Source: Lingula anatina | Lineage: Eukaryota; Animalia; Brachiopoda | NCBI GenBank assembly: GCA_051362555.1 | Contig: CM120646.1 | Location: 17,918,001-17,982,000 of the forward strand | Direction of reading: 5' to 3' | DNA length: 64,000 nucleotides | Shown: positions 1-64,000 of the stretch, one piece after another | Position numbering within the stretch: position 1 is the first letter of the stretch | How the letters are laid out: each line of letters opens with the position of its first letter | The notes under the pieces: generated by a model | The model's database searches: none | The model's input: only the letters and a program-made list of their open reading frames with translations | What the model was told of the DNA's origin: nothing | Made by a program: the position numbers and the translations under genes

Positions 1-188
1 CACACCTACCACAATGCCAAATTAAACACAAATTAAACACTGTCAAACCATAGAAGTAGAGAAGTATGACCAAACTTAGCACAATGTCACACGTTATGCA
101 TTACAGCAACATAATATATCACCTGCTATGCAACTGATATGAGATAAAATACTGATGCATTTTTTCAGTGCTTTGTATTATTTTCCAG

Positions 189-262
189 GTATGTACTTTG
201 ATGTTCAGGAGATTACTCCCTCCATATCAGGGGTACATAGATTCACAGCAGACAATCAGAAG
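189..262 (+). CDS. XYLB: Xylulokinase, internal exon (GMYFDVQEITPSISGVHRFTADNQK); gene begins upstream of the window
   Basis: ttccag| acceptor and |gtagg donor; peptide resembles the XYLB segment GFYFDVMEITP..GxHRF; phase joins the next exon. Confidence 0.85.
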
Positions 263-528
263 GTAGGAATGAAGCTTGTCTTAGATTGTTGAAAGAAGTA
301 AAGGGAAATTTTGATTATAATATTAACCTTTTGGCATAATTAAGAGATTTGAGTTTATGGAATAGTGACTTAAACATAATAAATGTAATACTCCTAGAAG
401 CAGAGAAATTGGGGATAGGACAAATGATTGCCAATAATATTTTAGCTCACTGATTAGATATTCTTGATCTGCCAGTGATGACTGATAATTTAGTTGTTTA
501 AGGTTCACATTTTCTAGCTTTTATTTAG

Positions 529-625
529 GTTTCTTCATTCTCTGATGCAGTAGAAGTGAGAGCTGTGCTAGAAGGGCAGTTTTTATCCAGAAGAACCCAT
601 GCTGAGAATTTGGGGTTTGCTCTAG
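529..625 (+). CDS. XYLB: Xylulokinase exon (VSSFSDAVEVRAVLEGQFLSRRTHAENLGFAL)
   Basis: tttag| and |gtcag boundaries; EVRAxxEGQF motif of FGGY-family xylulokinases. Confidence 0.9.
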
Positions 626-798
626 GTCAGTACCAATGAGTGTAACATATTTAGACTAAAAAGAAAAAGGACTGATGTCGTAAAATTACATTGAAAAATT
701 TGTTGAGTATGTTCTTAAGAAAGATACATTTAACTGACCTTATAGTTTGATATTTCATGTTTACACTAAGTTTCAAGAACACTGCATTATTGTTTCAG

Positions 799-857
799 GA
801 CCTAGTTCCAAAATCCTGGCAACAGGAGGCGCTTCAGTCAACAAATCTTTTCTGCAG
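799..857 (+). CDS. XYLB: Xylulokinase exon (PSSKILATGGASVNKSFLQ)
   Basis: tttcag| and |gtgag boundaries; ILATGGAS nucleotide-binding motif of FGGY kinases. Confidence 0.92.
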
Positions 858-1043
858 GTGAGAATGTATATTGTGAACAATGAAGATACTTGAAAAGCTA
901 TAATTAAAAATACTGACAATTTTTTTGCTGTTCAGAAAGTCTAGGGATAAAAAATCTGCCTCAGCTTTCTGCCCCCATGATGTTAAGCAGTCTTCTAGGT
1001 GGTGTCAATAAGTTTATTGGTTTTGTAGCAAATAAGCTTATGA

Positions 1044-1229
<186 letters not shown>

Positions 1230-1626
1230 TAGATTATAGTTTGTACTGTAACAGTTTTACTGATGATTACTAATAGAAGCAAATTTAATCCCTGTGTTGT
1301 TCTGTGTATCTCTACTCTTAAGTACAAATTTAAGTAAGGAGTTTGTCATTTAGTTTGCCTACCGTGGTTAGAAATAATATAGCTCTTGTATCATGACTGG
1401 AAATGCAAGCCAAAATGCAACTGTTTGGGGGTGGGTGTGGGTGGAGGCAATTGCATTGTAATGGAACAGGGGGAGTTATTCCAAATAAATTTGTGTTTAT
1501 GTGTTTTTAAATGATATGTGCTTTTTGCATACTTTTTTCTTTTACTATAATGTCTTATAAATAATAACCAAGTTTTAGAATTAAAAAGAATATTGTATCT
1601 ATAATGTATGGTTTTGATATCTCTAG

Positions 1627-1724
1627 GCTGGCTAGGTGGGGACAAAGTGGTCAGTTTTGATGAGGTGGTCAAGGGGGCTCTGGACTATGTCCTTGCAGCA
1701 GAGCCAGACACAAGTGTCACAGAG
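1627..1724 (+). CDS. XYLB: Xylulokinase exon (GWLGGDKVVSFDEVVKGALDYVLAAEPDTSVTE)
   Basis: ctag| and |gttag boundaries; phases match both flanking exons; lies inside ORF 1608-1979. Confidence 0.8.
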
Positions 1725-2091
1725 GTTAGTTTAATATTTCTTATCAGATTGCAAAGGATTGTGTTAGGGGTGGGTGGGGAGGGGGTGGCAGAAAAGTTCA
1801 AGGGACTTTGTTGTGCAATAGTGGAACTTTTGTTACCTGGGACAGTTATAGAATTTTTTTCTGCATGTGATATTACTGTGAAATCAACAATTTATTTGCT
1901 TGATTTTAATACTGCTCTGGGAGAATTTGTTTTATTTATTGGAAGATGCAGTCAAGTTTTTTTTTATTCAGAATCCTAGTATTTTTTATCAGGATAGAGC
2001 CAACTGTAACACAATTTTATATAGGGTTAGCCAGCCTTGTTATAAGTAGTGCTCGGAGCCTCCTAATATTGGATGTTTTAATTCTCTTTAG

Positions 2092-2166
2092 ATGTATAAC
2101 ACAATGGCTGATAGATACAGAAGATTGGAACAACAGATTGCAAAGGAACAGGGAGCAGACTACTAA
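2092..2166 (+). CDS. XYLB: Xylulokinase last coding exon (MYNTMADRYRRLEQQIAKEQGADY*)
   Basis: ctttag| acceptor; Y....RYxxLE C-terminal helix typical of XYLB; TAA at 2164-2166. Confidence 0.85.
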   Translation: MYNTMADRYRRLEQQIAKEQGADY

Positions 2167-3359
2167 AGTCACTGACAGCAGGACCCATTTCACAACAAAA
2201 ACCTCGTCTTTCACTGGAATTAATTTGGTCCAGGTTAATTCTGTAATAATTCGCTAATAATGCCTTTTGTTTTTGGTCAATATCCTCATTTTAGGAGACA
2301 GTTTTTATTTATCCCAAACAAGCTCAAATTTTCTGTTTTTTAGTTCATACCAACTTATGGCTATTTTTTTTCTTTATGTGTGCATGTGTCTAATGACATT
2401 TCAACTTTATTGGAAGTGCTTTATACCAAATATAACACTTCGTGGTGTCATTACTGAAATGGTGTCCAAACTAGGCGGTCTCTTTTGGACCGCAGATAAT
2501 TATGTTGAAACATTGAGATAAAATATCTGACTATTGATATGATACAGTTATCTCTGGATAAGGAAGAGAGTGCATTTATTACATTATATTATATGTTCAT
2601 AATATTTTAATTGTTAATTGAAAGTATTACAGTAGGCCATATTCAAGGGGAAAAACAATTTAAAAAATGCACTCCATATATATATATATATATATATGAA
2701 ACTGCTAATTGCACTTCCATGTTGATTTCTATTGAGATGTGTCTAGAAATATTTATGTGGCAATAACCTATTACTGACCCATCAAGACAGATATTAAGTA
2801 ATTTGGTAGAAGACATTTTTCTTTTTACAGGGAAAACTGACATTAAGTCAATGTTGGTTATTATGATGTAAAGGCTCTCATATGAGAAAGAGGTTACTGG
2901 AAACCATTTTTTATGAATTTAAACACTGCCATACGGAAAAATATTAGATGTTAGATGCTAAATTAACTTACTGACACAAGATCAAATATATTGTTATAAT
3001 TATATTATCATATGCTTATAAACAAGATCAGTGGTCTATTTTCAATGATGTATTTTTAGATGTAAGATGTCATATGATACACATTTCTGACATACGCTCC
3101 TAAAGTTATGTCAGAAGGATATTAATCAGGGACTAATTAACTTTGGTTTTGATTACACTTACAATAAGGAGCAAAACTATATGTATATATTTATATAATT
3201 GAGCTTTTTTAAACATTTCAGTAATTTATCTTTTTGTGAAAGGATTATGTATCAAACAATTCAGATTTACAATAGTAGTTTCATTTCCGCAATTCAACTT
3301 GATATGATTTAAATGTATGCCATTGTGATTACCAAAAATATTGAATTATAAATGATGTC

Positions 3360-3365
3360 AATAAA
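3360..3365 (+). terminator. Candidate polyadenylation signal of XYLB
   Basis: AATAAA about 1.2 kb after the XYLB stop, just before the convergent bZIP 3' end. Confidence 0.4.
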
Positions 3366-3807
3366 TTTAGTTCATTTTGCAGGCTGTGTGCAACAGCATG
3401 CCATGTAATACTCTGTCAAAGTAAACTGCAAATGCAATATTCATATCAGTTAATTTCATTTCTTTAATGACCAAGTTTTGCTTTCAACGTGTTAAACCTA
3501 ATCTCTCATACTTTGCCCCCCTTCCTATAGGGATTTCCCCTTCCATTGGGATTTTGAATTGAAATGGATATGACAGAGAAAAAGTAGTTACAACTCAATT
3601 CAAATCTGATCCCAAAACTTTTAACTTAAATTTCTTAGCGTGTCTTTACATAAAGTGCTTGTCCGTCAATTCTTGTATACCACGACTATACAAGGCCCAC
3701 TATAACCAATCACACATCTCCCCAAGTGCAGTATGGGAATTATCCGCCTCACATAAACCCTTGTCAAATATGTTAAAAACAAAAACGAGTAAGGTTACGA
3801 TTTACAT

Positions 3808-3813
3808 TTTATT
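3808..3813 (-). terminator. Candidate polyadenylation signal of the bZIP gene
   Basis: AATAAA on the - strand about 640 nt past the stop, followed by a U/GU-rich tract (plus strand aaaaacaaaaac). Confidence 0.55.
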
Positions 3814-4451
3814 TACAGCAGCACACTAGTCTGACATCTAAATGAAATATATAATACATCATACATTAGCATATTTACATGGTGTATAAGACTTCAAAAA
3901 TAAGTTTCCAACGTGTAGTATGGAAAAAGGATATCGTCATTCCTTACCTCATACTAAAGAAATAAGGGTTGTAAGAATTCAAAAATGTATTGTTATTACT
4001 ATTTTGCAGTTGGATAGGAGGGGGGATTTCTTGTTTTCTTCCCTTTCTAAAATGAAAAGGAAGCTTAACTTTGCACTGAAAAGGAAATGCAACTTCAAAT
4101 CCACAACAAATTTTGCCAAAAATGCCCCCCTCCTTTCCTGACTGGACTACATATACACCTGAGTAAGTGACTCTGTAATGGTGATACATTACAAATTCTT
4201 TTAGATTTCTTTACAAAAAATATTGATAATAATAATATCTGGGTTATATAACATTAAATATCTAAATTCCATTTCTTTGCTCTATTCCAATGGTGATAAC
4301 AAATGTCATGGAAAGAGACTTTATATAATGGTACTTCATTTCAAGAAAACATATATTATGTACATTATCACTTGCAGACAAGGGAAAAAACATTTCAAAT
4401 GTTATAAAATGAATATTTTCAGATGAATTTTGTTGATGTTTTTTTCACACT

Positions 4452-4997
4452 TTACTTAGAACCAGATGTCAATTTTTGAACCAAAACTTGCTTTAAGTCT
4501 TTTGTAGCTTTCTCAAGCAATTCAATCTTAGCTTGCAGTTCTGAATTTTCCTTTGCCAGGCGAACAGCTTCTTCTTCCATTTCAATGTATTTGTTTTTAC
4601 GCTGTTCACGGGAGCGTTTGGAAGCAATATTATTCTTTCGCCTTCTTTCTCCATATCTATCATTGCTTCCAGATGCAGTGGTTGTTACAGATTCAGTGTC
4701 ACTTTCAGATGTCACGCTGTTCACTTTTGCTCTCTTTGTGACAATATCTGATGTCACACTGTCAGTTTTTCTCTTTTTTCCACGCGAGTAATCATGATCA
4801 ATTGTAGAATTGGAATCTGTGCTGTCAGAGTCATTGTGATCCACCTCTGCTGAAATGTCGGCCAAATCTACAGTGCCAAAGCTTTCACTGGACTGGCTAG
4901 GTTCAGTTACTATGGTAACATTGTCAATAGTTGGGACTAACTCGTGTGCCTCAGATGTGGATGTTTCAGTGTTGCTTTGTTCAACTGGCATGGTGTT
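4452..4997 (-). CDS. bZIP transcription factor (PAR/C-EBP-like), last coding exon containing the basic region and leucine zipper
   Basis: RYGERRRKNNIASKRSREQRK basic region (invariant N..R) followed by M/L heptads; ctttcag| acceptor at 4998-4999, phase 0; TAA at 4452-4454. Confidence 0.92.
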   Translation of the reverse strand, partial: NTMPVEQSNTETSTSEAHELVPTIDNVTIVTEPSQSSESFGTVDLADISAEVDHNDSDSTDSNSTIDHDYSRGKKRKTDSVTSDIVTKRAKVNSVTSESDTESVTTTASGSNDRYGERRRKNNIASKRSREQRKNKYIEMEEEAVRLAKENSELQAKIELLEKATKDLKQVLVQKLTSGSK

Positions 4998-5188
4998 CTG
5001 AAAGAATGAGTATTACCTGGTTAAAAACATTTATCATTTATATAAAAAAGAAACTTAAAAATGGTTACTTCTGCCAATAATATTGTAAGACTTGGTACTA
5101 TAAGAGAAAAACTTATCTTAAATGGAATCTATGTGAATAGTTTCTTTAACAAATGAACTGAATTCTGCATTTTTGTGTCAGCACCTAC

Positions 5189-5403
5189 CTGTTCAATGTA
5201 TTTAGACAAATCAGCAAAGTCATCCAGAAATTCGGTCTCATTAAATAACCAGTCATTTTCAAAGTCATCAGAAGCCGCCTCTACTGAGGTGTCAGGGTCT
5301 GGTCCCTCCTTTAACACTGTCTGCTTCATACAAGTCATTAAGAGGTCGTCACATTCTTCATCAGCAAATAGATCCAATTTCAATGTTTCTTTAAGGGAAT
5401 CAC
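5189..5403 (-). CDS. bZIP factor, middle coding exon (acidic: DSLKETLKLDLF...DWLFNETEFLDDFADLSKYIEQ)
   Basis: ttttag| acceptor and CAG|gtagg donor; phases 1 and 0 join both neighbours in frame; acidic-hydrophobic, activation-domain-like sequence. Confidence 0.85.
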
Positions 5404-6473
5404 CTAAAATGATAAAAATTAATTTTTATAATAAGTGTTTTTAAACAATTATGTACTTAATTAAATGTGTTAATGTTTAAGTTAAATACCATTTCTTTCA
5501 GGAATCACAAAATTCAGCAAAAATGGAAAACGACTTCACTTATGAAAAAGAAAATGAAAGCAAATTTTTTTTAAAAATCACTGCATGTGCTACCCTTGCA
5601 ATGTTATCTTGTTTTTTCTGTTAAATATTTCCAAAAAGTAGGTAAAATAAAATTTGAAAAAAAAAAGAAAGAGAAGAAGCATAAATCTACCTTTAGTTGC
5701 ACACATTTCAGCTTATTGTGAAATTTCCTAAGTACCACTGCATATATATATACCAGACCCTGAGTTAAAACCTGTTTTGCTTAGGACAGCTACATTTTGA
5801 TTGAAATTGCTGACTATGGTGAAATTACTGATATACCCAAACTGATGCAATGTTCCAGAAATAGGCATGATTGAACTCTGACCTATTTCATGTCCTGGGA
5901 CTTTGCTAACCTGGACTGATTTAGAATGACATAAGGGGCCTTGTTGCTAGAGTGGCTATTGATTTATTGATAAGGACTTGCTGATAACAATGAGATTTCA
6001 GGTGGTGGTGCAATACCTTCATCACGTTCTGAGCATGCACGAACTTGCTAACATCCGCCCCTTCAGGGAAATATTGACTCGAAAGCATAAACATGCCTGG
6101 GCAAGCCATTTATGTTTTTTTCAACCGATATTTCTCTTTATATCAATCATCATTTTAATAGAGGTACAGGTAGATCAACCTGTAAGACTTGCTTAACTTT
6201 GCATCAAGTAAAGGCTTTTTTTTTAGGAATGTGGCATTAGTATGTCTAAGGAAAGCATTTTGATTTTTTGTTCAGAATAATCATTTTGTCATGTATAATG
6301 ACAGTCAAAGGTTTTAAAATAGCACTTTTCCTATAATTGTTTCTTTTTGGTAAAAATAAAGCTCTTTTCTTCCCAACATTCTCCATTTTTTTATCCAGTA
6401 TATTCCCCTCTCCCTAATTATCCACTCTAATAACTTTTAACTCAAGATATACCAAAGATCAAACTTTACTTAC

Positions 6474-6789
6474 TTGGGTTAAATAGGCCACTCGTCTTCT
6501 GCACTGAACGTGCGTAGATCGAGGAACTGTCCAAGGCCTCCGCATCCCCATAACTCAACAGCGTGGCCTCCAAGGTCGTCCACGCCTCCTGGTCTAGGCC
6601 AGTCAGGGTATCGGTGGTGGTTGTGTCCACTGCTTGGCTTGTGCCACTTGAGGGCTTGACCATGACTGGTGCTAAAATCTCGGTCACCAGAGTCTCCTTC
6701 ATCACTGGAGATGTCTCCCAAATTGGAGACGCCTGAGGCGTCTCCCAAGAGGGAGACATTTCCCCCTTGGCCCCTACCCTTCCTATCAT
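6474..6789 (-). CDS. bZIP factor, first coding segment from the first in-frame AUG (MIGRVGAKGEMSP...GLFNP); spliced product 358 aa
   Basis: A|gtaagt donor (phase 1) joins exon 5403 in frame; first in-frame ATG at 6789; frame stays open upstream to 6966, so the true start is uncertain. Confidence 0.75.
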
Positions 6790-6823
6790 CGCTGCTGGAT
6801 CCTTGATTTCGTAAGAGGTACAT
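6479..6823 (-). promoter_or_regulatory. Overlapping uORF (114 codons, -1 frame relative to the bZIP CDS)
   Basis: ATG in TCAAAC-ATG context (A at -3), 34 nt upstream of the main ATG; open to TAA at 6479-6481. Confidence 0.7.
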
Positions 6824-6890
6824 GTTTGACTTGGTGAAACGTTGTAATCAAATGTGGAAATTGTACTCTCTGTTGGACTGGGTGTTAAGT

Positions 6891-6905
6891 TCAAATTAGG
6901 TTCAT
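6891..6905 (-). promoter_or_regulatory. Short uORF (MNLI*) in the bZIP leader
   Basis: ATG AAC CTA ATT TGA read on the - strand. Confidence 0.65.
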
Positions 6906-7037
6906 CAAGTTCAGACAACAATTCTTCAAAGTTGTTGAACTGGAGTGAAATGGTGACCGCGGTCGGTTACCACTTTAAATCAAAACTGGGATGGGCGTGT
7001 GTGTGTGTGAGGTGGGGGTGTTAATGTCACCCACAAA

Positions 7038-7043
7038 TTACAT
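7038..7043 (-). promoter_or_regulatory. Start-stop element (ATG TAA) in the bZIP leader
   Basis: First ATG of the predicted mRNA; exon 2 starts at 7126 after a tttttacag acceptor. Confidence 0.55.
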
Positions 7044-7465
7044 CAATCGAAAGTCTCTTTCTCTCTCTGGACGCCGCTGCTGGCGATGGGGGCCCCTTGC
7101 CGGGTGTTAACCTCTCCGTTTCGTTACTGTAAAAATCAAAATTAAGATATTTTACAAATTGGATACATTTCACACGGTATTCATTTGTACAAACAGGGTT
7201 GTTTTGTCGAATTATCTTGAATTATCAGAGTAAAATATGCTGTGTTGTCAAGATTATTTGGAATAAAACACCGACATGTTAGTAACGCCAGCCGGTTTTG
7301 ATTGGATCGAATGTATCAGTTTGTTTTGTCCTTAATTCCAAGGAAAATTCAAAATAATACATCAAGTTGTAAAAGACTGAAATTATTCTATCAGTTATGC
7401 AACATATTACTTAATTACTATAATGTATAATGTTAAATTTCCTCATGAAATCAACCACATCTCAC

Positions 7466-7640
7466 CTCTCTCGCCTCTCTAGATGGTGATTGCACCACCA
7501 GCTGCAAGGTGTATATATACTGGCAGCATCACGTCCCAGTTTAGCACATGATGTCACTGGTAACCAATCAGAAGCTTGCTGAGTGATAAATTTAGACTTT
7601 GCGTATTGCGGTCAATGATGTCAATTTCGACCAATCGGGG
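7466..7640 (-). promoter_or_regulatory. Core promoter and short non-coding exon 1 (about 7490-7466) of the bZIP gene
   Basis: TATATATA at 7512-7519 about 25-30 nt before the putative TSS; GAG|gtgag donor at 7465; CCAAT boxes at 7564 and 7631; TGATGTCA CRE-like sites at 7549 and 7616. Confidence 0.65.
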
Positions 7641-8399
7641 CACTTCCTTCCCAGAGGTGTGGATTCCTTTGTGATGGCTTTGCCTTCAATAGGATTCACC
7701 CCGTCAGTCAAGCACGGTAACTAATGGAGAACTTCGACACTTAAAACCTGCACTTTGTAGATGGTTTTTAATTTTCTAAACATGTTTCCACAATTTTATA
7801 ATTTGAGAAACGTTGATTAAAAATGCAAATATGATAATTTATTATTGTTCTTTTATTGATACTAATGCACATTAATTTGATATTATCTAACAATTAATTT
7901 TTTTTTTTTTATTTGAACAGTTTTCCAGCATTTTAATAACAGTGCACAACTGCACGCCTTCTCCCTTCACCATCTTATACCGTTTTAAATCTGGCATTTT
8001 CTGGCATTTTAAATCTGAGAATATTATTCAAAACAATTAATTTTACTCACATTTGTTTCTTTTATTTGAATTGTTTTGATTATATTTTAAATATGCATGG
8101 GCATTGATATTGTGCAAATCTGATAACAATAGGCTAAAATTTCTTTACCAGTGTGATGTTAATTATATGCTGAATTAATTAACTCTTGATATATATTTCC
8201 TTAGATTTATATATGAATAATTAGTGCTATTACGTGAAAAGATACAGGCCATTTTTAAGGTGGGTGTCTTTATTCAATGGTTTCAGTTAATATCTTATTT
8301 TGGTTACATTTAAGTGATACCATAATTATCTAACAATGCTGCGTGTATGAACATTAAATTTATTCGGAGTACAACATTTGCTTCGTCGTCAAGTGTTAA

Positions 8400-8956
8400 T
8401 TTTAGGGAGTAAAAGCAACTGATGTGAGAGCGTAAACGCGACCTTGCGACCTGTCGATCATCACCTTAATTTGACCCGAAGAAAGTAAGCACTTTTTTGA
8501 TTGGTCGGATGTTATGGTCACTCCGGTCATCTCCTTTGGCAACTTTCCAATGTGTCTCAGTAACTACTAATTTTTTACTTGGTTTTCTATATGTTATCAA
8601 TGTAAGAATTAAGAAAAATAACTTTTATTTGGTGAAAAAAATAAAGAAAAGTTCCAAAAAGCGAAATATCCTCAGAAGGACTGAGCGGCTTGATCCAATC
8701 AAACTTGCGGTTTGTTTTGATACATTTTATATCCGGGCACCTGCTCGATATGTGCCAAGAAGGGTAGCCATTTTGTAGAAAACGAGGACAGATTGTTCGA
8801 CCTTGCCAGCTTTGGTTCATCACGATTGTATCAAACACAGGATTTACATAGCAATTATTTATACGCAAGGAGTCACAGAATTCGAGCACCAGTATGGTGA
8901 CTGTTTTTTAGCAGGAACATGAGCGTTCGACTAAGCGTCAGGACTGAAATATCATC
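8400..8956 (+). promoter_or_regulatory. Promoter and 5'UTR of the activin type II receptor gene
   Basis: CpG-enriched relative to flanks; ATTGG at 8500; Inr-like TCAGT at 8557; continuous with the signal-peptide exon. Confidence 0.5.
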
Positions 8957-9056
8957 ATGCGTTCACCCAAGTATGGTTATCAATCGACGAGATTGTTTCA
9001 TTCAAACATGTTGATCAAACTTATAACTGTCGGCGTGGTGATGCTGTTTGCCTTTG
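8957..9056 (+). CDS. ACVR2: Activin receptor type II, exon 1 (signal peptide MLIKLITVGVVMLFAF; in-frame ATGs at 8957 and 9008)
   Basis: Hydrophobic signal peptide; G|gtgagt donor, phase 1, joins exon 24673 to give ...FAFDMATATTC. Confidence 0.8.
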
Positions 9057-12000
9057 GTGAGTTGAACTTTTTTTTTGCAATATTTGAATGTTAATATTCA
9101 GATGTTGATGAAGTGTGTTGCAGCAGGTTTTGCTATTTTTTTAGAAGATGAATTGAAATTAGATGTAGTAAACCGCTTTCGGCTCCACGCTTGCGACCTT
9201 AAAAACACACCGTTGTGGTTATTTGTGAAATTTTAGGAAATTGCGCGTTACATGTTGTTCGCCCATAATCTGCAGGGCAGCTGTTGCAACCAAAAAGTAA
9301 TTTATTGTATTTTACTATGATTTTACTTTAGAAATCTACTTGGCAGTGAAGATGCAGCAAAGTATCTCTAAGGGGAATTTATTGAACATTCAATTTTACT
9401 TGGAAGTGTTGTTTAGTCATACGCGGAGGAGCTTAGTTATTAGGAAACCGATTTTTGTGTAAGAACTTGTCTTAAGTCAGTGTACCATAAGTTGAATAGC
9501 TCATGAAACCATTTTGCTTCCTCATTAGTTGAGATTATGACTATTTGGGCTGATAGGCTACAGTTTCAACAGGTTTTTATTATTGACCTATGAATAAAAT
9601 GTCAGAAAGACTTGTGGCTTAAATGATGTGCTAGACATTGCTAAAGAAGTGAATTCTACCATTAAAAATTGTATATTTCATTGAATGCAAGTGTAGGAAC
9701 AGGTTAAGCAATTGTTACAAAGAGAAAAATTGCTTTTTTTTTTTCTGAGGGAAACCAGTACGAGGATAAGATACCTTAAAATTTGAATACATTAGGAATT
9801 TTACACTGGGCTAGTTTCTGCTTGGATCACTAGCATATATATAACCTTTTGATAAAGCCATATTATTTGCTAATTACTTAAGAAGATCAGTGCTAACAAA
9901 TTGACAATTCATTTCCAGATGTCAAATATTCTGTACAAAGAAATTTAAAAAAAAAAGAAGAATAAAAGATAGAGATTATTCTAGCATGGGATTATATTTC
10001 TCTGGTGAACTCTTATCAACTCTAGCATAGCCTATTATCATGCCCCACATCTTGGCCACAGTCAGCCTATCCCAGTTAACAGTGGTACGACCAGTGCATT
10101 GTTTCTGGGACTCTGGAGCATGCCGCCTCTGTTGTTCTTTTTAGTGCACTTTTTGAAATAAATATTTTATAATCTGGTCTTAATGAAAATGAATTCCTTA
10201 GGTTTCCTGTTAAAGATAAATTGTGCAGAGCTTTTGCATCAGTATCTGTGGAATTTTTTTTCTGCAAGAACTTACTAGATGTCAAGGCTTTGACCTTGCA
10301 AGGTTTTAAAGCTCAGCAAGAAATTTATGTTAACATCAGGTACATTTTGGAATGTACTTTTGGTTGTGTGGTAATTTTTGATGCCTGAATTTGGAGAGCT
10401 TTGCAGGATATTTAGATGTTAAAAGATGACTGAGACTTTTACAAATGTTTACAGAAACACTGCAAGTTATGGCCAGCAATTTTCAGATAAATAAACAACA
10501 CATTAAGTTACAGAATTTGAATTTGATCCAGGAATAGCAGTTTTGTGTGTGTACATTTTTGTAGAGTGACTTAAGGCCCTGGGTGTGCTGCTGGAGGAAA
10601 TGTCATTGAGTAATTTCACATAAATCAACAATTTTGTGGATCTTTACAACTAATACAAACGAAAATTTGTATTTTTAATTTTGTCCAAAAAAAAAATAAA
10701 TAAATAAATAAATTATTAAGAGCAAAATAGATTTTATTGGGATTATACAAGGATGAGATTTTTAGAACTTTTGGCAGATTTACGACTTTTCAGGAACCAA
10801 AATATCCTTTTTGAGATTGATGCAGATCTGTAACTAACTTGGCAGGGGATATATAGGTCTGGTCCCTAGGCGATTTTTTTAGACTTTTTCACTAAATAGC
10901 ATACCCATCCCTGATTATTATCATAACTTGTATTTAACATTTTTTCATAAGAGGAAAAATGTTTTGTTAGAGATGAATAGTAGTCAAGTAGAAAAAAAAA
11001 CTTTACCTCGAGTTTGAACAGATTACAATTGCTTGATCTTTTTGAAGATTGTAGTTCCTTCTGTCATTTGGTCTGTGCATGGGAAAATAATTAAAGGAGA
11101 GGAAGCTGGTATGTTTTTCATTGTGAAGCCAAACAAAGCAAGATCTTAAACCACACACAAGTTCTTCTAGGCATTCTCCAACTTTCTTATTATAATTTAG
11201 GAATGCAATTTTGTTTTATGGGTTGCATTTATTAACCTGCTTACTGCAAGTGCATGAATGCAAACAATGCTGGAGCTTTCATCGGTTTTTTATGTCCTCA
11301 CAAGGGCAGAAGTATAAGGTAACCATTTTTTGCCACAAGGAACAATAACTGCCTTACAGTACAGCATATGGGGTCAAATTGTTATGGTTTGTTTTGTGAA
11401 CTTCCTGTTATTATAACATTCAGAGTGAGGAATGCTTACGGTAATTATCGATAAATTTCAAGCACTACTTTTTTGTGCATTTTCTTATTTAGGTCTTTTT
11501 ATGTGCTTAAATGAAGATCATACCTTTTGTCTTCAAGTCAGCATTTATTTTTCAACAGACACTGATCAGAATTTCGGGGATAATGAATGGAACAAGGTTT
11601 TGGAAGAAATGATTTTAATTTTGTCTCTCCCTACTGAGGGAGAATTTACTTTTTCATAATGGTATCATGTTTATGAATTTAAAAATAGATTTTCTTCTCG
11701 TCTTCTCACATTCATTGATAAACATTTGAGGCTGTTTTTGTATGTTGTTAGTGAATGTGTTGAAAATTAGCAATTTGCCTTAAAAAAGACCTGTGTTTGT
11801 TTTAACAAAATGAATAGCCTTTAGACTGTTTGCAACAATAATTGAATGCATACTATGGCAGTTAAGTCGCATTTCCATTTGGAGTGGAATTCAGCTAACT
11901 CTTTGCTTTCTGTCTCTGCAGTCTGATTTCTTCCTTTAACATACTATATACCATGGGACTAACCTTTATTATTATTTGTTGAGATAATGGATATTACAGG

Positions 12001-12081
12001 GGTTAGATGGGTTTTTTTCTTGGTTTGTAATCTTGGCTCAGTTACTCAAAGAAACTGTATATGCGCCTGCACACAATCATA

Positions 12082-12296
12082 GGCTGTATTCCCAGAGCTT
12101 TTAGATTGATCTATCCTCGCGGGTAGTCTCACTAGATTACTGTCAGATAATCCGGCTTAAATGTCCGTCCCGCCTACTACAAGCTATAAGGGGGTAATTA
12201 ACTTTCGTGTCCACCCGGCTGACAGCTATTTAACGTGAACCCCCAGGGAGTAAGGTCGATCTTAAGTAGATCGATCTAATCTCTGGAAATGGGGTC
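12082..12296 (+). mobile_element. MITE, about 215 bp (PIF/Harbinger-like), copy 1
   Basis: Closely similar along its length to 43397-43612; degenerate TIR ending CTCTGGAAATGGGGTC; flanked by ATA on both sides. Confidence 0.75.
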
Positions 12297-15200
12297 ATAG
12301 TGATCGATCGCTATTTGAGATGGGGATAGCACCCCCTACTCCTTGAAAAGGCAATTAATCATTAAACATTAATCAGACCTATATCAGTTTGTCAGATCTG
12401 AAGTGAACAGGCCTTCAGTGACGTCAGTCTGACCTTTTTTGTGTTAAAATCAGACCTGAGTGAACAGGCCCTTAGTGGCAAGTAGTGCATGAGAATTGAC
12501 ACTTGCAGTTTGTACAAATATCACAGGAAAAGTGTAAACATAGTCCATCTGAGTAAATTTCAAGCACACAGGACCTTTCTTGAAGATTGCAGGAGGTAGT
12601 GTTTCTATTTAAACTGTAATTTGCTCTTGAGATTGCTGGGGATTGCGTAGATGTGGATTGCATCATAATCTGTCTGTTTGAGACTTAGGTGGCTTCAGGA
12701 ACCTACTGCTTTGAGTGGAGAAAATGAGATAGGTAGGTAGGCGAAGGTGTAGACCCTAGTGTGTTGTAGAGAATGCATGAAAGTCATTATTATTTTTTTT
12801 ATTTATTTATTTATTTATTTATTTATTTGCTATGATAATGTAACTCAGCACTGAATGACATTAGATAATCACAAGCAAATGAGTAGAAATAGATATATAC
12901 ATGAGAAATACAACAAAATATTATAAGCAATCATATCAAGCAGATACAGAATCCCTTGCCATCAGACAAACTTGTGCTGTCAGAAGCCCCTCAAAATCAG
13001 GTAGTTAGCAGTCAATTTTCCCAGCTGATTGAAGTGATGCCATGGTTCCCAAGCCGTTTTCTTGTGCTCTTGCCAAGGCATTATTGATGGTTGATCGAAT
13101 CTTCACAATAAATTGCAATTACCAAGTCCACAGGGAGCTTGCAAGTATTGGAAATAACTAACCTAAGGTAATATTTTTCACATATTTGTATATTGGTGAC
13201 AGTTATTACTCTCAGATTTCAACATGGCTTATTCTGATTTTTTTTTCTGCCTTTATTGTTGCTATAAAAATGAGCTGACTGGCATGAAGGCAACTTCTTT
13301 TTCAGGTTTTTGAATCATCTTGTAAATAATTATTTACAAAACATTTCTTCAGTGAGCGTTAAGAATCAATTTTGTTTTGATTAAGTTTGTCATTTAGTTA
13401 TTTCTGTATCTAAATCAAAGGAGACACCCCTGACTTCTGTGAGTCACTTATTGTTTTTCAGTGTATGCAGGTGAGCGTATGAGAAATATAAAGCTTGATT
13501 TCAATCCATTTAAGTCAAAAGGCAATAAAAATTTGAAATGGGAGGGGGGGAGCCTATGAGAATTTTTTCTTGCTTTTTTTCCCCTTCTTTTTTTTAGCTG
13601 TCCTGTATTCATCTAATTTCCTGATGTCTGCTCAGCCTGCAACAGCTGTTGATTATCACATCATTACAGCAGAAATTGGGCTCTTCCAAGAAAGTGACCC
13701 CCTTCAGGACAATCTGCTACTTTTTGATTTGCCAAAATGCCATGCTTCTGAACAAAAAGGTCGTACCAGGCAGGCTGTATTTGTACTAGACAGCCTTCCT
13801 TGTTCAGTCTGAACATTTCATTAGCCTACTTAAACAGGACACCTCCCCTGCTCTTACATTTCACTCAGCTTGTGATTGATGCGTTTCCTGTAAAAATTAG
13901 TGTTGATTCAACTCTCTCAGTATTCTTGATACATTTTAATTATAGAAGATTTACTGCTTTCTGTGGCAGTTTTATGAAAGGTTAATGAGCAATAAACTTG
14001 GAAGTGTTTTGGAGCAATTTTGTGGTGCAGGGCACAGAAGAGCACAAAGAGTAAAATTAAATTTTATGGGATACTTGGTCTTATTTGACCTGGTTATTTG
14101 TAAACTTGTAGCCTTTCTCTCCCAGACCTCACATTGGTATGTTTTTACCATGTGCGCAGGCACCAGAGGTCTTACTACATACCTCAACATGTTTGTGGTT
14201 TTCCCATATATTTTGTGTTGTGAAAACTATGACTCTTTAGTATTTTGTTTTTTTTTTCTATTTTCATTTTTTTTCCACCTGTCAACTGTACCAGGCTATT
14301 TTTCTTTGGCTCTTGTTTGTGTATGTTAGGACTCAAAAATGACCAGTTTGAGTAGAGTTTATAACTTGGCATTTCATGTAAGCTCGTATAACGGATATGC
14401 ATAATTTTTCCCACTCTCTCACTTTGCAGAGAAGCCTTCACCTGCATGAGGTTATGTGTGTTTTAAGTAAGATGACCTCTGCTTTTTAAGTCTGTTTTGT
14501 TAAAGATGGTGTAAGTACACATTAACTGGAAGAGAATTTTGTTTGGGTTTAAGACAACTTTGATCAGTTGGACTAGATCCTGGATAATGTGAGCTTAGTA
14601 GCCTTAGTTCCTGGATAATGTACTTTCTGCCTCTGTTTCAGAGATGTTATCAGGACTGGTTCTCACAGAGGTTTGGCCTAAGAACTAAGATTGTTTGCTT
14701 GATTTTGTGTGCTTGTTTCTTGGTAAATTAATCAGTCAGTCTCAGTTGGTTTCGTCTCATTTTTCATAAGGACAAATAATGATATGGGTCTGTGAATACT
14801 TATCTGTGTACCTGTGAATGAGAATGCTCTGATATTGCAGATTTCGTTTATTTTTATCCCAGGTGTGACATTTTGTAGGGGAATAGTTAGGGAGATGGGT
14901 TCTCATATAAATCCAGCAATATTTCTAGTGTTTGGTATTTGTTTCTTATAGATGTTAATTTGTTGTTTCCTCCATCTACATTTACTTTTTACATTATCAT
15001 TTTATCTTATAACAACGAGCACATCTTAGTCCAAACCACAGTCACTGTAACTAACATGTTAAATTACAAAAAGCAGACCTTAGTCAACCAATCTAATCCC
15101 CCAGCTGCCCCACTCACTGACATCACAGGACACCTTGCTGTGTATTAGACCATCCAAAGCTTATTAATCATGATTGGCATACTATAGACAGCATGAACAA

Positions 15201-16245
15201 ATCTAATCCCTCTCTTGTCCCACCCAGATTCACTGCGATTCATTTGCTACCTGTGGTGAGCTAATCTTAATCAGACTGGCCAAAACCCAACATGACCAGA
15301 AACATGCCTCATACAAATTTCCTGTCAAAAAATAATGTGTGTACAAACACAGCTTTGAAATGATGATTTCCATGCTTGCCTCACTTAGAATTGCACTAGT
15401 GATGTAACCTTAGTCCAATAAACAGCTTGTCATCTTAAAAAGGTGAATTGTCTGACCATCAGCACCATGTGTGAATCATGTGCCATTGAACAGCTGAGAG
15501 GTGTGATCTATGTCTATTGCAATTGGTGACTTTGCACCCCATAGTTCACGCATGGGTGTTGAACACCATCTAAGTGCCGAGTCCAACTATCTGACAAAAA
15601 AAATATATATATTAATGAAGAAGAGAGTTAAATTCAAAATTTATCAGTGCTAGATCTAAGTAGGTTAGGCCATGAGAAATTTATTTGTGATAAATGTATT
15701 TTAATGACAATGATTGTATATCCCCCACCTCTCTCTCCCCCCCTCCCTCCCACCCCTGATTCAGCGTTTAAAAAATGTGTTATCAGTTTTTATGTTCTTT
15801 AACAAATCCTTTGATGATGATGAAGCTCTGTGTTTCTCTTTTTCCAGTGGGCGTGATGTATTCATAATGATGCAGCCATTTAGAAGAAGGTTGCAATTAG
15901 ACTGACGTCAAGGGAAAGGAAAAGCCACAAATTATGGTCATTGATAAATAGCATTCTTACAAAGTGGTTACATGTTTGAAATATTTGGAAAATTTGAGGG
16001 AGGGTTGGGATTTTTGACAGGTTGTGCGGAGCTGTTTGAAAATTTGTAAAGAATTTGACTTCCAATATATATATATAGGCTGACTTAGATTATTTTTTTT
16101 TTCCTGAATGGAATAGAAAGCTGGAACAAAAATATTCTCCCTGTAAGCAGAGTTTGTTATCTAGTCTGTCAAGTTGACTATGCAATTTTGTGCAAGGTAA
16201 CTTATCACTTACATCTGTTTAAAGGATGATAATAATAAAAATATT

Positions 16246-17079
16246 AACTAGACTGCAACTGGCTTAAGCCAGTGGCGGAGGATTCCCCTGCAAAATAGGT
16301 GTGGAAAGGCTCTTTCAAGGTCAAGTGAAGGTCATGGGTTAAATTTGACCCCATATTCTGTGCGAATTGGGGGGGGGGGGTCAACAAAACATCAATTTTA
16401 GCCCACTTCAATATTTCTCCATGAAATAACCAAATGACCTTGAAAATGAGGGTCAAGGTCAAATTTGACATTTGATTTGGGGGTTTTGGGTATATGTTTG
16501 GGGTAGTTTACTATAGCATGCTATGACCAAAAACCAGTGTTTCGTGGAGAAACTGCCAAACTCAAGATTTCTGCAATGTCATAAATATTTAAAAATCTAT
16601 ATTAAAAAAAGTGATTAAGCAGTCGCTACCAAAGTACGGCTAACCTTAGATAAATATATAGGGCATCATTTGCCACTATGACCGGGGCTCTGAGACTTCC
16701 GGTTTCTGAGATCTCGGAAACAAACCTTTTTTGAGCCCGTTTGGCCATTAGCGACCTTGACCTTGACCTACTTGCATAAAAGTAGGTCATTATATGTGGA
16801 TTCACCTCAGTATCACTGACCATAAGGCCCATAGCCATACGGCTTATACTTAAGGCCTAATGTCAATTTCAAATTTTACAAATTTTGCCTTTAAAAGCCT
16901 CTGTGACCTTGAAAAGTAGGTCAAGGTCACTGAAACTGGGTCTATGGCATATTCTTACCATAGGCTACCTATGTAAATTATTTCAGATTTTTCGCGAAAA
17001 AAAAACGCGCGGAAAGAATAATAATAATAACTATAATACTACCAAAAACAATAGTATTCCCCTACGGGGAATCCTAATA
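16246..17079 (-). mobile_element. Non-autonomous Helentron (HINE/DINE-like) element
   Basis: Subterminal inverted repeats AGGATTCCCC/GGGGAATCCT; terminal palindrome ACTGGCTTAAGCCAGT followed by CTAGTT; internal (ATT)n and repeated TGACCTTGA motifs. Confidence 0.7.
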
Positions 17080-17389
17080 ATACTTAAATGTATTAATGTC
17101 CTTCTTTAGTCAGAAGGTATGTGAAAAATCTTACTGCTTGTTCAGTAATAGTTGCTTGTGTGCATTGGCACTCATGCTTGCTTATGTCAGCCTGTGTTGC
17201 GAGATTGCTTTATACATTAATTATAATTTGGCTCTATACATGACTGTGTTAACTTCTGATAACCTGGTCACTGGGCAGCTGTACAAGAAAATATCTGCAA
17301 ATTGACATTGTAAGGTCCCTTGGGGTCATGTTCAACTGGTTTATTATAAAATCTGTTTTTGTATAACCCCCACCCAAAATCCTACCATT

Positions 17390-19080
17390 TCACTCAACAG
17401 TAAACTCGTTAGCGTATGAGAGTGCGTAATTACGCGTTGTTTTGCTGTTTTTACGCATTGGCTGGAGCCCCAGCGCGTACGAATACGCACACCTTTGGCT
17501 TTGAAGATCGGCGAAGTTGACCAGTCCGTTGACTGTTGACGGTCAGACTCATGTTGAAAATGTCATAATTGATTCCCAAGTGTCTCATTTTTTTCTTAAG
17601 ATATTTGAATTACCCGACTAAAACATGCTTCTTCTTTCACTGCATGACCCGCAGAGGATGACGTAATCTTCTCCGATTGGTCATAATATGCAAGTTTTAG
17701 GTCAAAGCACGTGTGCCTCTCTTTAGTATAAACAAGGTATGAACAACGATGAAATGATCGTTTTTTTATTCACATAATTGTTCAACATTTTAATTGAGCA
17801 ACCATACGTTTAGGACCAATTTAAATCACTCGCCCAGACCAAATACTTTAGGCCAGTAACCCTTGTGACTTTTGTAGTTTTAGTCGTCAGAATAAATTTT
17901 TAGTCGCATTTGACGAGCGGGCGACCGGGAATTTCCAGCTCTGCTGATTACCAGTGATGACAAAATGACGAGAAAAAGGAAAAGCAAAGGAAAAAAACAA
18001 CAGTCAATTAAAAGGTTTTGTCATGCAAGGTAGGCAAAGTTATTTACTATAGATTTCAGAGTCCGACATACCTACTTGCGATGGTTGCGTTTCGCAACTA
18101 GTTTTATCAGCCGGGCAACTAAAATTTAGCTGGTAGTTGCCCAGAAACGCAAGTGACTTTCGGCTGTTCACTTGCCCGGAAAATTTGAAGTGTAAAATTT
18201 ATTATCACAGACAAAATAGATCGTTTATTATTGGCAGTCATTTGCCGGTTGGAAACAAAGTGGTTTGCAGCAACCGGCTAGCTCCAGATTTGGCCAGCTT
18301 AGAAAACAGTTGAACTTGAAGTGCTGCGCTAACAAACATAAATAAAAATTATCTTTCAACAAACTGTGAAATAATATTTCTAGTAATTATTTACAAATTG
18401 AAAGCAAAGGTTTAATTTTTATAAACAATTTAGTAAAACTTAAAAACGACGGGTGCCTAATGTTCCCGACTTGACCTACTTTTTGTCGGCATCAATTTTA
18501 GGGAGAAACACTAGGAAGAGTAAGAAGTATGAACATTTTGATTGATTAAAATGGCTAAATATGTAAATTTTGTGTCCCTTCTCAAATAGTATACTAAAAA
18601 ATGCTTGTTTGACAGAGACGGATACTGGGTGACTACTTGTCAGTGTCCAGACATTTTGGCGCCGTTCTCTATCTCTCCCTCTCCCAACTATTACAGAGCG
18701 CTTGTTTGACCTAGTTTTTTTAAAAACTTTACTAAGGAAGCAGTTAGGCCAGGAGCATTTTTAAATCTCAGTCAAGAATAGATTGTAAATTTTTGGCTAT
18801 GAAGTGCAGTCGTACTTGTTGTATTTTGATTGTTTCTGTGGTAATTTAAAAGCAATGTTTTTGTTTTCTTTTTGTTAAATTGCAATAATAAAAGATTTTG
18901 GATAAAAGGATAGTGGGTTATTGTTATGAAAGTGAACTGTGTGATTGCATGATTATTAATACACAAAATTACACCTTGATGAGCATTTTTTAATTTTACC
19001 CCTTCATTTTGAAAATTACCCCTTCTTTTTTTGGGCAAGGGGTACGGTACTCCCTTAGAAAAATCCTACCGAGTGCACTG
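17390..19080. mobile_element. Cluster of degraded non-autonomous DNA transposon fragments
   Basis: CpG-rich patchwork inside an AT-rich intron; terminus-like ends ...AATTTCCAGCTCTG (17943) and ...CCGAGTGCACTG (19080); no transposase ORF. Confidence 0.35.
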
Positions 19081-19919
19081 ACTCAATGCAAACCTTTCTG
19101 CTACTCCTGAGGCCAGTAGCTCAGTTCAATAAGAACATAGGGGATAGATGACTAGCTTAGGCGATAGATGACTAAGGATAGGGGGAAGAAGGCATAGTGC
19201 AGGGGATAGATAACTGAGGTGATGGCGGTCTTGATTTACAGCTGAGATCAGTTTTGTTCAAACCAAGTTGAATGCAGCCTCTCTGTATGTCATGGTCAGT
19301 GAAGTAGAGTTCAGTATGCCAGTAGTCATTCCAGAGATGATATTTCAAATGGCTTCTTGATTGCTGATGGAAATTGGTCAGATGAACCCATATAGGGCTT
19401 GGAAGCATGGGTGTTATGCTACATGACAAAGTAAATGTTCAGAATTAAGAATTTTTAGATAGTAAAGATTAAACTTTTTTGTGCATTTTAATGCTGCTTT
19501 TGTGTATTTAAATGCCCCTTAATGTGAAGATTTTCTCTTTCAAAGTTTGGTGGCCTTTAAAACCTTCCATTTGTCTCTTTTCACAATAAGTTTAGGAACA
19601 GTTGTTATGTCATGATGACCGATGACTTGTTTACTGTTGCAAACTAAAGTCAAGGACATCTTGCTGTGTATTAGACCTCCTGAAGCTTATTAATATCAGC
19701 GTGTTTACTGAGTTCAAATGGCTATGTCCAAGCTTTGTTGACTTGCTTCTTTCTCAGCTCTCTGATTAAAAGGTAAGCTAACCAAAGCCAGCTCCACTGA
19801 AACACCGACTTTACAGGCTGGGGTGATTGCACAAGAAATAAAACTGATGATATTTGCTGTGTACTTCCTCGGTCTATTGGCCTTATAGACAAAAAGTATT
19901 CTTTCATATTGAAACCAGT

Positions 19920-20092
19920 CAGGTTAGTATCTGGGAAGGGGGGGGGGGGGGGTTAAATGGACTCCCTTTTTTGCCAGGAAAAGATATGCTCTGGGTAAAA
20001 TGTGATCTAAGTATGCAAAGATTTCATGTTAATGGTTCGACTTTTTGACAAGAAGCCCCCCCCCCCCTTAAAAATTGCTGGCTACTGGCCTG
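19920..20092 (-). mobile_element. Diverged MITE with CAGG termini, same family as 47582-47749
   Basis: Reverse-complement similarity to 47582-47749; flanks ccagt and ccatt look like a 5-bp TSD with one mismatch. Confidence 0.7.
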
Positions 20093-20764
20093 CCATTTAA
20101 TGCTTCTCCTGTGTGTCTTTCACCATAGAAATTAAACAAAAATAGGTGAACCATAAAAATTTCCAATACTGAATTGGAAGAGGTAACAAACCAGTAATGT
20201 GTACCCTAGGTTCTAGATTCCAGTATTGCCAGCTCGATCTTGATTTCATATATAACCCATAGTAGCAATACCAGACTCTAGCGAACAGTGGCAACTCGGG
20301 GGCGTTCTTCTTCAAAATTCTGCCTGGGGCGCTTCCATATTTGGAAGTCACACGTCACAGCTGTGTCCGCCTGGATCCATATTTGGAAGTCATAAGTCTC
20401 GTACGTCACAGGTTTAGCCGCCTGGAGCTGCCTTTCCCGCCTTGCGCTGAAGTCTCGTGCAGGCGAGACAAGAAGCAATTAAAGTGCCTGACGCGGAGTT
20501 AGAAGTTTGAAATGAAAATATCTTGCAGTCGAAGGTCAGTGCCACAATACAAGCAACATTCTGCTGTAAAAACTTATTTTCGTGTAGCCATTGCGCAGCC
20601 CTTATAGTGGTATCAGGCATACAGTGTAGCTGTCAAATTTGGCACACGGCAAGCACATGTATTGTACACGTGTGTATCTCAGGACTAAATGTTCTTTGGT
20701 AAGCAAAAAATACAAAAACATTGGATATATCTTTTCTTTCCGAAGAATATTATTTATTTTTTCA

Positions 20765-21138
20765 CTTTACATCTTAAATACAGCAAATAGAATTAAATAA
20801 AGCAGAATTAAATGTTTTACGTTTTATTTTGGTCTGATGACATTCAACTGCATTTTCACTGCGGAGCAGTTCTATTTGATTGATGGAAAACTTTCATGGC
20901 CGCTGGTCTTCAGAGTTAGTAAAAGCGACTCCACCACAAGGTATATTTAGCTTTACATCTTAAATACAGCAAATAAAATTAAATAAAGCAGAATTAAATT
21001 TGCTTTACGTTTTATTTTGGTCTGATGACATTCAACTGCATTTTCACTGCGGAGCAGTTCTATTTGATTGATGGAAAACTTTCATGGCCGCTGGTCTTCA
21101 GAGTTAGTAAAAGCGACTCCACCACAAGGTATATTTAG
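20765..21138. repeat. Near-identical tandem duplication of about 186 bp
   Basis: 20765-20950 and 20951-21138 both run ctttacatcttaaatacagc...ccacaaggtatatttag with only a few differences. Confidence 0.92.
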
Positions 21139-24100
21139 CAGGCTAGCTTTTACGTTGCTCTGACACTCAGGGTAGTAATGTGATATGTGATTCAAGATTG
21201 GGTGCTGTCTTATATTATTGTTTTAACCAAATTGATATTGAGAGTCAAAACAAAGATATATTACTGATAAATTTGTAATATTAATTTGATGTTCTTTATT
21301 GTCTTCAGACAAATAAGTTATCTTAACATTTAGCGAAAAGGTGAATTTGAGATTGTTCAAAATGAATTTGGTCCCCCTAGCTCATGGGCAGTAACTCCAC
21401 AGGGACTCTTGCTGAATGCAATCAGATAAACAGGCCTCCTCTTGTTTCCAACATATATATATATATTCTACTCAAGGCCAATAGGTGGTGTGTTACTACT
21501 ACAATGAAAGCTCAAATAGCATGTTTCAAGCATTTGTGGACTACACTGGCCATCACAAAGATGAATAGTTGTGTAAGACACAGACAGATGTGTGTCTAAC
21601 AGCCAAATGCCTGGCAGTGTGTGCTGGAAAAATTGCTTGTGTTTTAGAAAACAAAAAAGCAGGAGGAGTTGAAAATGAGGGTTGTGGAACACAGGGCTTT
21701 TGTTTGTCTATGTAAGAATACAAGTTGTTTGTAGCATGACAGAGAGATATTAGGACAGTGAAACGGTAAACACATTAACTTGTCCAGTACGGACATTTTT
21801 TTGCTTAGAAATTCTCTTTTCATATAGCTGTTGGCATGTGTGCATACAAATACATGCATACACACACATGTTCAGTAATTATTATTTTTCCTTGGCTCTA
21901 AGTGAAAGTTTCTGATTGATTTTGGATATTTTAAACCTGAAAGCTTGGATAACAAGGTAGCTTCTGTGAAGGATATCCAAGGCATGGTTAGCAAATTCCT
22001 GGGATGAAACAGTCTTTGATTACTACATTCCGCTTATAAAGAGTGGCCATAGTGTTGATAAAGATGTTTTCCAAGATATGGTACGGCAATTGCTCCATAA
22101 ACTTGCTCCAAGTTGACCACTGATATTTACATTAAAATTCTTTTGTTAATTGTCCTTTTAAAATGTACAAAGAGTGACTTTTGATTTTGTCACAAAGGAA
22201 TAACATATTGAAATAAATAAATTAATTAATTAAATGAGAAATAAGTTTAAGTGATGAATTTGAAATCTGTGAGTGGTAAGAGGATTAACATCCCTGCAGC
22301 AGGTGAAGAGTGTTTCCAAGAATCCTGATAGCTGGTCTTCCAGAGAGATAGCCAAGCAACTCGTGACTGTAGACAACCCACCTTTGACGTACTCTTAATT
22401 TAGTCATGGTTGGGACATTAGGTCTGTTTCCCAAATGAATTTAATTTAAACCCAGAAATTTTAGACCACAATCTAATATAGCTCAGTTGTAGATAAATTG
22501 AAATTTGATCTTTTTTTTTAAGCAACACCCCCCCCCCCACCTTAAAAAAAAGGAGGGCATCGTAACATTTGAATATGAAACAAAGCAAGGTTGATTTTTT
22601 TTAAGCTGAGAAGCTCTTCTAAGTTTTTTTTCTAATGCCAAGTGGATGATGGTTACTAGATGGGGATATGGAGAAATTTTCCTGAGGAGGTCTGTCATCC
22701 CTTAAAGAGAAAAATTCTCAGTCATTTGAAATGTAATTTACTCATTTGATTATCTGATTATGCATGAGGGTACTTAGGCATTTCTACTTTCTAACCTGGA
22801 TGAGCACGCCTAGAATATGGTGATAAGTGCCGTGCTGGTTCATAGAGCTGCTTATTTCTTGGCCTTGATCATTACTTAACATGCCATGATTTTTGGGTCA
22901 ATAAATTGAACATGATTGGAAATTGGATTTTTAAGCTCAGCACTATAATGCTGAGATATAATGACCGTTTTGAAGCCTCTGTTTTTTCTCTTCTGATACT
23001 GTATTCTTTATTTTTTGTTTTTGTTTTACTCTGTGTTTTTTGGCCTGTTAAGCTGGAGTGGCTGACATTTCTGTTGTTTTATGTGTGTTTGAGTTAGGTA
23101 GCGTTAAGCAGCACAGTGCTGGGCACTTTTCCTGCTTTCATGTGCCTGGCATGAAAGGGTAGTTGCACAGCGGGGATTGTAAAATGAGAAGAGAAAAAAT
23201 GTAGCCTCTTGAGAGCAATTAACTGGCGTCTAGACAGCCTAGCCTGCCTTGCAGAGGTAATGCCACGTAACCTCGGTACGGCACACCAGGGGTGAGCAGG
23301 GGTGCAGAAAAAGCCAAGAGGTCTGTTAAGTTTCATCAGTAAGAAAAGAACAAGCTGTGAGAGGAAAGTGATTGGTTTAGGAAGGCCAATTGAGCAACTT
23401 ACAGCTATCCTTGTTCGTGTGCTTGTGGTTTTGGGGTCACTTTACAAATAAGATGTTATGTTGATGGATTTTGAACCTGTTTAGAAACTCTTTTCTTTTA
23501 AGTAACATTATTTGTTTTATTTTATTCATGGCATTGTCCAGTAATCAATTTGAAGATCCGGTCATGTTGGGAATTATATATACACTGGCCAAAAACCAGA
23601 GCCCAGGTGGAATAAAGCAATTAACATCAACTAACCCATAGAAATGATTTAAGACTAGTCTATGAATGGTTCAGTCCACATTCCAGAGGCTGATACAAAT
23701 GTGATTAAGAATATGTCCAGAGGCCTGCTTAGACAAGACCTCTGTGGACTGGTTAATGGCCGGTGATATCTGGCAAATAAATAACACAGAGACTCCTTGG
23801 TCTGAAATTGCCCTCTTCTGAATGTAGCTGAGGCCATGGGTTTGATGGGTTATTAGTGAAGTAGACCTATTTCAGTGCATTGCATTGATTATGTTGTTAC
23901 CTCTCAGCTGGCTTGTCTGTGGCCTTGTGCGATAGTGGTAGCAGGAGAGGGAATGAAGGACCACCCAAGCGTCTGTACAGCTTCAAGAGTGCAGTCACAT
24001 GCTCGGTGCAGGAGAAAAATTCATATTTATATGTAAGGAATTAGAATGCAGAAAAGACATGTTTATTGTTAGTTACAGTAAAAAGCATGTGGTAATATTC

Positions 24101-24182
24101 ATACTAAGAAAAAGGTTTGCAGGCCTAGAAATAAAGAGCATAAAAGTCAGAGAAGAACTTCATCAGCTGTGTTAAGTTTTAA

Positions 24183-24306
24183 GAATGGTGTGATTTTTTC
24201 TTCAGTCAACAGCTAATATTGAAGATGTCCTGATAGACATCGAAATATTGGAGCTAAAACCTATCTCAATATTAGCTGTTGACTGAAGGAAAAAATCACA
24301 TCATTC
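24183..24306. repeat. Inverted repeat with arms of about 40 bp (foldback or MITE remnant)
   Basis: gtgattttttcttcagtcaacagctaatattga pairs with tcaatattagctgttgactgaaggaaaaaatcac. Confidence 0.8.
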
Positions 24307-24672
24307 AAAGAACATGAAAGAAGGGAAAAATGTTTAAGAAACTGATATGATTTTTTGTTGGACAAGGGTTAGATTTAAGGAAAACTCACGTGCAGTATCT
24401 TAGTCAAAACACAGATAGGAATGGATTTATGCATATATAAGATTCGAGTTTTGAGAAATATTAGCTTGATGTTATGATTGAATCTGTTACTTGAATAACA
24501 ATTCGGTAAGTAAATTTTGTCTCTAGGCATTTCCATTGCATAACATTTGCAGAGAGCAATTTCTGGTTTGGTTGCATCTGGCTCTCTCTTTTTATAGACA
24601 GTTGAGAGATTATTCATAAGTGTAGCATAAGACATAACAGTCAGAATGACCTTGGTTTATTACTCTTTGCAG

Positions 24673-24981
24673 ACATGGCAACAGCAACCACGTGTGAATA
24701 TTATGACTCCCAAGTAGAGAGCTTTAACACCACAGAGCACTGCGAGACTCCTGACACGGGGAAGAGGGTCCACTGCTATGCCTCGTGGAAGAACACCTCC
24801 CTGGAGTTCAAACTTTTGAAGAAGGGCTGCTGGTTGGACTACAGCGACTGCTATGGCAAGGAACAGTGCATTGAGAATAAAGATAAACCAGACAAGGATG
24901 TTTTCTTCTGCTGTTGTGACAGGGACATGTGTAATACTAATATCAGCCATGTTCCTTTACCTACCACACCAAAACCAACAG
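24673..24981 (+). CDS. ACVR2: Activin receptor type II, extracellular three-finger ligand-binding domain exon
   Basis: HCYASWKN...KKGCWLD...C..CCCDRDMCN Cys box typical of ActRII; ttgcag| and |gtgag boundaries. Confidence 0.95.
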
Positions 24982-25011
24982 GTGAGGGTCATGTAACACA
25001 CACACACACGT

Positions 25012-25086
25012 TTATGCAATGTGTTATGGATATTAGTTATGCAATATGTTATGGATATTAGTTATGCAATATGTTATGGATATTAG
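25012..25086. repeat. 25-bp tandem repeat, three copies
   Basis: Unit TTATGCAATATGTTATGGATATTAG (one substitution in copy 1). Confidence 0.9.
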
Positions 25087-26720
25087 TATTTTTGCAATTG
25101 TTACCATGATTTGTACCTGTGTGTTAGTTGTGTGCCTAGATATCCGTTGCCTTAGATTGGCTTAAAAATTGAACCAACTTAATGACAGTAGGTGTCTGGA
25201 CATGGGACTCACTCATTTGTCGTTCCTGCAAGGTCCTGGTATATGTGTATCATCTGAAGCATTCAGTTGGACTATGTTTTTAGATTGAATTTAGCCTGCT
25301 ATTGAACACAATGTGCCAGTTCCTAAAATGTGGATAGGACACCTCGGGGTTTTTTTATTCCTCCTATCTTTTTTCTACCCCAAGGCCATGGAGCAATTCA
25401 GACACCAAGTTAAGATGTTCTACCATTGTTGAAGGGGCATAAATCTTGAGGAACATTTTTTCATTATTATGATTATGAATATTACTATAATTATTATTGA
25501 TGTTTTTATATACCTTGTTGCAAAATTTGAATTAATTTGAAGAAAAATTAAATGTTCAAGAGATTTTTGATACTCAGACAAATCAAACAGATGTGATGCA
25601 TTTGCGTTAACCTAGAAACGATAAAAAGCCTGGCCCACCTCTAAAAGTGTGGTGTCTTCATACTTAGGCTGCAGTGCATCAGATATGTATCAATGCCATT
25701 ACCTCCTATAACCACTCCTTATTATCCAGATACTGGTTTTACCAGGGCCCCCAACCTATGCCCTTAGAATGGATAATGTATTTCCTAATCTAGATGTGCT
25801 TTAGGAGGAGGGCACTACTTTCACAAGAACAAGATTTTAAATCTGATATCAAGTTTTTTTTTTCAAGCTGAAATATGTGGTCCCTGGTAAACAGTACCTG
25901 CACTCGCGCACCAGCTCTTATATCTCTAACCAGTTAATGTTTTTACTTTTCAAAACCTTTTACTCTTGAAATAGAACATATCTGCATCATGTCTTTTTTT
26001 TATTGTTAAACAAAAGGGAGGAAAGTTGATAATGATCTCACAGTACGTAACTTAAGAGTGCATTTGCCCTCTCTGATGGATCTGTAGATAACCATCAGTA
26101 GTGTGGGTTACTGCCCAAAATTGGTATGCCAAGGGAGTATTCAGTGCACTTATCGCCTGCTGCAGACTTTTCTGTAGAGGAGTCGCTGGCTAAAGCGTGA
26201 AAATGAATGCAGTTTCTGCTTGGCTCTTAGTGTATTTAATTTTGCAATATTGAGTTGCTTGACTTGCTTCAATTTTCCCAGATATTAAAGTCTGTTTAAA
26301 GTTACCTTTAAGGTCCCATAGTGGGATTTTCTTTTATTTTTTTATGAAGGTCATTGAACAATTGTGAAGACCTACATTCATACCTTTTACTTAAAAAATA
26401 TGTTCAGTAATTGTCGAAGTAGTTTTACAAAGATAGATAAAAAGGTAAATGTGTAAGCTGGGAAAGGAAAAAAGGCAAAAGAAGGGCCTACTGCATATTC
26501 TAAAAAAAATTATCTTTCATACTTATGTGCACCATAGAGCTTTGGTCTTTCCCAGTCACTCACATGTCTGATGCTCAGGTTTTGCAACCAAAACATCCAC
26601 TTTTAGGAAAAAGGTTAAAACGGGCCCTTATTGCAGCTGTGTTATTTACTTCTGACCACTGGGTTGTATATGAATAACCTTGGAATGAGTATGTACATTT
26701 ATTCTTGTATTGTCTTCTAG

Positions 26721-27439
26721 GGTCTCCAGTGGTTTCCATTGCCCCAGTGTACCAGAATCAGCAGCTGATTAAAACCTTGATCTTTTCCCTCGTTCCTCTT
26801 CTTGCCATAACCATCGTGGTCGTCATCACCTTCTTCCTGTGGAGGCGCCACAAGCAGATAATGTATCACCAACAGATCCCCACGGACGAGCCTCTGCAGG
26901 AACCTCCGTCGCCTCTTATGAGCCTGCGACCATTACAGCTACTTGAGCTGAAAGCTAGGGGGCGCTTCGGCACTGTTTGGAAGGCCCAGTTATTGAATGA
27001 GTTTGTGGCAGTGAAAATCTTCCCTATACAAGACAAACAGTCCTGGATGAGGGAACAGGAAGTGTATAGTTTACCATTGATGAAACACGAGAATATTCTC
27101 AAGTTCACAGCCGCGGAGAAAAGAGGAGATAATCTCAACACTGAACTGTGGCTGATCACAGAGTTTCACGAGCTTGGCTCGTTGTGTGACTACCTTAAAG
27201 GGAACCTCATTGCATGGAATGACATGCTAAAGATGGCAGAGACAATGGCCAGAGGCCTTGCATATTTACACGAGGACATCCCCGGGGTGAAGGGGAGCGA
27301 TGGGAAACCAGCCGTGGCACATAGGGACTTTAAAAGCAAAAATGTGCTCATGAAGAAAGACATGTCTTGTTGCATCGCAGATTTTGGGCTAGCAATGAAG
27401 TTCGACCCAGGTAGCAGCCCAGGGGAGACACATGGACAG
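26721..27439 (+). CDS. ACVR2: Activin receptor type II, transmembrane segment and kinase N-terminal part
   Basis: TM helix followed by KARGRFG, VAVKIF, HRDFKSKN and IADFG; no GS box, so type II; canonical splice sites. Confidence 0.97.
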
Positions 27440-27712
27440 GTAAAGACTGGGTGCCTTATTGGATAATTTGTTCGGTTTAACCAGCAAGAGTAGCTAGCTA
27501 TTTTTGTAGCACTGTACTATGAGTAAAACGTGCCCTGAATACATTTTGCCTCTCTCTGAATTGTAAGTCGTGATTTCTGCACTTTGTACTAAATTTATTG
27601 CACATGTAACATGCTAACAATTGCAAACAGTCCCTGCAAATTAACTTAGGAAATGGTTTGTTTTTAAAAATATATTTCATAGCTGGAGCATATGTTGTGG
27701 TTGCATGTGTTT

Positions 27713-27715
<3 letters not shown>

Positions 27716-27750
<35 letters not shown>
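27716..27750. repeat. (GA)n microsatellite
   Basis: Read directly. Confidence 0.95.
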
Positions 27751-27754
<4 letters not shown>

Positions 27755-28454
27755 GGGGGGAGGGGGGTAAGTTGAAAACATGCTTGGGGGGGGGGGCTTG
27801 ATAAATTAATAGATTAAAAAGGAAATAATGAGGGTACAACAGTCCTCACACCCATGTCCCAGTAAGAGAAAAAAAATTAAAAGAACAAATGCCTCATTGC
27901 TGTGGGCAACCTTTCCAATAATAGCTCTGGGTGCATAAAAGCAATAAACTGTTAAGAAAACATTCGTACTTTTCATTTCCTGTACATCTTTTTTATTTGT
28001 CTTAAGTCTTAATCCAGAATGGCTTAAACTTGATTCCAGCTGGCAGATTTTGGGACTGGTTTTCATAAAAGTAAAAAAAAAAATGCAACTTGTGATAGAT
28101 GTTGTTCATGTTCTTTTTTTATCAACTGGTGTAATTTTTTGTTGAAGCATGATCTGTGTAGGTCAAGGAAAGCATGCTATTTACTGGTCTGAAACGCCCA
28201 AACAAATGGCCAAGTATCAAATTATAATGGCCAAAAAAGAAGAAAAAATTATCTTCTGTAATAATTGATTAATTAAAAAGAGAGACAAGGATCACAGATG
28301 GACAGCAGACAAGTTTACACACACACACACACACACACACTTTTAGTTCATAGAGTAAATTCCTTTTTCATCTTTAACTGAAAAGTCGTGGGTGGATTAA
28401 ATCTGGAAAAATGGGTTTCCATTTGTATTAATGCTTTCTTCATTTTGATTGCAG

Positions 28455-28593
28455 GTTGGGACACGCAGATACATGGCTCCCGAGGTACTGGAGGGCGCTA
28501 TTAACTTTAACAGAGACGCCTTTATGCGTATTGACATGTACGCATGTGGCTTAGTATTGTGGGAAATCGTGTCAAGGTGTTCAGCAGCAGATG
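28455..28593 (+). CDS. ACVR2: Activin receptor type II kinase exon ([18 protein letters not shown]...)
   Basis: [17 protein letters not shown] is characteristic of ActRII; ttgcag| and |gtaag boundaries. Confidence 0.97.
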
Positions 28594-28827
28594 GTAAGTT
28601 GGCTGCCACAATTGCTATGGCCTACAAACACCACTCATTTCATTTCATTATTTTTTCCACCCAAGATATATTTCAGAAATTTGAAAAAAAAAATTCTTCA
28701 CGACATAATCTCAACACCCTTTTCCAAACTTTTGTATAATCATTCACAGGTAGTTATTACTTGTACAGTGTTGGGTGTCCTATAAAACCATTTGTGGTTC
28801 ATGTTTATGGTTTGTTTTGGCTACCAG

Positions 28828-28958
28828 GCCCTGTAGAGGACTACCAGCTCCCCTTTGAAGATGAGGTCGGTCAGCATCCCACTTTGGAGGATATGCAGGA
28901 TGCTGTGGTCCACAAGAAAGTCAGGCCAGCATTTAAAGAACACTGGTTAAAACATGGA
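28828..28958 (+). CDS. ACVR2: Activin receptor type II kinase exon ([23 protein letters not shown]...)
   Basis: YxLPFE.E.GQHP motif; accag| and |gtgag boundaries. Confidence 0.95.
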
Positions 28959-30455
28959 GTGAGTATTGGAAACAGCTTTTTTAAAGAATTATAACTGAAA
29001 CTATCAGCATGAAAAATTTAAACACATGTGCCATACACAGCATCACGCTGCTCATTTCCGCAGTGATGAGTGGGACAAGAGATAGATTTGCTCCCAGCTA
29101 ATCCTGATCAGCATGTTCTGGTTGTTAAAATTTTGCCCACATAACCTGACTGGAAACGTAAGTTAACTGTTTCCTGTCTAAGTTGGCTCTGATGGGAACG
29201 GGCCTTATCAGCCTGTTACCTTGAACACTAGCAGGAGTCCTTCATTGAACTGTCCTTGTCAACAGCTCAAGGGTTAGAAATAGAGATAATCAGTGGCATT
29301 GGGACAAGAGGTCAGATTGGTTTAACCATTGATTCTTAGATAGATAACTAAACATATGAGAGTATGGATATTTTCATTTCCATTTGTTCAGTGGTGGCAT
29401 GGAGAACTGGTACTGCACTAAGTGCACTTGTCATGAATCTCTTGTAGTTTTGGTCCAAGGATGGTCCGTCTCCCAAAATATGAAAAGCAGTAAATCAAAA
29501 GGAACAGCTGCATATTTCAAGGCATATCTTGCTAATATTATGGCACGCACGCAGGCACTTACACTTACTCACCAATGAATTACGTAGTTGCATGCTGAGG
29601 TACATTTGGATGTAAATTCAACATATTTATGAAAAATAAATAGAATTTCAACTTGCTGAGGTCATTACATTAGTGTAACATCGTATTCAAACGTGACACA
29701 GAGTTTATTTTACTTTTTGATGTTGAAAGTCATTCTGAAGGTGGCGCCATAAGATTGTTGTTCTTTTACGTTATTGTTTTCTGTGTTATAGCCAAGTCAG
29801 TGTTATAAGTAAGATACACACTTAATTACATCCTAGTTCCTAAACTGAGTTCATTTTAGTAAAATAATGTATCACCGATAGCTTATAGGTTGGGGCTCTT
29901 TATATGTTTTTATGAGTTGATGGGAACTCTGAAATGCTAGTCCTTCAAATGAAACAATGAGATGAATTGATTGATTAATCATCTCATTGGAATATAACTT
30001 AAATAAAAAATAAGTGGTTCTTTAAATAGTCTGAATTTTATGTGTTCAGTGATCCCTCAGTATTGTGTGAATGATATCATGCAATTTTTAAAAAAATCTG
30101 AAAAATAAAAGAATTAGACTTACTGAGTCATGAAGTCTGTTTTTTAATAGAGGTGCAGTGTCTTTATTGCATTTTTATTATGCAATATCATGAACATTTA
30201 TTATGGGTTGTCAGGAACATGTTCTTTACCATTCGGGTTTTAGAATGCGATTATTTTAACAAATTTTTTTTTTTATGTTGGCTTAATGGTGGTGGTGGTG
30301 GGGGGGTGTGTTGGAAGAGACTGCTACTCCCCCTCTGCCCCCCAAATCCTCAACCAACACCTGTTTTTTGCAAATATATTGTCATCTTGTATTACAACTA
30401 TGATCTTGCTGTAATCAATCCTTTAACTCATACATTCTTGTCTTCATCTCTGCAG

Positions 30456-30653
30456 GGTTTGCAGGCATTCTGTGACACCATCGAGGAATGCTGGGACCAG
30501 GATGCAGAGGCACGTTTGTCAGCTGGTTGTGTCGAGGAGCGCATTTCACAACTTGTTCGCCTCACAGCCGCCAGCACCCCCCTACCTCAGACTGCCGTCA
30601 TCACCTCGAGTAATAATAATCCAGAAGTGACACAAAAAGAATCTAGCATCTGA
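30456..30653 (+). CDS. ACVR2: Activin receptor type II last exon (TIEECWDQDAEARLSAGCVEERI...KESSI*)
   Basis: Kinase subdomain XI; C-terminal PDZ-binding KESSI as in vertebrate ACVR2B; ctgcag| acceptor. Confidence 0.96.
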   Translation, partial: GLQAFCDTIEECWDQDAEARLSAGCVEERISQLVRLTAASTPLPQTAVITSSNNNPEVTQKESSI

Positions 30654-33600
30654 GCTGTGCAAAAAACACACATATGGACCTCTGAAAATAAGCAACAGTA
30701 TTGCAGGACACTGAGAATTATGACGTATGTGGGGTTGGTGTATGACCATGGCATTGCCATGACAACTGTTGCCATGGAGTTGCTATGGAGCAAGAAACCG
30801 GTGAACCCATACCTCAGATATGTACAGTAATGGCGCTGTGTAAAAAGTCACCAACTGATTTATGATGTTCACTTGCCTTATATATAGTAATATATATATA
30901 TAGAAAGAAACATAGATATAGTGATATATATATAGGTTGCATTAGTTGTACTTATGTCTACATTCTTGGATGATGAGATTACAGGGAACTGACTTGTACA
31001 TAGCCCTCCCTTCAAAGACGGTGGTCCTCCTGTGTGTAAACATGAAGGCAATGTGACCCTGTGACCTAGCAGCACTTAGGGACTTCTGTGTTTCCACAGA
31101 CTATGTATCCCTGCACCTTATGGCCGAGAAACGGGGGAGGGGGGGGGGGTAAATGAAACGGGGAGTTTTTAAAAAAAGAGAGTTGAGTGTCATGTTGAGA
31201 GACTTGGTCAAGATCTGATGTTGCCTATGACAAAATGCCAGCTGAGGGGGGGTATTGGCTGAGATAATATTATAGCCAAGTGCCCTTGATGGAATGTGAA
31301 GTGGTAAAGAAGAGACCTATGAAACTCTTTCCACAGTCTCACTATCTACTGCCTTGGAACAATGCTGCAGCATAAGCAGCACTATATATTATGTGTATGC
31401 AAGTGAAGGAGTGGACATGCTAGGCAAAATGGCTATCACTGGGCACATATGACCAGTAGAAGTGCAATTCTGTAAGCTGGCTTGTGATCTGTTCAATTTT
31501 ACTAACTGTAAGTGAGGGGAAAAAGAATGGACATTTTCACAGAAGTCTACAACAAAGAAAATAGGGTTAAATAATAGAAATGCCAACTAAAAGCATTTAA
31601 GTTGGCCTGAGGCAGAAGTAGGTCTAGCAGGCTTGGTGAATGATTATGGTTCAAAACGGGATAAACTGGTGTATATCTGGGTTTGAGTTAAGAGGAATCG
31701 GGTGATATCAACTAGCAGTCTCCTCCATACTGTAATCACACACACACACAATCAAGTTATGAAAAGTGTGCTGCTGGAAAGCAGTTTCTGTTTCAGACTT
31801 GGGTGTAAAAAAGGCCATCATTTTAGTGGCGTGGAAGTCTGAATTTCCTCAGGTAATTATTCACAAACTCAAAATAACATTTTACCTTTGAATTTTCTCT
31901 TATTCCAACATGAATTGTTTTTTAGTTACAGAACGGGAAACATTTTTCAAAGTTGCATCCAGCTCCTTGTTTTAAATTTTTGAATGGTACCTTTTGAGAG
32001 TGCAAACGAAATATTATTTTGGAAAGTAACAGATGTCAGTTTCATTCAGTCTTTGTGAGTAATTGCCAAACATTTTAACACTTGACCTCTTACCTGTTGC
32101 TTCCGAAGCAACTTATTATATGTATATTTTATTTTTTGGTGGACATGCAGACCCTCCCTGTGTTGGTTATTCATTCGGTCCCATTTTATGTGAAAAGTTT
32201 AACCTGGTGTATAAAATATTAGCAATTGAAGATCTTACAAGCTGGTTTTCTTAGAATACTGCTGGAACTATTCTCGGTCTTGTACATTCTGAGCCAGTTA
32301 TGTATCAAGACTAAAGAGCTCCACCTGTATTCTCATTAAACCAGCCGAAGTTTACTGTAATAAATTTTAAGTCCAGCAGTACATTGAAAACAACTTAAGT
32401 CACCAATTACCTGTGTTCAGATGTATCAAGATTATTACGTGTACTGTTTGGCATATAACAACAGTATGTTTTAAGGTTATTGCATCAGATATGGGTGCAC
32501 TCGGATTTCATAACATTTTTACCTCGTCAATTGATTCAACCTCAAATGCTTTACCTCCTTGAGATTGAGATGTTGAGATAAAAACTGCATTCACAGGGAA
32601 GTGGTTCTTCTAATCTGCTCACACATTGTTTTTAACTGGAAACCACTGGCTCAGCAGTATTTGTTTCAAGTGTTCGGGGAATGGTATATTTGGGACTTGC
32701 TGGCACACTAGATTGTTTTCGATGAACAAAATCCCGGAAAAGAAATGTATCTTCTTTTAGACCCATCCATTTGAGCAGAAAAAAAAAAAGTAAACTGTCT
32801 GACCTCGACTCATCCATTTTGGAAAAAAAGTAAGAAGTAATACCAGTTCTTTATTTATTGTTTTGTGTTACCTGTGGTGGAAGTATATACCACATTGAAC
32901 ATGGATTAGTGTCATTCTTGATGCGAGACGGAGGCGTTGTATATTGAACATTCAACATAGCCTGAAAGATTTGTATACTTGCAGGGATTCTCTTCGTCTT
33001 TGTGTTGGCAAATGCATTGAAAGTGATTAATTTCAGTGACGTTAGTTGCTCGAGGTATGTGTAGTTTATTGATTGACTCAGGTGCGACGTCCGTTTTGTG
33101 TGCAATTAGAAAGGGAAAGTTAAGCTTAGGGAGATAAGACAGTTGTATGTTTGCTTGCCTTATTCGAACAAGATTGACAGAATAATTTCCAAAATGATGT
33201 TTTGTTTGTAATACCACAAATATATACTCCACTTTTCTTGAATATTGGGGTCTTGTGAGACGGAATGTTTTTGAATTTAACAAAAAAAGTTATAATTTTG
33301 AAACTTGGGAATAATTACTGAAGTACAGAAATGTTATCTATCCATGAATTGAAATGAGGGATGTCTGATTACCGACAGATTGTAGAATGAATGGATAAAT
33401 ACAAAGAAAATAAGATAGCAATTTACAAAAATTGTTGGCAGTTTTCCAGTTAATGTTCATTCATTTTCACTCTGGTTAAAGGACTATTTTATGCAACATT
33501 GTTGAAAAGAGGGATAGATAGTGGCTAATTGGAGAGAATGCAATTCTTTATCTCAAAGATGAAAATGCTCTTCTGATGAGTTGATTGAAATATCAAAGTC

Positions 33601-35623
33601 CTGAGTTTCTGAAAAGGCTTATTGAATAAGTGATTTGTTGTTATGGAACATTGGAGCAGTGTTAGTGAATCAGACAATGATGGCTCTGAAAGCTTTCATA
33701 AACTACAAGAATTATATATTTGACATTGACATTCTTATAAGAAGATAACATGGCATCACATTGTATATATTGTGGTATCCCTAAGAACAAGGAAGCATGC
33801 CACCTTGTTGCAGAGAATGTGGTAATAGCACTGCAAGCAACGAGGTGACAGTTGTGAGGTGCCTTTGAGGAACTGAGCACTTCGGTGCATGTATTACGGG
33901 TAAAACTCCTTGGAAGGCAGTTGTGACTGATTTTTATTATACATGATAATTATAATATTGCTGTACAGTCCTGTATTACTATATTTACATATTGCAGCTT
34001 ACAATAACAGTGGAAGAGGGTGGAAGTTCATGGACCGAGAGGGGTCCACGCATTTCACTGATCTATGTTATTATTGTAGTACTGTTCTTTAAACTACAAA
34101 AAATATCAACATATCCCGGGTTATTTTATCGTGAAGTATTTGAAGTTTAAATGTATTGTTTTATGTTTTTATTATCATTATTATGATTATGTTGAGTTTT
34201 TATCCTATTGTGAGTTGCTGGCCACAGTACCGGGATGGTCAGACCTTGAGATCTAGAAGCGGGATATGTATCACGTCCAAATGCGAGTTTTGATACAGTG
34301 CCTATGTTTTATATCATACTGTTATGGATTGTAAGGCCTACCTCAGATGAATGTTTTCTGGAGGAAACGAATAAAAATGTTGATTGACATACCCTTAATA
34401 GCAACAGTGGCTATTTGCATTTATGTAGGAGATGCTGTATGTCAACTGAGTCCAGTTTTAAAATTATAAGAAGTAATTTATCAATTTATGTACAATGAAG
34501 TGGTTCAGAAAGACAAATTCTGAGGGCTAACACTTTCTCTCCTATTGTCATGTGTATACAAGTACTGGACAAGAAGCTGAGCACTGCATAGGAGGGTAAG
34601 GGTTAACCAAGAAATTCCTATTCATAACATACTGTACATTTAAATATTTCAAACATTTTCATGAATTATTATATTAAGATTTATTGAAGGTGTACCCTTG
34701 TTCATTCTTTGCTACATAAGCAACATTTGGTGTCATATATTGGACTTAGTAGAATTTCAACAGGGCTGTAAGATACCTATTCATTGGTGTTGGATTTGTA
34801 TAAATTCTCTACAGTGTGTAAGTATTATCAAAATATAGTTGCATGTTATGATAATGATGTGTAAATGTGATGTGGATCGTTTAATTATTATTATTTTTTT
34901 TCATTTATTTTCATAACTAAAATCTTGTGGTTCTTCGATTAATTATACATCATTATATGACATTTGTTAAGCAGAAGTTAATTTCTTTGTAAATAATTCT
35001 AATTTAGTTTAATTATTTATTTTTGGAAACAAAAGTGTACTTGGTTAGATGATCCTCTGTACTTCCATTTTTTCATGGTAAAGCTAACTGGTCTTCTTCA
35101 GCATACACCATAGACTTGCTTGGTATAAGTCAAGTTGAATTAAAGGCAGCAAAGGCAAATGTTGTAGAAACCTGCAAAAAGTCAAAACAAGTTGAAAAGA
35201 AAGTAGATGTACAGAAGTTGATTTCATTAAATATGCTCTTAGTTAATGTTAAGTCTGCAGAAGAAAAAGTGGAACAATGCACATTATGTGCCTGTCATTT
35301 TCAAAAATTGGGCTGGGGTTGTCATGTTTTTAAGTTCACAGGTGGCAGCACTGTTGGTGCAAACTAAATATCCTGGCATGCAGCACATGCTGGGAAGAAT
35401 TAAGCATGTTCTATTTGGGGAAAGCTTTGTCACTTGGTTAAGAGATAATGGTATTTTTGCACATTTGAAATAATAAGGAAACTAGATAGCCCGATTAAGG
35501 AGCAGTTTGTGAACTTAAAATTGAGATTTAAGTCGTGGTTCTCACAGATACACTGGTTCCTATATTTTTTTAGAACAAGATACATCGTTTTTAAGATGCA
35601 TTTTTAGTAATGGGATTTGGCTC

Positions 35624-35639
35624 CAGCACCATCTGGTGG
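35624..35639 (-). promoter_or_regulatory. CTCF-consensus site (reverse orientation)
   Basis: Reverse complement reads CCACCAGATGGTGCTG. Confidence 0.4.
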
Positions 35640-35821
35640 TAAAGATTTCCTCCATTCTACCTCATGATTAGCCACTTTGTTGTATTATAGTTCAGAGACC
35701 TGTTCAAATAAATATACAGAAGTTACTGGCCCCTGCACCGTAGTGCCCGGAGGTAGATGTTATGTATTTGCAATAATGGTATACAGTCAGCATAGAGAGC
35801 ACTTGTAAAACAACAACTTTG

Positions 35822-35863
<42 letters not shown>
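35822..35863. repeat. (ATT)n microsatellite
   Basis: Read directly. Confidence 0.95.
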
Positions 35864-37253
35864 GATGATGATAATTATGTAAAGCTGTAGAACAACTGGT
35901 TTGGGTGGGGGGAGGGGTGAAGTACAACAAATACAGGAGTTTGGATGTCTCAGGAGTAACGCAAACCGATAACCAGGATTTTATGAGTATGTAAAATTGA
36001 GTAGAGTGCTCAGAAGTCCTGAATATGGGTTAGCATTATGCATTTTAATTGTATATACATTATCTATCTATCTATCTATAAATATACATCTATCTATATA
36101 TTATATTATAAGCTTTGTAATCCTTTGAGCCCGGGTCTTTGTATTTACCAACACAAGTATATATCAAGGCTGCGGGAGAGGTTGGAGCACTTCATGGGTT
36201 AAGCGCCCCCTTCTCCATCGTCACAACAGTATGTAGGACAGAGAATATTGTTATGATATTTTTGTGCAAAAAAAGGGGAAATATCATGGATAATGAAATG
36301 GGAGATTGCCTGTTATGTGACACAATGTAAATGTATCTAAAAGAGATGAGTGTTAAACTTTGAAACAGAAATGTAGAAGAAATTGATGAAAACAATGCTT
36401 AGTTATTTTCAGAGTGATATTTTGTAGGATGTCTCTCCTCCCTCCCCTCCACTCCTGTGCTCCAACTTCAGTCCATGCACAAAATTCACCTACCGCTGTT
36501 TTACTGTGTTAGCCATGACTGTATCAATAAATGTAGGTGTACTATATCAAAATATGCTTCGTGTTTTTTATTTTCATTCAGTTCACAAAGAAAAAAATCT
36601 GTGAAACTAGATGCAGGCTTTTGCCAATTCTAAAATTGGAAGACATAAGTGATGTTGCCACACTTGACATTTTTAAATGTCAGTGGTGGTGTTTTTAAAA
36701 AATCAAACATTTGAGATCTTGCCTCAACAATTAGACTTTTTTAATAGAGTGAAAAGGGCAGGCTAACACTGGGTATTGAAAGAAAATTGTCAAAAATGAG
36801 ACCAATATATTGTAGTAAATGATTTAAACCTAGAATGAATGAATATTGCTTTTATTGAAATCCGAGAAATACTATCTTGAAATGTCAATGTGGCTTGATT
36901 CTATCATTTTGCCATGTGAGAAATAAATTACAAACCCTTTTAGTAATGCTTCAATTATTAACAATGTCTTTTTATATAAATAAAATATTTTCCTATACTT
37001 AAAAATGTCCTGAGGAGTTAACTTAAAAAAGCATTTCAGAAAGTGGAAAAATAGAGTAGGAATTCACAAAAAGATCCAAAGCCACAGAGATACAGTTTAT
37101 TATTTTTAAACATTGTCGACCACTGTGAATACTTTTTTTCAGTTGTTACATATCCATAATTCTGAAAAAGTATCTGTAAACAAAGGGGATAAGGATCTAG
37201 CATAACTTGCTCTAAGGGAGAGGCTTGTGATGTGGTAGTAGTACTTACGGGAG

Positions 37254-37267
37254 CCGCTAGAGGGCAG
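37254..37267 (+). promoter_or_regulatory. CTCF-consensus site
   Basis: CCGCTAGAGGGCAG matches the CTCF core consensus. Confidence 0.5.
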
Positions 37268-39099
37268 TAGTCTGCAGTCAGTCAGTGAAGACCAAGCAAA
37301 GTGAAATCAAACGAATGTATTAATGCATTTATTCCTGTTCTGGTACATTTATTGTTATGACCTTGAGCAATGTAAAATATTATTTTTAAGTATTGAAAGC
37401 AGTGATATGAAAACATCAGCTGATTAAAAAAAATGCGTTTGTAACAGAATGGCGAAATAAAAAAATTAGAATTGACAATTAAAATACTATTACATTGAAA
37501 TATTCTAACTAAATGGTAAAATACAACTCCATGACATATTTACAAGTTTATGAAAAACAAAATTTGAAAATAAAAAATCCTTGATCGGATACGGAGTTCG
37601 TCACACGTTGCAATCTCTACTATCAGCATGACTAAGTCGCTTCCAGCAGCTGTTTCTGGAAACATGCTGATAGAACAGGTTACCGTTCAGTAATCTTTTA
37701 TGTTTAAGGTGGAAAAATTACCTACCATTCGCTGTTGAGATATTTGAAACAAACCCATGCACAGAATCCTTTTAACTGAAATAGATAGACAGATTGATGG
37801 ACAGATTCGTGATGAATAAATGAATTTACCTCCTTAAGCTTGCTGTAGCCGACATCTTACTTGCACCAGAGATCACTTTTATCACCTGCAACTGTCTACT
37901 CGCGTATCTCTGGAGACCTTGAATTCGAAATATAAGTGTTGCCAAGACCAGGGTTTTTTTTATTGCTTGCTGTCTGTATGCATGTATTTTGATCCAGTGA
38001 TGCACATAATGTTTATGCATAGAGCGATTTTGGAATATGGTTTTGCACTTGAATTTGAATTTGGTGCGCATTGAATAGTGTAATTTAATTGTCATATTTT
38101 AGATGTCTAGGCTACGTGGAATAAGGCTTGGTAGAAAAGTAAATTTATGATTAATAGCATTTACTCGCATGTATTGAATTTTGGTATTTAGTAAACTTTA
38201 CGTGAGTGCATAGTAGGTGTAAGTTGACCCAAATCCTTCGTTGTATACAAGGTAGTCAGTGCAAAAATTGCAGTGTAATATTTAACATCGAAAACTAAAT
38301 TTTTTTTTGAACCTGTAATGAGAAGGATCGCAAATGAATGCATTAGGATTGGACAGCAGGGAAATATAGTTATATAGAGAGAAAATGTGAAAATAAAAGA
38401 GAACGTATTGTTTTATACGCGAACAATTGAGTTTTAAAACACCGCGGAGTGATTGTTTCATCTATCTCTATTGCTGTCATTATTTTATTGATGGCTTAAG
38501 TTTTGTTAATGTGAAAAGGAAAATATATAACTTTTAAGTTAAAACATAAATTAAAAACGGTTCGAAACCCCGATGAATGGTATTTAAAGAAGAGTAAGGC
38601 CCATTATTACAGACAAAAAGAAAGCTCATAAGTATCAATGGTATATATTATTTTTTCATATATACATTAGGTAATAAAAAAATTAAATAGAAGAACTGCT
38701 TTCCCTATGGTTGTTCTTATCATGTTGTAATAAAAAGCATTTCAAAGTTGTATTTTGTAATGGATTTTAGTTTTAAAATATTCTTCCTGATTTTTCTTTT
38801 ATTTTTCTTTCTTTACTATATATATATAAGCGAGTAATTGCTCTCATAGGGTCCCTCCGACAGTTTTCAAGTAAATGGCAAACCCGTATGATAAGCAAGC
38901 TCGTTCAAAAAGAAGCAAGACTTTCATAAAACGTATTCTACATGTAGTATGTAACGAAATATTGTTTCCCAGCACTTCGGTACTTTCGAAATTTGCCAGT
39001 TCCGGTTCAGTCGAAATTAGATATTTTTAGTCAAAAAAAAATTTAATATACAGTTAAAAATAAGAGCCTGATAATTTAATAATTTAAGTTATCAAGCAC

Positions 39100-39418
39100 C
39101 AAATTTTACGCCATCTTGACGTGAGACGAAAGCTACCTAAACTTATGCATAATAATATTGTTAAATACCGTCGGAGAGGTGAAAGCAACAAGAAAGGGAG
39201 GGGTGGAAATGACGAGAAAAAGACGACAACCAAGCTTCCATCGAACAGTATATCTGTTGGTCGTAGAATAAATCTTTTTATTCTTAATCTTCTAGAAGTT
39301 TGCAAACTGATGTCAATACAGCATTATCTCAATGCATTATGTCACATTATATACACATTTTTCATCATAAAGGCTACAAAGGCTATATAAAGGCTACAGA
39401 GGAAGATCACAACTTCAG
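39100..39418 (+). other. Candidate alternative first exon or upstream promoter
   Basis: YY1 motif CGCCATCTT at 39108; perfect CAG|gtaagt donor at 39418/39419. Confidence 0.4.
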
Positions 39419-39689
39419 GTAAGTCGCACACCCACATCTTTCTCGCCCCTACACACATTTAAGTGCTTAGTTTTAGTTGGAATCTCTTTCCATAATTTGT
39501 TTGATGTCCTGAAATTTAAACTTGTTGGTTAAAAGAAAAGGGTTCCGCTTTAAGTTAGCTTTTCTGTGTTTTTTATATGCCTATTTGTACATCGATTGAG
39601 GTTACAAGGTATTCCAAACCAAGCAAGTTGCTATAAAAATGATCATTTTATTCATTATCATTTTGCAATGTCACGAAAACAATTTTCTG

Positions 39690-39911
39690 TTTGATTGCGC
39701 CTGCCTAATCCCTTTTCATTGTGCCGATAGAAGCCGCCCCATTCTGAGCGCACCTGTTGCATCTATAGATGCGTCGGAGTGCGTGGGCGGAGGATGAAAC
39801 CGGAAGTGACATCATAACCTTTCAAAAAATCAATATGGCGAACGACCCACCGCTTAGAGCCCCAGTGTAGTGAGTGAAAGTGTTTTGCAGCTTTCTCCGA
39901 CAGATTTGAAG
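39690..39911 (+). promoter_or_regulatory. Housekeeping-type promoter and non-coding first exon of an unidentified downstream gene
   Basis: CpG-rich; GC boxes (CCGCCC, GGGCGG); CCGGAAGTGACATCA ETS/CRE-like composite at 39800; YY1-like ATGGCG at 39835; AAG|gtatgt donor at 39911/39912. Confidence 0.7.
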
Positions 39912-40394
39912 GTATGTCGAGCACTTAATGTTTATTACAAAGCTCTGACTCGTCTTCTATACCTGCTTCATGATGTTGACAGACACTAGAAGCTCAAAGG
40001 TAGATGAAATGGTCCAATATGCAGAACGGCGCCGTCGGTGATAAGTTCTGTCCTAATCAATGCGTGACTTCGGCAGCCAGCGCTCACTGGTTGTTTAAAA
40101 TGTTTGCCCGAGTTAACTGCTCGGAAATGATTGATAATTGCAATATTGCACCATATTGCCGTAGAAACGCGTAAGTGTTACAGCTTAAAGACGTATACTT
40201 TACTGTACACACAGCCTGGATCCTTTGTAAATTACGGTAATTACATATGACATATGCGGGATTATTTTTTTTTCTTTGAATTTTTGTTTACGTGCAGACC
40301 TTAAATAACGTCGTGCTAACAAGAGTTCTGAAGTGAGCAGTGCTCTTACTAAGGTTTTCAATTGAGGTGGTTTGCGTTGTTGTGAATGCATGCA

Positions 40395-40460
40395 TGTGTG
40401 TGTGTGTGTGCGTGTGTGTGTGTGTGTGTGTGTGCATGTGTGTGTGTGTGTGTGTGCGTG
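40395..40460. repeat. Interrupted (TG)n microsatellite
   Basis: Read directly. Confidence 0.9.
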
Positions 40461-42818
40461 TACTGCATATTAGTGTTCAATAAGACAATGAAAATCTGTT
40501 TGTAAGATTTTTTTTGTAGACTTTTTTTAATACAAAGCACTAAGAATGATATTTCTATTTATTAAATTAATGAATATCCAAAGCCTCTTCATTTGGCTAA
40601 TGACCCAAAATACAGTTAATGTTTAATGGTTTTTATAAGTTAATGGTGATATATATATGTCAGCAATGGCTTACTTTGACTCCCGAAACTATTTAATTTT
40701 GCTGATAGCAATATATAAATTTTGCTTTTCATTTGATATATTTTTCTAAAACTTTTCATAAATTTTCCATCAGTTTAAAGGCTTGAAATGAGTTTCCAAA
40801 TTTCATCGGTATGTTATATGTGCTGATAGTAGCTACTTGTGATCTGGCTGTTCATAGTCCTCATTGCAGTCAGTATTTACCTTACTAACCTTGCTATCCA
40901 GTCAGACTTAGGTTTAATTGCACAGTCATTTCCTTGCGAACATTCACCATTTATAAACCTTGAAGGGATATTTGAGTATAAAATCACAGAAGATGAACTA
41001 CCAGATCGCAATTCCTTTTTTAAAACTTTTATTTCCACCACTTGATATTCCTGGTGTTTTTCATTTGAAGTGCTACTATCACTATACTTAATCAATCAGC
41101 ATGGGGTCAATTTTTTTTCTTTGACCTACTTAAGTGATAATTTTGATGTTTGCAAGAAATCATTTTGCAATCATTATTTTATTAGGGATCAAATTGAGCC
41201 TTGCTTTTTGCTGAAAGGCTTAGATTGTAATATTAATATGAGTTTATTTCCCTGTATGTGTCTGTGTGCGCTCATGCGCATGCATGTGTGCACGCACACT
41301 GATATAGAAGAATGTATCAAATCAACATTATATTTATTATATCTCCAAAATATTTCATAAACAGTAATTTCTATTTAATATCTTTTTTCTAGGTATAACG
41401 TTGAGTATACATGCATGGAGGTGATATACATGCACACATTCATGCACGCACACATCACATACTGGTTTGCATAATAATTTGATGAAATAGCTATGTGAAA
41501 AGAAATTATTTATTAATATATTTTTATCCACAGATACACCATAAGAATGGTATATCATTTGGTTTGAGTAAAATTATCAAGCCAAGTGGCAAAAATAGAT
41601 ATCTTATGAATAATCATAATAATATGGATGTGGGGTCATATTGCCTGATTTAAGTTGGGATTATATTAATGCTGTAGTGTGGTGCTCAGATAAAGATAAC
41701 CTACACCTAATTAGCAGTGTGGGAGGGAAATACTGGAAATGGTTTTCAGTTGCTCTGGATTATTAATGTGTAATAGAGGAAGGACAGTTACAGGATTGTC
41801 ACTAGATAATGAACTTGTGGATGACAGCTATGCGCTGATTTACTTGGAAATTTCAGAAGCCTCACTTATTCTAGTATTATGCCTTTTGCAGAATTTATTG
41901 CCCATATTTACTTGCAAAATGCACATTCTGACTTGAAACCAACTTAATTTTCATAATGTAAGTCAATATATATGTGTATTATATAAAAATTTTTTGAAGA
42001 ATACCATTAATTCATGAAATTTGAATTTGATAGGTAATTAACATGAAACAAATGCACAAGGATCTGTAGAATAAGAAACACATTCTACTAGTAAGTGTTT
42101 TTAAATTAAAAAAAGAGATAATAGGATTTCAATTGACTGATGTGTATCCTGTGCATTTTTTATTGCAGCTTGTTGCACTAACAGTTTGGCTCTTGGGGAT
42201 GTCTTGGTTTTAAGTGAAAGAGCCTGAGGAGCATCTTGTTTCTAGCCTTAGACATAGAACTGCTGACGTAATTATACTGTTTGATATGGAAAGCCTGTCC
42301 TGATAATACTTACTGAATGTTGTATGCATTTGAGCCTTTTATTCCTCTTCAAAATAAGTGTAAAATTAAATGAAAAGATACATTTTTAGCTATGTTTGAT
42401 AATTATGTCTTAGACTTAGTGGCGATAGGGAGTCACCCAGACGAAATTTATTTAAAAAAAAAAAAACTGCCTTGGACAAAAACTATTGTTTTTTTTTTCT
42501 TTGTGAAATCAATTTTAATTTTAAGATGCAATGCACTGATAATGTTTTGATAGGAAAAAGCTGTCCTTTTGCGTCAATTCATCCTTCAGGGCATCAGGAA
42601 TGTAAGTTGCAGGAGGCCAAAAATGTGTAATCTGTCAAATCTTACAGCACACTAACGTAAACTGTCCTGTTTACTGAGCAAGTTTCCCATTGTTGATCTT
42701 GTCATTCACCCTGGCAGAAGTCTAACAGTTCCACATTTATTTTATGAGCATGGATGATGTAATCAGAGATCAGAGTTTATCCCGTCTATTGTTCTAGAAG
42801 AGACATAAAACACATAGG

Positions 42819-42938
<120 letters not shown>

Positions 42939-43396
42939 AGGAGGGGTTACTCTATCAGATCTGAACTTCAGAAAAAAGAAAGGAAGAAAAAAAAGAACAC
43001 ATGAAAGTCTTTGTACACGAAATTTGAATAGGCCTTAATATAGTAGTATGCTTAATAAGAAGCACACAGGAAGACAAATAAATGGTTTAGTAAAGATGTG
43101 TTAACATTAGAACCACTAGTACCTTTTGCAGGAAAAAGAGCAATAGAAATTGGCAGTCTATCATTTCTGAACTTCAATGAAAAAATTATACAATCATATG
43201 AATAATAACAAGATTGTGGAGATTTAACAAATATAATTTGATTCATATGTCCAAGGCATGACATGTTTCGTGCTAGAACCTGTCTGTTTGTCTGTAATAT
43301 GATGATGTTGATGTTTTTATTTTTATTTATTTTATTTTATTTATTTATTTATTTTTGTGTGTATATGTTAATTGGTCCTGATGTGAACATGACTTA

Positions 43397-43612
43397 CACC
43401 CCATTTCCATAGATTTTTAGATCGATCTATCTCTGAGGGGAGTCTCACTAGATTACTGTCAGCTTGGCCGGCTTAAGCGTCTGTCCCGCCTACAAAAAGC
43501 TGTAAGGGGGTAATTAACTATGGTGCCCGCTCGGCTGACTGCAATTTAGCGTGAACCCCCAGGGAGTTAGGTCGATCTAAAGTAGATCAATCTAATCTCT
43601 GGAAATGGGGTC
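43397..43612 (+). mobile_element. MITE, about 216 bp (PIF/Harbinger-like), copy 2
   Basis: TIR ACCCCATTTCCA...TGGAAATGGGGT; TTA target-site duplication. Confidence 0.8.
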
Positions 43613-46600
43613 TTAGATAAAAGGTTGTTTTCCAGCAGGTATCAGTTAGAACTGTATGTTCTCAGGAACTCCCCTCCTTTTCCTGCTCAACTCCTTTTTG
43701 TCATCTAAAGTACACCCATATTGCAATGAGAAGGTGCATTTAAATATGTGTTTAGGAGATTATTTAGCACAGATATGATAAGGTGTGCAGTGTTGCAGTG
43801 CAGCTTCAAAATCTGCATCTTCTTTGGAAAAAGAACATTCACCTGGAAATTTCTCTTATTTTTTTAGACCAAAATTTTGGTCTTATTTAGTGGAAGATGT
43901 ATCCTTTGGAACAGACTAAATTGTGGTTTTACGATGTCACCCAAAAAGAGTTCATTATGTAACTAAGTATGGATGTCAGGTGACATAATCTAGACTGGTT
44001 CTGATCAGATTAAATTTAGGTCAGGTGTGAATGCAGCAAGACGGATGAAGCAATTAGAATATTTTTGGGTCTTTTTAGTTCTTGCGTGAGCAGGCCCACA
44101 TTCTGATTATCTTTTTTTTTAACCTTGGCATTTTATAACCTTTGTTGCTAGGTAGGCAAAATGAATATTTGATATACTTTTACCCAGCTTGGATGTTTTA
44201 TTCATTGTTTTTTATCTAGGTTTATATGGCGCAAACAATGAGGAGGGAATCATATTTTTTTCATGCTGAATACTTTGATGTCGTGCCAAGCCCAGAAACT
44301 TTATTATTTCATTTTCTAGCTTTGAAGTTCCAATGAAATCTGGAGGTCATGACTCACTTCTTTGGATGGATAATTCTGAGGGTTTTTGATGTTCGTTTTA
44401 GTGTTGGCTCTATTGTTCCACCCATTGTTGCATGTTATATACCACAAGCATGCAATTTCACTAACACTGACACCAGATTGGAGGAGTCTTATCGGTCAAC
44501 CGCAATAGAAAAAAAAATATAGATTGCTACAAAGGATAACTGTCTGTATGTATGTATTTGAGCAGAGAGAATAGTGTAAGGGATGACATGTAATATTTCT
44601 CCATTCAGAAGGTTTTATCTAATTTCATTGAGATAAGAAAACTAACTAAAGTGTGAGGTTGCTAGATTTGGTATATAACATCTATAAAAAAACGTGCAAT
44701 GAAAGATATTAGAGTTGTGCGGGTTATAGGCTAAGGCTGGCAAATGGATTTTTTTTTTTCAAAATACCAGTTGTATTTTAGTAACAGACAGTAAAAGATA
44801 TGTGAAAAGATTGTTGATTCATCACTGTTATGACTCAAAATTCTGAATTTGTTTAATGCCACCATATAGTTTCATATTGTATAACTTACAAAAATATCGA
44901 AGGATGTATTGTTTCATATAACCCAAAAAAGATATTTTCTGCTTACTTTCTGTGCTGTGTATATCTGGTGTAGATAAGGTCAGATAAGGAGAGAAATTTT
45001 TTGAATCAAAATTTGATGATGCAGACTGACTATTACATAAGATGCAGTTTTAAAGCTCTTTTGTGGCTGATTGAGTGATTTATTTGATTTATCCTTGGCA
45101 AGTTGACTTTACTTGAGTCGTATAAAAAAAACTACTAGAAGTAGTTTGTATGGGGTTACTTGGAATCTACACTTGCTTTATGTCTATCTTTAAACATACC
45201 CCTACGCTCAGCACTACCAGTTAACCATAGTAATTTTTATCAGTATATTGACAAAATAGAATTGCCACCCAACCAGCTGGAAGCAATCTTGTAAAAGGAA
45301 CTAAATCTCATTTGTGGAATATTATGTAAGGACCATTCTACTAGGAAGAATTTTAATACTGATAATTGTAGCGCTCAATGGAAAAAGGGCCTCAGCGATA
45401 CAGACGTACCATGTGATTAGGTGTTAATTAACTAGCCATTTCTAGCACATAGCTCCGTTAGGTGACTCTTATGTAATAGTCAGTCTATTAATTTTCCAAT
45501 CTGTGAAAATGTTCTGATACAGTTGTACTACTAAGGGTTATGCTCGATGTGAACAAGGCTGGAAGACATTTTTAGTACTACCTATGTAACCTGTGGCTTG
45601 TTTTGTGGTGCTTTTGGTACCTTTAAACTCCTGAGTGCAAGGGCCCTTTGGTAAATATCCACTTCTTTTGCAATGATGAAAATGCCATATCTAAAAGTAA
45701 GACTTGGTGTGAAGCATCACATAAAAGAGATACCATGGAGGAGTTGAACAGATGGATGTCCTATTACTTATGTCAAGTTGGAATACTGTTATATTTCACT
45801 GTAAGTCCCATTGTTATCTTATTGTTGTCATTGTAATTTGCCAATATATTCTGGAATTGCGAAAAACATTTTCTTTGTATTTCCAGATTGAAATCCAAGC
45901 GCTAGGGATTGACTGAGCTGAGCTGAAAAGTATGTACTGTACTTGAATGTTTTAAAGTATAGTTGCAGTTGTGTCTAGTTTGGGGTTCTTATATCCACTT
46001 TTTTTCTCTCTCTTCTTCTTTCCCCCTCTTCTCTCTCTCTCTCTCCCCCCCCCCCCCCCCCACTTTCCTTCCTCTCCCAAACATACACATGCTCACATGC
46101 ACCAAAATATTTTCTCCCAAAATCAGACAAAGAAGAGGCCAAAATCGTATACGTCATCTCAAGGCAATTGTAGGTTCTCCTAGCAACAGTGTCAACTACC
46201 CTGGAGTTTAGGTGTAGCAAAGTTCAGTTTACTACTTGGTCTACCCCTCACAAAAAGTAACCGGAGTGAAAAATTGTGTTTTTCTTGAAGATGATCCCAT
46301 TCAGCGACTGTACATATGTTTATCAGACATAAATAATATACTTGGGTCCTCCCATCCTGCCTATTCATTGTGACATTACTGGTATATGTTTGCTGAAAAG
46401 TATTGGATTTATTATTTACCTGGTTCATGTCTGTGTTAATGCCCCATGCGTGAGATTATAGTTATACCTTTATCACGACTTCATTGTAAGCTGAGGACAC
46501 CAGACTTGTCCTATAGTTGACAAAAAGACCAGCCCTTGTTTGGCATGCTGGAATGTGGACATTACAGAACGTTTACACCAGACTGAACTGACTCCATTGT

Positions 46601-47581
46601 TGGGCATACCTGGAGTGTGGAACTTTTCAGCTTGATAGCAATACGTAAGTGAGGTCAAAATAGCAGTGCTGCTCATCCCTGAGGTATAACTAGTGCTTTA
46701 AATGCCAGAATAGTGAAATGTTTGTATTTGGGTTGTGATTAAATTTTTTATACAGAGGAGATAACGATTTATCTGGAACAAGGGTACTGGCAATTTTGTT
46801 GAGTAGTCTGTCAAAATTATTCTTTCTGATGTAATAAAGTAAGTTTCCTTAAATCACTATCTAAACATCCAGAGAGTCCCAGTCTGGCATGCGGTGGGTT
46901 GAACCAGGCTTGTTGTAGGTTGTACCAGCTGGCGTGTGTAAACATGACTATTGTCAACAATCTCTGTGTGAAGAGCTATTGATAGACGTTATCACCTGGG
47001 ACAAATACACACACACATGGTAGACTAAAACACATTTGAAAAGTCTGCTTGTTCAGTATAGCCTGGTGGATCAATGGGAATACACAGGGGTAAGTTTTGT
47101 CAAATTTATTGATGCTTTTCATCCTTTAAAGCATAGGGAGCAAGTTACGCACTCAAAATGCTTCAGGAAGACAATAGCAGTTTGGATCCTGTTTACTTAA
47201 TGTTCATTGTTAACCTTACATCATTCATTCATTCATTCATTTATTTATTTAATTAAAATGACATATCCAAATATGTGTATCAGTCACCTTTTACATTTCC
47301 AAGAGTACCAAATTCTTTACCACATCTGTTTGTTGGTTATGATAATATTGCTTTATCCTGAATTTAATCATTATTTTTTGCAATCATCACAGTTCATGTT
47401 TTGGACACTAAAAAAGCTCTGTTTCACCTCTATTATTGAGACTTTAAAAATGATAAAAGATAAAAATTGACACAAATTGTTGCGCAATTGCCATCAGTAT
47501 ATTACACTGGACTTACTCTGGGTTTAAGCTTCGCTGAGCCAGTCGGAATTGGTCTAAATGCGATCACGACTCAATAAGACA

Positions 47582-47749
47582 CAGGCCCGTAGCCAGCAAT
47601 TTCAAAAGGGGGGTTCTTTTTCTGAAAAAGTGGACCTTTTTCCTTAAAAACTTCATGTACCTAGATCAAATTTTACCCAGAGTGGACCTTTTCCCAGCAA
47701 AAGGGGCGGTTCTTTCGAACCCCCCGAACCCCCCCTGGCTACGGGCCTG
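47582..47749 (+). mobile_element. MITE, 168 bp, perfect 15-bp TIR, 5-bp TSD
   Basis: CAGGCCCGTAGCCAG...CTGGCTACGGGCCTG flanked by AGACA on both sides. Confidence 0.88.
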
Positions 47750-50291
47750 AGACATTAGATCAGTCGATTACAAACACAAGACATGTATTTCATTTTCCAC
47801 AAGTGGACTAGCAGCCTGATAATTGAAACGTGCTGGACGCATAGTTTGATAAACACAAAGGTGTGTATTTTATTGACCAACCTTTTCTTTTCGACCATTG
47901 ACCAGTTATAAGGCCGCATTGGATAGTTTGACCACATGGTGTATGCTACAGCGAACCTTCAATTGATTTGTTTTCTCCGAAGTCTCGATCTTCTGCTTCT
48001 TTCCCTTCCTGGGTTTAATTTTGATAGGTTATAATCATGTAATTTTTATCATTTTTTTTGTCTCTGTCTGAGGAAGGTTCGGGAAATTACTAAAAGGGTA
48101 ACTTTATATTTTCTAAATTATTCATCAGATATCTGGTGAAGTGTGTGAAAGAAAATTTGTTCCCTTTTCTGGTTCAGTGGTGTGTAAAGACCGTAACTGA
48201 GAACTTCTGTTTAGGAAGGTGCTAGCTAAGATAATAGCTCCATCTTACATGTTCGGCCTGTTAGTAGACAATTGATTGTGACACCCTGTTCTGCACAGGA
48301 CACGGCACAGGCTTTTCTTTTATTGACCATTATTTCTCATGTGTGTATAAGTTTGTGTATATGTGTGTGTGCGTGTGTGTGTTTGTGTGTGTGTGTTTGT
48401 GTGTGTGTGCCACTGTGCAGTTGTAGTTCTTAAATAAAGTTTTCAGCCAGTGTGAATGCAGTCATTGTGTATTCAGGTGGTGAAGTAGGATCTAAAGTTT
48501 TCTTGTTTTTAACTGATCTGACATAGTTGTATTCAAGGGTTCAGCTCCATAGTGTTTGGTGGCTTTGTTTGCACTACGGTATATACCAGTATATATTATT
48601 ATATACATATACAGGCAGAGTAACATACTGTTTGTGTATTATGTAACCGGGTAGAACCTGCATGAAAGATTTTTATGTGGATGAAAAATTATAAGGGAAG
48701 TAAGACAAGTTTTCAAAATATTACTATACTGGTATTTTTTGAAAAAAAAAAACCTTCATGACATCAAGATTTATAACATTATAACAGAGAGAGAGAGATT
48801 TAAGACACCTCATATTGGAATGGTTAAATGGATAGTTTCAAAATGTCGGAGATAATCTAAAGATACAAAATGAAGTCAAGTGAGTTATAGAATAGGCACC
48901 CACTGTCTGTAGTTGACCATTAGAAATTAAGTATATGTATTGATATAAAATATTCTTGATATATGTTATGTGCTGTATTGATATGAGCAGTGGTAATGCA
49001 TTCTTGATATGATAAACTGTAACTTATTAAGGTTTTTATATCAGGAACTGTGGGAAGGTATTAGTGCTTGCAGTATATGCTGATTATCTTTATTGTGCAT
49101 TTCTAGGCACAAATTTGGCATAGTCAGAGTATTCAAACTCCGTCATTAAAGAGGTCTAATTCAGTTTAATGTGGTGAGTATGTTGGGTTTTTTGTGTATG
49201 CGCATGCATGTGCATGCTCAGACATGATATCTGTGTATGTAAACAAATGCACAGACAGATAATAAAAGAAATTTATGTATACTCTCAGTAAAGGACATAT
49301 GATATACAAATACTATTTTGTTGCCATGATTCAAAGATAGCACTTAGAGAAGCCATGAGATAGTTTACAGTCAAACATAAGAAGCAATAAAGACCATGTC
49401 AGAGTAATCTCTTTTCTATATATAGCCTGCTTGTTGATTGCTGTTTGACCGCTGATTATTGATCTTTCAGATACCTGCATTGAAGGACCGTCTCTCGTCA
49501 TTGTAGTCACCATTGTGCGTGCGTGTGTCAGTACTCTTGCATTTGTCTGCTGGGTTAACTGGGAGGAAAGTGCAGTATATATACTCTGTGCTAATTGCTG
49601 CAGAGGAAATATAGTGTGTTCGAGAGAGCCTCTGTATCTGGCAAGGTTGGAAGCTCAGCTGCTGCTGAATTATCAGGTAAGGTGAAATGTGTGACCGAAA
49701 AACATTGTGAAATCCTTGTTTGAGTGATTTGTTTTATTGTGTGTTGAGAGAGAGAGAGAGAGAGAGATAGAAAATTTTCTGTCCAAGTTTAATATCTTTG
49801 TCTCTGCTCAGGAAACGTATTTCTGAAATTCAGTCCATGCTGGCATGCTTATATACATATATGCTTTTCATATAATTAATATGTGAACATTTCATTTCTG
49901 TCAGCAGCAATATTGATAATGTTTTATTTAGTCTAATTGATAGGGAATAACCACTATCACTTATTTTCAGATGCCTAACTCCTGAATTAATTCAGGTACA
50001 TTTGATAAGGTCATAGATTTTTAACGTGCAAGGTTATCATTGGAAAAATCCAGTTTTGTGGTAGTGGCTATTATATAATACAATTTATAAGATGATATGA
50101 GACATGTGATGGTAGTAACATGTTCATGAGATAGGATCAGATGTCATGCTGAAGGTGAAGATTATATTGTATCTATAAAAAAATTACACGTAGTTTGATA
50201 GAAAATTATACTACAAGCAATATTGCTAGATAAAGTAGATGTGATGAATAAAATTAAATTGGAAATCCAATTTGTGCTTTTCTGACCTTAA

Positions 50292-50505
50292 AGCCCCTTT
50301 TACACTGGACGGCGTCCTCTCTGCGTCCTGTAGTAGGCCCTGATTGAGAGTAAAAATAATATTTTATGTGCACAACTGGGCAATCATTGAGCATTCATTC
50401 TGCAACCAAAGCGATGCTTGTGCCTCTTTCCTACGACCACAGCGATGCCAGTTTCATGGTCACACAAAGGATGCAGGAAGGATGCCGTCCATTGTAAAGG
50501 GGGTT
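50292..50505. mobile_element. Harbinger-like MITE, about 214 bp
   Basis: Imperfect TIR agccccttttacactggacggcgtcc / ggatgccgtccattgtaaagggggtt; TAA target-site duplication. Confidence 0.75.
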
Positions 50506-50929
50506 TAATTAAGCAGACCCAAGACCCCTGGCTGTTAGGCCTACAAGTCACTTCTTCACATTTTTTCTTACAACCCAGAATCATGTCTGTATGCATGCAT
50601 TTTCCCAGAAAACATAAAGACATTAACATTCAAAGCAATATTGCAGCGATAAAGGAATACCAAAACTAAAAATAATGTCATGTTCGAGTGCTTTAACTGT
50701 CAACTCCCACACATTGATTTTTCTCCTATAATCTTAACATATTCAGCACGTTGTGTACGTTCTTAGACAAATAGTATTAATCATAGCCACAGAAACAAAG
50801 AACTTAAAAGACTCGAAGATTTAATGACCTGTTTTCTTAGGGGGAAAAGTTGTGATGCTTAGTAGTAGCCTCCTAGAATGTAGGAGGCTTTTTTCGTGCA
50901 TGAGATATTTATTAAGCACTATTGGATAC

Positions 50930-51070
50930 AATTAGTGAACATAACTGTCACTTATTGCAATCGACTGTTTTTTAAGATGCCTTGATGGATGAACAGGAGG
51001 GTCATGTGAGTCTGTGTATACTGGAGCCATGCAATTAAGGATGTATTTGAAAGTAATGATAATGGGAGTT
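50930..51070 (-). mobile_element. Possible degraded CR1/L2 LINE 3' fragment
   Basis: TFKYILNCMAPVY...PSRHLK resembles the L2/CR1 ORF2 tail pattern FKxLNGLAPxYL...PSRxLR; weak similarity judged by eye. Confidence 0.3.
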
Positions 51071-54000
51071 GACCCAGGTCCGTGTGCTATCGCATTCACG
51101 TCATGCTCTGTTTTCTTTGGCTCAATGGCACAATTGGCTGACATGTGGAGATGCGCAATAAAAGTACATTTATCGAGGATTGACTTTGTACCAAAAAGTA
51201 CGGCAAAAGACATTATTGTAGGGGTGGGTGGGGTGGGGGATGAATATCTGCGGCTAGAATTAAGTACTAGTATTTAATGATGTATTTGTGCTATATATAG
51301 ATATCATATTGGCAGAACAGCACATTATATTAGTAGTGGCTAGTTATCATGCAGGCCTATATAAATTAGCTGGGTCCGGTATTTTCTGCCTAATAATATC
51401 TAGTTCTCTATGGAAGTCCTGAATGTGCTTATTGGAGACAGTGGGCTGTCATGAATTTGCTGTCCGTGTGAAATTGTCTACATCCAAGTACAACTTCTAC
51501 CCCAATTCTCAATGACCCATCTCATCAGGTGATGCCAACTGGGACTATTCTCGTTCTGATTTATATTAGGTCTGAATGCGCCTGTAGATTATTGGCCGCT
51601 GGTATGAGTTTGCCGTGTGAATCCATTTAGGACTCACATCCATCTCCAGGCTGAACTGCGTTACTGAATTGCGTGCGATCCCTGGGGAGACCCAGATCAC
51701 AATACAAATACATTTGTAGGACTATTATGTGGGAATTATCTATGGTGGATCTGCAATACAGATATTTCTTACTGCCCACAAGTTGGCTCTTTGGCCCCGG
51801 TAATAAGAAGTAAATTGTGGAAATGTGCACTGGTGCATTGATATTGATAAGTGTACTTTATTGTGTCCATGGCCGGGCTTGCATAGCATATAATGTTAGG
51901 CCTGATTTTCAAGCTGAACACAACTGTAGAGTAAGGTATTTATTCACAGATATTTTACACCAAGTGCTTTTCCAATACTGTATATCTTTAAGATTAATAA
52001 TTATTAGGAATGCAGGGAAACATACTCCTGACTTGAACCTGACTCAAAAAGTGTCTTTAAATAAACTCAATAAGACCATTTTATGTGGGGAGGTAAAATC
52101 CATTAGTTTTGTTTGAATTTGGCAAATATTACTGCATTCTAATGGGGTTTGGGAGGGGGCAGGTCCAAGCAGAATTTTCTCACTTTTCTGTTTTCTTTGA
52201 AATTCCAAATGTATTGTAGAGTTTTTACTGAGTAATTTTAAAACGGATATCACTGTACTATGTGTTGCAGATTCATTAGGAGTAGGGAAGGGTTATTTTC
52301 CAAGGAGAAATTGCCATGGAAGATGTCTTTACCTGTAGCCCCAAGCTTACATTCACATGTATGCACATTCCAGTAATTAAAATTTGTACTTCTTTCTTTA
52401 TATAACAACACGTGGTCACTAAATTCAAATAGCTCTGATTTGTCATACTTCACAGAATGTAGTTTTTGAAGTAACACCGGAAAACAGAAGTTCCCACAGG
52501 TGCGACTTTGGTCAGTTTTTGTGAGAAACTGAAAACGATAATCCTGAAGTGATAAAATTATGGGAATACAGGAAGTTTTAAAAATCTGTATTTAATTACC
52601 ACTTTAACATTTTCCAGTGGCTGTGTGCTTGTTAGCCCTTTGAGACATGATAACCACAGGTACCTGTTGCATAATAGGCTACTCTCCATAAGGTCACATA
52701 TGAGAAAGGTGATCCATAAAGCAGTAGTAAAGGTGTGTTCAAAACCAGTCCGATTTAACTTTAAACCAAATTTTACATATTGAATAAGAATGATGATCTG
52801 TGTATAGCAGCAGGTAAGGTGGGTCCAGAGACACCCTTGACAAAATATTGCTGCAAACTGCAATTCTTTCTTGCAAATTTGCAACAATTTTTCTCCAATA
52901 TGGCTGCAAATGAGCAGCAATAAATTTTTTTCCTGCAAACTCATTGCTGCAACATTTTAGTTTGCATCAATATTGCTGCAAGCTTTTCATTTTTTTAAAG
53001 GCAGTCAGACTTTAACCAAATTTTACATATTCATTTTTAACACCAGAACATGTAAGGACCTCTATTTGAACCTCTACCACACCTTTTAACTTGTATTATC
53101 TCAATCAAACTGTGTGATGTTGATGGCTATAGTTTAGAACATTTCTTTTTTACCAGAGGACATTTGATTTTGTAGCGTGAAGATTTTATGTTCATTATGT
53201 GACTTTTAAGAAAAGTTGAGAACTCAAAGTAGAGAATAAATGCACTACTCTAGGCTTACCTTAAGGTGAAATACTTTATATAACAAAAAAAGGGAATAGT
53301 TTTAGCAATTTAAAAAAAAAAAAACTTAAGTCTAAATGGCAGATATGTCAGAAAACAGTAAATATTTCACAGTTTTAGTAACCAAATTAGACGATGTTTC
53401 ACATTTTGCCAAGATTAATCTGGCAGAGTGCAATTAGCTACTGGATCCCACATGGAAATCAGCAGGAAGTGATGTACAGGCCAGACGTCCCAAATTGTTA
53501 GGTAATAAACTTTGTACTGGATGATCCGAGAGGAAAAAATTCCTGGTTAGCATAATTCATAAAACAGCGGTGTTGTCAGTTAAGCCCAACAGCGTAGAGT
53601 TGGAAATTAAATGACAGATTTAAAGGTTCCTTGTTCACTATCTACGTCTGGGTTTAGGCTGGAGAAACTGTATCACATACATCCTCTTTTGTACAACCCT
53701 GCACATTCCTTTGAAGTTGCTGCTTGCTGTGAGCACTGCATCCAAGTACATCTTGGTTTAAAACATGCAGGAACAATTTTTTCCTAACAGATTGCATATT
53801 TCAACCTTATTAATGGAAAGATATGTCATTGGAGTTTTTCGTTGAGCAGTTAAATTGTTAACCTGTGGCAAAATTCACTTTGCTAGCAAAGACACGTCCA
53901 GGCTTATCAACACCAGATGATTGCTCCACATTTTTCTTGCACCCTGTAAATTTTCTGACTGACGTCAGTGGGAACATTTATAGCAGCAACAAGCAGAGAA

Positions 54001-55741
54001 GATTTCCAATCGTCATAGCAACCAGTAGCATCTAGTTATTGCCCAATTAATTTAGATGCCCCATGCTTATCCAGGTTACTATGTTGTCAATTCCATCGGG
54101 AGGGAGAAGCCTTATTAAGCATTTTCCAAGATGGACTCATTTGCATAAAACCAGACTATCAGTTGGGAAATTGCAATTTCTTTTTCAAGTTTTTGTGAAA
54201 CCAGCATTACCCTCCCCCTGTCTTTTTCTCCCCCCCCCCCCTTACTTCAAACTTTGGTTCTCTTTCAGGATGGATGCATTTTCATAACATTTCCAAATGA
54301 GATTCAGTGATCTGAGAGCAGATGGTTTGTATACATAGATCACCGAGCTGGTGAAAATCTGAAAATACCTGCTAATTTGTAATGTTACTACTTCACAACC
54401 AGAACTTTTATGAAATTAAGCAGTCTTATAGCTACATATTTCAAATACTCAGATAAGAAAGGGGTTTTATTATTTATTTTTTCTTCTCCTGAAATTTTGA
54501 AATATAATCAATCCTCTCTCTTCTTTCTCATCATGGTTTCATTATTGGAGTAAAACAAAAATGGCTGTGCTTGTTTGGTACATTTGATTGAAATATGGAT
54601 ACTAGTAAGTTGTAAGAGCATTGTGGACTGTGTCTGAGTAGCAATTTAAGTTTAAGGAACCCCCTGTTTGATGGTCAGTGAAGTTGTTTTTTTTTTTTAA
54701 TTTTTTGTATCATATCAGTATATAATAGAAAAAGAAATTTGTAACAATAACTATATATATCCCAAAAATAAGAAAGAAAAAAAATGATGAAAAAATAGAA
54801 TGATGTTATGAAATGATCAAAATAAGAGACCCCCCCCCCCCTTTTCATTTTTTGCCCTTGCATCAGAATCAACTCCTGGATTCAGGGGCTACTGGAGATT
54901 GTGGTCTACTGCAGTCCAGGATAAACCTGCAATAGCCTGCTAAAATAGCCAGCTAAAATAGAAGAAAGACTGATTTGAGGTATTAGTATCAGTATAGGAC
55001 TTGGACTACTATCAGTTTATCTTGGATCAAATAAAGGAAAAAAGTAAAATTTCTAGTCTTTAACTAAATTTAACAGAAATATCACCTGAAGTTTTTTTTT
55101 TTTTTAATGAGAAATCAGTCTCTTGTTTACTGTGTTTTATTTGAAATGATGCTCAGGATAGTGGGTAATCATGATCAGCATTGTGAAGATCACCACCACT
55201 GTATGATGATGTGAAGATCATGGACCAGTTTTCATAGCTGTATACAGGTATGTGTAGCACTCTCTCCAGGAATCTATACTTCCTCAAACAGAGGAACTCG
55301 TATCCACAGGTCTGTGCTGTATTCTATATCAGATATTTATGACCGAAGTATAGAGATGAGGGAAACAGGGAAGCATTGATGTCTTGATCAGGGGTATGTC
55401 AGGGGTTTGGGAATACACACCTGTAGACTGGGCTTGCCATGAAGATTAGTAAGTACTAGTAAATTTATGCATTTTCAGACTTGTGAATGCTGTTATAGCA
55501 TTAGAATTTTGGATAGAAAGATAGTTGGATTGTACATTGAATAGAAAGTTTATTTATTTCTTCATTTTGTTCTGTGTTCATTTATTTTCATTTACTTTTT
55601 TTTTTTTTACAGACGAGTAAAACGTGATGTTTGTCTGACTATGTATTTGGTCATTTTCTTGAGTGTAATTTTATTCTAATGAACTGCTGCAGATTTATTC
55701 TAAGATTAGGGAGGATAACCCGCTGATCCACACTTTTATAC

Positions 55742-55744
<3 letters not shown>

Positions 55745-55778
<34 letters not shown>
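55745..55778. repeat. (CA)n microsatellite
   Basis: Read directly. Confidence 0.95.
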
Positions 55779-55780
<2 letters not shown>

Positions 55781-58700
55781 AAATTTGCAAACCTTGGATG
55801 GTTGCTTGTGTGCTTTAGTGCATGCACATGTTTGTGCGCATGCATTTGAAACATGCTAGGGATTGACTTCAATCACAAAACTGTCTCATTATTTACTAAA
55901 CAAAAGTTTCATTTTTTTGTGAACATCTTCACTCAGTTAGCTACAAAACTAAACAACCCTCCTATCAACCTTAAACATAAGACATATGTTAATTTACAAC
56001 CCTATATCATCTTAGAAGAAGACTTCAGCTGATTTATATATGGATATATATTGAGATAAAACACACCAAGGTTTGACTGATGTTCTTTTGTGCATAAAGC
56101 CCTTGGTCAACACCTGACTTGTGTCATCTTTCCCACTGATGTACGTTTCATTTATCTCACCTGCATTTACCTGTACTCTTATCATACCAGGTGTGCAATA
56201 CTTGTACTAGCTCAACTCTTTACTGGTGCCATTGCTTCTGTGATGAACACAGTGGATAAAGTGGCAGAAACTGCAGCAGTTATCATTCCTATTTTTATAA
56301 CGAATGCATGCACACAAGTGCATGTCTGCACCTCTTTAAGTATGCACGCATGGACACGATTTTTTTCCTTGAACAGCTTGATCCTGGCAAAGTTATCATC
56401 TCTGATCTTTCTCTATGCCAGAAAATATGTTACTTTAGATTTTGCACTTCATAGCCCTAAAACATCTAGAAATAACCCATTTCCTGCTTCCTGTGATTTA
56501 GCCAGGGTTTTGAAATAGGGATTTTTTTTTACTGAGACAGGCCCTGTTGACTCCATATAGCCAAAAAAAAAAATAAAAAAATAAAAAAATAAAAAAATAA
56601 AAAAAATAAAAAAAAAAAGAAAATTTAAGTCTGCAAGAATGGATGTCCTAAATTGAAATACTGAGTACAGAAGACAGTGGAACAGTTGCCTGGCTAAGAT
56701 CCTGCATGCTGTCATTACACATGGTGACTAAAAGTTGGATGTAATGGTTTTCTGCCCCACTCTCAAATAATAATAATAATAATAATAACAATAACAAATA
56801 AATAAATAAATAAATAAATAAATAAGCCAATTGAATCATTTTCAATGTGTGTAAATTCATTGCATATTTAGTAAAGCATTTTTCCTCTTAGTTTGGTTTG
56901 AAATGAAAAAAAAAAAAAATAATAGATGTGATGATGGTGATAATGATGACAATAATAATAATTACAACAGTTTTATCGTTGTGGACATTTAAATAGCAAT
57001 GTGAAGAATATAATTGATATAACCTTTCTGTTCATGGGATAAAGACCTTAATTGATCTAGTTTTGCATTGAATTGGTGTTATATAATAGCTGTCATGCTG
57101 CAAATTGGGTCTTTGAAGAGGAAACTGCTGTATTCATATTGGCAAGTATATATAGTTTAGTTTATATATATGTAGCTGAAAGTATATTACTAGTTTATAG
57201 ACCATGTAATATTGTTCTAATTGGATGCAGCTGGACTAGTTTAGGACAGTATTTCTTATGGCCATTTATTGGATTTTGTTTATATTTTTCTTTTATATGT
57301 TTATGGAATCAAGATCCTTTTGACAAGATTGTGGCCCATTGTGTAGCGGCACCTTATATCTTAAATGTAATTTACACAATGAATATTTAACATTACCATG
57401 GTTTTAGTCAAATCAGAAGTAAAAAATCACTTGGTTACTGGTAAATTAGGCAAAAAATTGAAATATTTAAGATTGTCAGTAGCTTTTAAGCTCTTAATTA
57501 AAATTACTTTATGTTTGGCAGGTCTTTGGTTATTTTTATTATTTCAGAATGAACACAGTATAGGAGACATGTTGTATATACATATATATAACAAAGTTGG
57601 AGAAATAATAAATTAGTCTTATTCACAACAAATATGTTGTAAAAAAGAGAAAGAAAAAAAGAAGCTCATGATTTTCCCCATTGCCAGATGATATGGCATT
57701 AGTTTATTATTCTGTTTACTTAATCTATAAATATATGTCAGAATATACCTTAAGATCCATGCAGTTGTCTTCAGTTAAAGGGGTTTAGTAGTGTATCATT
57801 GGGAAAAGGTTACAGAGAGAAGCTGTGGCCACATCTTGCGTGCAAATGTTAATGCTTTTGAGGTACCATCTGAATAAATAGGCTACCTTTAGCTAGGCCC
57901 AATTTCATGGTAGAAGTTGTATCAAAAGTTTTTCTTAACTCAAAGACAGAAGATTTAATTTTTTTACTTCAATCTTAGATAGATTTGTAGTAGTCTAGTG
58001 ATTGGGTTAATTTTTGATGTAAAATATTGGTCTTTTTTTTTTTTTTTGTAAATCAGGCTCACTTTTCTCATTTATACTGACTTCTAGAATAAATTCTTCT
58101 GATGTATGTCTTTCTGACTCCATATAATTATATATAATAAAGTGGTAGATGTGCTATTGGAGGGAGTAGCTTTTTTTTAGTGATTAATGAGACTGATTGG
58201 CTAATTTATTTTAGAAATATCTTAATTGTTTTTGTCTTCAATGATTTAAGTGCTGAGGCAATATAAGTTGCTGTAGGCAATAACTGCTATTACATTAATT
58301 GTGGTTTTATAAAAAAAAAGCAGGTGATCAATAAGTTGCAATATAACATTGTGGTCTGTCAGTGCAAATAATAGTCTTCTCAGTTGTTTCCAGGGTTCAC
58401 TTTACTCGTTTTTTTTTTCCTTGCGGTAAACCAGTACAGTTTGTTGAAGAAATCAAGTTGAAGAAATCTTTCACCAAATCAAAGATGAATTGCTGTAGAG
58501 AAGATGAAAGTTTTTTTAATTGTTTTCATTATTAATAAAAATGCATTTTATTTGAATTTGTCAAGGTTTATATAAGTCTGTAGTGATTATTGCACATTTT
58601 CAAAATTATTGATAAATGTGAAAAATGCAAAGGAGCCTATCTTGTTGGCCTCACTAAGAATTCTTTCACATCAAAAAGTTGAACCTTATAAGAGTATTGC

Positions 58701-60683
58701 TAAAAATAAGAATTAGATTTTGGAGAGAATAAAAATGTTTTTCCACCTATTTAGCATCACATTTCTGCCTTTTATCAAAGGGCCTTGGTTATGCTACCAA
58801 CTTTCCTATCTTTATGAAAGAAATAATGAAAAACCCATTCTGCGGCAAATGAAAGATAACAGGCAAAACACTTTTAACTATTTTACTGTGTCTTTGTTAA
58901 ATCATACAAAAGTTCCTGATGCAACTAAGACTGAGTTGAGCATTATGTTTGATCTTATTGGGAAATTTTCTTGAGAACATGTTCAGATAAATGATGTGTA
59001 GCTGAACAAATGAAGGAAGGTAAGAGAGTGGAAATGAGAAAGGGAAAAGAGGTGGTGGAGAGGAGATATATTTCCAGGATATAAGCAAGGAAATGGGGCA
59101 TAGGTTCATCCAAGAATGGGCGGGTGGGGAAGACATAAAGGGAAATAGTTATGTAAGAAACAGAGATTGACATATTTGAGAAAATTAGCCAAGAAAATAG
59201 TGAGATGAAGAAAGGAATTAGTAGTGAGAGGAGGAAATTAAAGCTGTGTGGTGGGGGGGGGGGGGGGGGGGGGGGTGGAGGAAGCATCTGACGTAGATAT
59301 TTCAGAAAATAACAAAATGGGTATTGAATATGTGACAGCTGTAGACAAGTAAATGGACAGATGGACAGACAGATGGAAAAAGAAAAAGACATTCAGAAAC
59401 ACAGATGAAGAGACAAATAGAAAGACAGATGGAAAGACAAGCCCGCAGTTACTTAGACAAATACAAGGCAGAAAAAGAAAACCATCTATTGCATATTATT
59501 ACGTCTCTGAAAATATTATGGTTGCCTTATAAGACAGGAAAATGGGGTCAAATGTGCAACGCTGACATCTCCCGGTAAACCAATTTACCTCTTGGCCATA
59601 TATCTTTTCTAATGCCCATACCATCCAGATAATCTCCATTGAAATAATGCCAAGCAAAACAACTTATCCAGATAAAACCATCATGAATAAATGTGCAACA
59701 CATCCCTGTACTGGTGGAAGTTGGGGCTATTTATAGCCCGGCCTCAGGTGTTTTCCAGTTTCTCTCGTTACAATATGGTGGTCCGAGAGGTTGACAGTCA
59801 AACAGCAGCAAAGTGCCCTTGAATGTCAGTCACAGATGAACTGTTTTAACTTACCAGTGTAATTACCATTGACTGGGCAAGGAAGTGGTTTATCATTATT
59901 GTACTTTATGTGCGAAAAGTTGGAAAAAATGTAGACTGCAACTGCAGGATTCTTTATATTATGAGGTCAGGCGGACACGGACAGTTGAATAAGGTAGATG
60001 TTTTTACTTCTTCCAAATATGTTATTATTTAAAAATGTAAATTATTCATGAAACTATATGTGTGTGTTGGAGGGGAGGTAAAAATTCAGACTTGGTCTTC
60101 TTAGGTATGATAAATGGTGGGAACTGGAGCTAGCTAATTTTGCCTTGCATTAATGATAAATTATAGTAAGTATTTGGTCAGGTGAGAAAATCTGTTAACT
60201 TATTCGTTTTTCCTTTGTTAATTTTTGAAGAAATGTAGCTACTTTTTCCCCCCACAACAATTCATTTTCTTCACTGGTGATTGTTGCCAACACTTCTTCC
60301 GTTAGGGACAAATAACTTGATAAATGTTTTCAATCAAGGTCGACGTTATATCACATGAGGAATATTCCAAAAGAAGAACAAGTGGACTATTTTTCACGTC
60401 TTACAAAGTGTCATTGTGTGCATATTATTACTGGTATAAAAAGGTGAACTTCTTTGAAGGACTGATTATACTGAAGCTTGACCTTTGTATAAGTATCACT
60501 TTTAGTTGGGTTGAGCTTGACGTACGTCATGATATGTTATATATTTATTACTGTTGAGTCAGAGATAAGTATGTTTTTTTTTCTTTCTTTATTTTCTAAA
60601 CAATGACAATGTGCATATATGTCATATAAGATATCTGTTACCATAATTTTATAAGTTTTCATGTAGGCTTGTTTCTCAAAAAC

Positions 60684-60686
<3 letters not shown>

Positions 60687-60750
<64 letters not shown>
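60687..60750. repeat. (TG)n(AG)n microsatellite
   Basis: Read directly. Confidence 0.95.
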
Positions 60751-63700
60751 TGAGTATGTGTTTGTGCATAAGAATCCTTTTTTTTTTTTTTTTTTGAGCT
60801 GAGATAAAACTTCTTGTAGAATATAAGCCATTGGAACTAGATATAATTTTTGGAGTAGAAATACAGGCGATCACCATCATAAATGTCTTGAACTTCATCA
60901 GTTGATAGAAATTCAACAGGCAAAAAGTCCAACCCAGGATGAAAGAAACCCAGGCAAATCGCGTTGGAGGGACCTGAGCAGAATGGACAAGCTAACATAT
61001 AGATGGGTAAAGAAATAAATTATCGCTACATTGATGCAACAGTGGGAATACAGTTAAGACTGAGCACTCTGACAGCTATTGACTGATCTGAGCCCAGGGG
61101 AATCCACTACCAACCATTGATGATATTTCCGCCCCCAGTTGGCAGCCAAAGTTCATTTTGAGTTGATCAAATCACCAGGAGAGGAGTTGAGGCTGTCATG
61201 TTTGTCTTCTTGTTTGCTTGTTATTCTGCAGTTTTATCTCTCCTGTTTTGTCATAATGCTCATCACTTCACTGCTTTCACTCCTCCCCTGCTTTCAACTC
61301 CCTCTCTCTCTCTCACTTTCCCCCTCCCCCAATGTTGATTTGTTTTGGCTTAACTCATTATTTGTGTATTAGCTATCAGTTTATGGTTTAGATCTCTCTC
61401 TCTCTCTCTCTCTCTCTCATCCTTATAATATTATATTATTGTATTATTTTTTCCCATTTCTTCACTATGATACAGGCCAGGAACTTCATGCTCTGTTTGT
61501 TTTGGGGCAAATCAGAAATGACAAACCTGCAGCACATTTACGTCATACTAAATAAAAAAAAGGAATTTTTTTCTTGCTGCATCATTCCTAAGTTATAATT
61601 TTCCATCCTGACTTTAAGTAAACAATTGTGGTTTATAATCTAGCGTTAGAGAAGGAACAGTTGCTATTATTGTTATATTGTAATACAGGGCACGTATCAC
61701 GTAAACACAGTAATTCTGGAGATTTTTAGACTGACTAATAAATTGATTTTATCAACACTTATCTAAAAATAAATAAAAAAGGCATTACTAAAGGACATTT
61801 GTTTTACGCTCAATTTTTCAAGATATTGATGATCTTCAATTATAATCACCATGGAAATAAAACATAGTATGTGTAATTGCTAAGATGTAGCTAAGTGCAT
61901 TTGATGTAATATATAACCTGTGTATATACGTATACATTTTACTTTTTGGCACAAAACCAACTATTTTATCAAATGCTGAAACAAGATTTTAAAGTCGTAA
62001 TAGTAAATATTATTTTGCTGTTGTGTGTGTGTGATTTGTGTTATTGGTGGTTTGTCGATGTTCTACATTTTTATCCAGTTATTACTACATTTTACGCCAG
62101 GAATAAACTCAGCCAGTGCCACTCTGAATATGATTTTCGTGTCTTGTGTTGACTTATGCATACAACAAGTGTGCCTGAGTACTGCATTAATATTTTAAAA
62201 CTATTTTATTAATTGACTTTCAGTTTTCTCATTAATTCACAAACTGGACTGAAGTGTTCAACTAGCACCAGAATTGCACATTAAGATGATATCAATATTA
62301 TCCTCTCTTGCACGGGCCAGATAAATATCAGAGAAGAGGCTTGCATTTTAATCTGTCATTTGGTTGTCAGATTGCATTTTAAAGTCATGAGTAATCTATT
62401 TTTAGTGGTATTATGCGTTAACAAACAAGACTACCATCCTTAAACTACAAGGACGTATTTTTCATCGGACTGTAAGGGCACCTCCTTATGTTTAAGCGAC
62501 GTGCCAACAGAGAGAAGGGTGTAAGTGAATTGGAAGCTGTAACAAGAGGCAAGGTACATTTTAATTAGTTTTTTAATCAGATAGGTATTTGGTTTGTCAG
62601 GTGATAAGAAGAGGGGGTTATAGATTGCAAGTTAATGGTATAACTAGTGAAAGGAAAAAGAAAAAGAAGAAAAAAAAACAAAAATACCATTGGCACTTTG
62701 GTATGGAGAAGACTGTAGCATTTTGATTTTACTTAGCAATACATGATTTTTCTGTGTACACGTTCTGGCTTAGGGTTTGAATATGTAACCAAGATAGATT
62801 AAAAGACGGAGATAAAGAATCCAGATTTAGCATTGATTGGGGGGTTGATAAAGTATTTCCTGTCACCTGTTTGGCAAGGTCAGATTACAGGTAACTTCTG
62901 TAATTAGTACGTATACTGATCCAACAGAACTGCAGGAGCAACAGGTAGAACTGATATTGTTGATAAGTAGTTAAAAATACAGCAGGTTTATATTCATAAT
63001 TGATAGAAACTTTGCGCTGTTAAAAACATGGAATTTATTTTAAAGTATATAATATAGGGATAGTATGTGTCTTGCCTACTGACATACATATACATGGATA
63101 TCTCACTAATTTACTTAGCAATAGAAAGTAGGTTAGTTCTGTATGAGGATATATAATGGTGTAAAAACTTAAGTTTCCATAATGACGTATTTTGTAGGGA
63201 GTTAATCATTTTAGAGAAGGAATATTGGTAAATGCATGAAAGTAAAAAAAGAAGTTGGTCAAGTGCAATAGCAGAAGAGCACAAGTGGTCTATTTAGTAA
63301 AGGTGAAAATACAGGTAAATATCGTGATAACCAAAGCACCTTAGGGCAGTAGTGCAGGCGAGTCAAATTTGTCAGTTTATGAGTAAAATATAGGCAAACA
63401 CCATGATTATCTGAAGATCTTAGTCACAGCGTTGTAAGTAGTTGTCAGTTTTAACCATGTCTTGCAGATTAGAATATCCCATTTAATGTGGAGAGAAAAA
63501 GTTGAGAAAGACAAAGGAAGGTGTAGATGGAATGCAAGGAATGAAAGTCATGGATGTAAGAATTGCATGATTTACATTGGCTTGAGCATGGGATATGACA
63601 TGCAGCTTATTTGACTTCATATAGATGTTGGTTAACATAAAAGTAAAAAGTCTAGGAACACATACTTACGTACATGTGGGTGCACACACATACACACACG

Positions 63701-63917
63701 CACACACACACACAACTATACAGAGAGAGAGAGAGAGAGAGATGTTATTGTTGTTGTTATTATCCTTGTCATCACAATCATCTCATTTTCTTTCCATAAG
63801 TACACTGTCCGTCAGTAAATAAATAACTAAAACTTAACATGGTAGACAGTTTGAACCCAGTTTACTTTTGCACATTTATTTAATCCCTTGATGCTTACTT
63901 TGATGTGTTATTTTCAG

Positions 63918-63972
63918 GGACCAAGCACCAGACTAACAGTGGTTGAAGACTGATGTCTAATGAATTAAACAG
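63918..63972 (+). other. Candidate internal exon of the downstream gene; 5'UTR with possible start codon at 63953 (MSNELN...)
   Basis: ttattttcag| acceptor and CAG|gtaatt donor; stop codons in all three frames before or overlapping the ATG. Confidence 0.5.
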
Positions 63973-64000
63973 GTAATTCGGGAACTGAAACTGTGTTTAA

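Follow-up and report, generated by a model that had tools for sequence, protein, structure and literature searches.

A candidate +1 frameshift site at the end of a conserved overlapping reading frame in a C/EBP-PAR-like bZIP gene of Lingula anatina

The 114-codon upstream open reading frame (uORF) overlapping the start of a bZIP gene in Lingula anatina is likely to be the conserved first frame (ORF1) of a two-frame gene, with a +1 shift at or just before the sequence AUU-UAA-C that would carry ribosomes into the bZIP frame (ORF2). This reading comes from sequence comparison, in which the conservation of the uORF peptide together with that of the nucleotides at its stop indicates a +1 frameshift. 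The initial annotation had described the same elements as an ATF4-type leader with delayed reinitiation. Its overlapping uORF is real, expressed and under selection, and its comparison with zip-2 and Xrp1 is apt; the delayed-reinitiation design is not borne out, as neither the short uORFs nor the main AUG are conserved and conservation lies at the uORF stop instead.

The gene, LOC106170376, has an annotated protein of 358 residues and is placed by stranded RNA reads on the minus strand of the window, by which we mean the whole stretch of 64,000 nucleotides analysed. RNA reads from three studies (6 raw runs) confirm the strand, the limits of exon 2, both downstream introns and the short exon 1 without AUG (Table 1). 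Exons 1 and 2 as mapped by reads both begin upstream of the ORF1 AUG at 6823. The spliced main ORF encodes 358 residues, two of which differ from the database protein P0001. The PF07716 (bZIP_2) match of the Lingula protein is above cut-off, and its bZIP region ranks solved structures in the order C/EBP alpha/beta, then NFIL3, GCN4 and ATF-2, with no ATF4 among the 20 chains listed. Judged by sequence, the protein is thus a C/EBP-PAR-like, non-ATF4 bZIP, as had been stated from its basic region. The Atlas search with the Lingula bZIP returned generic bZIP_2 clusters, and nematode and arthropod bZIP clusters lie near the related locus L044 (0.93-0.95) as leads only. The DHDY motif fits the D/E-H-x-Y consensus for HCF-1 binding, and among the 152 family proteins, a set with many fragments, 86 contain [DE]HxY.

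Table 1. Features of LOC106170376 within the window (positions are those of the window; read depth and joints are from RNA runs)
Feature	Position	Strand	Evidence and remarks
TATA-like box	7512..7519	-	Some 30 nt ahead of the 5'-most base supported by reads; sequence; presumed function
Exon 1, non-coding, without AUG	7466..7482	-	Loose read ends at 7128 match 7468-7482 uniquely; GT donor at 7465; 5' end is a minimum
Exon 2: leader, entire ORF1 and ORF1/ORF2 overlap	6474..7126	-	Read depth and joints, 6 raw RNA runs
Start-stop element ATG-TAA (ttgATGt)	7038..7043	-	Weak context; not conserved in orthologues
4-codon uORF (ttgATGa)	6891..6905	-	Weak context; not conserved in orthologues
ORF1 (uORF2 of the initial annotation), 114 codons, stop TAA 6481-6479	6479..6823	-	Ends in family motif TF-x-x-ED-x-WP-I-stop; predicted N-terminal part of a putative transframe fusion protein
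First AUG of bZIP frame (ORF2; start of annotated 358-aa protein)	6787..6789	-	Position not conserved in family
Candidate +1 shift site G-UGG-CCU-AUU-UAA-C	6478..6491	-	Matrix score and conservation
Exon 3 (ORF2)	5189..5403	-	Read joints; preceding phase-1 intron starts 5 nt after ORF1 stop
Exon 4 coding part, ORF2 to stop	4452..4997	-	3' UTR continues below 4452
DHDY motif, residues 244-247 of P0001	4788..4799	-	[DE]HxY match
bZIP domain, C/EBP-PAR-like	4509..4661	-	PF07716 E 1.8e-13
Introns	7465-7127, 6473-5404, 5188-4998	-	Read joints and sequence

Part of intron 2 (5692-6255) also carries RNA coverage, with a depth of 8-19 per mate direction in one unstranded run and about 2 in two stranded runs, and no joint listed; it may correspond to a retained intron, a minor exon or an internal start. 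The same intron contains a perfect match to the C/EBP-ATF composite site TGATGCAAT at 5843-5851, and a copy with one mismatch is located near 7490-7500, in the interval from the TATA box to exon 1. Autoregulation through such sites could be imagined, but they are not above chance in the window and are not evidence for it, because a scan with TKATGCAAT returned 8 sites against 3.4 expected, partly inside a repeat. Elsewhere in the window, TTATGCAAT is present three times at 25-nt spacing in 25012-25070, probably as a short tandem repeat.

The spliced leader of 354 nt holds exactly three AUGs ahead of the coding sequence (7043, 6905 and 6823), as originally described; since about five are expected from its composition, the number alone is no more than chance. 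The distance of 67 nt from the 4-codon uORF to AUG 6823 and the weak context of both short elements, each with U at -3, also stand as reported. The context of AUG 6823, first called strong, is only adequate (aacATGt; A at -3, U at +4), although this AUG does open the 114 codons claimed for it. The resulting ORF overlaps the main ORF, whose AUG at 6789 (gcgATGa) follows 34 nt downstream in the +1 frame relative to the uORF, and the in-frame AUGs noted at 6759, 6702 and 6663 are present. Between the start-stop element and the 4-codon uORF, the leader shows a CA-repeat length polymorphism (2- and 4-nt deletions at 6995-7000) that affects no reading frame.

A comparison of orthologue leaders did not recover the conserved order of upstream AUGs that had been proposed. 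In 19 of 22 orthologue transcripts no AUG comes before that of ORF1, which has a purine at -3 in 20 of 22, and the short uORFs are thus not conserved. Together these leaders contain 3 AUGs where 59.6 are expected, a sum that excludes L036, as its 5' part, with 16 AUGs, may be unspliced. ORF1 is therefore the primary start of the family.

The first clue to a family-wide pattern was the protein motif G-[LIP]-F-[DN], found in 59 of 152 family proteins within the first 200 residues and at a distance of 132-287 residues from the basic region that follows; among the proteins without it, many are fragments or later starts. Annotated starts lie anywhere from 2 to 100 residues upstream of the motif. 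In Lingula, reading the uORF stop in the other frame gives this motif, as UUU AAC contains UAA. Named family members come from Solemya, Mytilus, Potamilus, Ruditapes, Lymnaea and Biomphalaria. From a DNA scan keyed on the basic region only, 59 related loci were obtained, and a motif-free screen found in 30 of them an AUG-started ORF of at least 40 codons, in the -1 frame, that ends inside the bZIP frame; 26 of these 30 ORFs end W-x-[I/V/L/F]-stop. The site G-UGG-CCU-NUU-stop-Y is present in 41 of the 59 loci (28 transcript-like and 13 genomic, truncated and genomic loci counted). Among the 18 loci without it, 17 include insufficient upstream sequence or run out within introns (L049 being borderline), and the remaining one is L057. 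This full-length distant bZIP relative has a 42-codon AUG ORF (359-487) that overlaps the bZIP frame, again in +1, and ends inside it in three stops, without the NUU-stop site; it is possibly a zip-2-like variant.

The consensus from 32 non-redundant sites, Lingula included and picked partly with the motif, is G-UGG-CCU-NUU-URA-Y, with no variation in the G at -10, in UGG or in the UU-U at the stop. NUU occupies the P site in 32/32 (AUU 17, GUU 10, UUU 3, CUU 2) and the proline codon is CCU in 27/32; the stops are UGA (21), UAA (10) and UAG (1), and the +4 base is C (26) or U (6). As background, NUU precedes 44 of 492 other same-frame stops and UGG..NUU precedes none, while a pyrimidine follows 271 of them. 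A matrix built without Lingula scores 40.8 bits at 6481, and the next best score on both strands of the window (128 kb) is 16.2.

Across the family, ORF1 is mostly 53-89 codons long and encodes an acidic helix, [LV][DE]ELVDxLDI, followed by a C-terminal TF..ED.WP. Lingula ORF1 keeps TF..ED.WP and has the family LDELVD-LLDI helix only as a degenerate copy. Between loci L025 and L027 the peptide shows 9 synonymous against 2 non-synonymous changes. A divergent clade (L037-L039, L044, L047, L058 and L059) keeps the site and the following intron donor and has a basic ORF1, unlike the acidic ORF1 elsewhere. Neither a Pfam match nor profile similarity to ORF2 was obtained for ORF1, and among 7995 candidate proteins of 201-2000 residues none carries ORF1 in frame, which is weak evidence; the protein P0091, discussed below, is shorter than this range. 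A bZIP tree built from 74 columns, without reference bZIPs, places the site on most branches and is too weak for orthology.

The constraint on the sequence changes frame at the ORF1 stop. Over 8 orthologue pairs, differences favour the third positions of ORF1 before the stop (63/63/118) and those of ORF2 after it (201/120/106), a switch with a Fisher p of 6e-11, where the pairs share ancestry and are not independent. In-frame readthrough of the ORF1 stop is rejected, because the constraint past the stop lies in the +1 frame.

Within the species label, reads of the runs X8 and X10 (6440-7640) show a divergence of roughly 4-5% from the window over exon 2, with many differences fixed, which suggests a cryptic lineage. 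This divergent lineage has 16 substitutions in the overlap and none in the last 79 nt of exon 2 (p 0.01-0.04). Of the overlap substitutions (ORF2 codons 1-79), 10 of 16 are synonymous in ORF2, where 5.0 are expected (p 0.008), and 3 of 16 are so in ORF1. Thus the N-terminal extension of ORF2 seems to be translated in Lingula, where bZIP protein probably arises also from a start at AUG 6789 or from a shift at an earlier point. No substitution in this lineage removes an upstream AUG, and retention of the short uORFs says little because the divergence is only about 4-5%.

Downstream of the site, a 10-bp stem starting 9-11 nt after the stop can be formed in 12 of 24 transcripts, and its columns hold several pair types each (covarying). 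Since the partner arm was chosen per sequence, the control is the count at offsets of 13 nt or more, which is 0-3 of 24. The fold z is below -1.5 in 14 of 24 transcripts (Mann-Whitney p 4e-4 against downstream windows). Lingula shows no 3' hairpin at this position (z +1.0; 6/10 pairs). All 13 of 13 genomic loci have an intron donor pattern 5, 8 or 14 nt past the stop, and each time, like the Lingula intron, it is in ORF2 phase 1. Splicing from the invariant GU at -10 was considered and rejected, because its phase is wrong and no reads use it.

In the mechanism that we propose, most ribosomes would by default start at ORF1 and terminate at its stop, which would keep the factor low and probably expose the mRNA to NMD. 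Under slow termination or elongation, the P-site tRNA on NUU would re-pair on UUU and translation would proceed into ORF2, the shift codon lying somewhere among the last few codons of ORF1. Helpers could be the conserved 5' nucleotides or the nascent peptide, the weak C/U context at +4 and the hairpin that many relatives have where the mRNA would enter. The predicted Lingula fusion would comprise 114 + 255 = 369 residues. The most likely role, by analogy with C. elegans zip-2, would be that of a fast sensor of translation stress; we rate this trigger somewhat below an even chance, and it may alternatively be polyamines, or shifting may be constitutive and low-level.

A precedent for such a site is antizyme. 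Natural antizyme shift sites are UUU-, AUU- and GUU-UGA, CUU-UGA is functional in an assay, and the weak +4 context is C or U (Ivanov and Atkins 2007, PMC1874602). The bZIP family resembles antizyme in its short ORF1 with ORF2 in +1, in UUU, AUU or GUU before the stop and C or U after it, in conserved 5' nucleotides and, as predicted, in lineage-specific 3' stem-loops (PMC1874602). As in antizyme-type genes, ORF1 carries the first good AUG and ORF2 overlaps it in the +1 frame; a putatively shifty P-site codon is likewise conserved at the ORF1 stop with a weak +4 context. Unlike antizyme, the protein is unrelated, UAA is common among the stops and an ORF2 AUG lies in the overlap in most members. 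Membership of the Lingula gene in the antizyme family was rejected: its ORF2 encodes a bZIP protein, and an Rfam search matched no antizyme RNA family and nothing else of relevance.

The likeness to zip-2 is one of architecture. According to the accessible text of Kniazeva and Ruvkun (2025; PMC11831180), genetic evidence favours a +1 shift from the overlapping ORF (oORF) into the main ORF of zip-2 on elongation stress, independent of eIF2alpha phosphorylation, and the fusion peptide was not detected. Like the Lingula gene, zip-2 encodes a bZIP protein and has an AUG-started overlapping ORF with the DNA-binding frame in +1 and the ORF stop upstream of an intron (PMC11831180). Its oORF has 146 codons and starts MYHA, and Lingula ORF1 starts MYLL; its main AUG varies between species and is dispensable, and the ORF2 AUG position is also variable in the Lingula family (PMC11831180). 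In contrast, the zip-2 conservation described there is within Caenorhabditis only, with no fixed site and shifts proposed along the overlap (PMC11831180), whereas the Lingula family has a single NUU-stop site kept across a brachiopod, the named bivalve and gastropod members (as a protein-level trace) and many further animal sequences. PREL-stop closes the zip-2 oORF, and inspection by eye recognised neither its conserved block nor the two short oORF motifs quoted in the paper in the ORF1 of this family (PMC11831180).

Other ways of producing the bZIP protein have to be weighed against the frameshift. ORF1 might be a conserved-peptide uORF whose C-terminus (TF..ED.WP-x-stop) stalls the terminating ribosome, with the bZIP protein made separately by leaky scanning, by queue-assisted initiation at an AUG or near-cognate codon of ORF2 in the overlap, or by reinitiation near the stop; we regard this as unlikely. 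It would agree with the selection on the ORF1 peptide in L025/L027 and with the ORF2-frame constraint on the Lingula overlap. It would also agree with an ORF2 AUG upstream of the ORF1 stop in 33 of 36 loci, Lingula included (within the 30-codon test window upstream of the stop in 30 of 36, with 22 expected), and with the 6 ORF2 stops found in those 30 codons against 23 expected, near-duplicates included, a depletion that a shift at the stop alone leaves unexplained. An AUG or near-cognate codon with a -3 purine precedes the ORF2 Phe by 4 codons in 13 of 27 loci, but ACA or ACC, which are not starts, occupies this -4 position in 14 of 32 sites, and a search across the family loci found no conserved near-cognate or other non-AUG start for ORF2. 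Moreover, the ORF2 AUGs range from -4 to -102 codons relative to the site and are absent upstream of the stop in three loci with an open post-stop ORF2 (L014, L025 and L027). In L025 and L027 ORF2 has no AUG for 71-80 codons past the ORF1 stop as well, and this part evolves as coding sequence: its codon changes comprise 7 synonymous and 6 non-synonymous ones, and every gap in the protein alignment is in frame. Stalling also leaves unexplained the fixed synonymous choices (NUU, CCU and the G at -10), the +4 pyrimidine and the fixed-distance 3' hairpin. Against the frameshift, overlapping protein constraints (WP in ORF1, GLF[DN] in ORF2) could hold a good part of these bases constant; in L044, ORF2 retains GLFD while the proline of ORF1 is lost.

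ATF4, ATF5 and GCN4 have delayed-reinitiation leaders, with an out-of-frame uORF overlapping the bZIP ORF. The Lingula gene shares with them the overlapping out-of-frame uORF and the short uORFs upstream, and the element order is present and expressed. Delayed reinitiation of this type would have the short uORFs translated and, once eIF2alpha is phosphorylated, AUG 6823 bypassed with a start at 6789 or later. It would be in keeping with the constraint on ORF2 codons 1-79, with the two tiny uORFs of L007 and, in the accessible text of PMC8514241, with the induction of Xrp1 downstream of PERK, yet we judge it improbable. Unlike ATF4, ATF5 and GCN4, the family has no conserved short permissive uORF or main AUG, its conservation peaks at the uORF stop and its basic region is nearest C/EBP and NFIL3; the short uORFs are missing from all but three of the 22 orthologue leaders, the two in Lingula lack a good -3 base, the bypass window is 34 nt, and delayed reinitiation does not account for the conserved distal end of the uORF. 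Furthermore, excerpts of the cited papers describe zip-2 induction as independent of eIF2alpha phosphorylation (PMC11831180) and an Xrp1 leader that alone conferred no induction (PMC13268129). Joining of ORF1 and ORF2 at the RNA level, through an alternative 5' donor within ORF1, by IRE1-type excision, by editing or by slippage, would need no recoding and is highly improbable. One protein of 191, P0091, does have an ORF1-like N-terminus fused in frame to ORF2 with the end of ORF1 skipped, as an upstream donor with the usual acceptor would give. This 196-residue protein, with ORF1 joined to ORF2 and bZIP, has two internal deletions and lacks about 110 internal residues; it may be a rare splice form or a gene model with invented introns. 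No such joint or indel is seen in the 6 raw Lingula RNA runs, in three of which 278 reads cover the normal junction or its allele, all 28 transcript-like contigs have the unfused form, and there is no conserved phase-1 donor (good consensus in 0/32). The frameshift and its rivals can coexist in Lingula.

In Drosophila, Xrp1 is likewise a C/EBP-class stress bZIP with a long, peptide-conserved overlapping uORF, and differs from the Lingula gene by an AT-hook and a uORF of 288 aa (excerpts of PMC8514241, PMC13268129 and PMC6946401). Its uORF2 is conserved as protein and matches the annotated Xrp1 N-terminus in other Drosophila species (PMC8514241, accessible text). This conservation, taken with the insufficiency of the leader alone, would fit a similar frameshift reading, of which the accessible parts of PMC13268129 and of bioRxiv 10.64898/2026.10.09.757274 make no mention for Xrp1. 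As for the gastropods, the available text on ApAF from A. kurodai gives 360 aa and a PKA site at Ser-266 (PMC2064337; also PMC2546398). ORF2 of L001, which resembles the named gastropod members, has 356 aa from its first AUG with RRVS at Ser-263; with respect to ApAF this is a numerical match only.

A wider hypothesis is possible, though rather doubtful: an ancient animal bZIP family, comprising brachiopods, molluscs, further lineages and likely ApAF, would be decoded by a conserved antizyme-like programmed +1 frameshift. The annotated N-termini would then be off-frame by-products, the real protein would start with the acidic ORF1 helix, and the family would represent, on the lophotrochozoan side, a frameshift-gated sensor of translation stress to which nematode ZIP-2 and fly Xrp1 also belong. 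For lophotrochozoan bZIP genes, a full-text literature search, with most subscription papers outside its coverage, found no paper that describes frameshifting or a conserved uORF. To our knowledge, chromosomal animal genes offer very few conserved cases of programmed +1 frameshifting, with antizyme as the standard one (see PMC1874602).

If the +1 frameshift proposed here is true, the gene would provide a rare, widely conserved programmed frameshift in an animal gene, here one for a transcription factor, at a defined site that several invertebrate lineages retain. It would be a sharp test object for the zip-2 model, where there is no defined site or fusion peptide, and would suggest re-reading Xrp1, whose uORF is conserved as protein. 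Finally, the database proteins of this family, possibly including the ApAF of the long-term facilitation work, would carry a wrong N-terminus.

Follow-up and report, generated by a model that had tools for sequence, protein, structure and literature searches.

A candidate +1 frameshift site at the end of an overlapping reading frame in a C/EBP-like bZIP mRNA of Lingula anatina

How do ribosomes reach the main reading frame of an mRNA when its annotated start codon lies inside another, overlapping ORF? This question is raised by a bZIP gene on the minus strand of the 64,000-nucleotide stretch of Lingula anatina DNA analysed here (the window). The original prediction had pointed to a strong hairpin about one ribosome length downstream of the bZIP start codon and had read it as an element similar to the alphavirus downstream loop (DLP) or to a ribosome-queuing stem-loop, favouring start selection under stress. 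We investigated the hairpin, the gene and its homologues, and the conserved signals were found at the end of the overlapping ORF (ORF1).

Structure of the bZIP gene and its reading frames

The gene is a spliced and expressed C/EBP-like bZIP gene. Its C-terminal ORF carries a bZIP_2 domain and shows 99% identity with Lingula anatina LOC106170376, a 358-aa protein whose annotated start is AUG 6789. Two stranded RNA libraries gave almost all reads in one direction, fitting a minus-strand mRNA. The best solved-structure matches of the bZIP were C/EBP beta/alpha and NFIL3, with 0 ATF4 chains among the 37 structure matches up to E 10; the PDB presumably contains such a chain (1ci6 A). These sequence comparisons point to a C/EBP/NFIL3-like protein, not ATF4. 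The protein is likely a stress-response transcription factor. A [DE]HxY motif was found in 87 of 154 homologues, and the nearest Atlas clusters by features were nematode and arthropod bZIP proteins (0.95 and 0.94), a lead only. On the promoter side, two copies of ATTGG-N7-TGACATCA, a CCAAT box plus a CRE-like site with identical spacing, were seen at 7635-7616 and 7568-7549 (minus strand), together with TATATA at 7519 and TGGTGCAAT at 7497 (minus strand), the last of which we take to be one mismatch from a C/EBP-ATF element. The CCAAT/CRE-like/TATA region is possibly a stress-responsive or autoregulated promoter.

ORF1 and the bZIP frame overlap over 103 codons in Lingula, the bZIP frame being +1 to ORF1. 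Further in-frame bZIP AUGs are located at 6759, 6702 and 6663, and the start-stop and the short uORF upstream of ORF1 were unchanged across four RNA runs. The bZIP frame is also open above AUG 6789, where the in-frame AUU 6951, in a strong context, is a possible non-AUG start. The stretch 6966-6790 (minus strand) reads like coding sequence (F-N-N-F-E-E-L-L-S-E-L-D-E-P), and the segment F-E-E-L-L-S-E-L-D-E-P resembles an ORF1 motif, a lead only; the ORF1 profile gave no match in the open frame upstream of AUG 6789. The substitution pattern of 6966-6790 gave a likelihood ratio of 1.3, with 0 listed changes between 6907 and 6975 in the four RNA runs. No Pfam family was found for ORF1 or for the N-terminal exon.

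Elsewhere in the window, the exons of one gene were seen at 24606-30653 (plus strand), by eye an apparent activin type II receptor kinase gene, as we presume. Two near-identical 57-nt stretches at 12237 and 43553 (plus strand) fold well and probably represent a dispersed repeat.

Table 1 Coordinates of the features of the bZIP gene in the window
Feature	Position	Strand	Remarks
Exon 1, short	7466..7490	-	3' end from read ends; 5' end assumed from TATA box 7519-7514
Exon 2	6474..7126	-	RNA joints; donor 5 nt past ORF1 stop
Exon 3	5189..5403	-	RNA joints; acidic segments of bZIP-frame protein
Exon 4, coding part	4452..4997	-	DHDY motif 4799-4788, bZIP_2 about 4661-4509; RNA joints
Start-stop AUG-UAA	7038..7043	-	
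Open bZIP frame above AUG 6789	6790..6966	-	59 codons; AUU 6951 in GUCACC-AUU-U
4-codon uORF M-N-L-I-stop	6891..6905	-	
ORF1 (overlapping ORF)	6479..6823	-	114 codons, -1 frame relative to bZIP, ends F-S-A-E-D-E-W-P-I-stop
Annotated start of the 358-aa protein	6787..6789	-	bZIP frame; position not conserved in homologues
Hairpin	6707..6763	-	57 nt, 21 bp, -37.7 kcal/mol, two related 27-nt units
Predicted +1 shifty-stop site	6478..6508	-	UGG 6490-6488, CCU 6487-6485, AUU 6484-6482, UAA 6481-6479, C 6478; putative function

Stability, origin and conservation of the hairpin

The sequence and coordinates of the minus-strand hairpin 6763-6707 were as first described, and its MFE fold was identical to the two 9-bp stems with a GGA/UCC extension that had been claimed: the GGA/UCC pairs, then an A-C mismatch, a first 9-bp stem (6759-6751 pairing with 6719-6711), a 5x5 internal loop, and a second 9-bp stem (6745-6737 pairing with 6733-6725) closed by a UCA loop. 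The base is just 3 bp, followed by the mismatch. The claimed distance was also confirmed: counted from the A of AUG 6789, the hairpin begins at 26 nt with GGA, or at 30 nt with AUG 6759. It lies within the overlapping ORF 6823-6479, and AUG 6759 is buried in the stem. Comparison with codon-shuffled controls, which the original prediction had proposed, gave 0 of 3000 synonymous bZIP-frame recodings as stable as the hairpin (z -4.4), and the same count was obtained with 3000 overlapping-frame synonymous recodings (z -6.4) and with 2000 dinucleotide shuffles (z -7.4). In a scan of both strands with a step of 4, the hairpin was the most stable 57-mer of the 64-kb window; the 141-nt context around it gave a z of merely -2.0. 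The idea of two alternative folds did not stand, as the fold into two small hairpins had -26.4 kcal/mol and a pair probability of at most 0.001 in three reference contexts. Being 11 kcal/mol weaker and essentially unpopulated, it is no real equilibrium alternative or switch.

The units 6760-6734 and 6733-6707 are each self-complementary. Aligned as a direct repeat they agree at 18/27 positions, aligned as an inverted repeat at 22/27, and two such related units placed side by side fold back automatically. Random swaps of the 9 inter-unit differences gave -38.3 +/- 2.8, with 968 of 3000 as stable as the hairpin, and 146 of 512 possible ancestral 27-nt units were equally stable upon simple duplication. 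Perfect duplicates of either present-day unit were 8-10 kcal/mol weaker than the observed hairpin, which leaves room for selection or for a template-switch origin.

We then considered the reading in which the hairpin was selected, in Lingula only, to hold scanning ribosomes over AUG 6789 in the manner of a DLP, or to queue them in the manner of the human ATF4 stem-loop SL3. Such a route would be independent of frameshifting, responsive to eIF2alpha phosphorylation and able to coexist with a frameshift. The stable stem at 26-30 nt from the AUG, located in the uORF/CDS overlap of a bZIP mRNA, is shared with these elements (PMC4872096; bioRxiv 10.1101/2023.07.12.548609), the base of the alphavirus DLP stem being described at 27-31 nt from the AUG (PMC4872096). 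This part of the original prediction was retained, whereas spacer composition and conservation spoke against it. DLP spacers are described as A-rich and G-poor (PMC4872096), unlike the G-rich Lingula spacer between AUG and stem (12 G and 7 A of 23 nt); the gene is not ATF4, and SL3 is reported to be inhibitory to ATF4 output (bioRxiv 10.1101/2023.07.12.548609). A G-quadruplex in the same spacer was not favoured, one G-run being broken in a diverged Lingula lineage.

A hairpin comparable to that of Lingula was present at the matching place in 0 of the 23 homologous loci described in the next section, the nearest relatives in this comparison being distant save for the diverged Lingula lineage, and absence from orthologues had been named beforehand as an outcome against the hairpin's role. 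The best upstream 57-mers reached z <= -5 in 5/24 loci and the control CDS windows in 4/24, which ruled out an enrichment of strong hairpins in ORF1. Rfam gave over 6300-7700 a chance-level match alone (E 0.18, below gathering).

The diverged lineage, about 4-5% different, was seen in two of the four RNA runs over 6640-7126. Among the RNA runs labelled as this species, X8 and X10 diverge from the window by about 4-5%, unlike X2, X4, X5 and X6, and X8/X10 probably belong to a cryptic Lingula lineage. Two fixed changes of the diverged lineage fall inside the hairpin, one synonymous in the internal loop and one Thr-to-Ser. The latter, the sole change in a stem, converts an inner A-U pair to U-U with an unchanged partner and is thus uncompensated. 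The variant hairpin still had -34.7, and its fold was lost in 1/3 contexts (6800-6660, pair probability 0.08). The hairpin has 2 fixed changes over its 57 nt and the flanks have 6 over 67 nt and 4 over 87 nt, which is in the direction expected for a role, though the numbers are too small for a test. Between 6640 and 6805, 13 single changes were distributed 4/2/7 over the bZIP-frame codon positions, with a likelihood ratio of 35 for bZIP-frame against ORF1-frame selection and of just 3 against neutrality. The upper overlap evolves therefore more like bZIP-frame than overlapping-ORF coding sequence, and AUG 6789 may be used. This pattern, the unchanged start-stop and short uORF and the lack in Lingula of the 3' stem described below are in favour of a role of the hairpin; the equally stable duplication nulls, the uncompensated change, the G-rich spacer and the homologues are against it. 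We consider a selected, Lingula-only role unlikely and the DLP reading weak; the hairpin is likely a Lingula-specific by-product of a duplicated self-complementary 27-nt unit, presumably without function.

The hairpin centre 6744-6721 (minus strand) encodes E-T-P-Q-A-S-P-I, which in our view resembles a GSK3/Fbw7 phosphodegron. The natural Thr-to-Ser change keeps the phospho-acceptor, and no similar motif was seen in the homologous proteins.

Conservation of the ORF1 end in homologous loci

In a homologue search over 1.84 billion representatives, 417 relatives were found with E <= 0.001, and the best 150 of 417 were used; the named members among the 30 clusters looked up were from Solemya, Mytilus and Tubulanus. 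The N-termini of the homologues have R-x-x-Q-K-x-[SCG]-G-L-F-[DN] in common, with a fixed Met absent, a pattern that we read as an imprint of the other frame. The DNA set contained 58 loci plus the window, 37 of them with W-x-x-stop in the -1 frame inside the bZIP-open stretch. From these 37 rows, 29 were kept and 8 dropped by eye, namely L018, L038, L050 and L052, without likeness, and the genomic group L048, L049, L051 and L053, for which the real site is located upstream of one more intron, as seen in L048, L049, L053 and L057. Removal of 5 near-duplicates left 24 loci (23 homologues and the window). The remaining 22 loci had no site, and most appeared too short or genomic. The W and the stop were part of the selection rule, the other consensus positions were not. 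The loci are deeply diverged, with a median end branch of 1.0 change per column in a quick tree with 12/27 forks open.

ORF1 has a length of 53-89 codons in the homologues and of 53-114 when Lingula is included. Most homologues possess an L-[DE]-E-L-V-D-x-L-D-I-like segment about 25-35 codons before the stop. Lingula ORF1 is without this LDELVDLLDI-like segment, and its last 11 residues were the top match of a profile from the 23 homologous ORF1 peptides. An Atlas search with a homologous ORF1 (L011) gave no usable match. ORF1 starts at the first AUG of the contig in 19/22 homologues, so that an AUG upstream of the overlapping ORF is absent there, six of these having a leader of <105 nt in the contig. 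The ATF4 layout with a short uORF before the overlapping ORF, present in Lingula, is thus not seen in these 19/22 homologues, and ATF4-type delayed reinitiation is probably not the design of the family. Conserved structure in the last 30 ORF1 codons was not general (mean z -0.7; 6/24 below -2, four of them from one clade). Within ORF1, a long stem particular to one clade was seen in L005, L024, L031, L034 and L044. It spans 79 to 30 nt ahead of the Trp codon and pairs GCUGGAUAUC with GAUAUYCAGC; relative to ORF1 recodings, z was -2.5 to -5.6 in the four non-redundant loci.

The end of Lingula ORF1, UGG-CCU-AUU-UAA-C, is located 230 nt downstream of the hairpin, and the consensus of the 24 non-redundant loci was G-UGG-CCU-NUU-stop-C. 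The G before UGG was present in 24/24 loci, Pro in 22/24, the UU of the last codon in 24/24 and the C after the stop in 22/24. The last residue varied (I in 16, V in 4, L in 2, F in 2), as did the stop (UGA in 14, UAA in 9, UAG in 1). Given the residues and the pooled codon use, the chance of UU in all 24 loci is about 1e-10 with kinship ignored; GUU, CUU and UUU are each found on separate tree branches, and NUU occurred in 30/37 of all rule-matching rows, the 8 dropped ones included. In a test at the protein level, x-G-[LPQIV]-F was found within the first 130 residues of 65/154 homologous proteins, followed by D, N or S in 63/65 and preceded by S, G, C or R in 62/65, as the stop and the Trp codon in the -1 frame demand these residues.

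The same codons are known from other shift sites. Antizymes naturally shift at AUU-UGA, GUU-UGA and UUU-UGA, RF2 uses CUU-UGA, which is active in mammalian cells too, and shifting is favoured by a C after the stop, the human antizyme site being UGG-UGC-UCC-UGA (PMC1874602). Antizymes are also described with a conserved W two codons before the shift codon (PMC5009743), and their stop is given as UGA in about 97%. We found no description of the present site among open-licence papers.

Downstream of the stop, at a distance of 10-11 nt, a stem with 8 or more uninterrupted pairs begins in 11/24 loci under strict criteria and in 16 by eye with bulges. The expectation was 0.4-0.5 loci, with at most 3 in 200 recodings, and none of the other offsets from 13 to 100, outside 19-27, gave above 1 locus. 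The stem columns showed several pair types, the counts of which derive from a fit to pairing, and RNAalifold on a plain alignment of the 16 stem-bearing loci gave no consensus structure, the loop lengths being different. Lingula is without this stem (-4.1 kcal/mol, z +2.2). An IRE1-type cut in the stem loop was rejected, a CUGCAG loop being present in few loci and the database protein P0093 keeping the 5' arm of the stem (by eye).

Would the bZIP frame be entered at the stop or before it? The frame is open over the 30 codons before the stop in 24/24 loci (15.6 expected), the third frame in 2 (2.6 expected), and L054 and L025 keep G-L/I-F in the bZIP frame despite different ORF1 residues and codons. 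The bZIP frame may thus be entered upstream of the stop, and the conservation of G-L-F may account for part of the NUU conservation. Ribosomes on ORF1, slowed by the conserved C-terminal peptide and the 3' stem, would in such a case pile up and slip +1 somewhere in the last at least 30 codons of the overlap, not at the stop, similarly to C. elegans zip-2, for which a shift at any point along the 121 codons of overlap is proposed (PMC11831180). Against this, substitutions in 11 related pairs favoured ORF1 third positions upstream of the site (49/55/101) and bZIP-frame third positions downstream (115/96/180), the upstream part thus following ORF1 and not the bZIP frame, and the fixed 10-nt stem spacing and the NUU-stop-C set point to the stop itself. 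We judge such a distributed shift rather improbable.

The position of the bZIP-frame AUGs is not conserved, the codons being found at varied distances between 103 codons upstream and 93 codons downstream of the site. Some bZIP-frame AUG lies upstream of the site in about 21-22/24 loci, four of them in Lingula. A stalling uORF with leaky scanning has therefore to be weighed, in which ORF1 would be an inhibitory uORF for a conserved peptide, stalling at W-P-x-stop, and the bZIP frame would be translated by leaky scanning, near-cognate starts or reinitiation only. It fits the conservation of ORF1 at the peptide level, the occurrence in most loci of a bZIP-frame AUG upstream or 3-93 codons downstream, and the example of Drosophila Xrp1, which is described as repressed by an overlapping uORF and as needing main-ORF sequence for induction (PMC13268129). 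It leaves unexplained, however, the invariant UU under four residues and the constant +1 relation. Moreover, L004 and L008, within the 24, and the redundant L007 have no bZIP-frame AUG before the site, the next one in L004/L007 lying 70-79 codons past it. This AUG-free stretch is conserved in frame (9/16 changes at third positions, whole-codon indels), which the reading without frameshift does not explain either, the near-cognate codons there being mostly in weak contexts. We regard it as quite unlikely.

The ORF1 stop is followed by an intron after 5 nt in Lingula (6474/5403) and after 8 nt in the distant genomic loci L048, L049, L053 and L057, and AG-G at the Lingula intron position in many mRNA-like loci suggests an old intron. 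Since the ORF1 stop lies upstream of a later exon junction, the mRNA may be a target of nonsense-mediated decay, which is also discussed for zip-2 (PMC11831180). The proximity of this junction is also compatible with an RNA-level joining of ORF1 and bZIP frame, in which the stop would be removed through an alternative 5' splice site or through a cut similar to that of XBP1, and in P0093 (196 aa) ORF1 continues in frame into the bZIP part, the region of the site being absent. P0093 is, however, also short of about 100 other residues in its interior, so that it is possibly a faulty assembly and hence weak evidence; no such joint was present in 3 RNA runs over the gene and 4 over exon 2, and with a rough weight matrix 1/24 loci had a donor-like site in the phase needed for fusion. 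RNA-level joining is in our opinion highly improbable.

A model of the +1 shift and its relation to known systems

From the signals at the ORF1 end, we infer that the conserved control of this bZIP mRNA is probably a programmed +1 shift at the ORF1 stop, making a 369-aa ORF1-bZIP protein. In this model, translation would begin at AUG 6823 of ORF1 and proceed as far as F-x-x-E-D-x-W-P-I, where ribosomes would pause with AUU in the P site and the weak stop UAA-C in the A site. In a fraction of them, the peptidyl-tRNA would leave NUU, re-pair with the overlapping UUU and so carry translation on in the bZIP frame; in Lingula, a shift from AUU to UUU would give the 369-aa product with the junction W-P-I-N-P-S-D. 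The remaining ribosomes would release the ORF1 peptide. The stem-loop 10 nt past the stop may aid the pause in many relatives, and in Lingula, without it, initiation at AUG 6789 is possibly an additional route. If zip-2 and antizyme are taken as a guide, slowed elongation or termination (toxins, eIF5A/polyamine state) would be the most likely trigger.

The proposed site resembles that of antizymes in several respects: a short ORF1, whose end is overlapped by an ORF2 in +1 (PMC1874602, PMC5009743), a shift codon at the ORF1 stop from the AUU/GUU/UUU set with C after the stop (PMC1874602), UGG two codons before the shift codon and, putatively, lineage-specific 3' structures (PMC1874602, PMC5009743). 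The differences are that ORF2 encodes here a bZIP_2 transcription factor, so that the gene is not of the antizyme family, that the stop is UGA in 14/24 and UAA in 9/24, whereas that of antizymes is described as near-invariant UGA, that a simple stem begins 10 nt after the stop instead of the pseudoknot reported 3-5 nt after it, and that the ORF1 peptide is conserved here. Bacterial RF2 (prfB) CUU-UGA-C is similar in the re-pairing of NUU onto UUU at a weak stop followed by C, and different in being autoregulated by the RF2 level and UGA-specific (PMC1874602).

C. elegans zip-2 is also a bZIP gene with three upstream ORFs, the last of which, in the -1 frame, overlaps the main ORF over about 100-120 codons; the position of the main AUG is not conserved and the stop of the overlapping ORF lies upstream of a later intron (PMC11831180). 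Genetic evidence is reported for a +1 shift under elongation inhibition, fusion peptides not being detected (PMC11831180). The overlapping ORF of zip-2 ends in P-R-E-L-stop, in contrast with W-P-x-stop here (W-P-I-stop in Lingula), and in that account the shift has no mapped position and is considered to be distributed along the overlap, with conservation reported within Caenorhabditis only (PMC11831180). Xrp1 is a stress bZIP with the same kind of repression and main-ORF requirement, and the account considered here differs in proposing no frameshift (PMC13268129).

With somewhat less assurance than for the shift itself, we propose that the synthesis of a widespread animal family of C/EBP-class transcription factors (brachiopods, bivalves and nemerteans among the named members) depends on a programmed +1 frameshift that has been overlooked, located at an antizyme-like UGG-CCU-NUU-stop-C and accompanied by a conserved nascent peptide and a 3' stem-loop, that the database proteins are mis-started and that the site is a direct sensor of ribosome stress. 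To our knowledge, programmed frameshifts in animal chromosomal genes are rare, being limited to the antizymes and a handful of others. If confirmed, the present site would be a new regulatory case, a sharply defined +1 shifty stop deeply conserved in a transcription factor; signals like those of antizyme would be at work in an unrelated gene, and many annotated proteins would receive a corrected N-terminus. It would also provide a mapped site on which to test the sensing of attacks on translation through frameshifting, an idea that was raised for zip-2 without a site.
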